Assembly (NCBI GenBank): GCA_052326485.1
Contig: JBKQMS010000003.1
Coordinates: 15,695-79,694 of the forward strand
Length of the DNA stretch: 64,000 bases
Direction of reading: 5' to 3'
From: Thermoplasmata archaeon
GTDB taxonomy: Archaea; Thermoplasmatota; Thermoplasmata; Lutacidiplasmatales; UBA184
Part shown: positions 1 to 64,000 of the stretch, in pieces
Position numbering within the stretch: the first letter of the stretch is position 1
Layout: every line of letters begins with the position of its first letter
Translations under genes and position numbers: made by a program
The notes under the pieces: model-generated
What the model was told of the DNA's origin: nothing
The model's database searches: none
The model's input: the letters and a program-made list of their open reading frames with translations, nothing else

Positions 1-960
1 GCCGAGGCAGTGGGACTTCTTCTCGTGGTCTTCGTGGCGCAGGGCTGGTCCGTCACTCCGGTTCCGGTGGTCCGCCCCGGCGGCACCCACTCGGACGGAG
101 CCTCGCTGATCGCCTCCCACGCGGTCGACCTGCCGACCTCGGTCCTCCGGGCGCTCGGAGGGGAGGGACCGACGGCGGCGGTCGTAGAGCGGCGGCTCGC
201 CCAGGCGCGGCTCGGAGGACGCCCCCACCCCGGGGGCTGGAAGGTCGATGCTCCACCGTGGCGCCCGGACCTCCTGACCTCGGTCGACGCGGCCGAGGAC
301 GTCCTTCTGGCGGACGGGGTCCGCCCCGAGGACGGGCTCCTGCCCCCGAGCCGGACCCGGGGCCGTCTTCGCCGTGAGACGGTCTTCCGTCGGCGGTTCG
401 CGGCCGCGCTTCTCGGGCTCGGCCTGGCCGCGCCTCACACGCCGCTTCTGGTCTCCGAATCGGCGGTGGCCCGTGTCGGAGGGGATGCCCCCCTCCACCT
501 CCGCAACCCGGTCTCGGCGGAGTTCGCCTACGTGAGGAACCGGCTACTGCTTTCGCACCTCGAGGTGCTCGCCCGCAACACGCGCCACGGCTACCCGCAG
601 CGGTTCGGAGAGGTCGCTCCCGTGGTCGTGGCCTCGGCCGGGTCCGACACGGGTGCGGAGACCCGCTACCGTGCCGGGGTCATGATCGCCTCCGACGGCG
701 CGGGGTTCGCCGAGGCTGCCGCCCTCGTCGAGTACCTGCTCCGGTCGGTGGACGTGGTCGGGACCCGCGAGCCCACCGAGGTCCCGGGCGTGACGAGCGG
801 CCGCGCCGCGCGCGTTCGGGTCGCCGGCGAGGTGGTCGCCGAGCTCGGAGAGGTCGCGCCGGCGCTGCTCGCGGAGCTCGGGGTCCCGGTCCCCGTGGCG
901 TGGGCTGAGGTCGACCTCACCGCCCTCTGGCCCCTCATCGCGCGTCACGGAAGCGTTTAG
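1..960 (+). CDS. pheT: phenylalanine--tRNA ligase beta subunit, C-terminal part (5' end outside window)
   Basis: ORF is open to the left edge. [29 protein letters not shown] and the C-terminal [19 protein letters not shown]...VAWAEVDL resemble the archaeal PheRS-beta core and C-terminus. Confidence 0.75.
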
Positions 961-983
961 TATCGCTCCCCGGTCCATCGGCG

Positions 984-2663
984 ATGGCCCGTTCGCGGCG
1001 CGCTCCCACGGCATCCACGGCGCGCCGGCGATGGGAGAAGGACGCCCGCCGGGCGATCGGCGCCCGGGCCGAAGGCGGCCGTCTCCCCATCCTAGTCGAC
1101 CCTCTCCCGGACCCCGATGCGGCGTTCCTGGAGCAGGTCGGCTTCCCCGGGGAGGCGCCGTTCACCCGGGGCATCCAGCCGACCATGTACCGGGGTCGGC
1201 TCTGGACGCTCCGTCAGTACTCGGGGTTCGGGAGCGCCGCGGCGACGAACGAGCGGTTCCAGTTCCTCCTGAAGGGCGGTCAGACCGGCCTCTCGGTCGC
1301 CTTCGACCTTCCGACGCAGAACGGGTACGACTCGGACCACCAGCGGGCCCACGGGGAGGTCGGACGGTGCGGCGTGCCGGTCACCTCGCTCGGGGACATG
1401 CGGACCCTCTTTCGGGGGATCCCGCTCGACCGGGCCACCGTGTCGATGACGATCAACGCGACCGCGCCGATCCTGCTTTCGTTGCTGGTCGCGGTCGCCG
1501 AGGAGAACGGCGTGCCCCGGGCCCGGCTCGGCGGGACCGTGCAGAACGACATTTTGAAGGAGTACATCGCCCGCGGGACGTACATCTACCCCCCCGGCCC
1601 CTCGATGCGCCTCACGGTCGACCTGATCGAGTTCACGACGCGCGAGATGCCGCAGTGGAACTACATCTCCGTCTCGGGCTACCACATGCGCGAAGCGGGT
1701 GCGACCGCGGTCCAGGAGGTGGCCTTCACGCTCGCGAACGCCATCGCCTACGTCCGGGCGGTGCGCGACCGAGGGCTCGACCTGGACGAGTTCCTGCCTC
1801 GCCTCTCGTTCTTCTTCTCGGCCGACCGGAACTTCCTCGAGGAGGTCGCGAAGTTCCGCGCGGCCCGCCGGCTGTGGGCCCGGATCGTCGGCGACGAGTT
1901 CGGGGCGAAGGGGAGCCGCTCGAAGCAGCTCCGATTTCACACGCAGACCGCCGGGTCGAGCCTTACGGCCCAGCAGCCCGAGCTGAACGTCGTGCGCACG
2001 ACCTTGGAAGCGCTCGCCGCGGTCCTCGGCGGAACCCAGTCCCTGCACACGAACGCGCTCGATGAGGCGCTCGGCCTCCCGACGGAGTCGTCGGCCCGGC
2101 TCGCGTTGCGGACCCAACAGATCCTCGCTGAGGAATCCGGGGTCACGAGCACGATCGACCCTCTCGGCGGCTCCTACGAGATCGAGTACCTGACCGACCG
2201 GATCGAGACCGAGGCCCGCGAGTATCTCGACCGAATCGAGCAGATGGGCGGGGCGCTCGTCGCGATCCAGCGGGGGTTCGTCTCGAGCGAGATCGCGAAG
2301 GAGGCCTACCGCGTCGCTCGGGCGCGGGAGCGGAAAGAAGAGGTCGTGGTCGGCGTCAACGAGTTCACCGAGGGCAACCCCCGGTTCTCGCTCTTCGCCG
2401 GAGGTGGGGCGGCGGGGGTCCACACCCAACGGATCACGCCCGCCGAGGGGCGGCAACAGGTCGCGCGGCTCCGTCGCTGGCGGCAGGAACGCGACCGGGC
2501 GGCCGTCGAGGCCGCCCTCGCCGAACTGCGCGTCGCGACCGACGGCGGCGCCAACGTAATGCCGTCCGTCCTGAAGGCGGTCCGGGCCGGGAGCACCCTC
2601 GGCGAGGTCGCGGACGTGTGGAGGTCCTGTTTTGGAGAGCAGCCCCCCTCGACCGCATTCTAG
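984..2663 (+). CDS. mcmA: methylmalonyl-CoA mutase, catalytic (large) subunit
   Basis: [30 protein letters not shown] and [14 protein letters not shown] motifs of the MCM TIM-barrel domain. No B12-binding domain in this ORF. Confidence 0.9.
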
Positions 2664-2671
2664 GAGGGACC

Positions 2672-3070
2672 ATGCAGCTCGACCATGTGGGGATCGTCGT
2701 CGCGAACATCTCGGAAACGCTCGAACGCTGGCGGCCGCTGCTCGGGGAGCCCGAATCCGTTCCCGAGCCGGTCCCGGGAAGCCAGGTGACGGTCGCATTC
2801 CTCTCCGCGGGGAACACGCATGTGGAGCTCGTCGAGCCGACCGGTCTCAAGTCGCCGGTCTCGAAGTTCCTCGCCACGCGGGGCGGAGGGATCCATCATA
2901 TCGCGTTCTCGGTCCCGGACGTCGACGTGGCCCTGGCGGAGGTCGCGGCCCGCGGGGGTCGGTTGATCGACCAGCATGCTCGCGCAGGGGCGCGGGGCCG
3001 GCGGGTCGGCTTCGCCCATCCCTCGGCGTTCGGTGGGGTCATGGTTGAATTCGTAGAGGAGGCGCCATGA
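2672..3070 (+). CDS. mce: methylmalonyl-CoA epimerase (VOC/glyoxalase fold)
   Basis: MQLDHVGIVV...GGIHHIAFSV...GVMVEFVE pattern. ATG at 2672 follows GGAGGG; the earlier track start at 2618 would overlap mcmA. Confidence 0.85.
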   Translation: MQLDHVGIVVANISETLERWRPLLGEPESVPEPVPGSQVTVAFLSAGNTHVELVEPTGLKSPVSKFLATRGGGIHHIAFSVPDVDVALAEVAARGGRLIDQHARAGARGRRVGFAHPSAFGGVMVEFVEEAP

Positions 3071-4281
3071 GCCAGATCGCCTCCGCGGAGCTCTTCCCGA
3101 TCTACGACAGCCGCGGTCGGCTCACGGTCGAGGCTAGCATCACCCTCGCTTCCGGGGCCCGGGGCCGGGCCGGGGCGCCGAGCGGAGCGAGCACGGGCGT
3201 GCACGAGGTCATGGCGTTCCCGAAGGGCGGCGTCGCGGAGGCGCTGGTGACGTTCCGGGCGCGCGTGGGACCCCGGCTGGTAGGACGGGACGCGGCCGAC
3301 CAGGGCGCCGTGGACTCGATGCTGCACGAGGTCGATGGGACCTCGTCGTTCTCCGCCATCGGAGGGAACACGGCGACCGCCGTCTCCGTCGCGACCGCCA
3401 TGGCGACCGCAGAGGAGACCGGTCGCCCCCTCTGGAAGGTCCTCGCTCGTCCGGGGGTCGACGGCCGCTCGTTCCCGGCGATCGCCGGCAACTGCCTGAA
3501 CGGGGGCCGGCACGCGATCGGCGGTCCGGACATCCAGGAGTTCATCGCGTTCGCGGATTGCGCCCGGCCCGAGGAATCCGTCCGGGCGGCCGTTCGGGTG
3601 CACACCCTCGTCGGAGAGGAACTGCACCGGCGGCTCCCGAAGGCCGCGCTGGGCCGGGGAGACGAGGGAGGGTGGGTCGCGGCGGTCTCGAACCTCGAGG
3701 CGCTCGAGATCCTCGCGGAGGCCTGCACGAAGGCGCGCGACGAGCTCCACCTCGCGGTCCACCCCGGACTCGACTTCGCCGCGAGCGAGTTCTACGCGGA
3801 CGGGAAGTACCGGTACCGGGAGCAAACGCTCGATTCCGAGGGCCAGGTCGGCTTCGTCTCGAAGCTCGTCGACCGGTTCGACCTAAAGTTCGTGGAGGAC
3901 CCGTTCGACCAGGAGGCGTTTGACGCGTTCGCCGCCCTCACGAAGGCGGTCGGCCATAGGACCCTGGTCATCGGTGACGACATCTTCGTCACCAACGAGA
4001 AGCGGCTGCGAATCGGCCTCGAACGGAACTCGACCAACTCGATCCTCATCAAGGTCAACCAGGTCGGGACCCTCACCGACACCTTCGCGACCGTCGACCT
4101 CGCGAGGAGCCGGGGGCTCTCGACCGTCACCTCGCACCGGTCCGGAGAGGTTCCGGAGGGATGGCTCGCCCACGTGGCGCTCGGGACCTCGGCCCGGGGG
4201 CTAAAATGCGGGATTCTCGGCGGTGAGCGGGTGGCAAAGCTAAATGAACTCCTGCGGCTCGGCCGCGCCACCGGAACCTGA
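3067..4281 (+). CDS. eno: enolase
   Basis: N-terminal [10 protein letters not shown] and [12 protein letters not shown] enolase signatures. ATGA overlap with the upstream stop. Confidence 0.9.
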
Positions 4282-4285
4282 CGAG

Positions 4286-4942
4286 ATGCCCGACGAAGAG
4301 CCCCCGATGCCAGAGCCGATGACGGCGAGCGACGGCCAGGACATCCAGCCGGGCGAGCTGCTCATCCCCGAGGACACGTACCTCACCTCGGGCGTCCACA
4401 TCGGGACCCAGCAGAAGTCGGCGTCCATGCGCCGGTTCGTCTTCAAGGTCCGATTCGACGGGTTGCACGTCCTGGACGTCCGCGAGACCGACCGCCGGAT
4501 ACGGCTCGGGGCGAAGTTCCTCTCACGGTACCCGGCGGACCGGATCCTCGTGGTCTCCCAGCGCCAGTACGGCCAGAAGCCGGTGCGCGTCTTCGCGAAG
4601 ACGCTCGGGGCGGTCTCCTTTGCCGAGCGGTTCGTGCCCGGCTGCCTCACCAACCCCAACCTCGAGGAGTACTACGAGCCGAAGGTCCTCATCGTCACGG
4701 ACCCGGCGACCGACCAGCAGGCGCTGAGCGAGGCGGTCTCGATCGGGATCCCCGTCGTCGGCCTGTGCGATGTCAACAACGAGACGCGGGACGTCGACCT
4801 CGTCATCCCCGCGAACAACAAGGGCCGCGTGGCCCTGGCGACGGTCTACTGGCTCCTCGCCCGAGAGACCCTGAAGGCGCGCGCGGGCGGGGCCGACATC
4901 GAGTATCCGCTCACCATCGAGGACTTCCAGGCCGCGCTCTAA
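4286..4942 (+). CDS. rps2: 30S ribosomal protein uS2
   Basis: [22 protein letters not shown]...GLHVLDV motif. Conserved archaeal eno-rps2 neighbourhood. ATG at 4286 lies just after the eno stop. Confidence 0.9.
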
Positions 4943-5014
4943 ACCGTTCCCCTTAGGCGACGACCCGACCCCCGCCACCTTCGACCTTTTATCAGCGGGT
5001 CGCCTCCTTCTCTC

Positions 5015-6289
5015 GTGGGACCGCCGAAGTCGGGTCTTCTCGAGCTGCTCTCCGAGCACGGGGTCCCGGAGAAGGGCGCGCGCGTCTACCTGGCCGCGTG
5101 CCGGGGCGGGGCCATGACCGCGAGCGAGCTCGCCCGCGTTTCGTCGGTGAACCGCGTCGAGGCCTACCGGTTCATCAAACAGCTCAGCACCGAGGGTCTC
5201 CTTCGGGCGACCGGAGGCCGCCCCCAGCGGTTCGAGGCGCTCACTCCCGACGACCTGGTCGACCGGTGGATCCACCGAGCCTCGGACCGCCTTAGGCAGC
5301 TCGAGAAGGACCGGGACCGGATCCTGGCCGAGTGGGAAGAGGGTCGCGACGAGTTCGATGAGCGCGACCCGCGCAAGTTCGCGGTCCTCGAGGGCACGGA
5401 GGCGATCCGTCGTTTCCTCTTGAAGCGCATCGGGGCCGCCGACCGAGAGATCCTCGTGAGCGCGAGCGAGCGGGCCCTCTCCCGGTTCGTCGACCTGGGC
5501 CTGGACCGGGCGTTCCGGGAGGCGAGCACTCGGGGAGTGAAGGTCCGGGTCGTCGCGGAGGTCGACTCCCAGAACCTCGTCGAGGCGAAGCATTTCGCCG
5601 GTTTCGCCGAACTGCGTCATTCGAGCAACCCCGTCGCGAACCGGGCGGTGGTGATCGACCGGCTCGGCTCCCTCGTTTACGTCTCCAGTGAGGACGGGCT
5701 CGGCCGTTCCGGTGAAGAGCAGGTCGCCCTCTGGTCCTCCGCGCCGATGTTCATTCGCTTGGCCCGGGACTACCACCACCGTCTGTGGACCCCCGCCGCC
5801 CGAGCCGAGGCCCGATTCGTCGAGCTCGAGAACCCCCCGGAGGCCATTCTTCCGGTGGTCTCCGGCAAGGAGGCCGTCCCGTTCCAGCGGCTCAAGGACG
5901 TCGCCAAGCTCGGAATGCGGGCGTCCGGGGTCCGACAGTTCCATCTCCACCTTCCCGAGCTGATCGAGACGATCGCGCGGCAGCTGGGACGCGAGATCGC
6001 GGGCCAGGTCGAGGGCCGGTCCCCCGAGGAGGTCGCTCGCGCGCTCGGGCTCTACTACGAGACGCACACGATGGGCCACCTCGTCACGGTCCGCGAGCGC
6101 CCCCTCACCCTCCGCGTTACCGGGTGCTTTGCCTGCACCGGGGACTCGCCCGAGATTGGACGGGTGATGTGCTCCCAGCTCCTGCGGACCGTCCTCGAGA
6201 CCCGGACGGGTCAGCGCTGGGAGGTCTCGAAGCCCGACCCGACCAAGCACGCCAGCCGCGGCTGCGTCTTCACGGCGACCCCGACCTGA
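5015..6289 (+). CDS. TrmB-family transcriptional regulator with a C-terminal Cys-containing V4R-like domain
   Basis: N-terminal wHTH (GARVYLAACRGGAMTASELARVSSVNRVEAYRFIKQLSTEGLL) typical of TrmB. The C-terminus LTLRVTGCFACTGDSPEIGRVMCSQLL resembles V4R/methanogen-output-type sensor domains. GTG start. Confidence 0.7.
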   Translation: MGPPKSGLLELLSEHGVPEKGARVYLAACRGGAMTASELARVSSVNRVEAYRFIKQLSTEGLLRATGGRPQRFEALTPDDLVDRWIHRASDRLRQLEKDRDRILAEWEEGRDEFDERDPRKFAVLEGTEAIRRFLLKRIGAADREILVSASERALSRFVDLGLDRAFREASTRGVKVRVVAEVDSQNLVEAKHFAGFAELRHSSNPVANRAVVIDRLGSLVYVSSEDGLGRSGEEQVALWSSAPMFIRLARDYHHRLWTPAARAEARFVELENPPEAILPVVSGKEAVPFQRLKDVAKLGMRASGVRQFHLHLPELIETIARQLGREIAGQVEGRSPEEVARALGLYYETHTMGHLVTVRERPLTLRVTGCFACTGDSPEIGRVMCSQLLRTVLETRTGQRWEVSKPDPTKHASRGCVFTATPT

Positions 6290-6295
6290 GGCGGC

Positions 6296-6331
6296 ATGCT
6301 ACACCGGGGCATGGTGTAGCATGTGTAGCAT
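6296..6331. repeat. inverted repeat ATGCTACACC-N7-GGTGTAGCAT followed by a tandem third copy GTGTAGCAT
   Basis: Read directly: 6296-6305 is the reverse complement of 6313-6322, and 6323-6331 repeats 6314-6322. It lies 7 nt after the TrmB-like stop and about 30 bp upstream of the tfb TATA box. Confidence 0.8.
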
Positions 6332-6352
6332 ACAAACGATACATGGAGCGAA

Positions 6353-6366
6353 CGAACCTATAAATA
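6353..6366 (+). promoter_or_regulatory. BRE/TATA box of tfb promoter (TATAAATA at 6359-6366)
   Basis: AT-rich island in GC-rich DNA. TATAAATA sits 30 bp upstream of the in-frame ATG at 6396, with GGAGGG at 6381-6386. Confidence 0.55.
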
Positions 6367-6395
6367 TGAGCCCTTATTTGGGAGGGCTACAAGCT

Positions 6396-7502
6396 ATGAA
6401 GACCAGCTCTCCGGCACCCTCAGGGCGACACCCCCATGCGACGAGCGTGAAGACGCTGGGCCGACCCGTGCCCACTGGGGCCGTGGCCGCCGCGCCTCAG
6501 CCTCCCGCGGTGGCTGAGGTCTGCCCCAACTGCGGCTCCTCGCATCTGATCCGCGACGAGATCCGAGGGGAGATCGTATGCGCCGATTGCGGCCTCGTGG
6601 TGGACCAGAGCGCCCTCGTCAGCGACCGCGGTCAGCGCGGGTCGAAGGAGGACACGGGCCGGGAGGCCCGCGGGTGGGGTCCCGTCATCTCCCCGCTGAT
6701 GCCCGACAAGGGCCTCTTTAGCGAGATCGGCGTCCCGACGCGCGACTTCCAAGGGAACTCGCTCTCCCGGAACACCTCGCTGAAGTTCTACCACCTTCGA
6801 AAGCTCAACCACCGGCTGCGCGCCGCGCGCACCCACCAGAGGAACCTCGTGGTCGCGCTGGGCGAGCTGAACCGGCTCGCCGGGGTCCTCGGCCTCTCGC
6901 GGGAGGTCAAGGAATCGGCGACGTACATCTACCGTCGGGCCCTCGAGCACAAGGCGACCCGCGGGAAGAAGATCGTCGCGCTGGTCGCGGCGAGCGTCTA
7001 CGCTGCGTGCCGCCAGTGCCACGTGCCGCGGACGATGAAGGAGATCATCGCCCACTCGAAGGCGACCAAGATCGAGGTCGGCCGCGCTTACACGCTCCTC
7101 GCCCGTGAGCTCAAGTTGGGGTTGAAGCCGGTCGAACCGCGCGACTACCTCGTCCGGTTCACGCAGGACCTGAACCTCTCGAAAGAGGTCCGCCAGAAGG
7201 TCCTCTCGCTTCTCGAGCAGGTGGAGCAGGTCTACTCGACGAGCGGCGTGCTCCCGAACGGGATCCTCGCCACGATCATCTACATCGCGTCCAACCTGAT
7301 GGGCGAGCCCCGCAGCCAGGACCGGATCGCGGCGGTCGCGAACGTGACCCCGGTCACGATCCGCAACCACTACAAAGAGCTCCTCGAGCTCCTCGGCCTT
7401 CCGAAGAACCTGACGAACCCGCAGGCGCGCGGCACGCTGCCGAGCGTAGCGGGCACGGTCGGGGAGAACGCCGTCCTCGGCGCCCCCGCCGCCGGCCACT
7501 AA
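6396..7502 (+). CDS. tfb: transcription initiation factor IIB (TFB)
   Basis: N-terminal zinc ribbon CPNCGSSHLIRDEIRGEIVCADCG followed by two cyclin-like repeats. Start is moved from track 6321 to ATG 6396, downstream of the TATA box. Confidence 0.9.
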   Translation: MKTSSPAPSGRHPHATSVKTLGRPVPTGAVAAAPQPPAVAEVCPNCGSSHLIRDEIRGEIVCADCGLVVDQSALVSDRGQRGSKEDTGREARGWGPVISPLMPDKGLFSEIGVPTRDFQGNSLSRNTSLKFYHLRKLNHRLRAARTHQRNLVVALGELNRLAGVLGLSREVKESATYIYRRALEHKATRGKKIVALVAASVYAACRQCHVPRTMKEIIAHSKATKIEVGRAYTLLARELKLGLKPVEPRDYLVRFTQDLNLSKEVRQKVLSLLEQVEQVYSTSGVLPNGILATIIYIASNLMGEPRSQDRIAAVANVTPVTIRNHYKELLELLGLPKNLTNPQARGTLPSVAGTVGENAVLGAPAAGH

Positions 7503-7567
7503 GCGACGGGAAAGCGCCGGGGCGCCTCCCCCGGAAACCAGATGAACCCCCGGGCGGGTCTCGGGTC

Positions 7568-8770
7568 GTGCCCGCAACCCCCGCGCTGAGCTACTCCTCC
7601 TTCCGGACGTACCAGGAGTGCCCCCTGCGCTGGCGGTTCCTCTACGTCGAGAAGCTGCCCGAGGCGCCGAGGGGGTACTTCACCTTCGGCCGGGTCGTCC
7701 ACTCGGTCCTCGAGCAGCTCGTCGCGCCGCTCGTGGTCCCCACCGCCCGGCGGGCCGGCGAGAGCGACCGGCAGCGAACGCTGGACGAGTGGCACCCCCG
7801 CTCGGCCGCCGCCGCTCCCGGGTCGTGGATGAGCGCGGAGGAGCTCCTCGCGGCCTACGAACGGGAGTGGTCGAGCGAGGGATACACTTCCCTCGAGGAG
7901 GAATCGCGCTACCGGGCCCTCGGTCGCGAGATCCTACTGCGGTACTATGAGTTCCTCGTGCGGGAGCACCCCCTGCCGGTCGCGGTAGAGGAGCACCTCG
8001 AGGCCCGATGGGACGGGATCCCGATCCACGGCTACATCGACCGGATCGACCGGACGCCGGCGGGCGGCCTCGAGATCGTGGACTACAAGACGTCGCGCGA
8101 CCTTTCGAACGATGACGCCCGCGAATCCGACCAACTGAGCCTCTACCAGGTGCTGGTCGAGAGCAACTACGCCGAGCCCGTCCAAGGCCTCACGCTCTAC
8201 CATCTTCGGTCGCTCACGCCGCTCAAGACCGCGCCGCGCGAGCGCGCCGCGCTCGCCGGCCTCCACGACCGGCTCGGGACCGCGATGGACGGGATCCGAG
8301 CGGAGGCGTTCGACCCGTCCCCCGGTCGCCATTGCTCCCGATGCGACTTCCAGGACCGGTGCCCCGAGTTCCGAACCGTCCCGGCCGCCGAAGGGGAGCG
8401 ACTCCGCGTGCTCGTCGACCGGTTCGAAACGCTCCGGGCCGAGGAAGGGCGCCTCGAGACCGAGCTCCGACGGACCGCCGAGGAGCTCCACCGGGCCGCC
8501 GAGCAGCTCGGGGTCCATCGCGTCCCCGGCAGCCGCTCGGTCGCGGTCCGCCGTCGCGAGGAAGCCTGGCAGTACTCGCTCGACACCGTCCGACCTCTCC
8601 TCGAGCGCTCGGGCCTCGCGGCCCGGGTCTCCTCGGGCACCCCAGAGGAGGTCCGCCGGCTGGTCCGGGACCCCGCGGTCGACCCGGAGGTCCGACGCAA
8701 GGTCGCCGAGACCGGGGCGCGACGGGTGAAGTGGTACTGGGAGCTCGAGGGTGGTCCGTCCGAGCCCTAG
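7568..8770 (+). CDS. Cas4/RecB-like PD-(D/E)XK nuclease with 4-Cys cluster and a ~130-aa C-terminal helical extension
   Basis: N-terminal Cys (QECPLRW), HGYIDRID, EIVDYKT, QLSLYQ and CSRCDFQDRC motifs in canonical Cas4/AddB order. Confidence 0.7.
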   Translation: MPATPALSYSSFRTYQECPLRWRFLYVEKLPEAPRGYFTFGRVVHSVLEQLVAPLVVPTARRAGESDRQRTLDEWHPRSAAAAPGSWMSAEELLAAYEREWSSEGYTSLEEESRYRALGREILLRYYEFLVREHPLPVAVEEHLEARWDGIPIHGYIDRIDRTPAGGLEIVDYKTSRDLSNDDARESDQLSLYQVLVESNYAEPVQGLTLYHLRSLTPLKTAPRERAALAGLHDRLGTAMDGIRAEAFDPSPGRHCSRCDFQDRCPEFRTVPAAEGERLRVLVDRFETLRAEEGRLETELRRTAEELHRAAEQLGVHRVPGSRSVAVRRREEAWQYSLDTVRPLLERSGLAARVSSGTPEEVRRLVRDPAVDPEVRRKVAETGARRVKWYWELEGGPSEP

Positions 8771-8820
8771 TGGCCCGCGGTTCGCGTAAACGCTATGTCT
8801 CGTCCCTCGTACTCCCCCGT

Positions 8821-9888
8821 ATGGGGATTCCCCTCGCTTCCGAGTCTCGCCTCGCGTCCTTGAAGGGTCGGACGCCCACGATCGCCACGTTGTGTTCTCA
8901 CTCCTCGCTCCAGATCTTCCACGGGGCGCGCGCCCTCGGCTTCCCGACCCTGGGCATCTCGGTCGGACCTCCCCCCCGGTTCTATGACGCGTTCCCCCTC
9001 GCTCGGCCGGACCGGTTCCTCTCGGTCCCCCGCGCGAAGGACCTCCCTTCCGCCGCCGAGAGGCTCCGGGCCGAGGGGGCGATCGTGATCCCGCACGGCT
9101 CGTTCGTGGAGTACGTCGGGGCCGAAACGTTCGCCGAACTCGACGTTCCGACCTTCGGGAACCGGGCCGTCCTCGGCTGGGAGTCCGACCGGGAGAAGGA
9201 GCGCGAGTGGCTCGACTCGGCCGGCGTCCCGATGCCGCGACGCTACGACGACCCGTCCGAGGTCGACGGTCCGGTGATCGTGAAGTACTACGGCGCGAAG
9301 GGCGGCAAAGGGTTCTTCCTCGCGAAGAACCGCGAGGCGCTCGCGGAGTTCAAACCGACCGGCCCGCACGTGATCCAGGAGTACGTGCTCGGGACCCGGT
9401 ACTACATGCATTTCTTCTACTCCCCGCTCTCCGACCGCGGCTATCGCGTGGGTCACGGCTCCCTCGAGCTCCTCGGGATGGACCGTCGGGACGAGGCGAA
9501 CATCGACGAGCTGTACAAGCTGGGGGCCGAGGAGGAGCTTCTGAAGGCGGGGATCCGCCCGACGTTCGTCGTCACGGGGAACGTGCCGGTCATTCTCCGA
9601 GAGTCGCTCTTGCCGAAGGCGTTCGAGGTCGCCGCCCGGATCGTCGAGCGTTCGATCGAGCTGTTCGGCGGAATGGTCGGCCCGTTCTGCGTCGAGGGGA
9701 TCATGACCGAAGGACTCGAGTTCAAGGTCTTCGAGGTCTCGACGCGGATCGTCGCTGGGACCAACCTGTTCATCTCGGGCAGCCCGTACTCGGATTTCAT
9801 CGAGCCCGGTCTCTCGACGGGAAAGCGCATCGCCCAAGAGATCGAGCGAGGCCGGTCGGAGCACCGCCTAGCCGAGATCCTGAGCTGA
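8821..9888 (+). CDS. purP: 5-formaminoimidazole-4-carboxamide ribonucleotide (FAICAR) synthetase PurP
   Basis: IATLCSHSSLQIFHGARALGF, PHGSFVEY, ATP-grasp VIVKYYGAKGGKGFF and GPFCVEG motifs as in archaeal PurP. The upstream part of the 518-aa track ORF overlaps the nuclease gene and is rejected. Confidence 0.85.
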   Translation: MGIPLASESRLASLKGRTPTIATLCSHSSLQIFHGARALGFPTLGISVGPPPRFYDAFPLARPDRFLSVPRAKDLPSAAERLRAEGAIVIPHGSFVEYVGAETFAELDVPTFGNRAVLGWESDREKEREWLDSAGVPMPRRYDDPSEVDGPVIVKYYGAKGGKGFFLAKNREALAEFKPTGPHVIQEYVLGTRYYMHFFYSPLSDRGYRVGHGSLELLGMDRRDEANIDELYKLGAEEELLKAGIRPTFVVTGNVPVILRESLLPKAFEVAARIVERSIELFGGMVGPFCVEGIMTEGLEFKVFEVSTRIVAGTNLFISGSPYSDFIEPGLSTGKRIAQEIERGRSEHRLAEILS

Positions 9889-9943
9889 GGCCGGCCCGCC
9901 GGGAGTCGTCCGTAGAAGCGACCTCGGGGCGGGCGGAGGGTCG

Positions 9944-10906
9944 ATGTCGATCGCGATCTCGTCCGACCACCTCGGCAAGACGTACCCGAAGGCGCGGCCC
10001 GGGAAGTTCGCCCTCGAGGACCTCTCGCTCGAGATACCGACCGGACGGGTCTACGGGCTCATCGGGCGGAACGGGGCCGGCAAGACGACCTTCGTACGGA
10101 TCGCGTCGACCCAGCTCGCCGTCACGAAGGGGACGGTCTACGTTCTGGGGCACGACGTCCGGACCGAGGAGCGGGCGATTCGCACCCGCATCGCCTGTGT
10201 GCCCCAGGAGTCACGGCCCCTGTACTTCCTGAACGTCGAGGAGGTCATCTACCTCTACCTGAAGCTCCGCGGGCTCGATGCCCAGGATTCCCACCGCCGG
10301 ACGCGGGACGTCCTCGAGGAGCTCTCCCTCACCGAGTACCGTCGCCTGCTCGTCTCGCGTCTTTCCGGAGGGCTTCGCCGTCGGACCATGTGCGCGATGG
10401 TGCTGGCCTCGGACGCCGACGTCCTCTTCCTGGACGAGCCGACCACCGGTCTCGACCCGATCGCCCGCCGGGAGGTCTGGCAGGCGATCCGCCGGGCGAG
10501 CCGGGAGAACCGGACGATCGTCCTGACGACCCACTACCTCGACGAGGCCGAAGCCCTCTCCTCTCGCCTCGCGCTCATCGAGTCCGGACGGCTCAAGCTG
10601 GAAGGAACGCCCGCGGACCTGCGGGCCCGGGTGCGATACCCCTACCGCGTCACGATCCAAGGTGCCTTCCCGCGCGAGGAGCTGGACGGCTACGGGAAGG
10701 TCTCCGAGATCGAGGGCGGCACGCTCCTGTTCACCCGCGAGGCGGAGGCGCATGAGGTCGCGCGACGCGCCCTCGAGCGCGGCCTCCGGATCTCGATGGG
10801 TCCCGTGAGCCTCGAGGACATCTTCCTCGACGTCGTCGGGAGGTCGATCGAGGAGGACTCCAACTCCTCGGAGAAGGACGACGGCGGCGTGGAGGTCGGG
10901 GCATGA
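9944..10906 (+). CDS. ABC transporter ATP-binding protein
   Basis: Walker A GRNGAGKTT, signature LSGGLRRR, Walker B VLFLDEPT. Confidence 0.9.
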   Translation: MSIAISSDHLGKTYPKARPGKFALEDLSLEIPTGRVYGLIGRNGAGKTTFVRIASTQLAVTKGTVYVLGHDVRTEERAIRTRIACVPQESRPLYFLNVEEVIYLYLKLRGLDAQDSHRRTRDVLEELSLTEYRRLLVSRLSGGLRRRTMCAMVLASDADVLFLDEPTTGLDPIARREVWQAIRRASRENRTIVLTTHYLDEAEALSSRLALIESGRLKLEGTPADLRARVRYPYRVTIQGAFPREELDGYGKVSEIEGGTLLFTREAEAHEVARRALERGLRISMGPVSLEDIFLDVVGRSIEEDSNSSEKDDGGVEVGA

Positions 10907-11652
10907 GCCAACGCAACCGTCTGCGTTCGGTCTTCACCCTCGTCTGGCTGAACGGCATCATCCCCATCCGGACGACCCCTCTCTACATCCTGAATACGAT
11001 CGCCTCGCCGCTCTCGTTCCTCTTCTTCATCTTCATCGTTTCGCGCGGGGTCTACCTCAACTACGGGATCACCGGCGGCATGGTGCTCACGATGATGACG
11101 GTCGGAACGAGCCTCCAGTCCGACCTCACGCACTACCGGCACGACCTCAAGTTCCAGGACATCGTGGTCGCCTCGCCGGTCGAGGCGCCCGTCTACGTCA
11201 CCGGCATGGCGCTGAGCGAGCTCGTCTACTCCCTGCCGGCGCTCGCCGTGTTCGTCGCGCTGTTCGTCGCGTGGGGGCACGCCACGGTGACGAACCTCGC
11301 CGTGATCGCCGGGGTCCTCGTCCTCGTCTGGGCCTTCGCGAGCGCGCTCGCGTTCACGCTCGCCACGTACTTCCAGGACGTGCGCGAGACGTTCCTCTTC
11401 AGCCCGATGATCTCGCTCGTGCTCACCGTCCTTCCCCCGGTCTACTATCCGCTCTCCGCGCTCCCCGCGTGGGCTCAGACCGCCGCGCTCATCTCTCCGA
11501 CCACCTACGCCGCCGGGCTCGTCCAAGGGGCGTGCGGGCTCGGGCCGGCGCTCACGCTGTCGGGGGCGGCCGTCGATTGGGGGGTTCTGGTCGCGTTCAC
11601 GGCCGCCCTGTTCCTCCTCGCGGCCCTGAAGGCCCGCTGGAAGGAGCCCTGA
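10903..11652 (+). CDS. ABC-2 type transporter permease
   Basis: About 6 hydrophobic helices. ATGA overlap with the upstream ATPase gene. Confidence 0.8.
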   Translation: MSQRNRLRSVFTLVWLNGIIPIRTTPLYILNTIASPLSFLFFIFIVSRGVYLNYGITGGMVLTMMTVGTSLQSDLTHYRHDLKFQDIVVASPVEAPVYVTGMALSELVYSLPALAVFVALFVAWGHATVTNLAVIAGVLVLVWAFASALAFTLATYFQDVRETFLFSPMISLVLTVLPPVYYPLSALPAWAQTAALISPTTYAAGLVQGACGLGPALTLSGAAVDWGVLVAFTAALFLLAALKARWKEP

Positions 11653-11707
11653 GCGCCCGGAACGGGCCTCCGACGCGCGTCCGAGCGGGTCCGTCGCGCG
11701 AGGCCTT

Positions 11708-11974
11708 ATGTACCGGCCAAATGGTGGAGCCGCGATGCTTTCTTTCGCGGACAGTCGCGTCTTCGAACTGCCCGATGAACGCCTCTCTCGGTGTCTCTTT
11801 TGCGGGAAGGAGCTCGTGATCCTTCCGGACGACCGGCGCGGAGGCGCGTGCTTCGACTGCCTCGCGCTCTCCCTGCGTCCCCCCGCGCCCTGCCCGAGCT
11901 GCGGGATCCTGATCCCCGGCGAGGAGCGCGGCGTGGGCTGTGCGAACTGCCGGTGGTACCCTCTCCGCGACTAG
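11708..11974 (+). CDS. small double zinc-ribbon protein (four CxxC pairs), function unknown
   Basis: CLFC...CFDC...CPSC...CANC spaced as two zinc ribbons in 88 aa. Confidence 0.5.
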   Translation: MYRPNGGAAMLSFADSRVFELPDERLSRCLFCGKELVILPDDRRGGACFDCLALSLRPPAPCPSCGILIPGEERGVGCANCRWYPLRD

Positions 11975-12034
11975 CGTCGTCCCCCGCGTCTCCGCTAAGC
12001 TTATCGGTCGATTCCCGTCCGTCACCCAGGGCGT

Positions 12035-12152
12035 GCCGAGGTGGCTCAGTCCGGTACGGCGCGAGTCTGGAAAGCTCGTGGCGGAATACGCCTCGGGAGT
12101 TCAAACGCCGAGGACGGCCAACCCGTCGCGGCGGAGATTCTCCCCCTCGGCG
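12035..12152 (+). tRNA. tRNA-Ser (anticodon GGA) with a ~33-nt intron in the T-loop
   Basis: Acceptor GCCGAGG (12035-41) pairs with CCTCGGC (12145-51), followed by G73. Anticodon arm is CGAGT-CTGGAAA-GCTCG. Long variable arm GGCG-GAATA-CGCC. T-stem GGGAG (12095-99) pairs with CTCCC (12140-44) only after removing 12106-12138. Confidence 0.75.
12106..12138 (+). other. putative non-canonical tRNA intron (T-loop, position 59/60 or 60/61)
   Basis: Separates TTCAAA from T-CTCCC. Internal helices CGCCG (12106-10)/CGGCG (12129-33) and GACGG (12113-17)/CCGTC (12123-27). Ends in GGCGGAGAT. Confidence 0.65.
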
Positions 12153-12198
12153 CTCCCCGCTCGGCCCGGGATCCCATGAGGCGGGGTTCTCTCCCGCC

Positions 12199-12690
12199 AT
12201 GACGGTCCCGGACCGAGCCCGGGCCCCGGCACTCCTGCAGGTCGATGCGATCCTGTCCCGCCTAGCTGGCCGCCAGGCCCTGGCGGAGGTCTGCCGGTTC
12301 CTTCGACACTCGTTCCCCCACTACCCTTGGGTCGGGGTCTATCGGCTCGAAGGGACCGACCTCGTCCTCGACGCATGGGAAGGGCCTCAAGCGACCGAGC
12401 ACACGCGGATTCCCCTCGACCGCGGGGTCTGCGGTCAGGCGGCCCGCGAAGGTCGCACGGTCATCGTCGACGACGTTCGGTCCGACCCGAACTACCTCGC
12501 CTGCTTCCTCGAGACCCGAGCCGAGATCGTGGTCCCCGTCCGTCACGAAGGGCGCGTGGTCGGCGAGATCGACATCGACGGGAACGCGGTCAGGGCCTTT
12601 GACGAGTCCGACCGCCGGTTCCTCGAGGACGTCGCGGCGAAGCTCGGGTCCGCGGTCGAGCGATCGGGCGCCGAGCTGCCGCACGCGTGA
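12199..12690 (+). CDS. GAF domain protein (free methionine-R-sulfoxide reductase-like)
   Basis: YPWVGVYRL...GVCGQAAREGRTVIVDDV...YLACF...EIVVPV...GEIDIDG pattern of single-GAF fRMsr-like proteins. The upstream part of the 299-aa track ORF covers the tRNA and is rejected. Confidence 0.8.
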   Translation: MTVPDRARAPALLQVDAILSRLAGRQALAEVCRFLRHSFPHYPWVGVYRLEGTDLVLDAWEGPQATEHTRIPLDRGVCGQAAREGRTVIVDDVRSDPNYLACFLETRAEIVVPVRHEGRVVGEIDIDGNAVRAFDESDRRFLEDVAAKLGSAVERSGAELPHA

Positions 12691-13414
12691 GACCCGTCCC
12701 GATCGTCCCGAGCGCCTCGGAGAGCGCCGCGCGACGGTCGAAAGGCGTGAGGCGGGGCGGACGGGAGCTCTGTCGCCGCCGTACGGCCTGGCGGGCGACC
12801 TCGGAGAGCGCGCGCCGGAGCTCGTCCACGATCGGTAGGTCGGCGGCCCGGCTCGTGCGGGAGAGGGGGTTGAGGTCGACCGAGATGACGCGTTTCCCGA
12901 GGGCGCGGAGAGCCTCGGTCCGGTCCCCGTCCTCGAGCGGGACGAGGCAGACGTCGGCGTCGAGGATGCCCCGACGGTCGACCTTCGCCCGGTCGGAGGG
13001 GAGCCGGGGGATCGTCGCGGTCGGCCGCACGCCCAGCACCCGGCGCACGCCGGCCGCCCGCAGCACTTCGGCGACCCGGCGGGCCCGCGACCCGGTGCGA
13101 TGGAAGAGGTTCACCTCGACGTCCAGCCCGGGTACGGCCCGCGCGAGCGCCGCGACCTCCGGGGCCGCGAGGGCCGCGACGTTTCCGTTGACGCTGACGA
13201 CCGGGTGCCGGGCCGCGAGCAGCCATTCGGCTGCCGCCCGCTCGGCCCGCCGGGCGCCGGGGGTCGTGCGTTCCCCAAGGAGGTAGTCGAACGCCTCCCC
13301 TCGGCCCTGAGCGATGAGCCCCTCCGGAACGACCAGGCCCTTCCGGTGCGCCTCGGCGAGGGCGTGTCGCACCTTCAGGCTCGCATAACGGGGGTGGCGG
13401 GGTGAAAGGCGCAT
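12590..13414 (-). CDS. phosphopantothenate synthetase (archaeal 4-phosphopantoate--beta-alanine ligase)
   Basis: RGEAFDYLLGE, VVSVNGNVAAL, EVNLFHRT, LVPLEDGDRTEAL and SVDLNPLSRT motifs of the archaeal CoA-pathway enzyme. The C-terminal tail overlaps the GAF gene. Confidence 0.85.
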   Translation of the reverse strand: MRLSPRHPRYASLKVRHALAEAHRKGLVVPEGLIAQGRGEAFDYLLGERTTPGARRAERAAAEWLLAARHPVVSVNGNVAALAAPEVAALARAVPGLDVEVNLFHRTGSRARRVAEVLRAAGVRRVLGVRPTATIPRLPSDRAKVDRRGILDADVCLVPLEDGDRTEALRALGKRVISVDLNPLSRTSRAADLPIVDELRRALSEVARQAVRRRQSSRPPRLTPFDRRAALSEALGTIGTGLTRAAARRPIARPRTRASPRRPRGTGGRTRQRP

Positions 13415-13426
13415 CGCAGCGTACGC

Positions 13427-14152
13427 CTAGTGCGCTTCTGGCGGGGGGTCGGTCGTCGCCTCGGCGGCGGGTGCCCGGCGGCCCTCGAGCGCCGCGATGC
13501 GTTCTTCGAGCGGGGCGAGGCCGTCCTCGATCGCCTTCGTGAGCGTGAGCTTCAAGCTCTCCTCGAGGGCGACCAGGTCCCGGCCGAGGTCGATGATCCG
13601 CCGGGCGTTCTCGTTGAGCAGGAGGCGGCTCTGGGTGGAGACGCGGTAGGTGTCGGACAGGTCCTTCGTGAGCTGATGGGACGACTGGGCGAACGTCTCG
13701 ATCGAGGCGCCGACCGGCTTCCACTTCTCCTCGAGGTTGGAGGTGATGGTCGTGGAGAGCTTGTCGGTCGCGGACTGGATTCCCGTGGAGAGCTCGCGAG
13801 AGACCCGCTCGCCGAGCGACGTCTCCATCCCCTCGAGCCGGGTCTTGACGTCCTGGCTCACCTCTTGGCTGCCGGTCTCCATCCGCTGGAGGCGGTCCTC
13901 GACCGCCTGGAGGCGGGCGAGCAGGTTCGAGTAGGCGGTCCCGATGAGCGTGTCGGCGTGCGCCTGGCTCAGCTCCTGGCCTCGGAGGAGGAGGTGGAGG
14001 ACCCAGTGCTCCCGCCCTTTCGTCTCGGAGAGCGGTCCCCGGTCGACCCGGTCCCGGACCTCCCGGTCGTCGATGAGCGTCTGGAGCTCTTTGAGGACCT
14101 CCACCCGAAGGAAGGAAGTGGTCCCCCCGGGGTTCGCAGGGCGGCCCGCCAT
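13427..14152 (-). CDS. hypothetical coiled-coil protein
   Basis: Balanced amino-acid composition and long heptad-like helical stretches. The opposite-strand 408-aa ORF is R/G/P-rich junk. A TATA box lies 25-32 bp upstream of the ATG. Confidence 0.6.
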   Translation of the reverse strand: MAGRPANPGGTTSFLRVEVLKELQTLIDDREVRDRVDRGPLSETKGREHWVLHLLLRGQELSQAHADTLIGTAYSNLLARLQAVEDRLQRMETGSQEVSQDVKTRLEGMETSLGERVSRELSTGIQSATDKLSTTITSNLEEKWKPVGASIETFAQSSHQLTKDLSDTYRVSTQSRLLLNENARRIIDLGRDLVALEESLKLTLTKAIEDGLAPLEERIAALEGRRAPAAEATTDPPPEAH

Positions 14153-14176
14153 CGCCGGAGCATGGGGTTACCGCGG

Positions 14177-14184
14177 CTATATAC
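14177..14184 (-). promoter_or_regulatory. TATA box (GTATATAG on minus strand) for the coiled-coil gene; near-leaderless
   Basis: Read directly; 25-32 bp upstream of the ATG at 14152. Confidence 0.45.
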
Positions 14185-14272
14185 GTTGGCCGGGACCAGG
14201 GCCCGCTTACGTTCGGGCCGCCCGGGGTGCGCCTCCGGTCCCGCAGCGACGGCCCGGGTCCGGGAGGGCGGC

Positions 14273-15427
14273 CTATTCCACGAACTCGCGGCCGAGCAGC
14301 TCGCGGGCGACGATAAGGCGGCGGATCTCCGACGTGCCTGCCCCGATTTCGAGCAGCTTCGCGTCCCGGGCGAGCCGTTCAAGGGGAAGGTCTCGCATGT
14401 ACCCGTACCCCCCGTGGATCTGGATGGCGTCGAGGGCGACGCGGGTGGACGCCTCGGAGGCGAACGTGAGCGCCGCGGCGCTCGCCCGAAGGATGCGGTG
14501 GTCGGTGCGCACGGTCTCGAGCGCGGCGTACATGAGCCACCGAGACGCCTCGAGGTCGGAGTACATCTCCGCGAGCTTCGCCTGGATGAGCTGGAAGCGC
14601 CCAATCTTCTGCCCGAACTGCTCGCGCTGTCGGGCATAGGCGACCGAACGGTCTAGGCATTCCGCGATGATCCCGACGGGGATCGCGGTGAGGACCGCCC
14701 GCTCCACGTTGAGGCCGCTCATCATGATCCGGACCCCATCGTTCTCCTTGCCGACCAGCTGGTCCCGGGGGACCTCGACATCCTGGAACGCGAGCTCTCC
14801 CGTGGGCGAGCCCCGCATGCCCATCTTGTCGAGGCTCTTCGTGACCGAGAACCCGGGGGTGTCGCGCCGGACGAGGAACGCGCTGATGCCACGAGAACCC
14901 TTGTCGGGGGCGGTCTTCGCGTAGACCAGCATCATGTCGGCCACCGGGCCGTTCGTGATGAACTGCTTCGTGCCGTTGAGACGGTAGTGGCCGCCGTCCC
15001 GCTCGGCCCTCATCCGGATGGAGACCGCGTCCGAGCCTGCGTCCGGCTCGGTGAGGGCGAGGGCCCCGACCGCCTCTCCCGCCGCCGCGGCCGGGAGGAA
15101 CGCCGCCCGCTGGTCGTCGTCGGCGTTCCGGGCCACGTTGTCGGCGAAGAGGTTCGAATGCGCGCCGACGCTCAGCGCGAGGGCGGGGCTGACCCGCGCG
15201 ATCTCCTCGAGCACCAAAGCCTGGGCGACGTACGAGAGCCCGAGCCCTCCGTACTTCTCGGGCAGCGTGAGCCCGAGGAAGCCCTGTTCCCCGAGACGCG
15301 CGAAGACGTCCCTCGGGAAGTGGTCCTCCCGGTCCATCCGCTCGGAGACCGGCGCGATCTCCTTGCGGGCGAAACGTCGGGCGGCCTCGCGGAGGTCCTG
15401 CTCCTCCCGGGAGAGAGTGAGGTCCAT
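14273..15427 (-). CDS. acyl-CoA dehydrogenase
   Basis: Full-length ACAD architecture: N-terminal [14 protein letters not shown], middle [14 protein letters not shown]-terminal [32 protein letters not shown]. Confidence 0.9.
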
Positions 15428-15469
15428 GCCCGGGCGACATTGCCCGAGGCCATACGGTTGTCGCGAGGA

Positions 15470-17038
15470 CTAGGAGCGGCGGCCGGGGGCCTTCTTCCGC
15501 ACGATCCCGATGTGGAACCGCCACTCGGGCCGGCGGGCCGGGAAGTCGGAACGGTAGTGGGCCCCCCGGCTCTCCGTGCGGGTGAGCGCCGCGCGCGATA
15601 CGAGCGAGGCGGTCAGGACCGCGTTGGCGACGGGTCCCGGCAGGTCGGCGGCGCGGCTCGGCTCGGTCGACCTCCCGAGCCCGGCGAGCTCCTCGAGGGC
15701 GGTTCGAAGGCCGCTTCCCGTGCGGACGATCCCGACGTTGTCCCAAAGGAGGTCACGGACCCGGTCGACGGCCTGGGCAAAGTCGGCGCGCCCCGCGCCC
15801 GAGGACCAGGCGAACCGGACCAGACGACCGGGCGACGGCACCGGGCTCGGGACCGGATTCACGAGCTGGCGCGCGACACGTTCCCCGTAGACGAGTCCCT
15901 CGAGGAGAGAGTTGCTCGCCAGGCGATTGGCCCCGTGGACACCGGTGGACGCGACCTCTCCGCACGCGTAGAGCCCGCGGAGGCTCGTCCGGCCCTCGAG
16001 GTCGGTCGTCACCCCTCCGATCATGTAGTGGGCGGCGGGGGTGACCGGGATCCAGTCGCGCGACGGGTCGAGACCGTACGTCGCGAGAAAGCGGCAAACG
16101 GAGGGGAAGCGAGCGAACAGGCGGTCCCGCGAGATCGCGGTCGCGTCCAGATAGACGCACGGGTGACCGGACCGGTGGATCTCGCGGTCGACAGCCCGAG
16201 ATACGATGTCGCGGGGCGCGAGCTCGGCGTCCCGATGGTGTCCGACCAGGAACCGTTCGCCGGCCTCGTTGCGGAGGACGGCGCCCTCTCCTCGGAAGGC
16301 TTCGGTGATCAGGTAGCGGGGCACACCCTCCCGCCAGAAGACCGTGGGGTGGAACTGGATGAACTCCATGTCGGTGAGGAGCGCCCCGACCCGGAACGCG
16401 ATGGCGAGACCTTCTCCGGTCGCCACGGAGGGGTTCGTGGTCTGTCGGTAGAGGCTGGCCGCGCCGCCGGTCGCCAGGACCACCGGGCCGGCCTCGGTCT
16501 CCTCGACGTTCCGACCGCGATCGTTCGAGATGAAGGCGACCATCCCGTCTCGACCGGTCGCCCGCAGCCCGCGAAGCACGGTCCGCTCCCGGACCTCGAT
16601 ACCGGCATCCAGGACCTTTCGCTTCAGGGTCTCTTCGATCGAGAGGCCGGTGGCATCCCCGCCGGCGTGAAGGATCCGCGACCGGGAGTGCGCGGCCTCT
16701 CGTCCCAGCGAAACCTGGCCCTCGATCGTGTCGAAGGGGACGCCGTACCGGACGAGGTCTGCGATCCGCGCCGGAGCCTCGTACGTGAGCGCCTTGGCTG
16801 CCGCGCGGTCGACCAGGCCGGCCCCCGCGCGGAGCGTATCTTCCAGGTGGAGGGCGGGAGAATCGTCCGCCCCGACCGCCGCGGCGATTCCGCCCTGAGC
16901 GTACCGGGTGTTGGACTCCTCGAGACGAGACTTCGTGATCAACGTCGGTCGTAGGCCGAGCTCTCGGCAGCGGAGCGCGACGTACAGTCCGGCGATGCCC
17001 GTACCGACGACCAGCGGACGACCGTCGTGGTCGCGCAC
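15470..17038 (-). CDS. nadB: L-aspartate oxidase
   Basis: FAD dinucleotide fold VVGTGIAGL; YAQGGIAAA, HPT and GLYACGEVASTGVHGANRLASNSLLEG motifs. GTG start. Confidence 0.9.
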   Translation of the reverse strand: MRDHDGRPLVVGTGIAGLYVALRCRELGLRPTLITKSRLEESNTRYAQGGIAAAVGADDSPALHLEDTLRAGAGLVDRAAAKALTYEAPARIADLVRYGVPFDTIEGQVSLGREAAHSRSRILHAGGDATGLSIEETLKRKVLDAGIEVRERTVLRGLRATGRDGMVAFISNDRGRNVEETEAGPVVLATGGAASLYRQTTNPSVATGEGLAIAFRVGALLTDMEFIQFHPTVFWREGVPRYLITEAFRGEGAVLRNEAGERFLVGHHRDAELAPRDIVSRAVDREIHRSGHPCVYLDATAISRDRLFARFPSVCRFLATYGLDPSRDWIPVTPAAHYMIGGVTTDLEGRTSLRGLYACGEVASTGVHGANRLASNSLLEGLVYGERVARQLVNPVPSPVPSPGRLVRFAWSSGAGRADFAQAVDRVRDLLWDNVGIVRTGSGLRTALEELAGLGRSTEPSRAADLPGPVANAVLTASLVSRAALTRTESRGAHYRSDFPARRPEWRFHIGIVRKKAPGRRS

Positions 17039-17118
17039 GAGAGAGCGAGCGGGGCGCGTGGTATAGCGGCTTCCCCCAGCGGGGGGGCTGTCGTATACCT
17101 GTTCGGCCTCCGGGGACC

Positions 17119-18516
17119 GTGCCCGAGAGCGAGCCCCCGTCCCCGAACCCGTGGGAGGCGGTCGTCTCTGTCCGAGGGGACGCCGCGCTCGAGAAGGAGC
17201 TCACGAGCCGACTCGAGCTGGAAACCGGCCTGAGGTCCATCGGGGTCACCGCCCTCATCTCGCTGCGCCGGGCCTTCTATCGGGCGTTCGCGCCCGCCGT
17301 TCCCATCCCTCCCGCCCGCCAGGTCCGCCTCGACCAGGGCCGCGCCCTCCATCGGACGCTGGGGACCCGCCTCGCTCGCGAAGGGGTCCTCGAGGCGCGG
17401 GTCCGACGGGACGGGCTCGTCGGACGGATCGATATCCTGGCCGAGCTCCCGATTGAGGTGAAGACCGCGACCGCGCTCATCGACCCATCGGACCTCCCGG
17501 GCTACCGACCCGACCACATCGAGCAGCTCGGCATGTACTGCGCGCTCGTCGACCGGCCCGCCGGCCGACTCCTCACCTTGGTCGCGAGCCCGGACGGCGT
17601 CTCCGAGGTACAGGCCGTGGATGTTACGTTCCGATCGACCGCTCGGATCCTCTCCGAGATGCGGCGCAGGGCCGACCTGCTCCGGGCAGCCTGGGGCGAG
17701 GCCCGCGTCGACCCGCTTCCGAGGTGTCCGTGGTACGGTCGGGGTTGCGAGTTCGAGGAAGCCTCGGTGTGCGCGTGCACGGGCGGGGAGCAGCCCGTCC
17801 CCCACCCTATCCCCGAGGAGGTCGAGACGATCTCCGCGAGGGACGACGTCCGGGACCGGGTCCGCGCCGCGCTTTCCGAGCCGATCCCGACCGAGGAGAC
17901 CTCACCAGTGGGGCGGTTTCGGGAACTGCTCTACCCTCGGCGTGCCTACTTCGACCGGACCGCTCCCGTCGCGGCCCCGACCGAGGCCCCGACGACAGTT
18001 CCTCCTCGAGAGGTTTCGCCCCCCTCCCCGAAACCGGACCTCTACGCGCGGTTGAGCGAGGCGCTGGAGTGCGGGCCTGCCGGGGAGGTCGCGCGGCTAC
18101 CGGCCCGGTCGGCCGAGCCCGAGGAGGAGGTGGTCGGGTTCCGGGGCCGTCCGTTGTTGATGAGGACATCCCGCGTGTGGGGGCGCTTCCGAGAGGATGA
18201 GGTCGTCCGGCGAGCTCCCCAGTACGCTCTCGAGCTCGGGTTGCGGTGCGCCACCACGGGGACGGACTCCGGGGTCGTCGTGGTCGGGTTCGAGCGGGCC
18301 AAGGCCGACCGCGACCGGCTCCAGGTCCTCGAGCTCCGTTTCGCCTCGCTCACCCCGTTCTCTCGGTTCTACCGGGAGCGCAGCCGCAGCCTCGCGGGCG
18401 CGGTCCGCGACCGGGCGCCGGCGGGCCTGCCGGCGTGCCCGGACTGGATGACGTCGGATTGCCCCTACCGGTCGGAGTGCGGCTGCGGGGGGTCCGAGGT
18501 CCGCGTGACGCGGTAG
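17119..18516 (+). CDS. hypothetical protein with a PD-(D/E)XK nuclease-like N-terminal half and a degenerate duplicated C-terminal half, each ending in a Cys cluster
   Basis: First half has GRIDIL..IEVKT, QLGMYC and CPWYGRGCEFEEASVCAC. Second half has GFRGRPLLMRTSR, QYALELGL and CPDWMTSDCPYRSECGC. Confidence 0.6.
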   Translation: MPESEPPSPNPWEAVVSVRGDAALEKELTSRLELETGLRSIGVTALISLRRAFYRAFAPAVPIPPARQVRLDQGRALHRTLGTRLAREGVLEARVRRDGLVGRIDILAELPIEVKTATALIDPSDLPGYRPDHIEQLGMYCALVDRPAGRLLTLVASPDGVSEVQAVDVTFRSTARILSEMRRRADLLRAAWGEARVDPLPRCPWYGRGCEFEEASVCACTGGEQPVPHPIPEEVETISARDDVRDRVRAALSEPIPTEETSPVGRFRELLYPRRAYFDRTAPVAAPTEAPTTVPPREVSPPSPKPDLYARLSEALECGPAGEVARLPARSAEPEEEVVGFRGRPLLMRTSRVWGRFREDEVVRRAPQYALELGLRCATTGTDSGVVVVGFERAKADRDRLQVLELRFASLTPFSRFYRERSRSLAGAVRDRAPAGLPACPDWMTSDCPYRSECGCGGSEVRVTR

Positions 18517-19430
18517 ATCGTGGACCTCACCGTCGGCTCGAGATGGAACTCGTGGTACAGCCGGCGGGCGGGATCGTTGGCGGCCGTCACCCAGAGGTGG
18601 ACGCGCTCGTAGCCGAGCGCCCAGAGCGCCCTCAATCCCCACCGGAATAGGTAGCGGCCGTAGCCCTTCCGACGGAACTCGGGGTCGACCATGAAGTTCA
18701 CGAAGATCCCCTTACGCGGGGAGCGCTCGGCCGAGAGGATGGCCCCGACGAGACGCGGGGGGTCGGGTTGGTAGAGCGCGGTCGACGCCTCGTCCAGGAA
18801 CCGACCGAGGCTGCCGCCGATCAGCGCCTCGGTCACCCGGCGGTACTCCTCGACCCGGTCGCCGATCAACTGAGCGTCGAGCGTCCCGCGGACGGACCGG
18901 AAGTCGAGGTCGGCGAGTGCGTCGACTGTCACGGCGCGTATCGGGACGAGCGAGAGATGGTCCGGCACCGGACCGGGGGGTCGCCCGTCGTCGATGGTGA
19001 GGGAGCGCTCCATCGCCATGCGCTCGAGGACGGTCGCCCCCGGGCGCCCGGCGAGCCGGCCCAAGAGCTCCTCCTCGTGCGCGGGGGAGAGGCCCGTGAA
19101 CCCGATGTTGATCGACCGGACCTCTGGCGGCAACTGCTCGAGGAGTGCCCCCGCGAGGCGTTCGCCCCGGTCGACCGCGTCGGTCTCCTCGGCCACGTGG
19201 ACGTGGCCGTAGGCCTCCTCTCCGCTCACGGAGTAGAAGGAAACGCCTGCTCCCGGCGCGACGGGATAGTACCAACCCGGGGTCCGTCCCGAGCGGAGCT
19301 CCTCGGCCGTCCGCTCGACCCAGTCCCCCGCCGGCGACTCGTCTCGCGCGAGCAGCGCCTTGCGGACCTGCTGGACGATCTCGACGAGGTCGTCGAGGCG
19401 AGCTCCGGTCGCTTTGAGAGGCTCGTCCAC
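18465..19430 (-). CDS. GNAT family N-acetyltransferase (possibly tandem GNAT)
   Basis: C-terminal acetyl-CoA motif FRRKGYGRYLFRWGL...ARRLYHEFH. N-terminal ~150 aa are unassigned. Confidence 0.7.
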   Translation of the reverse strand: MDEPLKATGARLDDLVEIVQQVRKALLARDESPAGDWVERTAEELRSGRTPGWYYPVAPGAGVSFYSVSGEEAYGHVHVAEETDAVDRGERLAGALLEQLPPEVRSINIGFTGLSPAHEEELLGRLAGRPGATVLERMAMERSLTIDDGRPPGPVPDHLSLVPIRAVTVDALADLDFRSVRGTLDAQLIGDRVEEYRRVTEALIGGSLGRFLDEASTALYQPDPPRLVGAILSAERSPRKGIFVNFMVDPEFRRKGYGRYLFRWGLRALWALGYERVHLWVTAANDPARRLYHEFHLEPTVRSTIYRVTRTSDPPQPHSDR

Positions 19431-19450
19431 GGCCGGCTCCTGGGCGACCT

Positions 19451-20326
19451 CTATCCCGAGACGAGGCGTTGGAGGATCTGCGCGATGTCGGGAGCGACCG
19501 ACGCCTTCTCGGCGGGGTTCCCGAGCGTATCGGTCGAGTAAACGTCCCCCACGACCGCCTTGATCCGCTCGAAGGCGTCCTTGAGGAAGAGCCCGTGGGT
19601 GCAGGCGGCGCTGATCCCCACGGCCCCCTTCTTCCTAAGGAGCTTCGCCGCTTCGACGATGGTCCCGCCGGTCGAGATGACGTCGTCGATGAGCGCAACG
19701 TTCTTCCCCTCGACCGGAACCGGAAGCGTGGACGGCAGGGAGAGCTCTACGTGTTCGCTATCGATGCGTCGCTTCTCGAGCGCGAACCACGGCTTGTCGA
19801 GCAACTGCGCCATGCGTCGTACACGGTCGACGCCGCCCTTATCGGGGGAGACGAGCAGGTCGAGCGACCGCTCCGCCAGCAGCCGAGCGATTGCGGGGAT
19901 CCCGCTTGCCTCGAACGCCGGCTTCGTGAACTGCGTGAGGGTCTGGGACGAGTGGAGGTCCACCGTCACCACGGCATCGGCATCGAGCTCGACATGGCGG
20001 CAAAGGGCTCGCGCGCTCACCGGCTCGCCCGGGAAGAACCGCCGGTCCTGGCGCGCGTAGCCGAAGTACGGGACGACCACGAAGGTCCGCCGAGCCCCGG
20101 CCTCGCGGACCGCGTCCTCGAGCAGGATCAGCTCGAGGAAGTCATTGTCCGTCCGGGTCGACTGGACGACCACGACATCCTCCCCCTCGAGCCGGCCGCC
20201 GATGCGCACGTACATCTCGTCGTCCGGGAAGCGCTTCGTGAACGGGATCCCGAACGGCGCGTTGCCGAGCTCGCGGGAGATCCGCTCGGCGAGCGCGGTC
20301 GACGCGGTCCCACCGATGACGTGCAT
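19451..20326 (-). CDS. prs: ribose-phosphate pyrophosphokinase
   Basis: MHVIGG N-terminus, VVPYFGYARQDRR, and the PRPP loop IDDVISTGGT. Start is set at ATG 20326 because the TATA box at 20358-20365 is too close to the longer starts. Confidence 0.9.
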   Translation of the reverse strand: MHVIGGTASTALAERISRELGNAPFGIPFTKRFPDDEMYVRIGGRLEGEDVVVVQSTRTDNDFLELILLEDAVREAGARRTFVVVPYFGYARQDRRFFPGEPVSARALCRHVELDADAVVTVDLHSSQTLTQFTKPAFEASGIPAIARLLAERSLDLLVSPDKGGVDRVRRMAQLLDKPWFALEKRRIDSEHVELSLPSTLPVPVEGKNVALIDDVISTGGTIVEAAKLLRKKGAVGISAACTHGLFLKDAFERIKAVVGDVYSTDTLGNPAEKASVAPDIAQILQRLVSG

Positions 20327-20357
20327 TTCGACCCCCGACATTGGGACCCGGGGTAGG

Positions 20358-20365
20358 ACTATAAG
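20358..20365 (-). promoter_or_regulatory. TATA box (CTTATAGT on minus strand) of prs
   Basis: Read directly upstream of prs. Confidence 0.4.
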
Positions 20366-20449
20366 ATTGCGCGACGGCCCCAGCTCACCCGGTCCCCCCG
20401 GGCCGGTACGGCCGGTCACCCCCCCGTGCACGGAGGAGCGAGAGCGAGG

Positions 20450-21817
20450 CTACAGCTCGTCGTCCGAGGACCGCTTCTTCGCCGGCTTCTCAGACCGCCG
20501 AACGTGCGGCACCGGGCGGCCCCGACCGGCGGGCGTGTGGGAAGGGGGAGGTCGGGTCCGGCGGCGGCGATGGGTTTCCGCTTCGGGTTCCTCCTCCTCG
20601 TCCTCCGGGTGACGGCGGCGCAGCCGAGAAAGCCACCGACGCGGACCGGATTCTGCCGGCGCGGCTTCGGCCTCCTCGCGGGTCTTCTCCTCTTCTTCCT
20701 CCCGGGCCTTCTCCTCCTCCTTCCGACGAAGAGGTGTTTCGATGCCCTCTGTGCGGAACGCGTAGTGGATCCCGAAGGCGACCAGGATGACCGCGACGAT
20801 CGTGAGGCCCATGAACTGCCAGGATTGGGGGGGAACGCTGCCGGCTTGCCCCTGCAGGAGGAGCTTCACGGCGCCGAACCATGGGATCATGCCCCGGGCG
20901 ACCCCGATGATCCAGCCCGGTTCCACGAGCGTGCTGAACTGGGGCACATTGAGCTGGTCCGTCACCGTGTTCTTGTCCCCCATCGTGAGGAAGCCCGAAT
21001 GCATTCCGAGAGCGGGCGAGCCTAGGTCGATGGAGATGTTCACGGACTGCCAGCCGATCCGGTAGAGGTTGAGGGTACCGGTAAGGCCCGTGGTTTCGCA
21101 GTTCGCAGCCCCGCGTGGGGGGACGTACGAGTACGCGGGCGGCGCCGACGTCCCGCACGGAAGACCGGTGAGGTCTGTGGCGTTGTACGAGAAGCTGGTC
21201 GGGTTCCACTCGAGGTACAGGATCGCCCGATGGATGATGGGGGTGGACCCCTGCCCGTTCGGCCAATACAGGATCACATCGCCGTACTCTCCGTAGGTCG
21301 AGTAGCCGGTCCGAGCCCCCGCCTCGTACGAAGTGATTCCCGACAGCGGGACCTTCTGCGCGAGGACCAGGTCTCCCGTGTTGATGAGGCCGAGTTGGTC
21401 GGACGTGCCGTGCTGCATGCTGTCCGACTCCACGACGTACACCGGGGGCCAGTTCTGAGTGTAGGCGAAGAGCGAGACGAGCAGGATCACGATGATCGCG
21501 AGCGCGACCAACGGTTCGAAGAACAGGGAATCGCGGGCCCGCCAGTAGACCGTCTTCTTCCCGGAAGGGGGAGGACCCCGGCCGGTCCGGGGCCCCTCCA
21601 CTTCGTCCTCTTCCTCCTCCTCGTCGTGCTCGGAGGCGCGCCATCGTCGCACCGGCGTAGGACGCGGGCGACGATACCGACGCTTGGAAGGAGAACGCGC
21701 CCGCCGACGACGTCGGGGCTCTTCCTCCTCCTCTTCGTCCTCGTCGTCTGCCTCTTCCTCGTCTTCCTCCGGCTCGTCGTCGTCGTCGTCCGGCCGGACG
21801 GATGCGGCGCGGGGCAT
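20450..21817 (-). CDS. signal peptidase I (archaeal/eukaryal S26B type) with highly charged N- and C-terminal extensions
   Basis: TM helix followed by VVESDSMQH (Ser box), GDLVL, IIHRAI (His box) and TMGDKN (GDxN box), then a C-terminal TM. The tails are made of D/E and R/K blocks. Confidence 0.75.
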   Translation of the reverse strand: MPRAASVRPDDDDDEPEEDEEEADDEDEEEEEEPRRRRRARSPSKRRYRRPRPTPVRRWRASEHDEEEEEDEVEGPRTGRGPPPSGKKTVYWRARDSLFFEPLVALAIIVILLVSLFAYTQNWPPVYVVESDSMQHGTSDQLGLINTGDLVLAQKVPLSGITSYEAGARTGYSTYGEYGDVILYWPNGQGSTPIIHRAILYLEWNPTSFSYNATDLTGLPCGTSAPPAYSYVPPRGAANCETTGLTGTLNLYRIGWQSVNISIDLGSPALGMHSGFLTMGDKNTVTDQLNVPQFSTLVEPGWIIGVARGMIPWFGAVKLLLQGQAGSVPPQSWQFMGLTIVAVILVAFGIHYAFRTEGIETPLRRKEEEKAREEEEEKTREEAEAAPAESGPRRWLSRLRRRHPEDEEEEPEAETHRRRRTRPPPSHTPAGRGRPVPHVRRSEKPAKKRSSDDEL

Positions 21818-21971
21818 CGGTCCCGTCTTTTCCGGGCACCCCTTAACCCTTCGTTTCGACCGGAACCCCCGGCGTGGGGCGGGGTAGGTGGTCGAGGGGA
21901 TGCCCCTCCCGGCGAACGCTTATGCGTACCGAAGCCAACGACCCCTCACTCGGAGGCGGCCGGCGGCGGTC

Positions 21972-22604
21972 ATGCGACGGATCGACATCTCGATGCCGCT
22001 CTTTCCGGGGATGCCTTCGTTCCCGGGGGACCCCCCGTTCGTCGTGACGCCGCTCTCCTCCATCGCCCGAGGGGACCCCTACGAGCTCTCCGGGCTATCG
22101 TTCGGCTCTCATGCCGGCACGCACGTGGACCCGGTCGGTCACTTTGTTCCCGGGGGCGCGACCGCGGACCGGATCGACCTCGAGGTCCTGAACGGACCGT
22201 GTCGGGTCGTCGACGTCGACCCCCGAAGGACCTCGGTGGGAGCGGATGATGCGGCGAAGGTCCCGTCCGGGACCGCTCGGGTCCTGTTCCGTACGGCCAA
22301 CTCGGCACGGTGGGCGAGCTCGCTCACGTTCTTCTCCGACTACGTAGGCCTCACGCCGGCGGCGGCCGACGCGCTGGTCGAACGAGGGGTGCGAATCGTG
22401 GGCATCGATGCCCTCTCGATCGAGAATGACCCCACCGGAACGTTCCCGGTCCATCACTCGCTGCTCCGTCGCGGGACCCTCATCCTGGAAGGGCTCCTGC
22501 TGGCGACCGCACCGGCCGGCGAGTACCGGCTCGAATGCCTTCCCCTACGCGTGCGCGATGGGGACGGCGGTCCCGCCCGAGCGACGTTGGTGACCCCCGC
22601 CTAG
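21972..22604 (+). CDS. cyclase family protein (arylformamidase-like)
   Basis: IDISMPLFPGMPSFPGDPPF and SHAGTHVDPVGHF metal-binding motif of the putative-cyclase fold. Internal ATG at 21972. Confidence 0.8.
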   Translation: MRRIDISMPLFPGMPSFPGDPPFVVTPLSSIARGDPYELSGLSFGSHAGTHVDPVGHFVPGGATADRIDLEVLNGPCRVVDVDPRRTSVGADDAAKVPSGTARVLFRTANSARWASSLTFFSDYVGLTPAAADALVERGVRIVGIDALSIENDPTGTFPVHHSLLRRGTLILEGLLLATAPAGEYRLECLPLRVRDGDGGPARATLVTPA

Positions 22605-22614
22605 GTCAGCTCGG

Positions 22615-23043
22615 ATGGCGCTCGTTCCTCCCGGTCCCGGGCCTCACGAGCTATCCCTGGCCACCCCTTCGTTCTACCTCCTCGCAACGACCCTCGGCCT
22701 CTTCGTGCTGATGCTGTTCCTCCTCCGCCACTATTACCCGAAGCGAAAGCGCGGGCTCGAAGGGTACCTGGATGCCGCCGGCGTGAGCCTCGCATTCCTG
22801 GCCTTCGGGGTCATCCTGGTCGTGGCGCTCGCGACGCGAGACCCGCGGGGCAACGGGACCGCTTACGCGCTCTATGAGACGATCCTGACGGGCTACTGGC
22901 TCGCGTTCGCGATCCCCGTCGTCACGGTGGGGAGCTCGGTGCAGGCACGCTCGCGGGGGGCGATCCGATGGATGTTCCCATCCGTAGCGATCGCCGTCGC
23001 GATGTTCTTCGCGCTCTTCGCCTACTACTACTCGATGACCTGA
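22615..23043 (+). CDS. hypothetical integral membrane protein (about 4 TM)
   Basis: Four hydrophobic segments; no recognisable family. Confidence 0.55.
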   Translation: MALVPPGPGPHELSLATPSFYLLATTLGLFVLMLFLLRHYYPKRKRGLEGYLDAAGVSLAFLAFGVILVVALATRDPRGNGTAYALYETILTGYWLAFAIPVVTVGSSVQARSRGAIRWMFPSVAIAVAMFFALFAYYYSMT

Positions 23044-23058
23044 GCGAAGCGCTCCGGG

Positions 23059-23241
23059 CTAGTCCCGCTCGTCCGGTGGGAGCAGGTCCGGGATCCCGTC
23101 CGCGATGGGATACTCGATGTGGCACTGGGTGCAGGTGAGCGTTCCCTCGACGATCTCGGCGCCCTCGGTCTTGCGGGAGGCGAGGGTGAGCCCCCCGCGG
23201 CAGAGGGGACACCGGAGGATCTCGAGCAGGTCGGGCTTCAC
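23059..23241 (-). CDS. Trm112-like small zinc-ribbon protein
   Basis: 60 aa with LLEILRCPLCRGGL...GTLTCTQCHIEYPIADGIPDLL, typical of Trm112/UPF0434. The GTG start overlaps the aIF2-gamma stop (GTGA). Confidence 0.65.
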   Translation of the reverse strand: MKPDLLEILRCPLCRGGLTLASRKTEGAEIVEGTLTCTQCHIEYPIADGIPDLLPPDERD

Positions 23242-24473
23242 TTCGCCACCCCTTCGACGATCCCGTAGCCGATCAGCCTCCAGGCGTTCAGCTTGCGGGA
23301 GATCGCGACCCGGCTTCCCGGGAAGACGGTGACGGCGCGGTTGAGCGCGAGCTCGAAGTCGTCGCCGCGAGCGCTCGTGACCTTGCCCGCCGCGATCGTC
23401 GTCCCGACCGTGACGGCCAGCATCTCGCTCGTGCGGATCTTCTCTACCTTGATCTCTCGCTGGGCCCCGAGGACCCGGTCGAGGAGGGTCGCGCGAAGCC
23501 GCATCTTCTGGCTGACCGGCGGAAGCGTCCCGGCGGTTCCGACCAGTCGCCCGGTGAGGCCGTCGCCCTTCGCGAGCGATGGGTCGAGGCTGGTGCCGAT
23601 GGCTGCCAAGCCTCCCGGATGCAGTTCCTGCCATTCCTGGCCTCCCGAGACGATCGACGTGATCTTCGTGGTCAGCGACTCCGAGCGTTCGGTGCCCGTG
23701 CCGGTGGGGCCTGGCCGGATCTCGATCTCCTCGCCCACCGTGAGTCTACCCTGAAGGAGCGAGCCCCCGAGGACCCCGCCTTGGAGCGCCGCGGGTCGCG
23801 TGCCGGGGCGATTGATGTCGAACGAACGGGCGACGTACATGAGCGGAGGCTTCTTCGGGTCCCGGGGCGGGGTCGGGATCGTCGCCTCGACAGCCCCGAT
23901 GAGCGCATCGATGTTGACCCGGTGGTTCGCGCTCACCGGGATAATGGGGGCTCCGGCGATCGGCGAGCCCTTGAGGAACTCGGCGATCTCCCGATAGTTC
24001 GCTTCGGCCTCTTCGGAAGAGAGGAGGTCGATCTTGTTCTGCACGACCACGACCTTGTGGACCCCGATGATGTCGAGCGCGTAGAGGTGCTCTCGGGTCT
24101 GAGGCTGGGGGCAGTGCTCGTTCGCGGCGATAAGCAGCAACGCGCCGTCCATGATAGCCGCTCCCGACAACATCGTCGCCATCAGGGTCTCGTGGCCGGG
24201 TGCGTCCACGAACGATACGGCGCGCAGGAACTTCGCCTCCCCGCCGCAGGAGGCGCAGACCGGCTGGATGGAGTAGCCGGACGGTTCCGGGCAGTTCGGG
24301 CACTTGTAGAACGCCGCGTCCGCGTATCCGAGCTTGATCGAGATCCCGCGCTTCAGCTCCTCGGAGTGACGGTCGGTCCACTCACCGGTGAAGGCCTGGG
24401 TAAGGGTGGTCTTGCCGTGGTCGACATGGCCGACCAGGCCGATGTTCACCTCGGGCTGGCGGGGAACCTTCAT
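23238..24473 (-). CDS. eif2g: translation initiation factor aIF2 gamma subunit
   Basis: GTPase motifs GHVDHGKTT and DAPGH, NKID, and the zinc knuckle CPNCPEP...CASCG. Confidence 0.95.
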   Translation of the reverse strand: MKVPRQPEVNIGLVGHVDHGKTTLTQAFTGEWTDRHSEELKRGISIKLGYADAAFYKCPNCPEPSGYSIQPVCASCGGEAKFLRAVSFVDAPGHETLMATMLSGAAIMDGALLLIAANEHCPQPQTREHLYALDIIGVHKVVVVQNKIDLLSSEEAEANYREIAEFLKGSPIAGAPIIPVSANHRVNIDALIGAVEATIPTPPRDPKKPPLMYVARSFDINRPGTRPAALQGGVLGGSLLQGRLTVGEEIEIRPGPTGTGTERSESLTTKITSIVSGGQEWQELHPGGLAAIGTSLDPSLAKGDGLTGRLVGTAGTLPPVSQKMRLRATLLDRVLGAQREIKVEKIRTSEMLAVTVGTTIAAGKVTSARGDDFELALNRAVTVFPGSRVAISRKLNAWRLIGYGIVEGVAK

Positions 24474-24847
24474 GCCGCTGCGAACAGCTCCGCGAGGGGC
24501 TTCGGGCCCTTTTGCTCGACGATCAGGTTGATCTGGACGGTATCCTCGCTGATCGTGTTGCCGCGGAACGTTCGGCGCCGCCGCATCCCTGACCGGGGCG
24601 CCTTGAACCCGAAGCCGTCCCCGACATAGAGCCGGGTCTGGCGTGCCCCGGGGAGGTCCGGACGAAGCGGGAACCCGCTCTTGTCGGTGCCGCCGGTGAT
24701 ACGGAACGTGTAGCCGGTCGCGCCGATCAGCTCTCCACCGACCGCCTCGCCGATACGCTTCCCAAGGAAGCCGGCCGCTTGCGGGTCGCCTACCGTGCGC
24801 GCGACGGACTTCTCGCGCTCGGAGATGACGAGCTTGTACTCTACCAT
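24470..24847 (-). CDS. rps6e: 30S ribosomal protein eS6
   Basis: MVEYKLVISE...GYTFRITGGTDKSGFPL...RRRRTFRGN. ATGA overlap with eif2g. The N-terminal part of the 183-aa track ORF is rejected. Confidence 0.9.
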   Translation of the reverse strand: MVEYKLVISEREKSVARTVGDPQAAGFLGKRIGEAVGGELIGATGYTFRITGGTDKSGFPLRPDLPGARQTRLYVGDGFGFKAPRSGMRRRRTFRGNTISEDTVQINLIVEQKGPKPLAELFAAA

Positions 24848-24886
24848 CCTGTCCTCAAGGAGCGGGGTCGCGCGAGTGGAGGGTCG

Positions 24887-24893
24887 TTTAAAA
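24887..24893 (-). promoter_or_regulatory. TATA-like TTTAAAA element in the divergent rps6e / A24-peptidase intergenic region
   Basis: Near-palindromic TCGTTTAAAACGA, 40 bp upstream of the rps6e ATG. Confidence 0.4.
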
Positions 24894-25060
24894 CGATTAC
24901 CTCGGCGGCGGGCGCCCGGCGGACCGCCTCCCGCGAGGTTCCGATGGGTCTCAGGTGTCGGGGAGTGGCCATCGACCCTATTCCTGCGGGTCAACGCCCG
25001 TTCGGGAACCGGCCTTATCAACCGGCTCTCTGTCCTCGGCCGGCAGGGCGGCGCTCCGGA

Positions 25061-25981
25061 ATGACGGACCTCGGAACCTACGCGCTCGGCGCCGACCTTG
25101 GCCTTCTGCTGGGAGGCTTCGCCTACGCCGCGCTGGCGGACTGGCGAGACCGCGAGGTCCCGGATGGCCTGTGGCAGGTCCTAGGCGTGGTGGGGTTCCT
25201 CATCGGGTTCGCCGTCGTGGTGCCGAACGGTACCCTGCCCACGCTTCTCTGGGCGGTGGTCGGCCTGCTGGTGATCCAGCACCTGTTCTCCTGGGATGTT
25301 CGGCTCGGCGCCTGGGGCGATCGGTACGCCGACATCCTCGAGCTCGGAGCCTACGTTGGCGTGGTGGCCGTCGTCGCGATCGCGGTCGCCCGGGTCGGGG
25401 TCGGCTCGGACGCCGTTCCGATCCCCGTGATCGCCGTGCTCGTGACCGTCCTCTTCGCGAGGGGGCTGTTCGAGGCTGGAATCCTCTTCGGAGGCGCCGA
25501 CGCGAAGGCGCTCATGATCGTCGGCCTTCTCGTGCCGATGTTCGCCACGCCGCTGATCCCGGTCCCGGGACCTATCGCCCCCGTCACGGCGATCCTGCCG
25601 TTCGGGGTGAATGTGCTGATGAACACGGCCTTGTTCTCCGTCGTCGTCCCCCTCCTCATCGCGGTGCGCAACGTTCGCGCGAAGGAGTTCCGCGGGCTCT
25701 CGGGATTCGTCGGCTACACGATCCCGGTCGACGACCTTCCCCGGAAGTACGTCTGGGTCCGCGACCCCATGTTCGGAGAGGCACGGGAGGAGGAGAAGTC
25801 GATCGAGACCTCCGAGGACGACCGCCAGCGACGCGTGGAGATCGCTCAGGACCTGCGCTCCCGCGGCGTGAGCCGGGTCTGGGTCACGCCTCAGATCCCG
25901 TTCCTGGTCGTGATGGCGGTCGGGCTCGTCGCCGCCCTCCTGGCCGGCAACGTCCTCTTCGACCTGATCTTCTCCCTCTAA
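25061..25981 (+). CDS. A24-family aspartic peptidase (archaeal prepilin/preflagellin peptidase-like)
   Basis: First Asp motif DWRDREVPD and second GGADAKAL in a polytopic membrane protein. ATG at 25061. Confidence 0.8.
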
Positions 25982-26033
25982 GGAGCCTGTGCCAAAGCTT
26001 TTCTTGGGGACCCCGGTAAAAGGGCGGTCGACC

Positions 26034-26456
26034 ATGCCGAAGGGGCGCGTCGCGAAGAAGACCCCGATCCGGGTGCTGATCGCCAAGCCCGGTTTGGACG
26101 GTCACGACCGGGGGGCGAAGGTGGTCGCCCGCGCGTTGCGGGATGCGGGCATGGAGGTCATCTACGCCGGCCTTCGGCAGACGCCCGAGGAGATCGTCCG
26201 GGCCGCGCTCGAAGAGGACGTCGACCTGATCGGGCTCTCGATACTTTCGGGCGCCCACATGGCGCTCTTCCCTCGAATCCTATCCCTCCTCAAGGAGGAG
26301 GGGGGCCGAAGCATCCCGGTCTTCGCCGGCGGGATCATACCGGACGAGGATGCTCGGCGTCTCAAGAAGGCCGGGATCCGCGCGATCTTCGGTCCGGGCA
26401 CTTCCCTCGAGGAAATCGTCACCACCGCTCGGTCGTTGGCGCATCGCTCGGCATGA
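26034..26456 (+). CDS. methylmalonyl-CoA mutase, B12-binding (small) subunit
   Basis: [24 protein letters not shown] (DxHxxG cobalamin motif) and GLSILSGAH. Confidence 0.9.
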
Positions 26457-27421
26457 CGGGGTCCTCCTCCCGCCTTCCCGCGGCCGCTCGGGCGATCGTG
26501 GAGGGGGACCGGCGCGCCCTCGCGCGGACCATCACGGCGGTCGAGAACGGAGACCCCTCGGCGGACCGAGTAGTGAGGAGCCTCTACGCTCGCTCCGGTC
26601 GAGCCCCGGTCGTGGGTCTCACCGGTCCGCTCGGAGTGGGCAAGTCGAGCCTCGTGAACGCCCTAGTCGGCCGCCTGCGGTCGCTCGGACAGACCGTCGG
26701 CGTGATCGGGGTCGACCCGTCGAGCCCGTTCACCGGCGGCTCGGTCCTCGGGGACCGGATCCGGCTCGAACGACGCCCCGACGACACCGGCGTGTTCTTC
26801 CGCTCGATGGCGAGCCGGGGCGCGGCGGGCGGCGTGGCGGCGGCGACCCGCGAGGTCTCTCGGCTGCTCGACGCGGCGGGCTTTGACGTGATCCTCGTGG
26901 AGACCGTCGGGAGCGGCCAGGTGGACGTAGCGATCCGCGACATCGCGAGCACCAGCATCGTGGTCGTCGTCCCACACCTCGGCGACGAGGTGCAGACGCT
27001 GAAGGCCGGCCTCTTCGAGATCGCGGACATCTTCTGCGTCAACAAGGTGGACCTCCCCGGCGCCGAGCTGGCGAAGCGGGACCTGGCCGAACTGGTGACG
27101 CTCGGCGGTCGGCCGAGCGGGTGGGCTCCCCTCATCGTCGGCACCTCCACGGTGGAACCGACGGGGATCGACGAGCTCTGGAACGACGTGATCGCCCACG
27201 AGAAGTTCCTGGACTCCTCCGGGGAGCGGACCCAGGGAGAGCGGAAGCGACTTTCCGCGGAGATCGTCGGGCTTGCGCGGGACCACGTCGGGCGTGAGCT
27301 CACGCATCGGCTCGAGCGCGACCCGTCGCTGCGGCACCTCTTGGACCAGGTCGTCGCCCGGCGCATCGACCCCCGCACGGCCGCCGACCGCCTCGTGAGC
27401 GGAAGGCAGCGGGCCGGATGA
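26453..27421 (+). CDS. meaB: methylmalonyl-CoA mutase-associated GTPase MeaB/ArgK
   Basis: P-loop [16 protein letters not shown] and NKVD. ATGA overlap with the B12 subunit gene. Confidence 0.9.
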
Positions 27422-27981
27422 TGGTGGACGACCTGGAGCTCGCCCTCGCCGTGGGACTGCTGATCCTCGCGGTGGGGATGGCCTACTTCGTCTTCGCCTC
27501 GTTCCTGTTCGGTGCGGGATACGAACCGACGCCTCGCCGGGCGGTCGAGACGATGCTGCGCCTCGGCGAGGTCGGCCCGAACGACAAGCTCTACGACCTG
27601 GGCGCCGGGACCGGGGCGATCGTCTTCCGGGCCGCCCGGACGTACCGGGCCCGCGTGGTGGGGGTCGAGGTCGAGCCGCTCCGATACCTCGTGCTCAAGC
27701 TAAGGAGGTCCCTCGGGCCGTTCGCCGACCGGATCACGCTCCGATGGGGGAACCTCTTCGACCTCGAGTTCCGGGACGCTACGGTGATCACCGCCTTCCT
27801 CTGGCCCGGCGCCATGGCCCGCCTGCGCCCCAAGCTGGAGGCCGAGCTTCCCGACGGGGCCCGCGTGGTGAGCCACTGCCACCCGGTCCAAGGCTGGACC
27901 CCCGAGACGCATGACGCGGCCACGGACGTCTACCTCTACCGGTGGCCGGCCGCGCGCGTGTCGTCCCCGAACCCGAAGTGA
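27418..27981 (+). CDS. class I SAM-dependent methyltransferase with an N-terminal TM helix
   Basis: Motif I LYDLGAGTGAIV and GVEVEP. ATGA overlap with meaB. Confidence 0.75.
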   Translation: MMVDDLELALAVGLLILAVGMAYFVFASFLFGAGYEPTPRRAVETMLRLGEVGPNDKLYDLGAGTGAIVFRAARTYRARVVGVEVEPLRYLVLKLRRSLGPFADRITLRWGNLFDLEFRDATVITAFLWPGAMARLRPKLEAELPDGARVVSHCHPVQGWTPETHDAATDVYLYRWPAARVSSPNPK

Positions 27982-28130
27982 GCCCCCCGGCTGCGCCCGC
28001 CGCGACCATGCCTCCGAGGGAGATCGGTGCTGCTCGTAGGGCAATCGGACCGGTCCGTCCTCGTCAATGACGTCTCGTGCGTTGGGCCTTTCCAAGGCCT
28101 TCGCTCTCGAGGCCTGGTCGGAAGGATCGT

Positions 28131-29060
28131 CTACGCGTCGTCCGAGGTGGTCGGCGACTTCGCAGCGGAGTGCGCCGTTTTCGAGCCCTTCGACTTCGCT
28201 GGCGGCTCTGCGGCCACGGGTGCCTTCTCCGAGTCGGCGGCCGGAGCGGCGGAGGGTTTCCCGTCTTCCGCAGGTTTGGAGGACTCGGAGGGTTTCGCGG
28301 TCTCGGCGGCTTCCTTCTTCTCCGGAGCGGGGGTGACGTACTCCTCCACGACCCGGATCGTGTGGGGATGGAGGTGGGTGCGGAGCCGGTCGATGACCCG
28401 TGGCTTGGCGGCCATCCACGCAATGTCGAACTTCGTGCGGTCGGGGACCTTCACCGTCAGGGTCTTCTCGTGGACCTCGACGTGGAACTCGGAGGACCGG
28501 CCGTACTGGAGCTCGATCACTGAGAGCGCCTGCTCGGCGGGTTCGGTGATCCGCTCGACGACCTTGAACTTCCCACGGACCTTGCGCCCGGCGAACGGCG
28601 GGTTGAAGTCGACCCGGACCCGCGCGGCGGTCAGCGACATGACCCGCCCGCGTCGGCCTTCGATCGTGAGCGTGGTGCCGATGTCGAGGTGAGCGTCCTC
28701 CCGTCGCATCTCGGGGAGGCGCTCGATCTGGTGCATCGAGAACAGCTCGATCAAGTTGGGGTCCCGCTCGCCGAAGGCGTCCGCGGGGGCATACTCCCGG
28801 GGGACCTCGTCCCCGACCGCAAGCCCGATGAGGGAGTTCTCGATGCCCGCGGGGAAGTACTCTCCGCCGATCTCGTGCGGCCGTGGACCCCACGTCCGCC
28901 CCTCCGTCTTCGCGTTCTCCTTCTGAGCGAGCTCCTCGTGGGTCGTATCGAGCAACTCGACTTTCCCGCCCAGCTCCGTCCAGAGCTCGAACTCTAGTCG
29001 GACGAGGTCGCCTTTCTCGGTGACCCGAGCGGCCGTACCGTGGTGGGCCTCGGGGGACAT
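28131..29060 (-). CDS. FKBP-type peptidyl-prolyl cis-trans isomerase (long archaeal type) with a P/A/E/K-rich tail
   Basis: VDFNPPFAGRKV (NHPLAGK-like) and an IF-insert architecture. The C-terminal ~75 aa are low complexity. Confidence 0.85.
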   Translation of the reverse strand: MSPEAHHGTAARVTEKGDLVRLEFELWTELGGKVELLDTTHEELAQKENAKTEGRTWGPRPHEIGGEYFPAGIENSLIGLAVGDEVPREYAPADAFGERDPNLIELFSMHQIERLPEMRREDAHLDIGTTLTIEGRRGRVMSLTAARVRVDFNPPFAGRKVRGKFKVVERITEPAEQALSVIELQYGRSSEFHVEVHEKTLTVKVPDRTKFDIAWMAAKPRVIDRLRTHLHPHTIRVVEEYVTPAPEKKEAAETAKPSESSKPAEDGKPSAAPAADSEKAPVAAEPPAKSKGSKTAHSAAKSPTTSDDA

Positions 29061-29137
29061 CGCCCCGCCGAACCGGGGGGCGGGATAAGGTTTTCTCGAG
29101 GGTGTACGGCGTCTCCACCGGGCGGGGCCCGGAGGGG

Positions 29138-30004
29138 TTACCGAGCGTTCGGCGTCCTCGAGGGAGGGTTTCGACGCGCCGAGCGTTCGGCGGGGGTCGA
29201 AACGCGGCGCCAGCGGAATTCGGCGTAGACGAACGCGAGAGGCTTCATCGCGGCATCGAGGAAGCGGAGCGGGTGGGCCACCGGCCGCCGACGCTCGGAG
29301 AGCCGACGACCGAGCTCCCCGTTCTTTAGGAGCGACATCGCCATCGCCACATGGTACCGGTAGCGCTTGCGGGCCCAGCGAGGGAAGCTCCCCTCGGCAC
29401 CCTTGTCGTGGTAGACCCAGGCGTCGGGAACGAACGTCCCGACCAGTCCCGCGCGTGCGGCTCGGGTCTCCAGGTCATGGTCCTCGGCGAACGGGATCCG
29501 CGCATCGAACCCGAGCTGCCGCAGGGACGAGGTCCTCCAGGCGGTGTTCTGGAGCGGGAGGTAGGAGACCTGCCGCGGAACGAGCTCCGCGTAGATCGAT
29601 GCCTCGAGCAGCACCGAGTATCGCTCGATCGACCCCTCGGGGGGTCGAACCGGCCGCGTCGGCCCGCCGGCGAAATCGGCCATGCCGTTCTCGATCGGCG
29701 CCACGAGGCGGCCCAGCCATTCGGGAGGTGCCCGCTCATCCGCATCCAGGAATGCCGTCACCTCCTCGGCCAGGTCGGCGAGGCTCGCGGCCCGGGCGTT
29801 CACGACACCGCCGGCGTACTGCCGGAACGTCACGGGCAGCGACGGGAACCGTTGCCGGGCCTCCTCGAGGAGCTTCGGAGGGGTGGCGGGAGAGGCCGCC
29901 ACGAGGACCCGGTCCGGCCGTCGCTCCTGACGGTCGAGCGAGGCGAGAGCGTCCAGCAGGCGAGGGTCGTCGCGGACCGCGATCTCGACGCACACCGTTC
30001 CCAT
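29138..30004 (-). CDS. glycosyltransferase family 2
   Basis: N-terminal Rossmann-like VEIAVRDD...LDSL and a DAD (DxD) motif, FLDADE. Confidence 0.8.
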   Translation of the reverse strand: MGTVCVEIAVRDDPRLLDALASLDRQERRPDRVLVAASPATPPKLLEEARQRFPSLPVTFRQYAGGVVNARAASLADLAEEVTAFLDADERAPPEWLGRLVAPIENGMADFAGGPTRPVRPPEGSIERYSVLLEASIYAELVPRQVSYLPLQNTAWRTSSLRQLGFDARIPFAEDHDLETRAARAGLVGTFVPDAWVYHDKGAEGSFPRWARKRYRYHVAMAMSLLKNGELGRRLSERRRPVAHPLRFLDAAMKPLAFVYAEFRWRRVSTPAERSARRNPPSRTPNAR

Positions 30005-30093
30005 GGTTCCCGGACCCCCCGAACCGGTTCGGTAGGATCCTCCTCGAGCCTCAAGGCGCCAAGACCTTAATCTCGAGGGGGGCTCGGGAGGGC

Positions 30094-31131
30094 GTGCGGA
30101 TTCTCCTCATCGGAGGGGGTGTCCAGCCGATCCCCCCGACCGGCTACGGTGGGGTCGAACGGGTCCTCGCCGACTTCCAGGCCGCCCTTCTCGCGGCGGG
30201 CCACGAGGCGGAGGTCGTGAACCGGGTCCGCCACCGTCGGATGATCGATGAGTACCCCTTCGCGTTCGAGCTCCCCCGACTCCTGAAGGGCCGACCGTAC
30301 GACGTCCTCCACGCCAACACTCCCGTTGTCGCGAACCGCCTTGCGCTGGGCGGGTACCCGTACGTTTACACCTCCCACTCGCGGCACTGGTTCTACCGCG
30401 CGAAATGGTCCCACCGCTGGGGGTACTGGCTCGAGCGCCGAGCGGTCCGCCGGGCGAGGGCCGTGGTCGCCCTGACGCCCACCTTGGCCCGCACGATGGC
30501 CGCAACGGTCCGACCTCCGTTGCCCCCCGTATCGGTGATCCCGATCGGGATCGACAGCACGCGATTCCGCCCGGAGTGGGAACGTCGCTCGGGGCGCAAC
30601 GCCCTCGGGGTCGGTGTCGTGCTCCCGTTCAAACGTTGGGAGGTGGCGGCACGGGCCGTACGCGGCCTCGGGGTCCACCTTCGGATCGCCGGACCGATGC
30701 CGTCGCCCGCGTACGCCGCCGCAGTGAGGACGGCCGGCGACGAGGTCGAGATGCTCGGGGAGGTCTCGGACGAGGAGCTCGTTCGTCTCTACGCCGAGAG
30801 CGACTTCCTGCTCCACCCGAGCGCGGTGGAGGTGCTCCCGGGGACGGTCCTCGAAGCCTTCGCGGCCGGTATGCCCGTCGTCGGCGGGCCCGCGATCGAG
30901 GGGACCGTGGAGGAGGGGGCGACCGGCTGGTCGATTCCCGACGCGGACCCGGCCGCGTTCGTCGCCGCGATGCGCGAGCGGGTCACCCGACTCCTCGCGG
31001 ACGACCGGCTCCGCCGGGAGATGGGGGAGCGAGCGCGGGCGGTCGCGGAGACCCGCTTCGCGTGGCCCCGGGTCGTCGAGGAGCACCTGCGCGTCTACGC
31101 TTCCGTGGCCGCTCCGCGACCGCGGGCCTAA
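30094..31131 (+). CDS. glycosyltransferase family 1/4
   Basis: GGVERV N-terminus and the C-terminal EVLPGTVLEAFAAGMPVVG (E-x7-E) region. GTG start at 30094; the upstream 213 aa of the track ORF are antisense junk. Confidence 0.8.
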   Translation: MRILLIGGGVQPIPPTGYGGVERVLADFQAALLAAGHEAEVVNRVRHRRMIDEYPFAFELPRLLKGRPYDVLHANTPVVANRLALGGYPYVYTSHSRHWFYRAKWSHRWGYWLERRAVRRARAVVALTPTLARTMAATVRPPLPPVSVIPIGIDSTRFRPEWERRSGRNALGVGVVLPFKRWEVAARAVRGLGVHLRIAGPMPSPAYAAAVRTAGDEVEMLGEVSDEELVRLYAESDFLLHPSAVEVLPGTVLEAFAAGMPVVGGPAIEGTVEEGATGWSIPDADPAAFVAAMRERVTRLLADDRLRREMGERARAVAETRFAWPRVVEEHLRVYASVAAPRPRA

Positions 31132-32114
31132 GCGTCGGGCTTGCCGCCCGTGCGCACGTGGCGGACTTCGACCAGCTCTTCGATGGCCCGGTCGACCGCC
31201 TGGGCGCTGGTCCACCGCGGCTCCCATCCGAGGGCCTGCATCCGTCGGATCGAGAGGAGTTGCACAGGGACGTCCCCGGACCAACCGCGCTCTCCCCCCG
31301 TGTACTCGATGTGGGCGTGGTGGCCGTGGGCCGCGACGACCTTCTCGCCGATCTCCCGGGCGGAGATCTGGTCGGCCGTTCCCAGGTTGAAGAGGTTCAC
31401 CCGGTCGTGCGAGCGTCCGGTCGCGAGGAGCATGCCTGCGACGCAATCCTCGGTTCGTAGGTAGCTCTTCGACTGCCGACCGTCCCCGAGGATCTCGAGG
31501 CGAGTGGGGTCCCGGCGGAGCTTGTCGAAGAAGTCAGGGAGGATACCGTGCGTCATGTTCGGCCCGATGATGTTCGCGAACCGGAAGATGTCGGCCGTCA
31601 GGCCGTAGGAATGGGCGTATGCCGTGAGGAGACCCTCGGCGGCGAGCTTCGCCGCCCCGTAGAGGGACTGAGGCTCGAGCGGACCGTACTCCTCGGGGGT
31701 CGGGAAGACCGTCGGCAGCCCGTACACGACGCTCGAGGAGGAGAACGCGACGCGTGGCACGTCGTGGCGACGGGCCGCCTCGAGGACATGGAAGGTGGCG
31801 AGGGTTCCCTCCTCGAGATCGAGCCGGGGGTCGGTCATTCCCTTCCGTATATCCGGGTTCGTCGCGAGATGCCACACCGCGGACGCGCCGCGGAACAGGT
31901 CCGCGTACGAGGCGGGGTTCTTCAGGTCCGCGACGGTCAGGAGGGCCTTCCTGCCTCCCGGAGAGGGCAAAAGGTGCTCCCGGCGCCCGCTCGATAGATT
32001 GTCGATGACGCGCACCTCGCCCGCCCGGTCGAGCAGATCGCGGACGAGCACGGAGCCGATCGCTCCCGCGCCGCCGGTGACCACCACCGGACCATCGAGC
32101 GCGCGGCCCGTCAT
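31128..32114 (-). CDS. NAD-dependent sugar epimerase/dehydratase (UDP-glucose 4-epimerase-like)
   Basis: VVTGGAGAIGS Rossmann motif and the YGAAK catalytic motif. Confidence 0.9.
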   Translation of the reverse strand: MTGRALDGPVVVTGGAGAIGSVLVRDLLDRAGEVRVIDNLSSGRREHLLPSPGGRKALLTVADLKNPASYADLFRGASAVWHLATNPDIRKGMTDPRLDLEEGTLATFHVLEAARRHDVPRVAFSSSSVVYGLPTVFPTPEEYGPLEPQSLYGAAKLAAEGLLTAYAHSYGLTADIFRFANIIGPNMTHGILPDFFDKLRRDPTRLEILGDGRQSKSYLRTEDCVAGMLLATGRSHDRVNLFNLGTADQISAREIGEKVVAAHGHHAHIEYTGGERGWSGDVPVQLLSIRRMQALGWEPRWTSAQAVDRAIEELVEVRHVRTGGKPDA

Positions 32115-32138
32115 CGGCTCGTTTGGAGGTGGGGAAGC

Positions 32139-32146
32139 ATATATAA
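32139..32146. promoter_or_regulatory. palindromic TATA element ATATATAA in a divergent intergenic region
   Basis: 25-32 bp upstream of the epimerase ATG at 32114 (near-leaderless) and 52 bp upstream of the + strand ATG at 32198. Confidence 0.45.
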
Positions 32147-32197
32147 GCGAAGGGCCGCCTAAAGACGCTACGCCAACTGTCCCGGGGGGGGCGGCTT

Positions 32198-32422
32198 ATG
32201 CGTACCTACGTCCGGATGACCTTTCACTCCGAGGGCGCGAACCCGATGAAGGTCGTGGAGGCCATGAAAGGACTGGGCTTCGAGGAGTCGATGGGAATGC
32301 ACGACTTCGTCTACAAGTGGAAGGACAAGGCCCCCATCGACGACGTCATCCGCCTCATGACCGATATGCACGAACGGCTCAAGGGCCTTGACGTGAACTA
32401 CGAGATCACGACCATCTCCTGA
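32198..32422 (+). CDS. hypothetical small protein (74 aa, predicted beta-alpha-beta-beta-alpha-beta pattern)
   Basis: Non-biased composition. Directly followed (19 nt) by the wHTH gene. No family recognised. Confidence 0.5.
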   Translation: MRTYVRMTFHSEGANPMKVVEAMKGLGFEESMGMHDFVYKWKDKAPIDDVIRLMTDMHERLKGLDVNYEITTIS

Positions 32423-32441
32423 GCTCCTACCAGTTGTACAC

Positions 32442-32837
32442 ATGCCATCCGAGGAACCGGACCGTCTCGAACGCCTGCTCCTCATGCACCTCTTGGAGCA
32501 CCGGGGCCAGCAGATCCGGTTCGAAGCCTCCCAGTGGACGACGGAGTTCGGGATCCTGAGGAAGTTCGCGAGCGAGGACCTGAATGAGGTCAAGCAGGCG
32601 CTCCGCGTCCTGGAGATTGGTCGGATGATCTACCGACGGACCCAGTACGTGGTGGGGTACTCGGAGCCGAAGCACGTGTTCTCCCTCACCCCGAGCGGAC
32701 ATCGGAAGGCGCTCGAGTACCAGCGGGGGGAGGAGGGGAACGGGGGTTCGGTCGGCCTGTCGATCGAGCCGACGACCGTTCTCGCGTCCGAGGCCGTGTC
32801 GCCGGCCAAGCCCCCTCGGGGAACCTCCGCCGGTTGA
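32442..32837 (+). CDS. hypothetical winged-helix DNA-binding protein
   Basis: LLLMHLLEHRGQQIRFE...LNEVKQALRVLEIGRMIYRR...HVFSLTPSGHRKAL resembles a MarR/PadR-like wHTH. Confidence 0.55.
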   Translation: MPSEEPDRLERLLLMHLLEHRGQQIRFEASQWTTEFGILRKFASEDLNEVKQALRVLEIGRMIYRRTQYVVGYSEPKHVFSLTPSGHRKALEYQRGEEGNGGSVGLSIEPTTVLASEAVSPAKPPRGTSAG

Positions 32838-32843
32838 GGCGGA

Positions 32844-33395
32844 ATGACGGTCCTCGAAGGGTCCGGGGTCCGGCTGCGGCCGCTCGTTCCGGCGGAATAC
32901 CCGGCCGTGTTCGCGTGGTACAACGAGCCCGAGACGGTCGCACCGTTCGACCGGTTCTCCGTGGACACGTTCGACGAGTTCTCCCAGGCCGTGGGTTCGG
33001 CCTCCGAGGAACCCACCTCGCTCGCACCTCGGTTCGCGATCGAGCGGAAGGACGAAGGGAAGGTCGTGGGTATGGTGGGCCACTACCGCGCCCACCCAAT
33101 CCTGGAGTACACCGACGTCTGGTACGTGCTCGGCGACCCAACGGCCCGTCGCCACGGATTCGGACGAGAGTCGGTCCAGCTGCTGACCGACCACCTGTTC
33201 GCAGCGACCGCGGTCGAGAGGGTCGGCGCCACGTGTGACGTCGACAACGCGGCCTCCTACCGTCTTCTCGCGAGACTAGGCTTCCGTCACGAAGGGACCC
33301 TACGGTCCGCGCTCTTCCACCACGGACGATGGCACGACGTCCGCGTCTACGGGGTCACTCGCTCGGAGTGGTCAGCGAAGGTTCCTCGAGGGTGA
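32844..33395 (+). CDS. GNAT N-acetyltransferase (RimJ/RimL-like)
   Basis: VRLRPL...E N-terminus, RRHGFGRESVQLL acetyl-CoA motif, NAASYRLLARLGFRHEG. Confidence 0.8.
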   Translation: MTVLEGSGVRLRPLVPAEYPAVFAWYNEPETVAPFDRFSVDTFDEFSQAVGSASEEPTSLAPRFAIERKDEGKVVGMVGHYRAHPILEYTDVWYVLGDPTARRHGFGRESVQLLTDHLFAATAVERVGATCDVDNAASYRLLARLGFRHEGTLRSALFHHGRWHDVRVYGVTRSEWSAKVPRG

Positions 33396-34110
33396 ACCCC
33401 ACCCGGTCGCCCCCGTCCGTGAGCACGGGGGGGCGGAGCGCCACGCGGCCGATTTCCCGCGTCGAGCGCAGATGGGTGCCGCCGCACGGGCAGACGTCCG
33501 CCGCCTCGATCTCCACCACCCGGACCGGGTCGACCTGGACCGGCAAGGGAACGAGCCCCGAGCGCGCAGCGAACGGGTGGCGGTCCCACTCGGCCCGGGG
33601 AACGTGCCGCAGCGTCACCGGGTGGGGATGGGCCACCGCCTCGGCGAGGTCCTCGACGAGGAGGGGGAGGACGTCGGGCGGAAGGTGACCTTCCAGGTCG
33701 AGGGCCGCCCCGACCCCAGCGAGCTGGGCCCTTCGGGTCCGCAGCCCGGTCCGGGCGAAGATGCGCGCGCTCAACAAGTGCTGACCGGTATGGAGGCGCA
33801 TGTGGCGGTAGCGCCGGTCCCAGTCGAGGTTCCCTTCGACCTCGAGGCCCACCGAGAGATGCCGGAGGACGTTCGGGGGCCCCCGGATACGGTGCACGAC
33901 GGAGGCCCCCGACTTCGTGACGTCGACCACCTCGGCGGGCTCCTCCCCCGAGAGGCCGAGCGTCCCGCGATCGTTCGGCTGCCCGCCCCCGGTCGGATAG
34001 AAGAAGGTTCGGTCGAGGACGACCCCCCCGGGGGGGAGCGCGGTGACCCGCGCACGGAACGACCGGACATACGCCGCCGCCGGGTCGGCCAGGAACGCGA
34101 GCTCGGTCAT
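33355..34110 (-). CDS. alaX: alanyl-tRNA editing protein AlaX
   Basis: HTGQHLL and CPCGGTH zinc motifs of the AlaRS editing domain. Internal ATG at 34110. Confidence 0.85.
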   Translation of the reverse strand: MTELAFLADPAAAYVRSFRARVTALPPGGVVLDRTFFYPTGGGQPNDRGTLGLSGEEPAEVVDVTKSGASVVHRIRGPPNVLRHLSVGLEVEGNLDWDRRYRHMRLHTGQHLLSARIFARTGLRTRRAQLAGVGAALDLEGHLPPDVLPLLVEDLAEAVAHPHPVTLRHVPRAEWDRHPFAARSGLVPLPVQVDPVRVVEIEAADVCPCGGTHLRSTREIGRVALRPPVLTDGGDRVGFTLEEPSLTTPSE

Positions 34111-34169
34111 GCAAGGACGAGAATCTCCGGCGGAGAAACCGCTTTCGGGCAAGGGTTGCGCTCGGCAAC

Positions 34170-34177
34170 CTTTTTAG
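34170..34177 (+). promoter_or_regulatory. TATA-like box CTTTTTAG upstream of PCNA
   Basis: 32 bp upstream of the ATG at 34209. Confidence 0.4.
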
Positions 34178-34208
34178 AGGGGACCGATGTGTCACGCCGA
34201 GGCTTCGA

Positions 34209-34940
34209 ATGTTCAAGCTCCGTGTCAAGATGGAGAACCTCCGCGAGGTCGTCGAGGTCGTCTCCACCCTGGTGAGCGAGGTCAAGCTGACCATCTCGAA
34301 GGACGGCCTCGAGGCGAAGGCCGTCGACCCCTCGCACGTCGCGATGCTCGTCCTCAAGCTCCAGAAGAGCGTCTTCGAGGAGTTCACGGGCGAGACCACC
34401 GAGATCGGCGTGGACGTCGAGAAGCTCAAGGAGGTCCTCCGCCTCTCAAAGCCCGGGGACATCATCGACCTCCAGTTCGACGGGAAGAACCGGCTCGTCG
34501 CGGCGGTCGGCCGCCTCACCCGTCAGATGGCGATCGTCGACCCGGCGGGGATCACCGACCCCAAGGTCCCGAACGTGAGCCCGCCCGCCAGTGTGACCGT
34601 CAAGACCGAGGACATGCGCCAGGGGATCCGGGGAAGCGAGAGCTTCACCGACCACGTGACGCTCTCGCTCGAACCCGACGCCTTCACGATGCACTCCGAG
34701 GGCGACACCGACCGGCTCGACCTGAGGATCCCGAAGGACTCGCTCACCCGTCTCGACGTCAAGGAGCCGGTGAAGAGCATGTACCCGCTCGACTTCTTCT
34801 CGGCGATGGTGAAGTCGATCGCCGCGGACGAGACGACGCTCCACGTGGGGAACGAGTACCCCCTCAAGATCGAGTTCGCGATGAGCGGCGGCCGTGGCGA
34901 AGGCCGTTACCTCCTCGCCCCTCGGGTCGAAGAGGACTGA
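34209..34940 (+). CDS. pcn: DNA polymerase sliding clamp (PCNA)
   Basis: MFKLRV...VSEVKLTISKDGLEAKAVDPSHVAM and overall two-domain PCNA length and pattern. Confidence 0.9.
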   Translation: MFKLRVKMENLREVVEVVSTLVSEVKLTISKDGLEAKAVDPSHVAMLVLKLQKSVFEEFTGETTEIGVDVEKLKEVLRLSKPGDIIDLQFDGKNRLVAAVGRLTRQMAIVDPAGITDPKVPNVSPPASVTVKTEDMRQGIRGSESFTDHVTLSLEPDAFTMHSEGDTDRLDLRIPKDSLTRLDVKEPVKSMYPLDFFSAMVKSIAADETTLHVGNEYPLKIEFAMSGGRGEGRYLLAPRVEED

Positions 34941-35026
34941 CGGGACCGACCGGCCGGAGCGGCCGGAGCAGAACTCAGCGGCCCGGGACACGTTAGCCTC
35001 ATAATCGCCCGCCCGCTCGCTGACCC

Positions 35027-36232
35027 ATGGCTGATCGTCCCGAGCCTCCCGTTGCCATCCTCTCCGCGGTACGCACTCCCATCGGCCGGTTCGGAGGCGC
35101 CTTGCGGGGCCTCTCTGCGCCGGCGCTCGGGAGCCACGTCGCGCGGGTGGCGATCGAACGGTCCGGGATCCCGCCGGAGGAGATCGAAGAGGTCCTCTTC
35201 GGCCAGGGGATCCAGGCCGGCGTGGGCCAGAACCCTGCGCGTCAGGTGCTCCGCGGCGCGGGGATCCCCGACAGCGTCGGGGCCGCGACCGTGAACATGG
35301 TCTGCGGTTCGGGATTGAAGGCGATCCTGCTCGGGTTCACGGCGATCCGTGCCGAGGAGTTCGACCGGGTCCTCGTGGGCGGCATGGAGAGCATGTCGAA
35401 CGCGCCCCACCTCTTGCCGGGGAGCCTTCGCTGGGGCAGCCGCCCGGGACCGCACACGATGGACGACGCGATGCAGCGGGACGGGCTCATGGACGCCTAC
35501 GACGAGCACGAGCTCATGGGCCTCACCGGTGAGCGGGTCGCCCAGCACTTCCATCTGACCCGCGCGGACGTGGATGCCTTCGCGCTGCGGAGCAACCAAC
35601 GAGCCGTGAAGGCGATGGAGGATGGCTCGTTCTCGAGCGAGGTCGTTCCCATCCCGCCCGGCACGCCGCCCGGCGGTCCCGGGCTCGCTCGCGACGAGTG
35701 CCCTCGAGCGGACACCTCGCTCGCGGCGCTCGGAAAGCTGAAGCCGGCGTTCGCTCCGGACGGGGTCCTGACCGCGGGCAATTCCTCCCAGATCTCCGAC
35801 GGCGCGGTCGCGCTCGTGTTCGTGAGCCGTCGTGAGGTCGAGCGGCGAGGGCTGAAGCCCCTGGCCTGGGTCCACTCGACCGCCGAAGGCGGAGTCCACC
35901 CGCGGGACGTCATGGAAGCACCGATCCCGACGGTCCGAAAGCACCTCGAGCGCACCGGGCTAAAGCCCTCGGACTTCGACCGGGTCGAGCACAACGAGGC
36001 GTTCTCGTCCGCGTCCATCGCCGTCCAGAGGACGTTCGGGTTCACCGAGGAGCAGTTCAACGTCCACGGAGGCGCCGTGGCGCTCGGTCACCCGATCGGC
36101 GCGAGCGGGGCGCGGATCGTGGTGACGCTCATCCATGAGCTCGTTCGTTCGAGGACCCGCCTTGGGCTCGCCACCGCCTGCATGGGCGGGGGCAACGGCC
36201 TCAGCGTGGTCGTCGACCGCTCGGGCCTCTGA
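35027..36232 (+). CDS. acetyl-CoA C-acetyltransferase (thiolase)
   Basis: Active-site VNMVCGSGLKA, NEAFS, and C-terminal GGAVALGHPIGASGARI...CMGGG. Confidence 0.9.
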   Translation: MADRPEPPVAILSAVRTPIGRFGGALRGLSAPALGSHVARVAIERSGIPPEEIEEVLFGQGIQAGVGQNPARQVLRGAGIPDSVGAATVNMVCGSGLKAILLGFTAIRAEEFDRVLVGGMESMSNAPHLLPGSLRWGSRPGPHTMDDAMQRDGLMDAYDEHELMGLTGERVAQHFHLTRADVDAFALRSNQRAVKAMEDGSFSSEVVPIPPGTPPGGPGLARDECPRADTSLAALGKLKPAFAPDGVLTAGNSSQISDGAVALVFVSRREVERRGLKPLAWVHSTAEGGVHPRDVMEAPIPTVRKHLERTGLKPSDFDRVEHNEAFSSASIAVQRTFGFTEEQFNVHGGAVALGHPIGASGARIVVTLIHELVRSRTRLGLATACMGGGNGLSVVVDRSGL

Positions 36233-37451
36233 CGGGGAGCAGCGGGATCCCCGTCCGATCCTCGACCGATCGGAGTGCGGCGCGCGCCGCGCTCCGCTCT
36301 CCCGAAGCGACCCGTTCGCTCGGGTCCCGGGCGAGTTGGCTCGAGAGCTCGCGTAGCCGCGCGATGACGCGGTGCGTGGCGAGCCCCTCGGCGAGGTCTC
36401 GGCGCGCGTCCTCGGCTAGGGCGCGAACCAGCGCCGCGCCCAGGGCGCCCCCCGCCCCGGGGGCGAGCCAGCGAGCGAGGTGGCGGCAAAGCTCCCGGTA
36501 CTCCCGGTCCGCCGCCTCGAGCCGGTGCGGGTTCCACTCGAGCCGGACCCGGTATGGGGTCGAAAGGAGGTACCAGCGCAGACCCCCCCGACTCGACCGC
36601 TTGAGAGCGGTGCGCAGCGGGATGAGGTTCCCCGTCGACTTCGACATCTTGGCCCCATCCTGAAGGACGAACGCGGTGTGGACGAACAGTCGCGAGAACG
36701 GCCGTTGGTCGAGCGCGAGGGCGATCTCGTTCTCCGCGTGATGGTGCGGATAGATCAGGTCCAGGCCGCCGCCGTGGACGTCCACCGGCAGTTCGAGGAT
36801 CCGACGGGCCATCGCGTAGCACTCGAGGTGCCAGCCCGGGGTCCCCGGGCCCCAACGGCTCTTCCACGAGGGAAGCGGGGGGTCCTGTCGCTTCCAGACC
36901 ACGAACTCGCCCACGGCTCCCTCCCGACGGGGGAACGGGTGGTCGGGCTCGACGACCGCGTGGCGGGCGAGCTCCGAGTCCATCGGGAAGTTCTCCCCGA
37001 GCGGCCGGTCCGGTGGCGAGTATATCCACAAGTCCCCCTCCCGCCGGACCCGTCCGGTCCTCGCGAGGGCCTCCACCACGCGGACGATCTCGGGGACGTA
37101 CGCGCTCGCGCGGGGGCGGTATGCCGGCGGGAGGATCCCGAACGCGCCCATGTCCCGGAAGAACCCCGCCTCCTCCCTCCGCGCGAGGGCGCGCCAGGAG
37201 AGACCGAGCTCCGCCGCCCGGTGGTCGATCTTGTCCTCGAAGTCCGTCACGTTCATCACGTGGCGGACCGGCGTCCCCTCGGCGGCGAGGAACCGACGGA
37301 CGATGTCGAAGAATAGGTAGGTCCGGGCGTGACCCACGTGAGCCGCGTCGTACACGGTCGGCCCGCAGACGTAGAGGGTCACCGGGGCGCCGGACTGAGG
37401 TCGGACGGTCCGACGCTCCCCGGAGCGGGTGTCCTCCAGCCGGAGCGGCAT
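36201..37451 (-). CDS. cysS: cysteine--tRNA ligase
   Basis: HVGHARTY (HIGH) and KMSKSTGN (KMSKS) motifs. ATG at 37451 gives the canonical N-terminus MPLRLEDTRSG...LYVCGPTVYD. Confidence 0.9.
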   Translation of the reverse strand: MPLRLEDTRSGERRTVRPQSGAPVTLYVCGPTVYDAAHVGHARTYLFFDIVRRFLAAEGTPVRHVMNVTDFEDKIDHRAAELGLSWRALARREEAGFFRDMGAFGILPPAYRPRASAYVPEIVRVVEALARTGRVRREGDLWIYSPPDRPLGENFPMDSELARHAVVEPDHPFPRREGAVGEFVVWKRQDPPLPSWKSRWGPGTPGWHLECYAMARRILELPVDVHGGGLDLIYPHHHAENEIALALDQRPFSRLFVHTAFVLQDGAKMSKSTGNLIPLRTALKRSSRGGLRWYLLSTPYRVRLEWNPHRLEAADREYRELCRHLARWLAPGAGGALGAALVRALAEDARRDLAEGLATHRVIARLRELSSQLARDPSERVASGERSAARAALRSVEDRTGIPLLPVRGPSGRRPR

Positions 37452-37568
37452 GGCAGCGGAATCGGCGTGTCGTCGCGCATAACGCTTTGGGAGCGGGTTA
37501 CCCGGACGCCGCTTCGGAAGCTTGATGGGGAGGAAGTGCGCTGCTGAAAGCGGGTGCGTATTCCGAGG

Positions 37569-37805
37569 ATGGAGACCCTCTACCTGTTGGTTGAGACCGA
37601 GGTCGGTCGCCTGGACGACGTCCTGAAGCGGCTCAAGGTGGTCCCGGGCGTCACCGAGGTCGAGGCCGTGACGGGCCCGTTCGACCTGATCGTGAAGGTC
37701 CAGGCTCCCCACATCAACGCCGCGCTCGACACGGTGGTCCACAAGATCCGCAAGGTTCCCGGGATCAAGTCGACCGAGACGCTCGTCACGGTCGCGACCG
37801 GTTAG
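37569..37805 (+). CDS. Lrp/AsnC ligand-binding (RAM) domain-only protein
   Basis: METLYLLVETEVG...VPGVTEVEAVTGPFDLIVKV...TETLV pattern of a stand-alone RAM domain with no HTH. Confidence 0.7.
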   Translation: METLYLLVETEVGRLDDVLKRLKVVPGVTEVEAVTGPFDLIVKVQAPHINAALDTVVHKIRKVPGIKSTETLVTVATG

Positions 37806-37858
37806 CGTCGCTCCGAGCTCGACAGCCGGGTAAAATACCCGACGTTTCTGGGACGGCC

Positions 37859-38299
37859 ATGCTCGCCGCCGGTGACCCCGCCCCGGATTTCGTCGCGCCG
37901 AACCAGGACGGAGCCCCCTTCCGGCTCTCCTCGCTCAAGGGCTCCCCGGTCGTGCTTTACTTCTATCCGAAGGCGGACACGCCCGGCTGCACGACCGAGA
38001 CGAAAGGGTTCCGGGACGTCCAGGCGGAGTACCTCGCCCGCAAGGTGCACGTCGTCGGCGTGAGCGTGGACGACTGCCCGGCGCAGAAGGCGTTCGCCCA
38101 GAAGTACAGCATCGCGTTCCCGCTGATCGCGGACACGTCGAAGGCGGTCGCCTCGGCCTACGGGGTCCTCGGACCCCGGGGATTGGCCCGCCGGGTCACG
38201 TTCCTCATCGACGCTCAAGGGAAGGTGGTCGAGGTCATCGATGCCTCTTCGCCGGACCCCCACCTCGAGCGGGCGCGCGCCCGCTTCCTCACCCCGTAG
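37859..38299 (+). CDS. bcp: peroxiredoxin (Bcp type)
   Basis: GDPAPDF...VVLYFYPKADTPGCTTE peroxidatic Cys motif. Confidence 0.9.
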   Translation: MLAAGDPAPDFVAPNQDGAPFRLSSLKGSPVVLYFYPKADTPGCTTETKGFRDVQAEYLARKVHVVGVSVDDCPAQKAFAQKYSIAFPLIADTSKAVASAYGVLGPRGLARRVTFLIDAQGKVVEVIDASSPDPHLERARARFLTP

Positions 38300-38303
38300 G
38301 CGT

Positions 38304-40925
38304 CTACGGGTCCGCGGTGCCCGCCGGTGGCGGAGAGGTCCCGGGGACCCGCGAGGGGTCGGACCTAGGGGAGGTGACGGGTTCCTTCGGGCGCTGACCG
38401 AACCAGGTCCAGGCCCGGTCGCCCCAGGTCTGCAGGAACGCGGGGACCATGTACGTCCGCACCACCATCGCGTCCAGGATCACCGCGACCGCGACCGAGA
38501 AACCGATCGCCCGGATCAGGGTGAACGACCCGGCGGTCAGCGCCGCGAAGGCGCTCGCGAGGATGATCGCCGCCGCGGTAATGATGCCGCCGGTCCGCGC
38601 GACGCCCTCGACCGCGGCTTCCGAGCTGGTCCGGCCGCGGACGCGCTCCTCGTTGACCCGGGTCAGGAGGAAGATGGTGTAGTCGATGCCGAGTCCGAGG
38701 ACGAGGATGAACAGGATGGTCCGGACGTAGAAGAAGAGCGGGAAGCCGAGGAGCTGCTGGAAGACGAGGTAGCTCACCGCCCACGCCCAGCTGATGGAGA
38801 GCGCGATCGTGGCAACGCCCATGAGGGCGATCACCCAGGAGCGCAGCACGGCCAGCAGGACGAAGATGAGCCCCAGCGTCACGGCGATGATCAGGAACAC
38901 GGTCGCCGTGAAGGTCTGCTGGGCGAGGTCGTTGATGGTCGGAGCCCCCCCTCCGTAGGCGGTCGTGACGATCTCGGGATGGTCCGCGGCGTAGGCCCCG
39001 AACGACGATCGGACCGCGTTGACCGCCGTCACAGCCGAGAGGGAAAGCCCGGTCGCGGACGGCTGGAGGTCCAGGAGGACCGTGCGTCCGTCGGTGCCGG
39101 CGAAGTGGGCGAGCGACCCGAGTAGATTCGCCTGTGTGGCGAGCGGAAGGGTCGAGAGGTTCCCCCAGTTCGAGAGGGTCGTGCCGTACGGTCCGACCGG
39201 GGATTCCACCGCCGCGATCCCTGAGGTCGCCTCGGCGTCGGCCGTCAAGGCCGCGATGTCGGTGAACTCGGTCGCGTTCGTCGAGTTCCCGACGACGAGC
39301 GGCTGGGCGAACGTCACCAGAACGAACGAACGTACGGCGAAACCATCACCGAAGTGATTTCCAAGCTGAACGAGACCGTCGGTCGCGGGCTGACCGCTCG
39401 GCAGTTGCCCGTAGAAATCATACGCGACGGGGGCCGTGAGGGCGAGCACGACCAGGGGTACGGAGACGCCCATGAGCACGGCCACGAACGTCCAGGGTCG
39501 GCGTTGGGTGGCCCGTCCGGCGCGGTAGAAGTAGGTCTCCTCGCGCACCGTCCGTCCCGAGACGACGGCCGCGTGACGCTGGAACCGTTCGCGTGTGGTC
39601 GGCCAGAGGATCCGCGGTCCAACGATCTTCAGGAACGCCGGGACCAGCGTGAGGGAGAGCGCGAGCGTGATGAGCACCGCCAGGGAGAGGACCGACCCCC
39701 ACTGGGCGATCAGGGCGACCCCGCTGAAGGTGAGCGCGACCATGGCGAGGATCGCCACCGCCCCGCTGGTGGCCACGGACTTGCCGGCCCAGGTGACCGC
39801 CGTGACGATCGCCTCGTCGGAAGGTCTCCCCCGGACGAGCTCCTCTCGATATCGCGCGACCAGGAAGATCGCGTAATCGGTTCCGATGCCGAGGACGAAC
39901 ACTTCCTCGAGAGCGAGCACCGACGAGTCGACGTGCCAGACGAGCGTTCCGACGAGCACCGTCGCGCCGAGGCCCAGGACGAGCGCGATCGCCAAGCCTG
40001 CGAACGTGAGGAGCGGCGTCACCGGGGAGCGGAAGTAGAGCATGGAGATCACGAGCAGAAGGCCGACCGTGATCGGGAGGACGAGCGCGAGCGAGGCGTT
40101 GGTCGAGGTCTGCGTCAGCAGGTCGAGCGGGGCGGGGCCGGTCTGCACGTAGGTGATCGAACGGGTCGGGTCGGAGGCGGAGACGGTCGACTCGACCAAC
40201 GTATCGATCTTCCCGAGGTCGGAGTAGACCGGGTGTGCCCCGGAGGGATCCATGTACTGATCGGAGACCGAGAAGTAGACCTGGACGATGGTTGCCGTTC
40301 CTCCCGAGGCGACGAACTGAGCGTAGATCGAGTAGGGAACTGGGAGCGGTTCGGTGGCGAGCGTCGAGGCCTCGACCGTGCCATTGGCCCACGCGTACGG
40401 CGCGGCGGGGTCCGGGAACCCGTGCGGGAACGCGGTCTGGACGAGGTCCAGGAAGCTCGTCGGAAGACCGGTTCCGTTGGTGATCCCCTCCGAAAGGAAT
40501 CGTTCCGCAAGCTCGGCCTGGCCGGCCAGGAAGGACGCGTACTCACTGTAGACGCTCACGACACCCGCGACGTCCTTCAGCGACGTGTCGCCCGCGACGC
40601 CGGCGCTGACGTCCAGGATGACGTGTTGCGCGTTCGCATCCGTCAGGTTCGGTCCGTAGAAGAGGAGCATGCTCGAAGACCCGCTCTGGCTGCCCGGGAA
40701 GAGGCGCGCGAGCTCGGCATTGGCTTGCGCGCTCGGGGAGGCAGAAGGGGTGCTCGTGGCCGAGTTCGTGGTCACCGAACCGAGGAGGGGAAGGAATGGG
40801 ACCGCGACGACGAGCAATACCACCCAGAAGATTACCGGATGCCACGGGTGGCGGACGACCCACCGCCCGAGCGAGGCGAACGGCCCTTTCTCGGGCGGCT
40901 TTCGAACCTCGGATCGGGGTTCCAT
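38304..40925 (-). CDS. MMPL/RND-superfamily membrane transporter
   Basis: Two repeats, each with a large extracytoplasmic loop plus a 5-6 TM bundle (GIGTDYAIFLV / GLGIDYTIFLL). Internal ATG at 40925. Confidence 0.85.
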   Translation of the reverse strand: MEPRSEVRKPPEKGPFASLGRWVVRHPWHPVIFWVVLLVVAVPFLPLLGSVTTNSATSTPSASPSAQANAELARLFPGSQSGSSSMLLFYGPNLTDANAQHVILDVSAGVAGDTSLKDVAGVVSVYSEYASFLAGQAELAERFLSEGITNGTGLPTSFLDLVQTAFPHGFPDPAAPYAWANGTVEASTLATEPLPVPYSIYAQFVASGGTATIVQVYFSVSDQYMDPSGAHPVYSDLGKIDTLVESTVSASDPTRSITYVQTGPAPLDLLTQTSTNASLALVLPITVGLLLVISMLYFRSPVTPLLTFAGLAIALVLGLGATVLVGTLVWHVDSSVLALEEVFVLGIGTDYAIFLVARYREELVRGRPSDEAIVTAVTWAGKSVATSGAVAILAMVALTFSGVALIAQWGSVLSLAVLITLALSLTLVPAFLKIVGPRILWPTTRERFQRHAAVVSGRTVREETYFYRAGRATQRRPWTFVAVLMGVSVPLVVLALTAPVAYDFYGQLPSGQPATDGLVQLGNHFGDGFAVRSFVLVTFAQPLVVGNSTNATEFTDIAALTADAEATSGIAAVESPVGPYGTTLSNWGNLSTLPLATQANLLGSLAHFAGTDGRTVLLDLQPSATGLSLSAVTAVNAVRSSFGAYAADHPEIVTTAYGGGAPTINDLAQQTFTATVFLIIAVTLGLIFVLLAVLRSWVIALMGVATIALSISWAWAVSYLVFQQLLGFPLFFYVRTILFILVLGLGIDYTIFLLTRVNEERVRGRTSSEAAVEGVARTGGIITAAAIILASAFAALTAGSFTLIRAIGFSVAVAVILDAMVVRTYMVPAFLQTWGDRAWTWFGQRPKEPVTSPRSDPSRVPGTSPPPAGTADP

Positions 40926-40956
40926 CGCCGACCCGGAATGGGCTTCGAAAATAACC

Positions 40957-41916
40957 CTATCCGTGGGGGTTTGGGGGTCGGGGATCTCTCGAGCGTCCGG
41001 GCTTCTGCCACAGTGCCGGGAACCTGAGGGGATCGACGAACACCCGGGTCTCGTCGACCACCCATCCATGTTTCACGTGGCCGACCTCGTCCGAGCCCCG
41101 GAGAGCGACCCCGGTCGCGACGAGCTCGCCGGAGCGCGTGACCAGCGTCACGCGGGCGCCGCGGGAGAACGGCTTCGGGAGCGCGAGGATCCCACCGCTC
41201 GCGAGCCCGGCCCCGTGCGCGAGCGCGCTCGCGGCGCCGTCCTTGACGACGATCGTGGGAAACTCCCGCCAGACCTCCTCGATCGGGTGCAGCAGCGCGA
41301 GCAGCGGTGCCGGGTCGCCGGCCGCGCGCGCGGCCGCCGCGTCCGCGAGCACCGGGAGCGGGACCGCGTCCTGTTCCCGGAACGGACCGTTCGCGACCCG
41401 ACGCAGCTCCTCCATGTGCCCTCCCAAGCCGAGCGCCTCGCCAACGTCGACGGCGAGGGTGCGCACGTAGGTGCCCGAGTCCGCGGTCAGGTCGAGGAGG
41501 AGGCGGGGCCCGTCGGCCTCGACGAGCTCGAGCCGGTGGATCGTGCGGACCCGCCGCTCTCGTTTCACCGCGGAACGGACGGGAGGGGTCTGGTAGATCG
41601 GCCCGGTGAACTCCGTGAGGATTCGCTCGACCTCCCGGACCGGGACGGGTCCATGGAGGACGACCGAGGCGATGTACCGCTTCGGGAACTCGAGGACCAG
41701 CGGCAGCAGCTTGAGCGCGGGCCCGACCCCGACCCAGAGGAGCCCGGAGACGTTCGGGTCGAGGGTTCCCGCGTGCCCCGCGACGGAGACCCCGATTAGG
41801 TCGCGCGCCCAGGCCGTGACCTGGTGGGACGAAGGTCCCCGCGGCTTGTCGAGGAGCAGGAACGCGCCCTCGCGCAGGCGGGCGTCCACGGCGTCGCCCG
41901 CGGTCGCCTCGGTCAT
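40957..41916 (-). CDS. cbf5: tRNA/rRNA pseudouridine synthase Cbf5 (H/ACA RNP catalytic subunit)
   Basis: LLDKPRGPSSH and GHAGTLDPNVSG catalytic-Asp motif, plus a C-terminal PUA domain. Confidence 0.9.
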   Translation of the reverse strand: MTEATAGDAVDARLREGAFLLLDKPRGPSSHQVTAWARDLIGVSVAGHAGTLDPNVSGLLWVGVGPALKLLPLVLEFPKRYIASVVLHGPVPVREVERILTEFTGPIYQTPPVRSAVKRERRVRTIHRLELVEADGPRLLLDLTADSGTYVRTLAVDVGEALGLGGHMEELRRVANGPFREQDAVPLPVLADAAAARAAGDPAPLLALLHPIEEVWREFPTIVVKDGAASALAHGAGLASGGILALPKPFSRGARVTLVTRSGELVATGVALRGSDEVGHVKHGWVVDETRVFVDPLRFPALWQKPGRSRDPRPPNPHG

Positions 41917-42461
41917 CGAGGCGCCGCCGCTTCGCGTTCCCGCACGAAGGCGAGGATCGCGTCCGCCACCTCGAGGGGAGGGCGGTCGCTCGAGTCGACC
42001 ACGAGGCCCGGGTGTTCCCGGTCGAGGTCGATCCCGTAGAAGCGCTGATACCGGTCACGCTCGCTCGCCTCGCGCTCCCGCACATGGACCCGGGCCTGCT
42101 CGAGCGACTGGCCGTCCCGGTCCGCGACGCGGCGCACGCGCACCTCCTCGCGCGCGGTCACGACGACGTCGTAGACCGGGACGTGGGCCCGACGGCAGAG
42201 AGCGCCCTGGATCCGTCCGTCCAGAAGACGTCCCGGCCGAGCGAGCGCCTGCATGGCCCGGTCGAGCTCCCGGTCGACCTCGGGGTGGCTCGCGGCGTAC
42301 CGTCCGAACTCCGCGAGCTCCATCCCGTGGCGCCGGGCCTCGGCCCGGAAGAGCTCCCCCGCCGAGTGGAACTCGAGGCCGAGCGAGCCAGCGATGAGCC
42401 GTCCCGCCGTCGACTTGCCACTACCCGGTGGTCCCCCCACGGTGACGACGGCGCCGATCAC
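41913..42461 (-). CDS. cmk: cytidylate kinase (archaeal type)
   Basis: P-loop GGPPGSGKST. The GTG start overlaps the upstream stop (GTGA). The N-terminal 213 aa of the track ORF are out-of-frame junk over DUF106. Confidence 0.85.
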   Translation of the reverse strand: MIGAVVTVGGPPGSGKSTAGRLIAGSLGLEFHSAGELFRAEARRHGMELAEFGRYAASHPEVDRELDRAMQALARPGRLLDGRIQGALCRRAHVPVYDVVVTAREEVRVRRVADRDGQSLEQARVHVREREASERDRYQRFYGIDLDREHPGLVVDSSDRPPLEVADAILAFVREREAAAPR

Positions 42462-43303
42462 GCGCGCCCCCCGGCCGTCTCGGAGGCCGGGGCGGCGGGT
42501 GTTAGGTTGTGCTCGTTCGCGTACTTCCGGAGCCACAGGTGCTTCAATAGGCGGCGGAAGACGAGCGAGAACGGCACCGTGTAGAGGCTGAAGATGACGA
42601 ACCAGATCGGGATTGGCAGGCCGCCGATGTTGCTGGTCAGAACGATGGAGGCCCCCGAGCCGAAGCTCACCGTCCTCTGGACCGGGTTCGCCGCCTCGAT
42701 GACGAGGTAGACCCAGGAGTAGATCAGGATGAGGAGGAAGTAGGTGATCGCCATCCCCTTGAACTGGGCGATGGAGACCTCGCCCGAGAGCCGGGTGAGC
42801 TTCTCCTGCTGGGGCTTGAGCGCCGCGATACGGTCCTTCTTCCCGGACCGGATCGCTTCCATCTGCACCTTGCGGAACGCGGCGCTCCACTTCTGGACCT
42901 TCGCGGCCTTCACCCAGTTCGTGGTGAAGTTGTACGCCACCGACGTGATCAGCATCTCGATGGCGCCGGCGAGCGCCATCGTCAGCAAGAGGTAGTCCGA
43001 GTTGAACCCGATCAAGGAGTAGAGCGGTCCCGGGCTCCCCGGGCTCGTTCCGAAGAGGCCGGCGATCGAACTTCGCGCGCTCCCGTCGATGAGCATCCAC
43101 AGGCCGAGAAGGCCGAGGAACACGTAGAGGAAGGTCGAGACCTTGAACGGCGGCGGAGGAGGGCGCGCCGGACGGGCCGCGGGCTTTTCTTCGGGCTCCG
43201 GGCTCGCGGCCTCGGCCTCCACCTCGGGCTCTGGAGTCTCCTCCTCGGCGAGCGGTTCGGAGACATCCGCCGCCGACGGGAGGGGCTTTCCCCCATCCGT
43301 CAT
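42458..43303 (-). CDS. DUF106/EMC3-Oxa1-like membrane protein
   Basis: Conserved secY-DUF106-cmk archaeal neighbourhood. TM-coiled coil-TM-TM layout with the KLTRLSGEVSIAQFKGM segment. Acidic/Pro-rich N-terminal extension. Confidence 0.8.
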   Translation of the reverse strand: MTDGGKPLPSAADVSEPLAEEETPEPEVEAEAASPEPEEKPAARPARPPPPPFKVSTFLYVFLGLLGLWMLIDGSARSSIAGLFGTSPGSPGPLYSLIGFNSDYLLLTMALAGAIEMLITSVAYNFTTNWVKAAKVQKWSAAFRKVQMEAIRSGKKDRIAALKPQQEKLTRLSGEVSIAQFKGMAITYFLLILIYSWVYLVIEAANPVQRTVSFGSGASIVLTSNIGGLPIPIWFVIFSLYTVPFSLVFRRLLKHLWLRKYANEHNLTPAAPASETAGGRA

Positions 43304-45069
43304 CAGGACTCGCCTCCGAGGAACCGGCGCAGGAGCGGGTTCATCTCCATCAACTGCTCGCGGCCCATCGCCTCGTAGAGGTTGATGATGATCCCGACCA
43401 TCAGCAGGACGCCGGTGCCGGAGGCGTTCCCGAGCGTTCCGATCAGGTCCGCGCCCGCGGCGAGGGCGCCGACCGCCGCGCCGGAGATGACCGTGATCAC
43501 GGGGATGTACCGCTCCAGGACCCGGCGCAGCACCCGAGGCTCTCTACGGAACCCGGGGATCTGCATGCCGGACGCCTCGATCTGGCGGGCGACCGCCTCC
43601 GGGCCCATGTTGGTCGTCTGGATCCAGAACTTGGCGAACAGGATCGACCCACCGACCATCGCGCCGAAGTAGATCCCGACGTGGAGGAGCCCTTGCCACC
43701 AGGCGTGGCCGACCAGGAACGGCCCGTACTCGTTGTAGTTCAGGATCGGTAACAGCCAGGCCTCGAGACCATTGACCGTCGAGAGGTAGTACGCGCCGCC
43801 GGTGACCGGGGTCGTCTGACTGACGCCTAAGTGGGTCGCCTGGGCCGCGGTCGGGTACGACCCGATCCACCACTGGTGGCCGAGGACCGGGAAGTGGATG
43901 AGCGTCGGGTTCGTCCAGAGGAGGATCGAGATCATCGAGACGTTGGCGAGCAACGCCGACATCAGGATGACCGGGATGTTCGACGCGTAGATCAGGCGGA
44001 GCGGGTACCGACCCCGAGCCCCCCTCGCCTCGGCGTGCGAGAGCGGGAGCTCGATGCGCGTCGATTCGGTCCACGCCACGAGGAAGAAGATCGCTGCCGT
44101 GCCCACGAGCGCGACGATCGGGTTCGGCTGGCGCAACAGCACTTGCTCCCAGCCGCCGCCGGCCATCTGGCTCGCGGAGAAGTGGGTGAAGAACCAGAGC
44201 GATTTCGGGATCGTCCCGCTCGGAGGGTTCGTCTGCGAGATCGGTAGCGACGGGTTCTGGGGCACCCAGTTCAGCGTGCCCTGGACAATCTGCTGGGAGA
44301 CGCCGGCGGCGATGAACAGCGAGATCCCGCTCCCGATCCCCCACTTCGAGACGACCTCGTCCATCAGGAAGACGAGGTAGCTGCCGAAGACGAGCTGGGC
44401 GATGATGATCGCGTTCGCGAGCAGGAGGCCGTTGCCGGGGGAGATGGCACCGAGGCTCGAGACGAGCGAGCCCGAGGGAGAGAGGTACCCGTACACCTGG
44501 GGGATCGCCTCGATGAAGATCATCGCGATGACGACGACCTTCTGCGTCCCCTGGTAGACCCCTTTGTCTTCGTCGTCGGTGAGGTCGAGGTTGATGATCT
44601 TCGCGCCGGTGAACAGCTGCATGATGATCGACCCGGTGACGATCGGGCCGATCCCGAGGTGCATGAGGGTGCCCTGCGCCCCGGCGAGGATCGCGCGGTA
44701 GCTGTGGAACAGGTCGATGACGGTCAGCTGGTCGACGCCGAACAGGTAGATGTTCGTCAGCAGGAAGTAGAGCAGGAGGATCCCGAGCGTCCAGAACAGC
44801 TTCGTCCGGAAGTGCACGTGGCCCTTCGGCTGGGTGACGGCCGGCATCCGGGTGGTCACCGGCTTCAAGCCGTACAGCTTCGAGTGCGAGCCGTTGTAAG
44901 AGAGGCCGAGGTAGAAGAGCGCGAAGATGGCGGCCATCGCCGCCGAGAGGAGGCCGAAGGCGATCGGGGTCGGTTGACCCCAGAACCAGAACAGGGCGAG
45001 GATCCCGGCGGGGATGAGAATGAGCGGCACCGCCCACCGGCGGTCCCGCGGGATCTCCTCTTCCGCCAT
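43303..45069 (-). CDS. secY: preprotein translocase subunit SecY (with N-terminal 2-TM extension)
   Basis: GIGPIVTGSIIMQLFTGAKII and the downstream SecY TM pattern. Follows uL15 as in all archaea. Confidence 0.9.
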   Translation of the reverse strand: MAEEEIPRDRRWAVPLILIPAGILALFWFWGQPTPIAFGLLSAAMAAIFALFYLGLSYNGSHSKLYGLKPVTTRMPAVTQPKGHVHFRTKLFWTLGILLLYFLLTNIYLFGVDQLTVIDLFHSYRAILAGAQGTLMHLGIGPIVTGSIIMQLFTGAKIINLDLTDDEDKGVYQGTQKVVVIAMIFIEAIPQVYGYLSPSGSLVSSLGAISPGNGLLLANAIIIAQLVFGSYLVFLMDEVVSKWGIGSGISLFIAAGVSQQIVQGTLNWVPQNPSLPISQTNPPSGTIPKSLWFFTHFSASQMAGGGWEQVLLRQPNPIVALVGTAAIFFLVAWTESTRIELPLSHAEARGARGRYPLRLIYASNIPVILMSALLANVSMISILLWTNPTLIHFPVLGHQWWIGSYPTAAQATHLGVSQTTPVTGGAYYLSTVNGLEAWLLPILNYNEYGPFLVGHAWWQGLLHVGIYFGAMVGGSILFAKFWIQTTNMGPEAVARQIEASGMQIPGFRREPRVLRRVLERYIPVITVISGAAVGALAAGADLIGTLGNASGTGVLLMVGIIINLYEAMGREQLMEMNPLLRRFLGGES

Positions 45070-45105
45070 GAGGTCGTCTCGGAGCCGGTACGCGAGTTAT
45101 ATAGT

Positions 45106-45558
45106 CTACGGGAGGGATTTCGGGGGCGCCTCCGTTGCGCCGCCCGGGCGAGACTCGACGACCGTCACCTTCTCACGAGCATGCTTCGAGGCGTGGCGAA
45201 CGACCACCTTCCACTTCCGCATCGTGCTCCCCCCGCCCAAGAGCCGGTCGACGCCGGCCTTCGTGAGGTCCGCGACGAGCGTCTCCCCCTCGCGGGACAG
45301 CGCCTCGGCCGCCTCGAGGCTGGGCACGAATCCCTCGAGCTCCCCCACGTTCAGGCTCGTCGGGTTCTCGACGATCTGGGTCGGCCGCTTGAACCCGTGC
45401 CGACCGAAATGGTCGGGAGCGTAGATGAGCATCGACTTGAACTTGTACTTGTGAAGTCCCGCGTTGCCCCGGCCCCCCTGCTTGCCGGCGCCACGGCCGG
45501 CCTTGATGCCGCGACCGTGGGTCCTCAGTCCGCGGAACTTCCGTGTGCGACTCGGCAT
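45106..45558 (-). CDS. rpl15: 50S ribosomal protein uL15
   Basis: MPSRTRKFRGLRTHGRGIKAGRGAGKQGGRGNAG N-terminus; operon position. Confidence 0.9.
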   Translation of the reverse strand: MPSRTRKFRGLRTHGRGIKAGRGAGKQGGRGNAGLHKYKFKSMLIYAPDHFGRHGFKRPTQIVENPTSLNVGELEGFVPSLEAAEALSREGETLVADLTKAGVDRLLGGGSTMRKWKVVVRHASKHAREKVTVVESRPGGATEAPPKSLP

Positions 45559-45572
45559 GAACGAACTTCCTC

Positions 45573-46031
45573 CTACATCATCCGGCGGACGAGCTCGTTG
45601 ATCGCGCGGCCCCGGTACCCGAGCGCGCCGCCGAGCGTGAACGGCTTCTTGGTCGACCGCCAGCCCCCCTTCGGGGCGCGGAGCCGGAAGAGCGGCTTGA
45701 GTCCCGGCACCTGGGTGAGGCCTTTCTCGGCGACGGAGCGCGTGAGGGCCGAGAGGTCCTTGCCCGGGGTGATCTCGGTGACGGACGCATCGGTCAACCG
45801 CTCCCCGGACTTGGTCTCCCCCCGTTCCTTGAGTAGCAACGCCACGGTCTCGGGTTCGGCCTCGCCCCAGGTGACGTAGCCCTGGATCGTGGTGAGCATC
45901 CCCCGGACGGACGGGACCTCGGGGACGACCGTCGCATGGTTCGGCCGCGTGAGGTGCAAATAGCGCAGGGTTTCGACCACGTCGTGGCGGGCGTGGATCG
46001 ACCCGCGGACCCGAACGATCATCCAGGCCAT
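45573..46031 (-). CDS. rpl30: 50S ribosomal protein uL30
   Basis: MIVRVRGSIHARHDVVETLRYLHLTR motif; operon position. Confidence 0.9.
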   Translation of the reverse strand: MAWMIVRVRGSIHARHDVVETLRYLHLTRPNHATVVPEVPSVRGMLTTIQGYVTWGEAEPETVALLLKERGETKSGERLTDASVTEITPGKDLSALTRSVAEKGLTQVPGLKPLFRLRAPKGGWRSTKKPFTLGGALGYRGRAINELVRRMM

Positions 46032-46033
46032 GG

Positions 46034-46894
46034 CTAGTTCCCTCTCGGCGGCGCGGGACGGGGCGGACCGCCCCGGGGCCCTCCGGGTCCGCCCCGGCCC
46101 GGCCCTCCGCCGCGCTGGGGCGGGCGCCGTCCGCGGCCCCGACCGCCACGGATCGGCCGCGGGGCGTTCTCGTCCTTGGGCGGCAGGATGGAGGTCCCCA
46201 CCGGTCCGCGGACGATCTTGAGACGAGAGGCGTCCTCGGCCGGGACCTTGAGGTCGGAGAGCGCGACCAACGCCTGGAACGCGGACTGGGCGTAGTTCAC
46301 GGTCGTCTTCGTGTGCCCGTCGGTGAATCCCCAGGCGTCCGTGATCCCGGCGAACCGGAGGATCGGTTTCGCCACATCGCCGACCGCGAGGCCGACGCCC
46401 CGGGGGGCGGGTTTGAACGTCACGACCACCGAGCCGACGCGGCCCTGGACCTGGAACGGGAGGGTGTGCGCCCGGCCGCAGCCGCATTCCCAGCTGCCGC
46501 AGCCACGGTAGACCTCGACCACCTCGAGCTTCGCTCGGTCGATCGCGCGGCGGATGGTGGGACCGACCTCGCGCCCCTTCGCCCGGCCGAGCCCGACGAA
46601 CCCGTCGCCGTTCCCGACGACGACCGTGACCGCGAACTTGAACCGGCGGCCTGAGTCGGTCATCCGCTGGACCATGTTCACGTCGAGGACCTCGTCGTGG
46701 AGGCCCGGGAGGAGCTTGTCGACGATCTGGGGTTCCCGGAGCGGGAGGCCGCTCTCGATGGCGGCGGCCATCGTGGTGATCTCGTCCGCGGCGACGCGCC
46801 GGCCGAGCTCGGTCTTTGGCACCCACGGGGGGGGTGCGGCCGGGCCGCCCGGGCCGAAGCCTCCGCGCGACGGACCGGACGAGGGGCCGCTCAC
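46034..46894 (-). CDS. rps5: 30S ribosomal protein uS5 with RGG-rich termini
   Basis: Core VVVGNGDGFVGLGRAKGREV...PAPRGVGL; operon position. Confidence 0.9.
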   Translation of the reverse strand: MSGPSSGPSRGGFGPGGPAAPPPWVPKTELGRRVAADEITTMAAAIESGLPLREPQIVDKLLPGLHDEVLDVNMVQRMTDSGRRFKFAVTVVVGNGDGFVGLGRAKGREVGPTIRRAIDRAKLEVVEVYRGCGSWECGCGRAHTLPFQVQGRVGSVVVTFKPAPRGVGLAVGDVAKPILRFAGITDAWGFTDGHTKTTVNYAQSAFQALVALSDLKVPAEDASRLKIVRGPVGTSILPPKDENAPRPIRGGRGRGRRPPQRGGGPGRGGPGGPRGGPPRPAPPRGN

Positions 46895-47418
46895 GGCTTC
46901 GCCTCCGCGCGCGGGACGAGTTCGGGGAGCTTCAACTTGTACGCTTCGAGCGGCTGGGGCAGGGGCTTCGGGAGGTGCGCGCCGTTCAGGCGTTCGGCGC
47001 TCGGGAAGCCGCCCTCGCCGTGCGGGACCTCTACGCCTGAATCGAGCAGCCCCTTGAGCGCGGCCGAGAGCCGCCCGCCCCGGGTGGGGTGCCGGATCCC
47101 CGTGTCGAGCACGGCCGATTCGGCGCCCGCGGACTTCGACCGGAGGCCGGCGAGATAGGCCGTCAGGTACGCCGCCGGGGTGGACGAGAAACTGGAGGCG
47201 GGGAACCCGACCCGGGCGAGCTCGGCGCTCTCCGCCACCGCGACCACGCGGTCCCCGACGGGGTCGTACTGTACGATCGCGACCCGGACCCGCCGGCCCG
47301 AGAAGCGGACGACGGCACGGGCGGTGCCGGACTTCAAGAGGCGCAGCCGAACCCGGTAGTCGGTCTTCCCTTCACGGCGGCGGCGGAAGTGGACCCGATA
47401 GCGGGGACCGGTGCTCAT
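46891..47418 (-). CDS. rpl18: 50S ribosomal protein uL18
   Basis: FRRRREGKTDYRVRLRLL N-terminus; ATGA-type overlap with rps5. Confidence 0.9.
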   Translation of the reverse strand: MSTGPRYRVHFRRRREGKTDYRVRLRLLKSGTARAVVRFSGRRVRVAIVQYDPVGDRVVAVAESAELARVGFPASSFSSTPAAYLTAYLAGLRSKSAGAESAVLDTGIRHPTRGGRLSAALKGLLDSGVEVPHGEGGFPSAERLNGAHLPKPLPQPLEAYKLKLPELVPRAEAKP

Positions 47419-47876
47419 GGGGCGCCCTCTCGAAGGTGGCCCGCCAGACGCAGGTTGACGATAAGGTGCGCGCGGCTGCGGAACATCCCGCCCTTCGCGC
47501 GGCGGTAGAACTCCCGGTAGATCGCGGGAGGGATCTTCTTCGTGGAACGAAGCTCCTGGAGGAGCTTGCGCTGGGCGCGGATTCGTCGCATCCATCGCTC
47601 CTTGCGAGGCACCCGGGCGGACGGGGTGCCGCGCCGCGAGCCGGGTCCGGAGTGGCGGCCCTTTCCGACCTCGACCGCATGGAGCCGGGCCCGAGCCCGA
47701 GAGGTCCCCTTCACGGGGGCCCGACGGATCACCCCGGCCTTGATCGCGCTGCGGACGTCCGAGCGGGTCACGGCATCGGCGAGCTCCTCCTGGCTGGCGG
47801 GGTCGATCCAGACCCGTCCCTCGCCGCACTTCAGGAGCGCGGCGGCGAGGCGGCGTTGGTTCGAAAGGTCGGGCAT
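47415..47876 (-). CDS. rpl19e: 50S ribosomal protein eL19
   Basis: LSNQRRLAAALLKCGEGRVWIDP N-terminus. Confidence 0.9.
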   Translation of the reverse strand: MPDLSNQRRLAAALLKCGEGRVWIDPASQEELADAVTRSDVRSAIKAGVIRRAPVKGTSRARARLHAVEVGKGRHSGPGSRRGTPSARVPRKERWMRRIRAQRKLLQELRSTKKIPPAIYREFYRRAKGGMFRSRAHLIVNLRLAGHLREGAP

Positions 47877-47884
47877 CGGACCCT

Positions 47885-48463
47885 CTACGCCTCCCGCTCC
47901 GACTTCACGATGGGGTTGAGCACCCGGATCCCGAGCTTGCGCGCCGCTTCTTCGAGGACGAGGCGGCGGCGGGTGCCGACCGTCCGGGCGATGATCGCCG
48001 CCTCGAGGCGGGCGTTCATCTTCTCGAGGTCGGACGTGGTGTGGACGATGATGGGGCGGAACCCGCTCGGGACGAGGCCACGGACCCGGGCCGGGGAGCG
48101 GTATCCGATCCGGACGACCTTCGGCCGGTAGCCGTAGTGACGGCGCTGCTTCGACTGCAGCCCGCGGGGCCGGCGCCACGACATGTCGCGACCGATGCGG
48201 TAGTACCGGTACCGGGCCTGGCGCCCGAAGAGGGGGCGACGCCGGTCGATCTCGTCGCGAGCCCGCATGAGGGTGCGCTGGGCCGGCGGAAGGTCGGCGC
48301 GTCGGGGAGCACGAGGCCCTTCGTCCTTCTTCGCGGGCCCGGGCTTCTCGGCGGGGGCGGCTTCCTCCTTCGGAGCCGCCTTCACGCGACGTCGTGCCGG
48401 CGCCTTGTGGGGCGCCTCGACGACCGCCTCGTCCTTCGGCTCGGGGGGGCTCTCCTCCGCCAT
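47885..48463 (-). CDS. rpl32e: 50S ribosomal protein eL32 (with K/P/A/E-rich N-terminal extension)
   Basis: Core WRRPRGLQSKQRRHYGYRPKVVRIGY. Confidence 0.9.
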   Translation of the reverse strand: MAEESPPEPKDEAVVEAPHKAPARRRVKAAPKEEAAPAEKPGPAKKDEGPRAPRRADLPPAQRTLMRARDEIDRRRPLFGRQARYRYYRIGRDMSWRRPRGLQSKQRRHYGYRPKVVRIGYRSPARVRGLVPSGFRPIIVHTTSDLEKMNARLEAAIIARTVGTRRRLVLEEAARKLGIRVLNPIVKSEREA

Positions 48464-49026
48464 CAGGTCGCCTCTTTGAGATGGGCTCGGTCGACGAGGT
48501 AGATGCCGTCCTGGAAGACCCGAGGGTCGTACTCCCGGATCCGGCTCGCGCGTTCGATGTTCGCGGCGCTCTGCCCGACCTGCTCGACGTCGTAGCCCGA
48601 GAGGATGACGTAGTCGCCGTCGACGCGGGCGCTGGTGCCGGGAACGAGGTCGGAGGATCGGGGGTGCTTCTCGCCGAGGAAGTTCTCGATGAGGATGTGG
48701 TTCTCCTTCACCTGGACCTTCATCGGGAAGTGCGCGGCGACGACCCGAAGGCGCGCCTCGACGCCGACCGTGAGCGAGCCGGCGAGGTTGCGAAGGTGCG
48801 CTGCCCAGGTCTTCAGGAGCGACTGGGACCGCTTCCGGTGCGAGGGCAGGCGAAGCGTGAGCGTGACCTGACCCGGGCTCGCCTTGAGCTCGAGCGCATC
48901 CGACGGGAACGGGCGGTCGACCGAGCCGAGCGGTCCCTTCGCGTGCAAGCGCCGGCCGGTGAGCGTGAAGGTGACCCCCTTCGGGACGAGGATCGTCTCC
49001 TGGCCGCGGTCCGCTTCAGTAGACAT
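48463..49026 (-). CDS. rpl6: 50S ribosomal protein uL6
   Basis: Two-domain uL6 pattern (ILVPKGVTFTL...VVAAHFPMKV); 1-nt TGATG overlap with rpl32e. Confidence 0.9.
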   Translation of the reverse strand: MSTEADRGQETILVPKGVTFTLTGRRLHAKGPLGSVDRPFPSDALELKASPGQVTLTLRLPSHRKRSQSLLKTWAAHLRNLAGSLTVGVEARLRVVAAHFPMKVQVKENHILIENFLGEKHPRSSDLVPGTSARVDGDYVILSGYDVEQVGQSAANIERASRIREYDPRVFQDGIYLVDRAHLKEAT

Positions 49027-49405
49027 AGGCGAGCAGCCGACCTCCGATCTTGAGCTCCCGGGCCTGTTGGTGGGAGAGGACGCCTCGGTTCGTCGACAGC
49101 ACGAGGATCCCGAAGTCCTGCGCAGGAAGGAAGCGCGACTCGAACCGCTCGAGGCCGTCGAAGGCGACGGAGAGGCGCGGCTTGATCACGCCGCAGTAGT
49201 TGATCCGGCGGGAGAGCGCGACGTCGTACTTCCCTCCGCGCCCGGTCGGCACGAACGTGAACTCCTCGATGTAGTGGTGCTCCCGGAAGATCCGGAGCAC
49301 CTCGGCGATCAGCTTCGAGGTGGGAGCGATCTCGACGTGCGGCTTGCCATCCCGGTCGGCGTGGCGGAGGGTGACGAGCGCGTCGTTCAGTAGGTCCATC
49401 TGCAT
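49016..49405 (-). CDS. rps8: 30S ribosomal protein uS8
   Basis: DLLNDALVTLRHADRDGK...GILVLSTNRGVLSHQQARELKIGGRLLAYVY. Confidence 0.9.
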   Translation of the reverse strand: MQMDLLNDALVTLRHADRDGKPHVEIAPTSKLIAEVLRIFREHHYIEEFTFVPTGRGGKYDVALSRRINYCGVIKPRLSVAFDGLERFESRFLPAQDFGILVLSTNRGVLSHQQARELKIGGRLLAYVY

Positions 49406-49418
49406 CGTTCGTCCCTCC

Positions 49419-49568
49419 TCACTGGTACTTGCGGAATCCCAGGTCCATCGCGACCTCGCGGAAGCACTGGCGGCAGAGGTGGAGGCCGTAGCGGCGAACG
49501 ATTCCGCGCTTGCGGTCGCAACGCAGGCAGCCGTCCTTGCGACCGAAGTTCTTCTTGGGCTCACTCAA
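49419..49568 (-). CDS. rps14: 30S ribosomal protein uS14 (zinc-binding type), not in the supplied ORF track
   Basis: Hand translation of the minus strand gives (M)[51 protein letters not shown] start overlaps the rpl5 stop by 8 nt. Lies at the expected uL5-uS14-uS8 position. Confidence 0.85.
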
Positions 49569-50124
49569 GGATCGTCACCCCCAGCGTGGAGACGAGGAAG
49601 CCCCGGGTCTCGTCCCGGGTCGAGCGGAGCGACTTCGGCAGGGGCCGCGATTGGAGCCGACGATTGCGGATCCGGTGGCCCGCGCGGCCCATCTCGACCG
49701 CGATGTCCATCCCGTGGATCCCGATCGCCGGGTCGTACTTCATCCCCGAGAAGTCGGTGTAGTCCGCGATCCCGAAGGAGAAGTTCCCGTTCCGGTCGAT
49801 CGAGTCGATGTCGAACTGCTTGTCGCGGGCCTCGAACGCCCGTCGGAGGAAGTCGAGCGCGGCCTCTCCGCGGAGGGTGACCTTCGCCCCGATCTCCTGG
49901 CCTTGGCGGATGCCGAAGTCCCGGTTCGTGGAGTGCGAACGGGTCGCGACGGGCTTCTGGTGCGTGACCATCTGGAGTACCTTCTCGGCCTTCGTGCGGG
50001 GCTCGCCCGATTCCCCGACCCCGGCGTTGACGACCACCTTGATGACCCGAACGGCGCGGTACGGGTTGGTTCCGGACGGACCGGTGGGGGGCGGGACGGC
50101 GGCGGCGGAGGGCGGCGCGCTCAC
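49561..50124 (-). CDS. rpl5: 50S ribosomal protein uL5
   Basis: [15 protein letters not shown]...[13 protein letters not shown] core. Confidence 0.9.
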
Positions 50125-50837
50125 CGGTCGACCCCCTCCGCGAGCGTGACCTCGGGCGTGTTCTGGCCGACGACGAAGACGTACTCCTTGATCGTCGAGA
50201 ACCCCTCCTTGAAGTGGACCAGGTTCGGTTGGGAGGAGTTCCGGACCTCGACCCGGTCGACCCGGGCGAGCTCTCCCACATGGGACCCGCCCGCGACGTA
50301 GGCGAGGGACCCGGGCGCGAGAGGCAGGTGCTCGACCACCTTCTGCTCGGGCAGCGCGATTTTGACCGAGTCGCCGACCCGGTACGGGGTCGATGCCGCC
50401 ACGAGGAAGTTCCGTCCATCGTGCAGCGTCACCTCGACCCGACCGCCGGGCACGGCGTGCTTGAACCGGACCCGTCCGATCTTGACCGCGGCCTCGGTGG
50501 AAGGGATCGGGACGAGGGTCAGCTTTCCCCGCCGGTCCTTGACGACCCTAAAGTGGGCGTCGAGCGGTGCCGCGAGGGAGAGGGTGTCCATGAGCCCGAG
50601 CCCACGGGAGAGGTCGTTCGCGACCTTCCCATCTACCTTGACCGCGCCCGAGCGCAGGAGGAGCCGCGCTTCGCGCGTGCTCGTGACGACGTGACGCAGG
50701 TCCCGCAGGACGAGCAGGAGGGGGATCGACTGGTCCTGAGCATGCGGCCCCGGGGCGGGGCGCTTCAGCCACTTCGTCCCCTTCCGGGGGACCGTCCAGG
50801 TCCGGGGCGCGGCCCGGCGCTTCAGACGGAAGGTCAT
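50121..50837 (-). CDS. rps4e: 30S ribosomal protein eS4
   Basis: LKRRAAPRTWTVPRKGTKW N-terminus, followed by S4 and KOW domains. Confidence 0.9.
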   Translation of the reverse strand: MTFRLKRRAAPRTWTVPRKGTKWLKRPAPGPHAQDQSIPLLLVLRDLRHVVTSTREARLLLRSGAVKVDGKVANDLSRGLGLMDTLSLAAPLDAHFRVVKDRRGKLTLVPIPSTEAAVKIGRVRFKHAVPGGRVEVTLHDGRNFLVAASTPYRVGDSVKIALPEQKVVEHLPLAPGSLAYVAGGSHVGELARVDRVEVRNSSQPNLVHFKEGFSTIKEYVFVVGQNTPEVTLAEGVDR

Positions 50838-51454
50838 TCCTCTTCCTCCTTCGCGGGCTTCGCCCGGGCGCGTCGCGCCGGCTTCGCGGGAGCCACGTCG
50901 TCCGCTCCGTCATCCTCGGTGGTGGCGGAGTCGTCCGGGGCGGCGGTCTCCTCGGGTTCGGCCGGGCCCTCGGCACTCGGGGGCGTCGCGGCGGCGGGTT
51001 CGGGGGACGTGGCGGCCTCGGGGGCCGGGGCAGCCTCGGGGGCCTCTTCGTCCTCGGCGACTTTCTCCCCGCGCTCCTCGGGCGTGACGTCCTCGTCCCG
51101 GACGCGCATCGAGCGGCGGCGCCAGGGGTCGGAGAGGTTGAGCCGCGTGATGACGAGGTGACCGACGCCGAGCGAGAGCGGTTTCATCTTCTCGTCGGCC
51201 GTCTTGAGCGTGACGTTGTCGAGCGTGACCGAGTAGCCGCGGCGGTCGACCCGAGCGACGCGCTCCTCCCGGCCGGCGAAGCTGCCCGAGAGGACCCGCA
51301 CGGTGTCCCCCTTGCGGACGGGGAGCGAGCGACGGTGGAACCGAGAGCGGAGGTCCCGAGAGAGCGGAACGCCCATTCGGATCCGGCGCTCGAACGAATC
51401 GGCCGTGTAGAGCGCCTTTCTCTGGCGACGCGGGGAGTGAGGAGAGGTCGTCAT
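50834..51454 (-). CDS. rpl24: 50S ribosomal protein uL24 with an ~85-aa acidic P/E/A-rich C-terminal tail
   Basis: KOW core VRKGDTVRVLSGSFAGREERV. Confidence 0.9.
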   Translation of the reverse strand: MTTSPHSPRRQRKALYTADSFERRIRMGVPLSRDLRSRFHRRSLPVRKGDTVRVLSGSFAGREERVARVDRRGYSVTLDNVTLKTADEKMKPLSLGVGHLVITRLNLSDPWRRRSMRVRDEDVTPEERGEKVAEDEEAPEAAPAPEAATSPEPAAATPPSAEGPAEPEETAAPDDSATTEDDGADDVAPAKPARRARAKPAKEEEE

Positions 51455-51467
51455 CCGGGGAAGCCTC

Positions 51468-51866
51468 CTACAGGATGATCGACGACGCCGCCGCGATCCG
51501 CGGCCAGCGTTCGGCGGCCTCCTTCGCGACGGGGCCCTTGATCTGGGAGCCCTTGATCTCCCCGGTCTCGGTGGTGATGACGGCGGCGTTGTCCTCGAAC
51601 TGGACCCGCGTCCCGTCCGGCCGCCGGAACGGCGCCCGGGCGCGAACGATCACGGCGTGCAGGACCTGACGCCGCATCTCGGGAGTCCCTTTCTTGACGG
51701 AGACGATGATGAGGTCGGCGATCCCCGCCCTCGGGTAGCGGCGGTGGGTCCCGTGCCAGTTCCGTACGGCGATGATCTCGACGACCTTGGCGCCGGTGTT
51801 GTCGACGCACTCGAGCCGCGCCCCCTTCGGGAGGGACCGGCTCCGCCGGCCCGCGAGACCCTTCAT
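51468..51866 (-). CDS. rpl14: 50S ribosomal protein uL14
   Basis: [17 protein letters not shown]...[23 protein letters not shown]. Confidence 0.95.
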
Positions 51867-52285
51867 GGCTGGGCCTCCTCGACTTCGGCGGGGGCCTCGA
51901 CCGGTTCCTCACCGCGAACGCGGCGCGCGGCCTCGCCGAGGTCCTCGACGATGCAGAACGAGACGAGCTTCGAGAGCGGTCGCGTCTCGGCGATCCGGAC
52001 GCGGTGGCCCACGGGGACGTTGAGGCAGGGCGGAGCGTGCGCGAGGTAGCGCCGTCGGCGCTTCTCGTACCGTTCGAACTTCGCTACGTAATGGAGCAGC
52101 GTGCGCTCGACGACCGCGGTGCGCTGCATCCCCGTCGAGACGACCGTCCCTTCCAGGACCTGGCCGCGCACCGGGAGCCGCCCGTGGAACGGGCAGTGCC
52201 GGTCGTCGCACCGGGCCTTCGGGGCCCGCACGTCGAGGCCGATGTCCCGGGCCCGGCGAGCGGTCGGTGCACGGGTTGGGGTCAT
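51863..52285 (-). CDS. rps17: 30S ribosomal protein uS17
   Basis: [25 protein letters not shown]...[11 protein letters not shown]. Confidence 0.9.
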
Positions 52286-52608
52286 GAGAGCCTCCGAGAA
52301 CCGCCCGCAAGGAGGCGTTTCGTGCGGTCCTCGGGCCGCACGCGTAGGGTGTCCCCTCTTAACGGTAACTCTCCCGAGGCGAGAGCGATCGTGCCCTCGA
52401 GGCCGGCCTTCGGGACGCGCACCGCGCGCGTCGCGCCGGCAAGCCGGACGGTGAAGGTGGAGAGGGATTCGTCGATGAGCGTTCCCGCGACGGGCGAGCG
52501 GAGCGCAGGCGACGCGGGGAACGAGACCGATGCGCCCAGAATCTCGCCGGCGAGGGCTTCCCGTTCGGCGCGGGAGAGCGGGGTGTGGGCGGGGGGTACC
52601 TTCGGCAT
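52282..52608 (-). CDS. rnp1: RNase P protein component 1 (Rpp29/Pop4)
   Basis: GEILGASV...VAGTLIDESLSTFTV...VPK...LRVRPEDR. Conserved position between uL29 and uS17. Confidence 0.8.
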   Translation of the reverse strand: MPKVPPAHTPLSRAEREALAGEILGASVSFPASPALRSPVAGTLIDESLSTFTVRLAGATRAVRVPKAGLEGTIALASGELPLRGDTLRVRPEDRTKRLLAGGSRRLS

Positions 52609-52627
52609 CGTCTCACCTACGCGCCTC

Positions 52628-52852
52628 CTAAGGACGGCGGGCCTCCCGTGGGGCGTTGGCCCGCTCGCTCAGGACGGTGAGGGCGCGGGCGACGTTGGTC
52701 CTTAGGGCTCGCATGCGGCCCGGGCTCGGCGGCGCGCCGCCCATGGCGGCGGTCCCGCGCTCCCGGAGCAGAAGGTTCTCGTCGTCGGCGATCCGGCGCA
52801 GGAGCTCCTCGTCGGTGAGGCCTCGCAGTTCCTTCATTCGCTGGAGCGTCAT
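52628..52852 (-). CDS. rpl29: 50S ribosomal protein uL29
   Basis: MKELRGLTDEELLRRIADDENLLLRER pattern. C-terminal part of a 379-aa track ORF whose remainder is junk. Confidence 0.9.
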   Translation of the reverse strand: MTLQRMKELRGLTDEELLRRIADDENLLLRERGTAAMGGAPPSPGRMRALRTNVARALTVLSERANAPREARRP

Positions 52853-53544
52853 GGTAGGTCGGGCACCTCTACCTCGGGTCCCAGCGGCGCGACGGCGGGG
52901 ACCTCCTCGACCGGCGGGAGCACGACGGGGACCGGCTTCGGTCGGTCGGCGACGCCCTTCACAACGATCTCGTCGGGGAGCTTCGCCGTCGGGCGCATGA
53001 TCCAGACGTTCACGCCGATGGCGCCGGGCTTGAGCCGGGCCTGGTAGAACCCCTTGTCGATCCAGAGATGGACCGCCTCCCCGCAGTACTTGATCGTCCC
53101 GGCCTTGAACCGCTCCGTGCGGTGGCGCTCGCCGGTGAGCTTTCCGGAAAGGATCACCTGGCAGCCGCGGGCACCGGCCTCCATGATCCGTCGTACGGTA
53201 GAGTGCCCGGCGCGGCGGAAGTGCCAACCCCGCTCGAGGGTCGAGGCGAGCTTCTCGCTCATCAGCTGCGCGTTCAGGCTCGGCGCTCGCTCCTCCTGGA
53301 CCTCGATCTGAGGGTTGTCGAGCTGGAATCGCGCGTGGATGTCCTCGGTGAGCCGCTTGATGAGCTCGCCGCGGTGGCCGATCAGGATCCCCGGGCGCTC
53401 GCAGATCAGCGTGACCCGCGTGCCCATCGGGGTCCGCGTGATGTCGAGCCCGCCGAAGCCGGCGCGCGCGCTCTCTTGGACCAGGTAGTCCTTGAGAAGG
53501 ACGCGTCGCATCTGCTCCTGGATCACCTTGCGCTCCGCGGTCAT
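52849..53544 (-). CDS. rps3: 30S ribosomal protein uS3
   Basis: KH domain GILIGHRGELIKRL and the C-terminal domain GARGCQVILSGKL. Confidence 0.95.
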   Translation of the reverse strand: MTAERKVIQEQMRRVLLKDYLVQESARAGFGGLDITRTPMGTRVTLICERPGILIGHRGELIKRLTEDIHARFQLDNPQIEVQEERAPSLNAQLMSEKLASTLERGWHFRRAGHSTVRRIMEAGARGCQVILSGKLTGERHRTERFKAGTIKYCGEAVHLWIDKGFYQARLKPGAIGVNVWIMRPTAKLPDEIVVKGVADRPKPVPVVLPPVEEVPAVAPLGPEVEVPDLP

Positions 53545-53999
53545 GCGGCCTCCTTGCGCTCGGCGAGGACAATCTCGATGTGGGTCGTCTGCTCGTTCCA
53601 GGCGGTGGCCCGGCCGTGCGCCCGCGGCATCGTCGCCTTGCGGATGCGGCCCCGGCTGCTCGCGGCGATCTTGACGAAGAGGCGGTCGGCGTCCATGCTC
53701 TCGTACTCCGCGTTCTCGCGCGCGTTCTCGAGGACCTGGAGGACGTTCTTCGCGACCTTCTTCGCATATCGTCCCGGGCCGGTGCCGGTGTGGTGGGCGG
53801 TTTCCTGGTTGTAGCGGCGGAACGGAATGGCGCGCCTCAAGGCGATGGCGTCCTCGAGGATCATCTTCGCGCGCTCGACCGGGAGCCCGCGGATCGCGTT
53901 GAGGATCTCGTAGGTCTTCTTGGGGGAAATGGGAAGCTCGATCCCCCGCGCCCGGGCGACGCTGACTCCCGACTCGGCACGGTAGGTGTAGCCCTTCAT
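53541..53999 (-). CDS. rpl22: 50S ribosomal protein uL22
   Basis: ARARGIELPISPKKTYEILNAIRG...HIEIVL. Confidence 0.9.
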   Translation of the reverse strand: MKGYTYRAESGVSVARARGIELPISPKKTYEILNAIRGLPVERAKMILEDAIALRRAIPFRRYNQETAHHTGTGPGRYAKKVAKNVLQVLENARENAEYESMDADRLFVKIAASSRGRIRKATMPRAHGRATAWNEQTTHIEIVLAERKEAA

Positions 54000-54015
54000 C
54001 GCCCGACCTCCCTCC

Positions 54016-54441
54016 TCACTTCAGCGGCATGAACTTCGACGAGCGCGTCGCCCCGACGCCCGGGCCCGAGTGCTTCTCGAAGCGGCGGGTGAGGGCGAAC
54101 TCCCCGAAGTAGTGTCCGATCATCTCCGGTCGGACCTCGACATCCTTGAACTCCTTGCCGTTGTGGATCGCTACATGGCGCCCCACGTGCTCCGGGAGCA
54201 CGAGGGCGTCGCGGCAGTGCGTGCGGACGACCTTCCCCGGGGCGGTCGTGCGCATCCGCTCGAAGAACAGGGAGGTTTCGGAGTTGAACCCGCGCCGGAT
54301 CGATCGGCGCGCCCGGGCCGTGAGCACCTTCGTGAGCTCCTCGAGGCTCATCGCCTGGAGCTCGGGAAGGGTCTTCCCCCGGAGCGTGAACTCCCGCTTC
54401 CGACGGGCCTCGACCTTCTTCGCGCGACGAGCTTTCGGCAT
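54016..54441 (-). CDS. rps19: 30S ribosomal protein uS19
   Basis: HVGRHVAIHNGKEFKDVEVRPEMIGHYFGEFALTR. Confidence 0.95.
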   Translation of the reverse strand: MPKARRAKKVEARRKREFTLRGKTLPELQAMSLEELTKVLTARARRSIRRGFNSETSLFFERMRTTAPGKVVRTHCRDALVLPEHVGRHVAIHNGKEFKDVEVRPEMIGHYFGEFALTRRFEKHSGPGVGATRSSKFMPLK

Positions 54442-54447
54442 GTCGAC

Positions 54448-55176
54448 CTACCTCCCTCTCCCCTCTCGGAGCTGGCGCTTCTTGCGGGCGGAGCGGGAGA
54501 ACCGTCCGACCTTCGCCCCTGGCCACGTTCCGCTCGAGACGGTGCTCGGGCGTCCGACATGCTGGTGGGCCCCGCCACCGAACGGGTGGTTGACCGGGTT
54601 CATCGCGACCCCGCGGACCTTGAACGGCTGTCGGGCGAGCGTGCGGGTCGCCCAGAACTTCTTGCCGGCCTTGATGATCGGCCGCTCCTTGCGACCGCCG
54701 CCCCCGACCGCGCCGACCTGGGCACGGCACGTGGCGAGAAGGAGCTTGAAGGCGCCCGAGGGAAGCTGGACGGTCACGTCGGAACCGGCGTGCGCGACCA
54801 CGAGCGCGCTCGCGCCAGCGACCCGCACCAGGCGACCTCCGTCGAACGGTTTGACCTCGAGGTTCGAGACGAGCGTCCCGTCGGGGATCCGGGAGAGCGG
54901 GAGGATGGAACCCCGGTCGAGCTTTCCTTCCTGGAAGGCGACCGTGTCACCGGTGGCGAGGCCTGCGGTGGCCAGGATGCGGACCGTCGAACCCTCGGGG
55001 GCCAGCACCTCGGCCACGGGCGCGGAGCGTCCCGGAGCCGGGAGGATCGCGGTGACCGTCCCTTCGCCGACGATGCTGGGCGAGGGATGGTAGATGGCCC
55101 CGTGATGACGGTGGCTCGGGGACCGGTATCGTCCCGTTCCGCTGCCGCGGCGGCGAGAGATGATGCGCTTTCCCAT
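54448..55176 (-). CDS. rpl2: 50S ribosomal protein uL2
   Basis: MGKRIISRRRG...VRGVAMNPVNHPFGGG. Confidence 0.95.
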   Translation of the reverse strand: MGKRIISRRRGSGTGRYRSPSHRHHGAIYHPSPSIVGEGTVTAILPAPGRSAPVAEVLAPEGSTVRILATAGLATGDTVAFQEGKLDRGSILPLSRIPDGTLVSNLEVKPFDGGRLVRVAGASALVVAHAGSDVTVQLPSGAFKLLLATCRAQVGAVGGGGRKERPIIKAGKKFWATRTLARQPFKVRGVAMNPVNHPFGGGAHQHVGRPSTVSSGTWPGAKVGRFSRSARKKRQLREGRGR

Positions 55177-55439
55177 CAGAACACTCCTGCCCGTCCGCCG
55201 ATGTCCTCGGCGGAGAAGTCCTTCGTGAACCGGACCGTGGCGATCTTTCCCGTCCGAACGATCTTCACGGTGATCTTCTCGACCTTGCATTGATAGGTCG
55301 ATTCGACCGCCCTGCGGATCTGCGCGCGGTTCGCCCGCCGGTCGACGACGAACTCGAGCTTGTTCTGCCGCTCCATCTCGTCCATCGACTTCTCGGTGAC
55401 GTAGGCGTGCAGGATGATCCGGTGGCGGACGCCGCTCAT
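55176..55439 (-). CDS. rpl23: 50S ribosomal protein uL23
   Basis: HAYVTEKSMDEMERQNKLEFVVDRRANRAQIRRAVE. Confidence 0.9.
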   Translation of the reverse strand: MSGVRHRIILHAYVTEKSMDEMERQNKLEFVVDRRANRAQIRRAVESTYQCKVEKITVKIVRTGKIATVRFTKDFSAEDIGGRAGVF

Positions 55440-56275
55440 GGCGCGACCTCCCCGAGCCGTTCGCGCAGGGACTCGACCGCCGCGCGGGAGAACATCGTGA
55501 GACGACCGGCCGACCCGCCCGGGGCGAGGTCCTCGGTGGCGAGCCGGCGCGCGGGTACGACCTCGACCCCGGCGAGGTTGCGGAAGCCGAGGGCCTTGCC
55601 CGGACCGCTCGTCACCAGAAGGAGGCTCCGAGGCGTGCGGCGAACGCGGCCCCGGCGTCGGGCTCGGCCGGACGCGCGGAGGTGCGTCCCCGCGCGCGCC
55701 CGCTCGACGTCGTCCCAGAGCTTGAGGCGCTCCAGGAGGAGGCGGGCGTCCTGGGTGCGGTCGATCTCCTCGACCGGGTCGTCCACGACGACCGGGAGGT
55801 GGAGGGCGGCCGGGAACGCGTGTCCCCGGTCCGTGGCGAGCTTCGGTTCCCGCGTCGCCGCCAGCGCGGAGGCGAACGCGAGCCGTCGCTCCTTGCGGTT
55901 GATCTTCTTCCCCCAGATCCGTTCGACCTTGGGAGGATGGGCCGGCCGGCCGCCGACCGTGTTCGGGGACTGCGCGCCGCGCATGGAGTCCATCAGCCTC
56001 GGCGTTCGCGCGACGCCCTTTCCCTTGCCCGACCACTGGACCGAATGCCGTGCCCCGGCGGTCGGACTGGTCCCGTACGGCTGCCGCCGGTGCGTCTGGG
56101 CCGCGACGACCGCCCGCTGGATGAGGTCCGGGCGTACCGGCGTCGAGAAGGCGAGCGGAAGAGCGACCACCACCCCCGGCTTGCCATCGAGCCCGACCAG
56201 GTGGACCCGGTGGTGGGGCGTCGCTCGCTCGGCGGGCGAGGGGTGGTCGACCGAGGGCGCGTCCGGAGTCGTCAT
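55436..56275 (-). CDS. rpl4: 50S ribosomal protein uL4
   Basis: RQPYGTSPTAGARHSVQWSGKGKGVARTPR pattern; operon position. Confidence 0.9.
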   Translation of the reverse strand: MTTPDAPSVDHPSPAERATPHHRVHLVGLDGKPGVVVALPLAFSTPVRPDLIQRAVVAAQTHRRQPYGTSPTAGARHSVQWSGKGKGVARTPRLMDSMRGAQSPNTVGGRPAHPPKVERIWGKKINRKERRLAFASALAATREPKLATDRGHAFPAALHLPVVVDDPVEEIDRTQDARLLLERLKLWDDVERARAGTHLRASGRARRRGRVRRTPRSLLLVTSGPGKALGFRNLAGVEVVPARRLATEDLAPGGSAGRLTMFSRAAVESLRERLGEVAP

Positions 56276-57273
56276 GCTCCCTGCTTCGAACGCGTGCTGA
56301 AGTAGCGGAGGTCGACCTTCTCGACCGACGTGACGTGGCTCCGCATCGGGGCGCGGAACCGCAGAAGGCGCTTCGCGGGCCCGGGGAGCGAGCCGTGCAA
56401 CACGATGCAGGCGCTCTGTACCTCTCCGTAGTGCGGGAACCCCCCAGCGGGGGTGATAGGGTCCGCCCGCGGGTCGCGGACGATCTTGAGGACCCTCATG
56501 TTGAACTGGGTGCGCCGGTGGTAGCCTTGCTGGCCGGCCTGGGGGATTCGGTACGTGACGAAGCTCGGATTGTGCGGTCCGAGCGTCCCGATCATCCTCC
56601 GGTGCTTCGAGTTCTTCCGGGGTTGGAGCTTCACGCCCCAGCGTTGGATGTGGCCCTGGAACCCGAAGCCCTTGGTGACCCCGATGACGTCCAGGAACTC
56701 CCCTTCCTTCGTCAATCGGTCGGCGGGGACCTCCTGGCCGAGCTGTTCCAGCGCGAACGCGCGACGCTCGTCGAACTTGTCGCCCGAGACCCGGACCTCG
56801 AACAGGTTGGGCGTCTTCGAGCCCGTTCCCGTGATGAGCTGAGGTTGGGTGTGAACGATTAGGCGCACTTCGTCCCCGGCCGCCTTCCCGAACGCCTCGA
56901 TCGCCTCGGGCGGGCTCGGGGGGTGGTTGGGGATCCGTCGGGAGAGCTCCTCCGCTAGGCCGGACGCCCAGACCTCGGAGATGACCCGCGCTCCGTAGGG
57001 ATTGCGGGCGTAGAGCCGGGCGGCTACGACTCGGAGCGGGGGGACCTCGACCACGGTGACCGGGATGGATACCTCCTGGCCCGCGGTGGTCGACCGCTTT
57101 CGGTAGTCAACGATGAAGGCGTGCGTCATCCCGACCTTGAAGCCGGCGAACCCCTCGATCGCGACCGGCTTCGCGCCGGGGGCCCAGGAACGGACCCTCG
57201 GAACGGGCCTCACGGCCCGGGAGCGGGGGGAGAATGCGAGGGATCCTCGCCTCGGGCGATGCCGTCGAGCCAT
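56272..57273 (-). CDS. rpl3: 50S ribosomal protein uL3
   Basis: RPRRGSLAFSPRSRA...GFAGFKVGMTH...VTKGFGFQGHIQRWG. The N-terminal 424 aa of the 757-aa track ORF are antisense to tdh and rejected. Confidence 0.95.
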   Translation of the reverse strand: MARRHRPRRGSLAFSPRSRAVRPVPRVRSWAPGAKPVAIEGFAGFKVGMTHAFIVDYRKRSTTAGQEVSIPVTVVEVPPLRVVAARLYARNPYGARVISEVWASGLAEELSRRIPNHPPSPPEAIEAFGKAAGDEVRLIVHTQPQLITGTGSKTPNLFEVRVSGDKFDERRAFALEQLGQEVPADRLTKEGEFLDVIGVTKGFGFQGHIQRWGVKLQPRKNSKHRRMIGTLGPHNPSFVTYRIPQAGQQGYHRRTQFNMRVLKIVRDPRADPITPAGGFPHYGEVQSACIVLHGSLPGPAKRLLRFRAPMRSHVTSVEKVDLRYFSTRSKQGA

Positions 57274-57323
57274 GGGTCGATAGGAGGTCCTGCCTCCGGT
57301 GCGGGCGGGGGAGAAGGGTGCCC

Positions 57324-57330
57324 TATATAA
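57324..57330 (-). promoter_or_regulatory. TATA box (TTATATA on minus strand) of the ribosomal superoperon
   Basis: AT-rich heptamer about 50 bp upstream of the rpl3 ATG. It is the only such element in the rpl3-tdh divergent spacer on this side. Confidence 0.5.
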
Positions 57331-57516
57331 GCGCTCGCGCGAGCGAAGGTCCCGGACCGTCAGAGAGCGGTGTTTCTCCTCGAAAACCGGGACGTTCGTG
57401 CGTACGGGCTCGGACGCGCGCGTAGAGCGACGAACGACCGAACGCGCGCCGTCGATCGAGTCGAACTCCCCAACCGTTAAGCGGTGGGTGCCCTCCACGA
57501 CGCGGAGCGGACGACC

Positions 57517-58578
57517 ATGCAAGCATTCGTGAAGACCGAGCGAGGTCCGGGCGCCGAGATCCGCACCGTCCCCGAGCCGAAGCCGGCGGACGACGAGGTT
57601 CTGGTGCGGGTGCTCGCGTCCTCCATCTGCGGGACGGACGTCCACATCTGGGTCTGGAACGAGTGGGCGCAGGCGCACGTCTCGCACGTGCCGATGATCC
57701 CCGGCCACGAGGTCTGCGGCGAGGTCGTCGAGGTCGGGAAACGGGTCCGCAGCCTTCGGGTGGGCGACCGCGTGTCCGCCGAGACGCACATCGTGGACGG
57801 CACGTGCTACCAGTGCCGCACGGGGAAGATGCACATCTGCGAGAACGTCCAGGTGCTCGGGGTCCACCGCAACGGGGTGTTCGCCGAGTTCGCGGTGCTG
57901 CCGGAGCTCAACGCGTGGAAGAACGACCCCCACCTCGACCCTGCGCTCGCGTCGATCCAGGAGCCGCTCGGGAACGCGGTCCATTCGCTCTTGCCCGAAG
58001 AGAACCTCGAGGACATCGCCGGGGGCACCGTCCTCGTGACCGGGTGCGGGCCGATCGGGCTCCTCGCGATCGCCGTCGCGCGGACCCTCGGGGCCCGGCG
58101 GGTGTTCGCGACCGAGGTGAACCCGCTGCGTGCCGCCCTCGCGAAGAAGATGGGGGCGGACCGGGTCCTCGACCCGACCGACCCGAACACCCCGGCGGTG
58201 AAGACGATCCGCGAAGAGACCGACGGCCGCGGGGTCGACGTCGCGCTCGAGATGGCCGGCCACCCGGCGGCGCTCAAGCTCGCCTTCGACGCGCTCACGC
58301 CGGGCGGCCGCATCTCGCTGCTCGGCCTGTTCGACCGCGACGCGAGCCTCAATTTCAATGACGCGGTCATCTTCAAGGCCGCCAAGGTCCACGGGATCTA
58401 CGGGAGGCGCATGTTCGAGACCTGGTTCCAGGTGAAGGGGCTTCTCGCCGACCCGGCGTTCCGGGAGAAGATGAACCAGATCATCACGCACCGGGTCCCG
58501 ATCCGCAACCTCCCGGATGCGATGGCGTTGATCGAATCGATGCAAGCCGCCAAGGTCTCGCTCGAGGCGAGGTGGTGA
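57517..58578 (+). CDS. tdh: L-threonine 3-dehydrogenase (zinc MDR family)
   Basis: SICGTDVHIW...GHEVCGEVVEVG zinc motif, structural-zinc Cys cluster CYQCRTGKMHIC, GCGPIGL NAD motif. Adjacent to kbl. Confidence 0.9.
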   Translation: MQAFVKTERGPGAEIRTVPEPKPADDEVLVRVLASSICGTDVHIWVWNEWAQAHVSHVPMIPGHEVCGEVVEVGKRVRSLRVGDRVSAETHIVDGTCYQCRTGKMHICENVQVLGVHRNGVFAEFAVLPELNAWKNDPHLDPALASIQEPLGNAVHSLLPEENLEDIAGGTVLVTGCGPIGLLAIAVARTLGARRVFATEVNPLRAALAKKMGADRVLDPTDPNTPAVKTIREETDGRGVDVALEMAGHPAALKLAFDALTPGGRISLLGLFDRDASLNFNDAVIFKAAKVHGIYGRRMFETWFQVKGLLADPAFREKMNQIITHRVPIRNLPDAMALIESMQAAKVSLEARW

Positions 58579-58583
58579 GCATC

Positions 58584-59777
58584 ATGCGCGACCCTACGTC
58601 CTTCCTGGGAGAGGAGTACCGCCAGCTCGTCAAGGACGACCTCGACTGGCGCCTCCGAGTGCTCGAGGGCCCGAGCGCCCCGTGGTGCGAGATCGACGGG
58701 AAGCGGGTCCTCATGTTCTGTTCCAACAACTACCTCGGCCTCAGCAATCATCCGAAGATGAAGGAGGCCGCGCACCGGGCGATCGATACGCATGGCGTCG
58801 GCTCCGGCTCCGTCCGTCCCATCGCCGGCACGATGGACCTCCACATGGAGCTCGAGCGCCGGCTGGCCCAGTTCAAGCATGCCGAGGCGTCCCTCGTCTA
58901 CCAAACCGGCTTCGCGGCGAACGCGGGCCTCATCCCCCAGCTCGTAGGGGAGGGCGACCTGATCATCTCCGACGAACTGAACCACGGCAGCATCATCGAC
59001 GGCGTCCGCCTCTCGCGCGCGGAGCGCGCGGTCTACCGCCACGCGGACGTGAGCGACCTCGAGCGGGTCCTCGCGAAGGCGGAGGAGCACGCCCCAGCCT
59101 ACCGGCGCGTCCTCGTGATCACGGACGGTGTCTTCTCCATGGACGGCGACATCGCTCCGCTCGACCGGATCTCCGCCGCGGCGGCGCAGCACGGCGCCAT
59201 GGTCTACGTCGACGACGCCCATGGCGAGGGCGTGCTAGGCCCGGGCGGCCGCGGGATCGTCGCGCACTTTGGGCTCGGCCGCGACCGGGTCCACGTGGAG
59301 ATGGGGACGTTCTCGAAGGCCTGGGGGGTCGTCGGAGGCCACATCTCGGGGTCGACCGACCTCATCAAGTTCGCCTACAACAAGTCGCGGACCTGGCTCT
59401 TGAGCGGTTCGCATCCACCGCCCGTGGCGGCGGCCTGCCTCGCGGCCATTGACGTCCTCGAATCGGAGCCCGAGCACGTCGAGCGTCTGTGGACCCACAC
59501 CCGACGTTTCAAGAAGGAGATGCGGGACCTCGGGTTCGACACCGGGCGGAGCGAGACGCCGATCACCCCGGTGATCGTGGGCGAGAGCAGCCGGGCCCAG
59601 AAGCTCAGCCTCCGGCTCTTCGAGCTCGGGGTCTTCGCGCTGCCGATCGTCTACCCGATGGTCGCGAAGGACAAGGCGCGCATCCGGACGATCATGAACG
59701 CCGCGCTCACCCCCGAGGACGTTACCACCGCGATCTCCGCGTTCCAGAAGGCGGGGCGCGAGCTCTCGCTGATTTAA
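58584..59777 (+). CDS. kbl: 2-amino-3-ketobutyrate CoA ligase (glycine C-acetyltransferase)
   Basis: PLP alpha-oxoamine synthase pattern: NNYLGL, DELNHGSIIDG, DDAHG, GTFSKAWG. An alternative GTG start at 58572 overlaps the tdh stop. Confidence 0.9.
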   Translation: MRDPTSFLGEEYRQLVKDDLDWRLRVLEGPSAPWCEIDGKRVLMFCSNNYLGLSNHPKMKEAAHRAIDTHGVGSGSVRPIAGTMDLHMELERRLAQFKHAEASLVYQTGFAANAGLIPQLVGEGDLIISDELNHGSIIDGVRLSRAERAVYRHADVSDLERVLAKAEEHAPAYRRVLVITDGVFSMDGDIAPLDRISAAAAQHGAMVYVDDAHGEGVLGPGGRGIVAHFGLGRDRVHVEMGTFSKAWGVVGGHISGSTDLIKFAYNKSRTWLLSGSHPPPVAAACLAAIDVLESEPEHVERLWTHTRRFKKEMRDLGFDTGRSETPITPVIVGESSRAQKLSLRLFELGVFALPIVYPMVAKDKARIRTIMNAALTPEDVTTAISAFQKAGRELSLI

Positions 59778-59818
59778 CGTCTCAGGTCCGAGCGAGTTAC
59801 CCCGTCCCTATCTCCTTC

Positions 59819-59826
59819 GTATATAG
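59819..59826 (+). promoter_or_regulatory. TATA box GTATATAG upstream of the DUF2203 gene
   Basis: 31 bp upstream of the ATG at 59857 (near-leaderless). Confidence 0.45.
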
Positions 59827-59856
59827 GGCGCGAGGGTTGCTTCGGAAGAGGGTCGG

Positions 59857-60357
59857 ATGGAACGGTCGGGACGCGATCGCGGCGACCGCGAACATCCGCC
59901 GGTCGGACCTCCCCGTCTGTGGACGGTGGCGGAGGCGAACTCCCGGCTTCCCGAGCTCGAGGAGCTCCTTCCGCGGTTGCGTGGGTGGGTCGGTCGGCTC
60001 GCGGAGGTCCAGGAGGAGCGGGAGCGCCTCTCCGAGTTCTGGGGTTCCGAGGCCGACGCCGTAGACCAGCCCGACCATGAGCTCAAGGCCCGATTGGACG
60101 CCGAGCTGAAGCACCTGAGCCACCGCCTCGAGGAGGCCGTCGGGGCCCTTCGAGCAGAGGGGATCGAGGTGAAGGAGCTCGGGACCGGCCTCGTCGACTT
60201 CTACGCCATGGAAGATGGCGAGCTTGTGTTCCTTTGCTGGCAGCGGGGCGAGCACGGGGTCGGCTTCTACCACTCCCTGACCGGCGGCTTCCGCACCCGC
60301 CGACCGATCTCCGGCCCGGGCCGGGCCGCGTCGCCCCGGGCCCCGGGTCCCTTCTAG
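59857..60357 (+). CDS. DUF2203 family protein
   Basis: LWTVAEANSRLPELEELL...GIEVKELGTGLVDFYAMEDGELVFLCWQRGEHGVGFYHSLTGGFRTRRPI matches the DUF2203 consensus as I recall it. Confidence 0.7.
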   Translation: MERSGRDRGDREHPPVGPPRLWTVAEANSRLPELEELLPRLRGWVGRLAEVQEERERLSEFWGSEADAVDQPDHELKARLDAELKHLSHRLEEAVGALRAEGIEVKELGTGLVDFYAMEDGELVFLCWQRGEHGVGFYHSLTGGFRTRRPISGPGRAASPRAPGPF

Positions 60358-61280
60358 GACGTCCGGGATTCCGGGCCCACCTGGAAGATCTCGACGGTCC
60401 GGGTCGTTGCCGCGAACGCTCCCAATCCCCCGAGGACCGCCATGCCCGCGGTGACCACGGGAAAGAGTCCCCCGAGCGCGAGGAAGTAGAGCGCGGCCGG
60501 GGCGAGGACCCCGGCGGCGCCTCCGACCACGCCGACCGCGGGCCGGTCGCTGCGTCGGGTCACGACGGCCGCGACGCCTCCGAGCACCGCGACGATCCCG
60601 AGCAGGACGGCCCCGCTCCCGATCGAGGCGAGGAAGCTCTCGAGGTTAGGGAACGGGGAGAGCGACGTGGTGGTCCCGTTGCTCGGATTCCCCGGGACGA
60701 GCGTGACGGAAAGTCCGGTGGTCCCCGCGTTGTAGACCGTCGATGCGAAGGTGGTCAGTGTGGCGGAGGCGTAGCCCGACATGGTGACGTTCAACGAGAT
60801 GCCGCCGACCGGCACGTCCGAGAACAGGAACCCTCCGTTCGCACCCGTATGTTGCACGAACTCCTGGCCGCCGTCGGTGGTCAGGACCACGGTCGCCCCG
60901 GAGGCGGGAGCGCCTCCTCCGTCCGAACCGTCTTCGACGACGGTTCCCGAGACGGTGTAGCTCCCGGGGCCAAGGGCCTGGTCTCCGAGGACGACGAGCA
61001 CCCCGGCGAGCGCGACCGCGACCGCCGCAACACCGACCAGCGCGACCTGGGCCATGCGTCGCAACGATACCCGCGGGCGGCGGGTGGGGGGGAGCGCGGG
61101 GTAAAGCCCCGGGATGACCTCCCAGGTGTAGAGCGGAGGCGGGTCCCGCGGCACGACCACGGGCACCGGGTTATGGCACTGGGGGCACGGGAACCACTGG
61201 GTCGAAGGAGCAGGGGCGAGGACCACCCGAAGGTCCGCCCCGCACACCGGGCAACGGACCGAGACCGCCGGGACTCCCAT
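60354..61280 (-). CDS. hypothetical membrane protein: N-terminal zinc ribbon, TM, carboxypeptidase-regulatory-like beta domain, C-terminal multi-TM
   Basis: CPVCG...CPQC; then a TM; then YTVSGTVVEDGSDGGGAPASGATVVLTTDGGQEFVQHTGANGGFLFSDVPVGGISLNVTMSGY; then 3-4 G/A/V-rich TMs. Confidence 0.6.
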   Translation of the reverse strand: MGVPAVSVRCPVCGADLRVVLAPAPSTQWFPCPQCHNPVPVVVPRDPPPLYTWEVIPGLYPALPPTRRPRVSLRRMAQVALVGVAAVAVALAGVLVVLGDQALGPGSYTVSGTVVEDGSDGGGAPASGATVVLTTDGGQEFVQHTGANGGFLFSDVPVGGISLNVTMSGYASATLTTFASTVYNAGTTGLSVTLVPGNPSNGTTTSLSPFPNLESFLASIGSGAVLLGIVAVLGGVAAVVTRRSDRPAVGVVGGAAGVLAPAALYFLALGGLFPVVTAGMAVLGGLGAFAATTRTVEIFQVGPESRTS

Positions 61281-61316
61281 CGACGTCGACGCCCGACCTC
61301 ATCGGGGGTCTTAGCG

Positions 61317-61910
61317 TTGAGGCGCTCCCTCGGGAAACCGCATCCGCGGGTGGTCGGGGTCGACGACGGAGCGTTCGCGCGCGGGGACCGGTACGCGCCG
61401 GTCGCGGCCGTGATCCTGACGATTCCCGAGCATGTGGAAGCGGTACGCACCGGCCGCGTCCGGGTCGACGGGACCGACGGGACGAGACGGGTCATCGCGC
61501 TCGTCCGTCGCCTCGGGCCTCTCGAAGGAGTCCGCGCCGTTCTGGTGGACGGAGCGGTCGTGGGAGGGTTCAACGTGCTCGACCTGGACGCGCTCCACGA
61601 GCGGCTCGGTGTGCCGGTCGTCGCGGTCACGCGACGACCCCCTGAGTTCTCCCGGATCCGAGCGGCGTTGCGGAAATGGTTCCCTCGTTCGGCCGACGCC
61701 CGCTGGTCCCTCCTGCGCGCGCACCGACTGTTCCGGGTCCCCACGGGTGGCCAACCGATCCTCGCCGCCGCGGTCGGGTGCTCCCGAGCGGACGCCGCCC
61801 TCCTCGTCCGACGGTCCACCGTTCGGGGGCACTGGCCGGAGCCGCTCCGCCTCGCCCATCTCGTCGCGTCCGCCGGCCGCCGACAGGGTGGCCGTCCACC
61901 CAAGGATTAA
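61317..61910 (+). CDS. DUF99 (UPF0215, endonuclease V-like fold) protein
   Basis: VVGVDDGAF...VDGTDGT...VLVDGAVVGGFNVLDL pattern. Start is uncertain (TTG 61317 or GTG 61350). The first 361 aa of the track ORF are antisense junk. Confidence 0.7.
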   Translation: MRRSLGKPHPRVVGVDDGAFARGDRYAPVAAVILTIPEHVEAVRTGRVRVDGTDGTRRVIALVRRLGPLEGVRAVLVDGAVVGGFNVLDLDALHERLGVPVVAVTRRPPEFSRIRAALRKWFPRSADARWSLLRAHRLFRVPTGGQPILAAAVGCSRADAALLVRRSTVRGHWPEPLRLAHLVASAGRRQGGRPPKD

Positions 61911-61935
61911 GGAGGGCGGAAGCCGTCGGGCTCCC

Positions 61936-62042
61936 GGGCCTGTAGCTTAGCATGGACAAAGTCCTGGCCTTCTAAGCCAGTGAACTCGGGTTCAAAGGTC
62001 CCGGACGCCGGCCGCCCGGGGCGGAGACTCCCGACAGGCCCG
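61936..62042 (+). tRNA. tRNA-Arg (anticodon UCU) with a ~32-nt intron in the T-loop
   Basis: Acceptor GGGCCTG (61936-42) pairs with CAGGCCC (62035-41), followed by G73. D-arm GCTT/AAGT. Anticodon arm CTGGC-CTTCTAA-GCCAG. 5-nt variable loop. T-stem TCGGG (61986-90) pairs with CCCGA (62030-34) only after removing 61997-62028. Confidence 0.75.
61997..62028 (+). other. putative non-canonical tRNA intron (T-loop, position 59/60 or 60/61)
   Basis: Separates TTCAAA from T-CCCGA. Very GC-rich. Contains GGACG (62003-07) and ends in GGCGGAGAC, like the tRNA-Ser insert. Confidence 0.65.
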
Positions 62043-62047
62043 CCCGT

Positions 62048-63112
62048 TCAGCCCGGAGGTCCGACCTTGGCTGAACAGTTCTCGCAGAGGATCTGCTTCG
62101 GTCCCGGAGGCAGGGGAGCCCCGCAGAGCGGGCACGCGGCCCGAGCATCCGCGGCGGCGAGCAGCTCCTGCACGCTCGTCCGGAGCATCGCGTCCGAGCC
62201 GATGGCGCCCGGCCCGGCGGTCGCGGTGGGTTCAGCCCCGCTCGGGACGAACGCCTCGATCCGCGGCCGGTAGATGCCCGTTCGACGGTCGAACGTCACG
62301 AACTGGCGTGCGACCAAGCCCTGGAGGGCGGAATCGACCAGCTCCCGAACGCCGCCGAAGACGTGGGCCAGCTCGACCGAGGTCAGTCCCTGGGACTCCG
62401 TGAGGACCTCGAGACAGCGCGCGGCGAGAAGCGAGAGGTCACCCCGGCCGATGACCCGGTCGACCGCGAAGCCCATCCGGGCGGTCCGGCGGACCCGACG
62501 TGTCGGAGGAAGCCGGCCCGAGCGCGGGTCGGGGAGCAACGTGGTTCCGAGCAGGTCGAACTCGTAGCGGACCCGCTCCTCGGGGAGGTACATCGCGACC
62601 GCCACCGAGAACGGGAGGAGGCCCTGCTCGCGGAAGACCGTGAGCCCCCGGTCGAGCGTCCCGATGCTGGCGGCCAGGTTGACCCGATTGCCTCCGGCGG
62701 CGCCCCGGTCCTCGTCCCCTCGCGATCGAGGAAGGTAATGCTCGCGGAGAAGGAGCCGGGCGATCCCCCGCTCGGGGGGCCCGGGGATCGCCGGGTGGAG
62801 GTCCGCCGAACCGTCGGGGCGAAGGACGATCCGCTCGAACGGCCGGAGGAATCCCCATTCGTTGGGAGAGGGCGGGGGGTCGGGTCGGATCTCGAGCGTG
62901 GCGGGACTGGCCTTGGGGTCCGTGAGGAGGCCGTAGACGGTGGGGTACTCCGTACCGTTTCCGACGAAGACCACGGGAGCGAGGGGACGAGGCCGACGCG
63001 AGACGTACTCCTCGTAGGCGCGTGCCAACGCCCTTTCGCTGAACGGGTCGTGCCGCTCCCCGACCAGCCGTCGGGCGAGGGCGTCGAGCTCAGGCAGGGT
63101 TACCGACGTCAC
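62048..63112 (-). CDS. hypothetical protein with an unknown ~230-aa N-terminal domain, a wHTH and a C-terminal zinc ribbon
   Basis: wHTH-like LTSVELAHVFGGVRELVDSALQGLVARQFVTFDRRTGIYRP; C-terminal CPLCG...CENC. GTG start. Confidence 0.6.
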   Translation of the reverse strand: MTSVTLPELDALARRLVGERHDPFSERALARAYEEYVSRRPRPLAPVVFVGNGTEYPTVYGLLTDPKASPATLEIRPDPPPSPNEWGFLRPFERIVLRPDGSADLHPAIPGPPERGIARLLLREHYLPRSRGDEDRGAAGGNRVNLAASIGTLDRGLTVFREQGLLPFSVAVAMYLPEERVRYEFDLLGTTLLPDPRSGRLPPTRRVRRTARMGFAVDRVIGRGDLSLLAARCLEVLTESQGLTSVELAHVFGGVRELVDSALQGLVARQFVTFDRRTGIYRPRIEAFVPSGAEPTATAGPGAIGSDAMLRTSVQELLAAADARAACPLCGAPLPPGPKQILCENCSAKVGPPG

Positions 63113-63297
63113 GCGTTCGCCTCTGCTTCACAGACAGTCGGTAGAGGGACATAAAGCGGCGGGCCGTCCGGTCGAGGGAGGCCACCCACGGGTCCGACCC
63201 CTCCCCTGGGCCTCGACCCTCCGCCGCGACCGGCAGGACCCGGGAGGTTCACACGCTTATGCGGCCACGGATTCTCCGGGGTCGAAGGTGGGATGGG

Positions 63298-64000
63298 ATG
63301 ACGAAGGGGCTCGAGGGGCTCGACCGAATCGTCCAGCGGGGGATGTCCCGCGCGAAGACCCCCGGAGTCTCCCTCGGCCTCCTGCGGCCGGGACGCGCGC
63401 CGTTCACCCAAGGGTACGGGTTCCGGAACCGCGAGGCGAGGCTGCCCGCTACCCCCCAGACCGTCTACGGGATCGCCTCCGTCACGAAGTCGTTCACCGC
63501 CCTCGCGATCCTGCGGCTTGCAGAGCACGGACTTCTCCGAGTCTCCGACCCCGTGGTCCGGTACCTCCCCGAGCTCCGGATTCCCGGGGCGAGCGCCCGC
63601 CGGCCGATCCGGATTCACCACTTCCTGACCCACAGTTCCGGCCTGCCGCCGCTCCCGTCGATCTACTACACGTCGATGCGCAGCGTGCGGCGCGACCCGC
63701 CCTATGACCCGCGCATCGCGCGGCGCGTCGGCGTGAATCCCGACCACGTGCCGATCGATACCTACGAGCAGCTCATGCGCTACCTTTCGGAGGAGAGGTA
63801 CACGCTCCTCGGGCCTCCAGGCCGCTGTTTCAGCTACTCGAACGAGGGGTTCGGGCTCCTCGGAGCGATCATCGAGCGAGTGTCCGAACGGACGTACGAG
63901 AGCTTCCTCGAGGAGGAGATCCTCCGACCGGCCGGAATGACCTCGACCACCTTCGACACCGGCATCTTGTTCCGCCAGGCCGAGGTCACGACGCTATACT
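63298..64000 (+). CDS. serine hydrolase, beta-lactamase/esterase family (3' end outside window)
   Basis: SVTKSF (SxxK) active-site motif and YSN motif. The ORF runs off the right edge, so it is absent from the ORF track; the listed 63288 ORF is a different frame. Confidence 0.8.
   Translation, partial: MTKGLEGLDRIVQRGMSRAKTPGVSLGLLRPGRAPFTQGYGFRNREARLPATPQTVYGIASVTKSFTALAILRLAEHGLLRVSDPVVRYLPELRIPGASARRPIRIHHFLTHSSGLPPLPSIYYTSMRSVRRDPPYDPRIARRVGVNPDHVPIDTYEQLMRYLSEERYTLLGPPGRCFSYSNEGFGLLGAIIERVSERTYESFLEEEILRPAGMTSTTFDTGILFRQAEVTTLY

Follow-up and report, generated by a model that had tools for sequence, protein, structure and literature searches.

The tRNA introns which most closely resemble those described here are known from ARMAN-2, in which pre-tRNA-Cys(GCA) contains a 13-nt intron between nucleotides 59 and 60 with a relaxed hBH motif that was cleaved in vitro by an archaeal EndA, and in which pre-tRNA-Pro(GGG) contains a strict motif at the same site (PMC3239211). 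In Crenarchaeota with (αβ)2 enzymes the main sites of intron insertion overlap 59/60 (PMC3239211), tRNA introns within the T-loop are mentioned in a review (PMC6379350), and the bulge-helix-bulge is defined as two 3-nt bulges which lie 4 bp apart (PMC5829648, PMC6379350). Non-canonical tRNA introns are tied in the literature to splicing endonucleases of broad specificity and are regarded as a hallmark of the Crenarchaeota/TACK, the Nanoarchaeota and a few DPANN which possess such enzymes. The (αβ)2, ε2 and loop-bearing forms of EndA are described as broad in specificity and the α4 and α'2 forms as narrow, and the α'2 EndA of T. acidophilum (PDB 2OHC) is listed as a narrow-specificity enzyme (PMC6379350).

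The DNA analyzed here (the window) is a stretch of 64,000 nucleotides from a Thermoplasmata archaeon of the UBA184 lineage. UBA184 and the genomes of the same study make up the order Lutacidiplasmatales (formerly TMEG), with ~69% G+C and a genome size of ~2.1 Mb; the paper which describes the order is silent on introns (PMC9287336). A full-text search, for which coverage of the literature was incomplete, returned no paper in which Thermoplasmatota were reported to have non-canonical tRNA introns. The introns predicted in this lineage share with the 59/60 introns of ARMAN-2 and of Crenarchaeota/Thermoproteales their site, their shortness and the use of the T-stem as exon helix, and in each case the exons rebuild a normal tRNA and default finders miss the gene. 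They differ in that they occur in a soil order of Thermoplasmata which is mesophilic and has ~70% G+C, in that they are stereotyped (33 nt in tRNA-Ser, 30-32 nt in tRNA-Arg and 28-34 nt in tRNA-Ala, with the end GGRRAN) and conserved in all sampled relatives, and in that the central helix includes A57 opposite G (A in two sequences). While the mechanism class is known, the host, the conservation across sampled relatives, the interruption of every tRNA gene seen and the stereotyped form are new.

The interrupted tRNA-Ser(GGA) gene

The window contains a tRNA-Ser(GGA) gene at 12035-12152 on the forward strand which is interrupted within the T-loop by a 33-nt insert, CGCCGAGGACGGCCAACCCGTCGCGGCGGAGAT (Table 1). 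The 5' exon provides the 5' strand of the acceptor stem (GCCGAGG, 12035-12041, followed by TG-GCTC), a 3-bp D-arm, the anticodon arm with CTGGAAA, a long variable arm (GGCG-GAATA-CGCC) and the 5' strand of the T-stem (GGGAG), and it closes with UUCAAA (TTCAAA in the DNA), the last base of which is 12105. No CCA is encoded in the 3' exon. All of the tRNA-Ser elements listed in the preliminary description, together with the insert, were present at the coordinates it had given for them.

Table 1. Features of the two interrupted tRNA genes of the window and of their surroundings.
Feature	Window coordinates	Strand	Basis
Promoter-like box CCGCTAAGCTTATCG (BRE/TATA-like), 29-43 nt upstream of the tRNA 5' end	11992..12006	+	70 upstream regions
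tRNA-Ser(GGA) 5' exon, nucleotides 1-59	12035..12105	+	sequence; ARAGORN after deletion; orthologs
Predicted tRNA-Ser(GGA) intron, 33 nt, between nucleotides 59 and 60	12106..12138	+	deletion restores tRNA; orthologs; minimum-free-energy fold
tRNA-Ser(GGA) 3' exon: U60, CTCCC, CCTCGGC, discriminator G73	12139..12152	+	sequence; ARAGORN; 70 orthologs
GAF-domain protein gene, 163 aa, separate from the tRNA	12199..12690	+	Pfam GAF; gene call in L001
tRNA-Arg(TCT) 5' exon, nucleotides 1-59, ends UUCAAA	61936..61996	+	sequence; orthologs
Predicted tRNA-Arg(TCT) intron, 32 nt, at 59/60	61997..62028	+	deletion test; orthologs
tRNA-Arg(TCT) 3' exon: U60, CCCGA, CAGGCCC, G73	62029..62042	+	sequence; orthologs

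When the unspliced sequence was submitted to ARAGORN no tRNA was reported, with the option for anticodon-loop introns either on or off, and when 12106-12138 was deleted the same program returned a perfect class II tRNA-Ser(gga). This bears out the earlier proposal that the gene folds as a tRNA only without the insert, and the product has the long variable arm, GGA anticodon, 3-bp D-stem and G73 of a class II tRNA-Ser. On the raw sequence the Rfam tRNA model RF00005 scored 22.8 bits, short of its gathering score of 29, and the alignment behind this score was wrong, with the T-arm skipped; the same alignment was obtained when the search was confined to the 5' exon. A sub-threshold score is expected because the T-loop is interrupted. 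The gene would thus be missed by default annotation, as had been anticipated, with no call from ARAGORN and an Rfam match under the gathering score, although tRNAscan-SE 2, run in its archaeal mode, may be annotating such genes silently already. Other Rfam matches near the gene were discarded, namely Guanidine-II (16 bits against a gathering score of 32) and miRNA and sR40 matches far under threshold, all of which are accounted for by G+C-rich hairpins.

In ten genes of the window UCC and UCU made up 100 of 284 serine codons (35%), and a tRNA-Ser(GGA) isoacceptor is therefore needed. No second tRNA-Ser(GGA) was seen in the loci of the lineage.

Conservation among related genomes

The exons form a canonical tRNA, the exons and the site and length of the insert are conserved across relatives, and the helices of the intron covary. 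Relatives were found by means of the PurP gene of the window (8821-9888), which had 79-95% identical counterparts in 80 metagenome-assembled genomes named 'Thermoplasmata archaeon' from soil and peat, including UBA184, UBA61, AcS1-36 and AcS1-45. A syntenic tRNA-Ser gene, downstream of an ABC-2 permease, was present in all of the 70 related genomes which covered the spot, and the insert was exactly 33 nt long and at the same site in 70/70 syntenic orthologs (71/71 loci). The mean pairwise difference over 70 loci was 2.4% for the exons, 26% for the insert and 46-57% for the flanks (30 nt on each side). All 14 columns of the 3' exon were invariant in the 70 orthologs, while immediately 3' of the gene the mean difference was 57%.

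Among the 63 distinct orthologs 9 of the 85 columns of the two exons varied, compared to 28 of the 33 columns of the insert. Exon changes located in helices preserved pairing (U32:G40 to C:G, G46:C58 to G:U) and all stems were intact. Pairs were counted on a structure model in which a junction helix and the hairpin of the insert were added to the cloverleaf; 96.3% were standard pairs, compared to 44-56% when the partners were slid by 1-3 columns. The helices of the insert were 85-88% paired, and both partners had changed at 73:98, 74:97, 75:96, 79:93 and 80:92, the last of these being A:U in 42, G:C in 7 and C:G in 4 sequences. U54, U55 and C56 paired with intron positions 31, 30 and 29 in 100% of the sequences. 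Columns 101 and 102 (positions 30 and 31) switched between A and G and never contained a pyrimidine, and columns 100 (G) and 103 (A32) were invariant. RNAalifold gave an energy-driven misfold of the 70-sequence alignment because the exons are invariant. The overall pattern, exons under purifying selection and an insert which drifts yet keeps its structure, is that of an archaeal intron.

The upstream box was likewise conserved, with an AT fraction of 0.9-1.0 at positions -39/-38 and -34 to -32 in 70 orthologous regions which outside the box were ~80% G+C and 46% divergent. Judging from this position and conservation the box would act as an archaeal BRE/TATA promoter. The GGGCGT at -6 to -1 before the gene was also conserved.

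We consider it very probable, on these comparisons, that the locus is a functional, expressed tRNA-Ser(GGA) gene with a 33-nt archaeal-type intron at 59/60 in a Thermoplasmata lineage of the Lutacidiplasmatales type (UBA184/TMEG). A decayed tRNA pseudogene hit by a random insertion would also give no call with standard tools and a low Rfam score (22.8 bits, below 29), but 76 of the 85 exon columns were invariant in the 63 distinct sequences though the flanks differ by ~50%, and neither relaxed exons nor a lost promoter or lost stems were found. With the length and position of the insert fixed in 70/70 orthologs, with compensatory changes within it, with a conserved promoter-like box and with no other tRNA-Ser(GGA) seen to serve the 35% of serine codons which need it, decay of the gene is extremely improbable. 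The window does stem from a metagenome assembly, and a tRNA gene might have been broken up by an error of assembly or binning, such as a chimeric join or a collapsed repeat. The probability of such an error is negligible, since the structure recurs in 70 genomes which many projects assembled independently, some of them with long-read contigs of 0.7-2.3 Mb, and again in two Logan assemblies from different runs. It is the combination of conserved exons, fixed insert, compensatory changes and conserved box which for practical purposes rules out both a pseudogene and an assembly artefact.

Junction structure and proposed splicing path

The minimum-free-energy fold contained the hairpin which the preliminary description had assigned to the insert (CGCCG/CGGCG and GACGG/CCGTC). 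Positions 2-5 of the Ser intron pair with 24-27 and positions 7/8-12 with 18-22/23 around a 5-nt loop. At the junction RNAfold gave an internal loop of 6x6 (Ser) or 7x7 (Arg) without a bulge-helix-bulge. A 3-4-3 layout with three standard pairs and an apposition of A57 to G or A could be drawn for every Ser, Arg and Ala sequence. The T-stem is the exon helix in this layout, the 5' bulge consists of A58, A59 and N1 (the first nucleotide of the intron), the 3' bulge of A32, N33 and U60, and the central helix of U54·R31, U55-R30, C56-G29 and A57•G28. At the fourth position of the central helix A lies opposite G, and opposite A in two sequences. The junction is best described as a near-strict or relaxed bulge-helix-bulge-like motif on the T-arm.

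In the canonical motif the cut falls between the second and third nucleotide of each bulge. The placement of the intron at 59/60 rather than at the canonical 37/38, for which the preliminary description had argued while allowing for 60/61, was supported, and of the two T-loop sites we prefer 59/60 because U60 (column 105) is as invariant as the exons and N1 is variable (in Ser, C in 53, G in 8, A in 1 and U in 1 sequence), and because only 59/60 would yield a 4+2|1 geometry on the T-stem with symmetric cuts four positions apart. Junctions at 56/57, 57/58 and 58/59 were discarded; these also leave a 7-nt loop, but allow no bulge-helix-bulge with the T-stem as exon helix.

The same intron might instead have another junction or register, with the cut at 60/61 or with C1 paired to G28 and a bulge of A57-A59 (a 3-3-3 motif). 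Removal of 12107-12139 likewise leaves a 7-nt T-loop (UUCAAAC), and C1:G28, which is paired in the minimum-free-energy fold, could form in 53 of the 63 Ser sequences, with asymmetric cut sites. A cut at 60/61 would however make position 60 a G in eight orthologs, an A in one and a U in one, and would turn the invariant U of column 105 into an intron nucleotide. As to the 3-3-3 motif, N1 cannot pair with the opposing G(n-5) in the Arg gene of the window or three of its four distinct orthologs, nor in the Ala introns of either length (all G opposite G), and of the ten Ser sequences without C1 nine are also unpairable; only U1, found in one Arg and one Ser sequence, could form a wobble pair with G. 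We therefore favor the 3-4-3 register and regard a different junction or register as improbable. Retention of the insert, so that the mature tRNA has an extra hairpin protruding from its T-loop at 59/60, would suit the stability and conservation of the hairpin, and in canonical tRNA nucleotides 59 and 60 point out of the T-loop. Against this, the 3' end of the insert is held to G-R-R, complementary to C56-U55-U54 and 100% paired, a constraint which makes sense only for a precursor structure that sequesters the T-loop, and such a structure is incompatible with the contacts between T-loop and D-loop in a working tRNA. The same architecture occurs in three unrelated tRNAs, and the ARMAN-2 introns at this position are proven (PMC3239211), which together make retention very unlikely.

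With an intron excised at 59/60 the predicted geometry is identical to that of the canonical 37/38 intron with its strict hBHBh' (3-4-3) motif, namely a 5-bp stem and a 7-nt loop of which four nucleotides are in the central helix, a 5' bulge of 2+1 nucleotides and a single exon nucleotide in the 3' bulge. The motif differs in being on the T-arm instead of the anticodon arm and in having A•G at the fourth position of the helix, and the pathway of endonuclease and ligase is presumably the same. In the precursor the terminal G-R-R of the intron would pair with the T-loop nucleotides C56-U55-U54 and G(n-5) would lie opposite A57, to give a stack of T-stem, bulge (A, N, U60), central helix of four positions, bulge (A58, A59, N1) and intron hairpin. 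By analogy with the known pathway, the tRNA splicing endonuclease would then cut at A59|N1 and N33|U60, symmetrically in both bulges, and an RNA ligase would join the exons into an 85-nt class II tRNA-Ser, the T-loop of which would be a normal UUCAAAU.

Other interrupted tRNA genes, the splicing endonuclease and neighbouring reading frames

The preliminary description had overlooked the other tRNA gene of the window, tRNA-Arg(TCT) at 61936-62042, which is interrupted in the same manner. Deletion of 61997-62028 gave a perfect tRNA-Arg(tct) with ARAGORN, and the intron, which ends in …GGCGGAGAC|U60, has the architecture of the Ser intron. The tRNA-Arg calls made by ARAGORN and Rfam on the intact sequence (61935-62013 and 61943-62004) were rejected as mis-folded partial versions of the interrupted gene. 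Orthologs were reached by means of the adjacent Endo_dU gene, which yielded four further distinct versions, all with an insert at 59/60 of 32 nt, or 30 nt in L171. The 5' exon was identical in L167, L168 and L173. L171 had eight exon substitutions, among which the one changed helix pair was compensated (U30:A44 to C:G) and the others were in loops. The structure model for Arg was 99.4% paired and a compensatory change from G:C to A:U was observed in the intron helix.

In relatives, ~8 kb past the end of the window, there is a tRNA-Ala(GGC) which has A73 and the identity pair G3·U70, and this too had an insert at 59/60, of 34 nt (L168, L169) or 28 nt (L171, L172). No tRNA was called before deletion of the insert and ARAGORN reported one after it. 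The Ser, Arg and Ala introns share UUCAAA|N1, a helix and then G-G-R-R-A-N|U60. As all three genuine tRNA genes seen in the lineage (3/3: Ser, Arg and Ala) are interrupted alike at 59/60, the introns are a trait of the lineage and no one-off.

In ~1.4 Mb of lineage loci, which are largely the same two regions across different genomes, no uninterrupted tRNA was found, nor were any tRNA genes with multiple introns or of split or permuted type, the sole intron site so far being 59/60. A screen in which stretches were deleted and the remainder rescanned (~1.3 Mb, both strands) returned, besides Ser and Arg, only three unconserved intron-free calls, and the rescue of the Ser gene by deletion, whose insert length is the same in 70/70 relatives, therefore exceeds what chance would produce. 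Calls of Arg-CCG (L015 in the screen, L016 with standard ARAGORN) and Gln (L051, standard ARAGORN) were rejected; they look like coding sequence and recur in no other locus. Arg-ACG in L069 and Arg-TCG in L080 were one-off calls of the screen. On the unrelated archaeal contigs obtained in the search for EndA, the same scans called ~16 tRNAs which were ordinary or had canonical interruptions, and only one candidate insert at 59/60.

Thermoproteales, for which co-evolution of EndA and tRNA has been modelled in connection with intron proliferation, likewise have several tRNA genes with non-canonical interruptions, although in the present lineage a single site was seen and no multiple-intron, split or permuted genes. 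It is tentatively suggested, as a conjecture which may well prove wrong, that throughout the order Lutacidiplasmatales/UBA184 a single stereotyped family of ~30-nt introns interrupts most or all tRNA genes at 59/60; this family would have expanded independently of the introns in Thermoproteales and ARMAN-2 and be served by a 'narrow' α'2 EndA or an unrecognised variant of EndA. Default finders (ARAGORN, Rfam at the gathering threshold) miss or mis-call these interrupted genes, and genomes of a widespread soil and peat lineage will seem short of essential tRNAs, with spurious reading frames over the tRNA genes. T-loop introns in a mesophilic order of Thermoplasmata widen the known distribution of such introns and offer a test case for the co-evolution of EndA architecture and intron position. 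More speculatively, mobile elements commonly integrate into the 3' parts of tRNA genes, and the lineage, with a T-loop split in every tRNA gene seen, suits the idea that introns shield tRNA genes from such integration.

With the EndA of M. jannaschii as query, tblastn found no EndA in either the window or the lineage loci. Most of the enzymes matched by a profile search came from Methanococcales or Archaeoglobi or were ε2-like. When metagenomes were scanned with a GC-biased DNA motif, 74 EndA genes were obtained, which included a clade of two-repeat, α'2-type enzymes of ~340-350 aa (P0121-P0183) from soil Thermoplasmatota with 68-75% G+C. This clade has conserved synteny (PurS-PurL-PurQ…EndA…Pup ligase) and ~7 residues between the catalytic Tyr and His (e.g. 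L086), without an insertion in the sequences shown. No link between the clade and the present lineage was found: the accessions did not match, the neighbourhoods were without tRNAs and had no genes in common with the lineage loci, and the clade was absent from the 1.8 Mb Endo_dU contigs (one of which also carries PurP) and from the 2.3 Mb PurP contig. We have treated it as belonging to another lineage. The statement in the preliminary description that such introns need an EndA of broad specificity is in line with the literature. A standard EndA may be able to cut the Ser motif, since this is close to a regular 3-4-3 bulge-helix-bulge, and a very regular motif of constrained length would suit an enzyme whose demands on its substrate are fairly strict. 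If a narrow α'2 enzyme serves these introns, the rule which ties enzyme type to intron type would be contradicted.

The window is ~70% G+C and is recognisably archaeal from its genes for TFIIB, PurP, an archaeal phosphopantothenate synthetase and a SecY which has a Sec61 plug domain. Both of the reading frames which the preliminary description had dismissed as spurious over the tRNA-Ser gene exist (11791..12690 and 11940..12179). This assessment holds for the N-terminal extension of the first frame and fails for its 3' part, which is a gene in its own right (Table 1); the Pfam GAF match covers residues 162-290 only of the long frame, and the gene call in the identical contig L001 begins at the ATG which matches 12199.

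Interrupted tRNA-Arg(TCT) and tRNA-Ala(GGC) genes

A second interrupted gene, tRNA-Arg(TCT), was found in the window, for which ARAGORN (61935-62013) and Rfam (61943-62004, 30.5 bits) returned only a misfolded partial tRNA. Upstream of this gene lies an AT-rich box, AAGGATTAAGG (61902-61912), which is kept in orthologs. A third interrupted gene, tRNA-Ala(GGC), was present in relatives' loci (L168, L169, L171 and L172, fetched through the Endo_dU gene beside tRNA-Arg(TCT)) about 8 kb past the window's 3' end. G3·U70 and A73 were both present in this tRNA, and the insert was either 34 nt or 28 nt in length with GGAGAA or GGAAAC at its 3' end.

Features of the interrupted tRNA genes and their surroundings
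Feature	Location	Strand	Remark
Box CCGCTAAGCTTATCG, BRE/TATA-like	window 11992-12006		upstream of tRNA-Ser(GGA); conserved in 70 orthologous upstream regions
Leader GGGCGT	window 12029-12034		directly 5' of tRNA-Ser(GGA); conserved in the same 70 regions
163-aa GAF-domain protein gene	window 12199-12690	+	sole real part of composite ORF 11791-12690
tRNA-Arg(TCT)	window 61936-62042	+	32-nt intron 61997-62028 at 59/60
tRNA-Ala(GGC)	L168 about 18808-18928, same in L169	-	interrupted at 59/60
tRNA-Ala(GGC)	L171 about 17345-17459, same in L172	-	interrupted at 59/60

Sequence context and misleading matches

Outside the box and leader the 70 regions upstream of tRNA-Ser(GGA) were about 46% divergent. 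ORF 11791-12690 had been called spurious in the preliminary description, which was correct for the upstream 136 codons crossing tRNA-Ser(GGA) but not for the GAF-domain portion. In ORF 60234-61910, too, the real gene (Endo_dU/DUF99 domain) is confined to the final ~190 codons.

An Rfam Guanidine-II riboswitch match at 12106-12176 (+), spanning the intron of tRNA-Ser(GGA) and the 3' trailer, scored 16.1 bits vs a gathering score of 32; it was judged a chance match arising from G+C-rich hairpins with GGACG. Covariance models also aligned 12035-12098 wrongly, as a tRNA lacking its T-arm, because CCTCGGGA (12091-12098), at the variable arm/T-stem junction, is a near-complement of the acceptor 5' strand GCCGAGG.

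Contigs from the metagenome EndA search

An α'2-type clade of the tRNA splicing endonuclease EndA (335-355 aa) was observed on soil Thermoplasmatota contigs of 68-74% G+C (L157, L158, L160-L165). Most of these loci contained one or both parts of the order PurS-PurL-PurQ … EndA … Pup-ligase (PF03136), and a Pup-ligase homolog adjoining EndA is unusual for archaeal contigs.

Contig Ga0315286_10000002 (L098), an unrelated archaeal contig of 59% G+C, carries an EndA gene fragment and a tRNA-Asn(GTT) gene on the - strand (about 508-592 in + coordinates), which ARAGORN reported as an 85-nt tRNA. This gene may contain a 33-nt insert at 59/60 (ACAGG-TTCGAG/TTCCCG…GGGAG/C-CCTGT, with slashes at the insert boundaries).

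Follow-up and report, generated by a model that had tools for sequence, protein, structure and literature searches.

A predicted archaeal intron in the T-loop of tRNA-Arg(UCU), kept across high-GC Thermoplasmata related to Lutacidiplasmatales

The window, i.e. the 64,000-nucleotide stretch of archaeal DNA analysed here, contains a tRNA-Arg(UCU) gene that is interrupted in its T-loop (61936-62042, plus strand). We put at roughly 0.9 the probability that this gene is functional and is split at tRNA position 59/60 by a 32-nt archaeal bulge-helix-bulge (BHB) intron. The reading draws on the anatomy of the gene, its conservation, its covariation and the constraints on its motif, all of which were directly observed. 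Exon 1 (61936-61996, tRNA positions 1-59) carries the anticodon TCT at 61971-61973. Exon 2 (62029-62042) supplies U60, the 3' strands of the T stem and of the acceptor stem, and the discriminator G at 62042; CCA is not encoded at the 3' end of the gene. Between them lies the intron, GGTCCCGGACGCCGGCCGCCCGGGGCGGAGAC, at 61997-62028.

Pairing across the insert is perfect in both flanking stems, the acceptor GGGCCTG (61936-61942) matching CAGGCCC (62035-62041) and the T stem TCGGG (61986-61990) matching CCCGA (62030-62034). The layout at 59/60 is TTCAAA (61991-61996), the insert, a single T (62029), and then the 3' strand of the T stem. Splicing out 61997-62028 in silico leaves a perfect tRNA-Arg(UCU) of 75 nt, which ARAGORN folds as a flawless tRNA-Arg(TCT) cloverleaf, and of all splice points of this insert only 59/60 combines a 7-nt loop with 3-nt bulges. 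The first-pass annotation had described a gene split at exactly this place in the T-loop, and its stems, insert and coordinates all stand.

The precursor can be drawn as a BHB motif in which the helices h (exon-exon) and h' (intron-internal) are both present. The 5' strand of the central helix H, U54 U55 C56 A57 (61991-61994), faces 62026-62023 as U.G, U-A, C-G and an A.G mismatch, the 3' strand being GGAG (62023-62026). This helix is flanked by a 5' bulge formed by A58, A59 and intron base 1 (61995-61997) and by a 3' bulge of A, C and U60 (62027-62029), with predicted cuts at 61996/61997 and 62028/62029. The rest of the intron forms the hairpin h' (61998-62007 with 62013-62022, around a 5-nt loop at 62008-62012), whose one mismatch opposes A 62005 to C 62015. 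Given the 3-4-3 BHB geometry, and given that only this splice restores the 7-nt T-loop, endonuclease cleavage at the 5' side would be expected at 61996/61997.

The T arm has a 5-bp stem and a 7-nt loop, and position 59/60 separates loop bases 6 and 7; this makes it the geometric twin of 37/38 and its motif a near-canonical 3-4-3. Three of the four positions of the central helix are standard pairs (U54-R, U55-R and C56-G), and the fourth is always A57.G or A57.A. The Arg motif is therefore near-canonical and not strict. Its computed energy is about 3 kcal/mol above that of the open-loop minimum free energy fold (-19.6 vs -22.8 kcal/mol), a difference that is usual for BHB motifs and that lends the fold no support. 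A 4-3-4 pairing register has a similar energy (-19.2 vs -19.6 kcal/mol) but gives no account of the base pattern at the junctions: the 3-4-3 register is favoured because C56 never faces A and U54 never faces a pyrimidine.

Cloverleaf and BHB pairs were counted in 37 distinct Arg precursors, all 107 nt long and aligned ungapped. Over the whole structure 95.9% of cells were paired, compared with 30-53% when the partners were slid, and in 500 shuffles the observed values were never attained. The T stem, i.e. the 5-bp outer helix h, was paired in 100% of cells and the hairpin h' in 95.7%, with compensatory double changes at eight of its ten pairs (45 cells). Exon stems vary at one pair only, all of them being invariant or G-U/G-C. 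RNAalifold, unaided, recovers the intron hairpin and the cloverleaf stems. At the central helix of these precursors, U54 is faced by G (21) or A (16), U55 by A (31) or G (6), and C56 by G in all 37, while A57 faces G, or rarely A, and is never in a standard pair.

The same rules hold in a broader set of 120 introns that were found by their stems alone. Here the base facing C56 is G in every case and those facing U55 and U54 are purines only. About 90% of the introns have A as the first base of the 3' bulge, and the last intron base is free. Both bases before U60 vary, as bulge bases would be expected to, and U60 itself is invariant. Intron base 2, always G, pairs with an equally constant C at n-6 and so opens the hairpin of ~10 bp. 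Neither the two bulges (A58-A59-i1 and A-N-U60) nor their spacing changes, while the length of the intron ranges from 28 to 36 nt.

Conservation was followed by scanning GTDB representative genomes for the neighbouring DUF99 gene, which gave 80 loci from soil and peat MAGs, UBA184 among them. A custom scanner looked for a T stem, TTCRA, a complementary T stem strand 7-130 nt downstream and a 7/7 acceptor stem; its candidates were spliced at 59/60 and then checked with ARAGORN. In 78 of these 80 species-level Thermoplasmata MAGs, DUF99 is immediately followed by a split tRNA-Arg(UCU) with an insert of 28-36 nt. At locus L071 the contig stops at the gene, at L038 the tRNA-Arg is absent, and L017 retains only its first ~20 nt, followed by foreign-looking DNA. 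Pfam and PHROGs scans of this low-GC island in L017 found neither an integrase nor a clear viral signal. In 41 loci a second gene, tRNA-Ala(GGC), is split at 59/60 by an insert of 28-35 nt, about 8 kb downstream and on the opposite strand. Removing the insert restores the cloverleaf in the 78 Arg orthologues, in the 41 Ala(GGC) genes, in Ser(GGA) and in Ser(GCU).

No convincing intact tRNA was found in the 1.25 Mb of fetched loci. Apparent intact genes at L041 (Val) and L049 (Ala-CGC) are poor folds inside coding DNA, an Asp call at L087 is false, and the intron search of ARAGORN (-i), run on all loci, returned only spurious 'introns' of 100-1900 nt.

A split gene in 78 of 80 relatives, with insert stems that covary, is an arrangement far beyond chance. 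While the Arg exons hardly change, the introns do: there are 73 distinct sequences in the 78 loci. Between species whose DUF99 proteins are more than 90% identical, intron identity is 0.95; it declines to 0.63 where DUF99 identity is 50-60%. This parallel between intron divergence and host divergence indicates, at the level of sequence comparison, that the Arg intron is old and has been inherited vertically.

The host is an uncultured Thermoplasmata archaeon of high GC content; judging by gene content and relatedness, it most likely belongs to the order Lutacidiplasmatales (GTDB UBA184). The DUF99 protein of the window shares 78% identity with its counterpart in MAG UBA184, and 69-74% with those in MAGs AcS1-36 and AcS1-67. 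These last two names follow the style of AcS3-62 in the paper describing the order. GC content is ~70% throughout the window (0.68-0.71), and its housekeeping genes include TFB, enolase, methylmalonyl-CoA mutase, CysRS and SecY, together with the L3-L4-L23-L2-S19... ribosomal protein operon and an archaeal phosphopantothenate synthetase. Lutacidiplasmatales (formerly TMEG) have genomes of ~2.1 Mb with a GC content of ~69% (PMC9287336). Membership of the order is thus in keeping with the close kinship to its named members, with a GC content of about 69% and with the archaeal genes of the window. Its description does not mention tRNA introns (PMC9287336).

The upstream surroundings of the gene are conserved as well. 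They hold a DUF99/Endo_dU gene (PF01949; 61350-61910, plus strand, start codon approximate; Pfam E = 4.5e-49), in agreement with the DUF99/EndoV-like neighbour named in the first-pass annotation. Its homologues are annotated in Thermoplasmata MAGs at 186 aa, the nearest of them (71-99% identity) all coming from MAGs labelled 'Thermoplasmata archaeon', and its adjacency to tRNA-Arg is kept in 78 of the 80 loci. The downstream neighbour, called an orphan in that annotation, is a 354-aa ORF on the minus strand (62048-63112) that has no Pfam match and carries a CxxC...CxxC pattern at its C-terminal end.

A putative archaeal promoter, a BRE-like AA followed by a TATA-like ATTAAGG, lies at 61902-61912 (plus strand), from -34 to -24 relative to the 5' end of the tRNA, and overlaps the TAA stop codon of DUF99 (61908-61910). 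In the upstream profile of the 78 loci it corresponds to the sole A/T-rich block, with A at -34/-33 and T T A A at -29 to -26, bases that are kept in 52-64 of the 78. Its position and composition suggest that this block could act as the promoter of the tRNA. Its conservation may be owed in part to the C-terminal codons of DUF99 (..PKD*).

The only other tRNA of the window, tRNA-Ser(GGA), lies 50 kb away (12035-12152, plus strand). It has the same organisation: exon 1 (12035-12105), a 33-nt intron (12106-12138) placed after TTCAAA, i.e. at the identical position 59/60, and exon 2 (12139-12152), with a BHB layout identical to that of Arg. A relaxed scan of the window recovered no tRNA beyond Arg(UCU) and Ser(GGA), which bears out the earlier observation that both tRNA genes of the stretch, two of two, carry a T-loop insert. 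The Ser gene sits between genes for an ABC-2 permease and for the archaeal phosphopantothenate synthetase. By analogy with Arg, Ala and Ser(GCU), its intron is probably conserved across the order too. A match of the Rfam Guanidine-II model over the Ser intron (16 bits, E = 0.9) is weak and was put down to chance.

The breadth of the trait was then gauged in metagenomes, with a pattern that excluded Arg(UCU) and demanded an xDGGG T stem and the same junctions in other tRNAs. At least 120 stretches matched; their 3' motif is imposed by the search pattern and is not independent evidence for the motif. Among the matches listed are split tRNA-Ser(GCU) genes with inserts of 30-34 nt, in loci of 66-74% GC, and split tRNA-Leu(UAA) genes with inserts of 28-32 nt, in at least 56 loci of 60-69% GC where the adjoining tRNA-Ala(GGC) is intact. 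Also among the matches listed are examples of Phe(GAA), Leu(UAG) and Leu(CAG) on low- or mid-GC contigs, and some twenty stretches that matched by chance. Covariation is seen in the hairpins of the Ser(GCU) and Leu(UAA) inserts too.

Ser(GCU) loci can be assigned to the clade of the window because proteins of Thermoplasmata MAGs match a protein that flanks them at 75-81% identity and because one of these loci (L208) and an Arg locus (L068) come from the same MAG, SMAG_U10666. This MAG also has an intact tRNA-Thr(UGU) alongside its split Arg and Ser(GCU) genes, so that the trait is widespread and not universal. The Leu(UAA) group, too, has its nearest relative in a Thermoplasmata MAG, going by a single named match at 83% identity. 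T-loop introns in different tRNA species of related groups point to gains or losses over long times. The first-pass annotation had suspected a lineage-wide trait and not a one-off, and Arg(UCU) in 78 of 80 MAGs, Ala(GGC) in 41 loci and Ser(GCU) in the clade uphold this.

It had also gone further, and taken sequence shared by the Arg and Ser inserts as the sign of a mobile or duplicative family. Both inserts do contain GGACG (62003-62007 in Arg, 12112-12116 in Ser) and do end in GGCGGAGAC or GGCGGAGAT, as had been reported. On this reading the two inserts would be copies of one family with the signature GGACG ... GGCGGAGAY, recently spread between tRNA genes. Several facts agree with it: at least four tRNA species of the clade share one position, a length of 28-36 nt and one architecture; in a sister group of Thermoplasmata, Leu(UAA) carries the intron and Ala(GGC) is intact, implying gains or losses over time; and transposing introns are reported in Thermoproteales (reviewed in PMC4033280). 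In addition, the Arg and Ala introns of one genome are marginally more alike than those of different genomes (permutation p ~0.05-0.07).

The shared 3' end, however, is fully accounted for by pairing with the invariant T-loop. GGCGGAGAY reads as two hairpin bases, the closing C, the G facing A57, the G-R-R for C56, U55 and U54, and two bulge bases, an ending forced on every BHB intron that interrupts a UUCAAA T-loop at 59/60. As a 9-mer it is not over-represented in the window (5 occurrences vs 5.9 expected). GGACG, for its part, sits in the freely covarying hairpin and is missing from most orthologous introns, occurring in 22 of 78 Arg and 9 of 41 Ala introns. When the Ser intron is compared with the Arg or Ala introns of other genomes, 26% of the comparisons score at least as high as the Arg-Ser alignment of the window (8), and once the constrained ends are removed the similarity of the remaining core is at chance level (not significant vs shuffles, 13%). 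No significant sharing of sequence beyond what the BHB requires is therefore detectable, as it would be in a transposing family of the Thermoproteales type. An Arg intron present in 78 of 80 species, and diverging in parallel with the host gene, argues likewise for old vertical inheritance. We consider recent copies of one mobile family improbable; spread of the intron between tRNA species at some past time is plausible.

Less probable still is that the insert is retained, i.e. that the mature tRNA carries an extra hairpin protruding from its T-loop between 59 and 60. In the T-loop fold, positions 59 and 60 are bulged outwards, and the T-loop motifs of other RNAs tolerate insertions there. This outward-pointing position and the strong conservation of the hairpin structure would suit such an arm. 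Yet the 3' end of the insert is kept complementary to U54-C56 (G facing C56 in 120 of 120 introns, purines facing U55 and U54), and this pairing would wreck the T-loop fold, so that it makes sense only in a precursor. Two 3-nt bulges and their spacing stay fixed across the 28-36 nt range, while the sequence and loop of the insert vary freely (73 distinct versions in 78 loci), as is typical of a spacer and not of a functional arm. Finally, a decaying pseudogene or an assembly artefact of GC-rich metagenomic DNA, which the poor handling by ARAGORN and Rfam and the ease of chance stems at ~70% GC might suggest, is refuted for practical purposes by the recurrence of the structure in independent assemblies from many studies and samples (the identical window locus in two Logan assemblies, and 78 MAGs), by invariant stems and covarying introns across aligned orthologues, and by the conserved promoter-like element upstream.

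For the spliced intron, we infer the following course of transcription, cleavage and ligation of the Arg precursor. The gene would be transcribed from its own BRE/TATA-like promoter, overlapping the end of DUF99. In the precursor, the T stem would serve as outer helix, and U54, U55 and C56, with A57 opposite a purine, would pair with the GGRR at the 3' end of the intron as central helix. This would leave A58-A59-i1 and A-N-U60 as the two 3-nt bulges and the remaining intron as a hairpin of ~10 bp. The tRNA splicing endonuclease (EndA) would then cleave after the second base of each bulge and the ligase RtcB would join the exons, restoring the 7-nt T-loop UUCAAAU, with CCA added afterwards.

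Genes for EndA and RtcB were not found in the window or in the ~2 Mb of selected regions of related genomes that were searched, a scope that says nothing about whole genomes; for EndA we used phmmer with the M. jannaschii sequence (identical to PDB 1A79) and hmmsearch with a profile of five EndAs. The EndA of Thermoplasmatales is of the alpha'2 type (PMC5829648), and alpha'2 enzymes of this kind are reported to require a strict 3-4-3 motif (PMC3239211; PMC5829648). Reviews describe the introns of Euryarchaeota as restricted to the canonical position, present in <10% of genes and cut by strict alpha4 or alpha'2 endonucleases (PMC4090602, PMC4033280). A bolder proposal, which we regard as rather doubtful, is that T-loop introns are obligatory across Lutacidiplasmatales and at least one sister Thermoplasmata group and are selected in several tRNAs, the A57.purine mismatch and the A-first bulges being the signature recognised by a lineage-specific endonuclease. 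If that enzyme were a Thermoplasma-type alpha'2 or a variant of it, the rule that non-canonical positions co-evolve with broad-specificity (alpha-beta)2 or epsilon2 enzymes would need revision. On this proposal the introns might also have a role of their own, such as hiding the T-arm from genetic elements that use tRNA genes as integration sites, or gating T-loop modification.

Split tRNAs of this kind also matter for annotation. On raw DNA, ARAGORN reports the Arg locus as a distorted gene of 79 nt (61935-62013), with a false T stem made of intron bases and a mismatched acceptor. The Rfam tRNA model gives it 30.5 bits against a threshold of 29, the sole Rfam match in the window at E <= 1. The Ser(GGA) gene is missed by ARAGORN and falls below the Rfam threshold at 22.8 bits. 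At least four T-loop-split tRNA species of an order abundant in soil and peat are thus misfolded or missed by ARAGORN and score at or below threshold in Rfam, and tRNA counts used for MAG quality, as well as inferences on codon capacity, can err unless an intron-aware archaeal mode is used. Non-canonical BHB introns are searched by default in tRNAscan-SE 2.0 (PMC8450103).

For the question of how the position of introns and the type of endonuclease have co-evolved, the finding is of moderate interest. A Thermoplasmatota order that keeps T-loop introns over ~80 species lets one ask, as in a clean natural experiment, whether it is the position or the shape of the motif that limits the alpha4 and alpha'2 endonucleases, and the more than 70 distinct covarying introns of a single gene form an unusually good data set for defining what a BHB at 59/60 needs.

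T-loop BHB introns are a recognised class (PMC3241643). We found no report of T-loop tRNA introns in Thermoplasmatota in the searchable literature. The Arg intron, predicted to be spliced without a spliceosome and conserved across an order, extends a familiar kind of element to a lineage for which it had not been described. The closest precedents are the tRNA-Cys(GCA) and tRNA-Pro(GGG) genes of ARMAN-2 (Fujishima et al. 2011, PMC3239211), which share with the genes described here the insertion at 59/60 and a BHB with the T stem as outer helix. The ARMAN-2 pre-tRNA-Cys intron at 59/60 is cut in vitro by the ARMAN-2 EndA, of the epsilon2 type, and strict BHB motifs are predicted around the introns at 53/54 and 59/60 of its tRNA-Pro(GGG) (PMC3239211). 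In both systems the introns are short (13 nt in the ARMAN-2 tRNA-Cys) and the genes were missed by standard tRNA finders. ARMAN-2 belongs to DPANN, however, and the host here to an order of Thermoplasmatota; the ARMAN-2 Cys intron has a relaxed hBH motif, whereas here the motif is a near-strict hBHBh' with a long covarying hairpin. Unlike in ARMAN-2, the intron is fixed in one gene over ~80 species. The ARMAN-2 enzyme is a broad-specificity epsilon2 EndA.

Thermoproteales, as far as the reviews present them (Sugahara 2008 and Fujishima 2010; reviewed in PMC4033280, PMC8450103), resemble our archaea in having many tRNA genes with non-canonical BHB introns. There, the introns are described at many positions, up to three per gene, in transposing sequence families and together with an (alpha-beta)2 EndA, in contrast to the single position, the single intron per gene, the lack of any family beyond the BHB ends and the vertical-looking descent found here. 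In its geometry the Arg intron is nearest to the canonical hBHBh' at 37/38 (Marck & Grosjean 2003), in the form in which PMC4090602 and PMC5829648 cite it. Both have a 5-bp stem and a 7-nt loop with the intron between bases 6 and 7, loop bases 1-4 that pair with the 3' end of the intron, 3-nt bulges cut (here, by prediction) after the second base, and an inner helix. What sets the present motif apart from that canonical form is that the T arm takes the place of the anticodon arm, and that A57 and a purine always stand where the central helix would have its fourth standard pair.

tRNA-Ala(GGC) is also split at the T-loop position 59/60. In L004, one of the DUF99 loci from MAGs of the Lutacidiplasmatales clade, the gene lies at 18812-18917 on the minus strand, and it is found at the equivalent place in 40 further loci (L005, L009 and L010 among them), about 8 kb downstream of the DUF99 gene and on the opposite strand to it. 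The inserts, of 28-35 nt, bear the same junction motif as the tRNA-Arg(UCU) intron, and there are 41 distinct introns as against only 5 distinct mature sequences. The equivalent gene for the window is expected slightly past the window's end.

Aligning 120 related introns at their bulge-helix-bulge (BHB) junctions, we observed that the intron base facing A57 in the central helix (window 61994 versus 62023) is G in 117 and A in 3; a U, which would make a Watson-Crick pair, occurs in none of the 120. The first base of each bulge is A. The purine facing A57, combined with A-first bulges, may be an enzyme recognition signature. A weak match to the Rfam Guanidine-II riboswitch (window 12106-12176; E = 0.92) spans the tRNA-Ser intron and its 3' flank, its score coming from a GGACG/ACGR-like loop; at 16.1 bits, with a threshold of 32, we took it as a chance match.

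The upstream neighbour of tRNA-Arg(UCU) is a DUF99/Endo_dU gene on the plus strand (window 61350-61910), whose product is EndoV-like. Public gene calls on L001 and L002, two Logan contigs whose locus is identical to the window, picked instead an antisense 182-aa ORF (window 61311-61859, minus strand), which has no family match and represents a mis-call typical of 70% GC DNA. The DUF99 stop codon TAA (61908-61910) falls inside the TATA-like ATTAAG of the putative tRNA-Arg promoter (window 61902-61912), and the adjacency of the two genes, with its 25-nt spacing, is conserved across the order in most loci.

In L017 (contig JAKIVU010000001.1, MAG AcS1-36; remnant and low-GC tract at 10585-20525) the DUF99 gene and putative promoter are conserved, and 3' of them tRNA-Arg(UCU) is reduced to its 5' ~20 nt (10585-10604); the remaining part was not found inside this locus. 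Past the remnant, GC drops from ~0.69 to 0.54-0.63 over at least 10 kb, in a tract whose ORFs mostly lack a match, one being an AAA/clamp-loader-like ATPase. This arrangement could mean that an element has integrated here, that the tRNA gene is a split one, or that the assembly is chimeric.

MAG SMAG_U10666 holds an intact tRNA-Thr(UGU) (L208:5879-5950, minus strand) alongside split Arg(UCU) and Ser(GCU) genes; it is also present in metagenome locus L130 (162-234, minus strand). The D-loop of this tRNA is bacterial-looking, and the gene adjoins HxlR, lactamase_B and hydrolase genes, none of which occurs in the syntenic loci L203-L205. The tRNA gene might be a horizontal acquisition.

Among the matches listed from metagenomes (L083-L202), inserts at 59/60 with covarying hairpins extend to further archaeal lineages. 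tRNA-Leu(UAA) is split there in a Thermoplasmata-like group of ~64% GC (L198 and L164, for example), in which Ala(GGC) is intact, and tRNA-Phe(GAA) in contigs of 27-38% GC (such as L093, L184, L109 and L161). Other examples are tRNA-Leu(UAG) (L137) and tRNA-Leu(CAG) (L088, L110, L125), the latter genes seeming to carry a second insert upstream of the one at 59/60.
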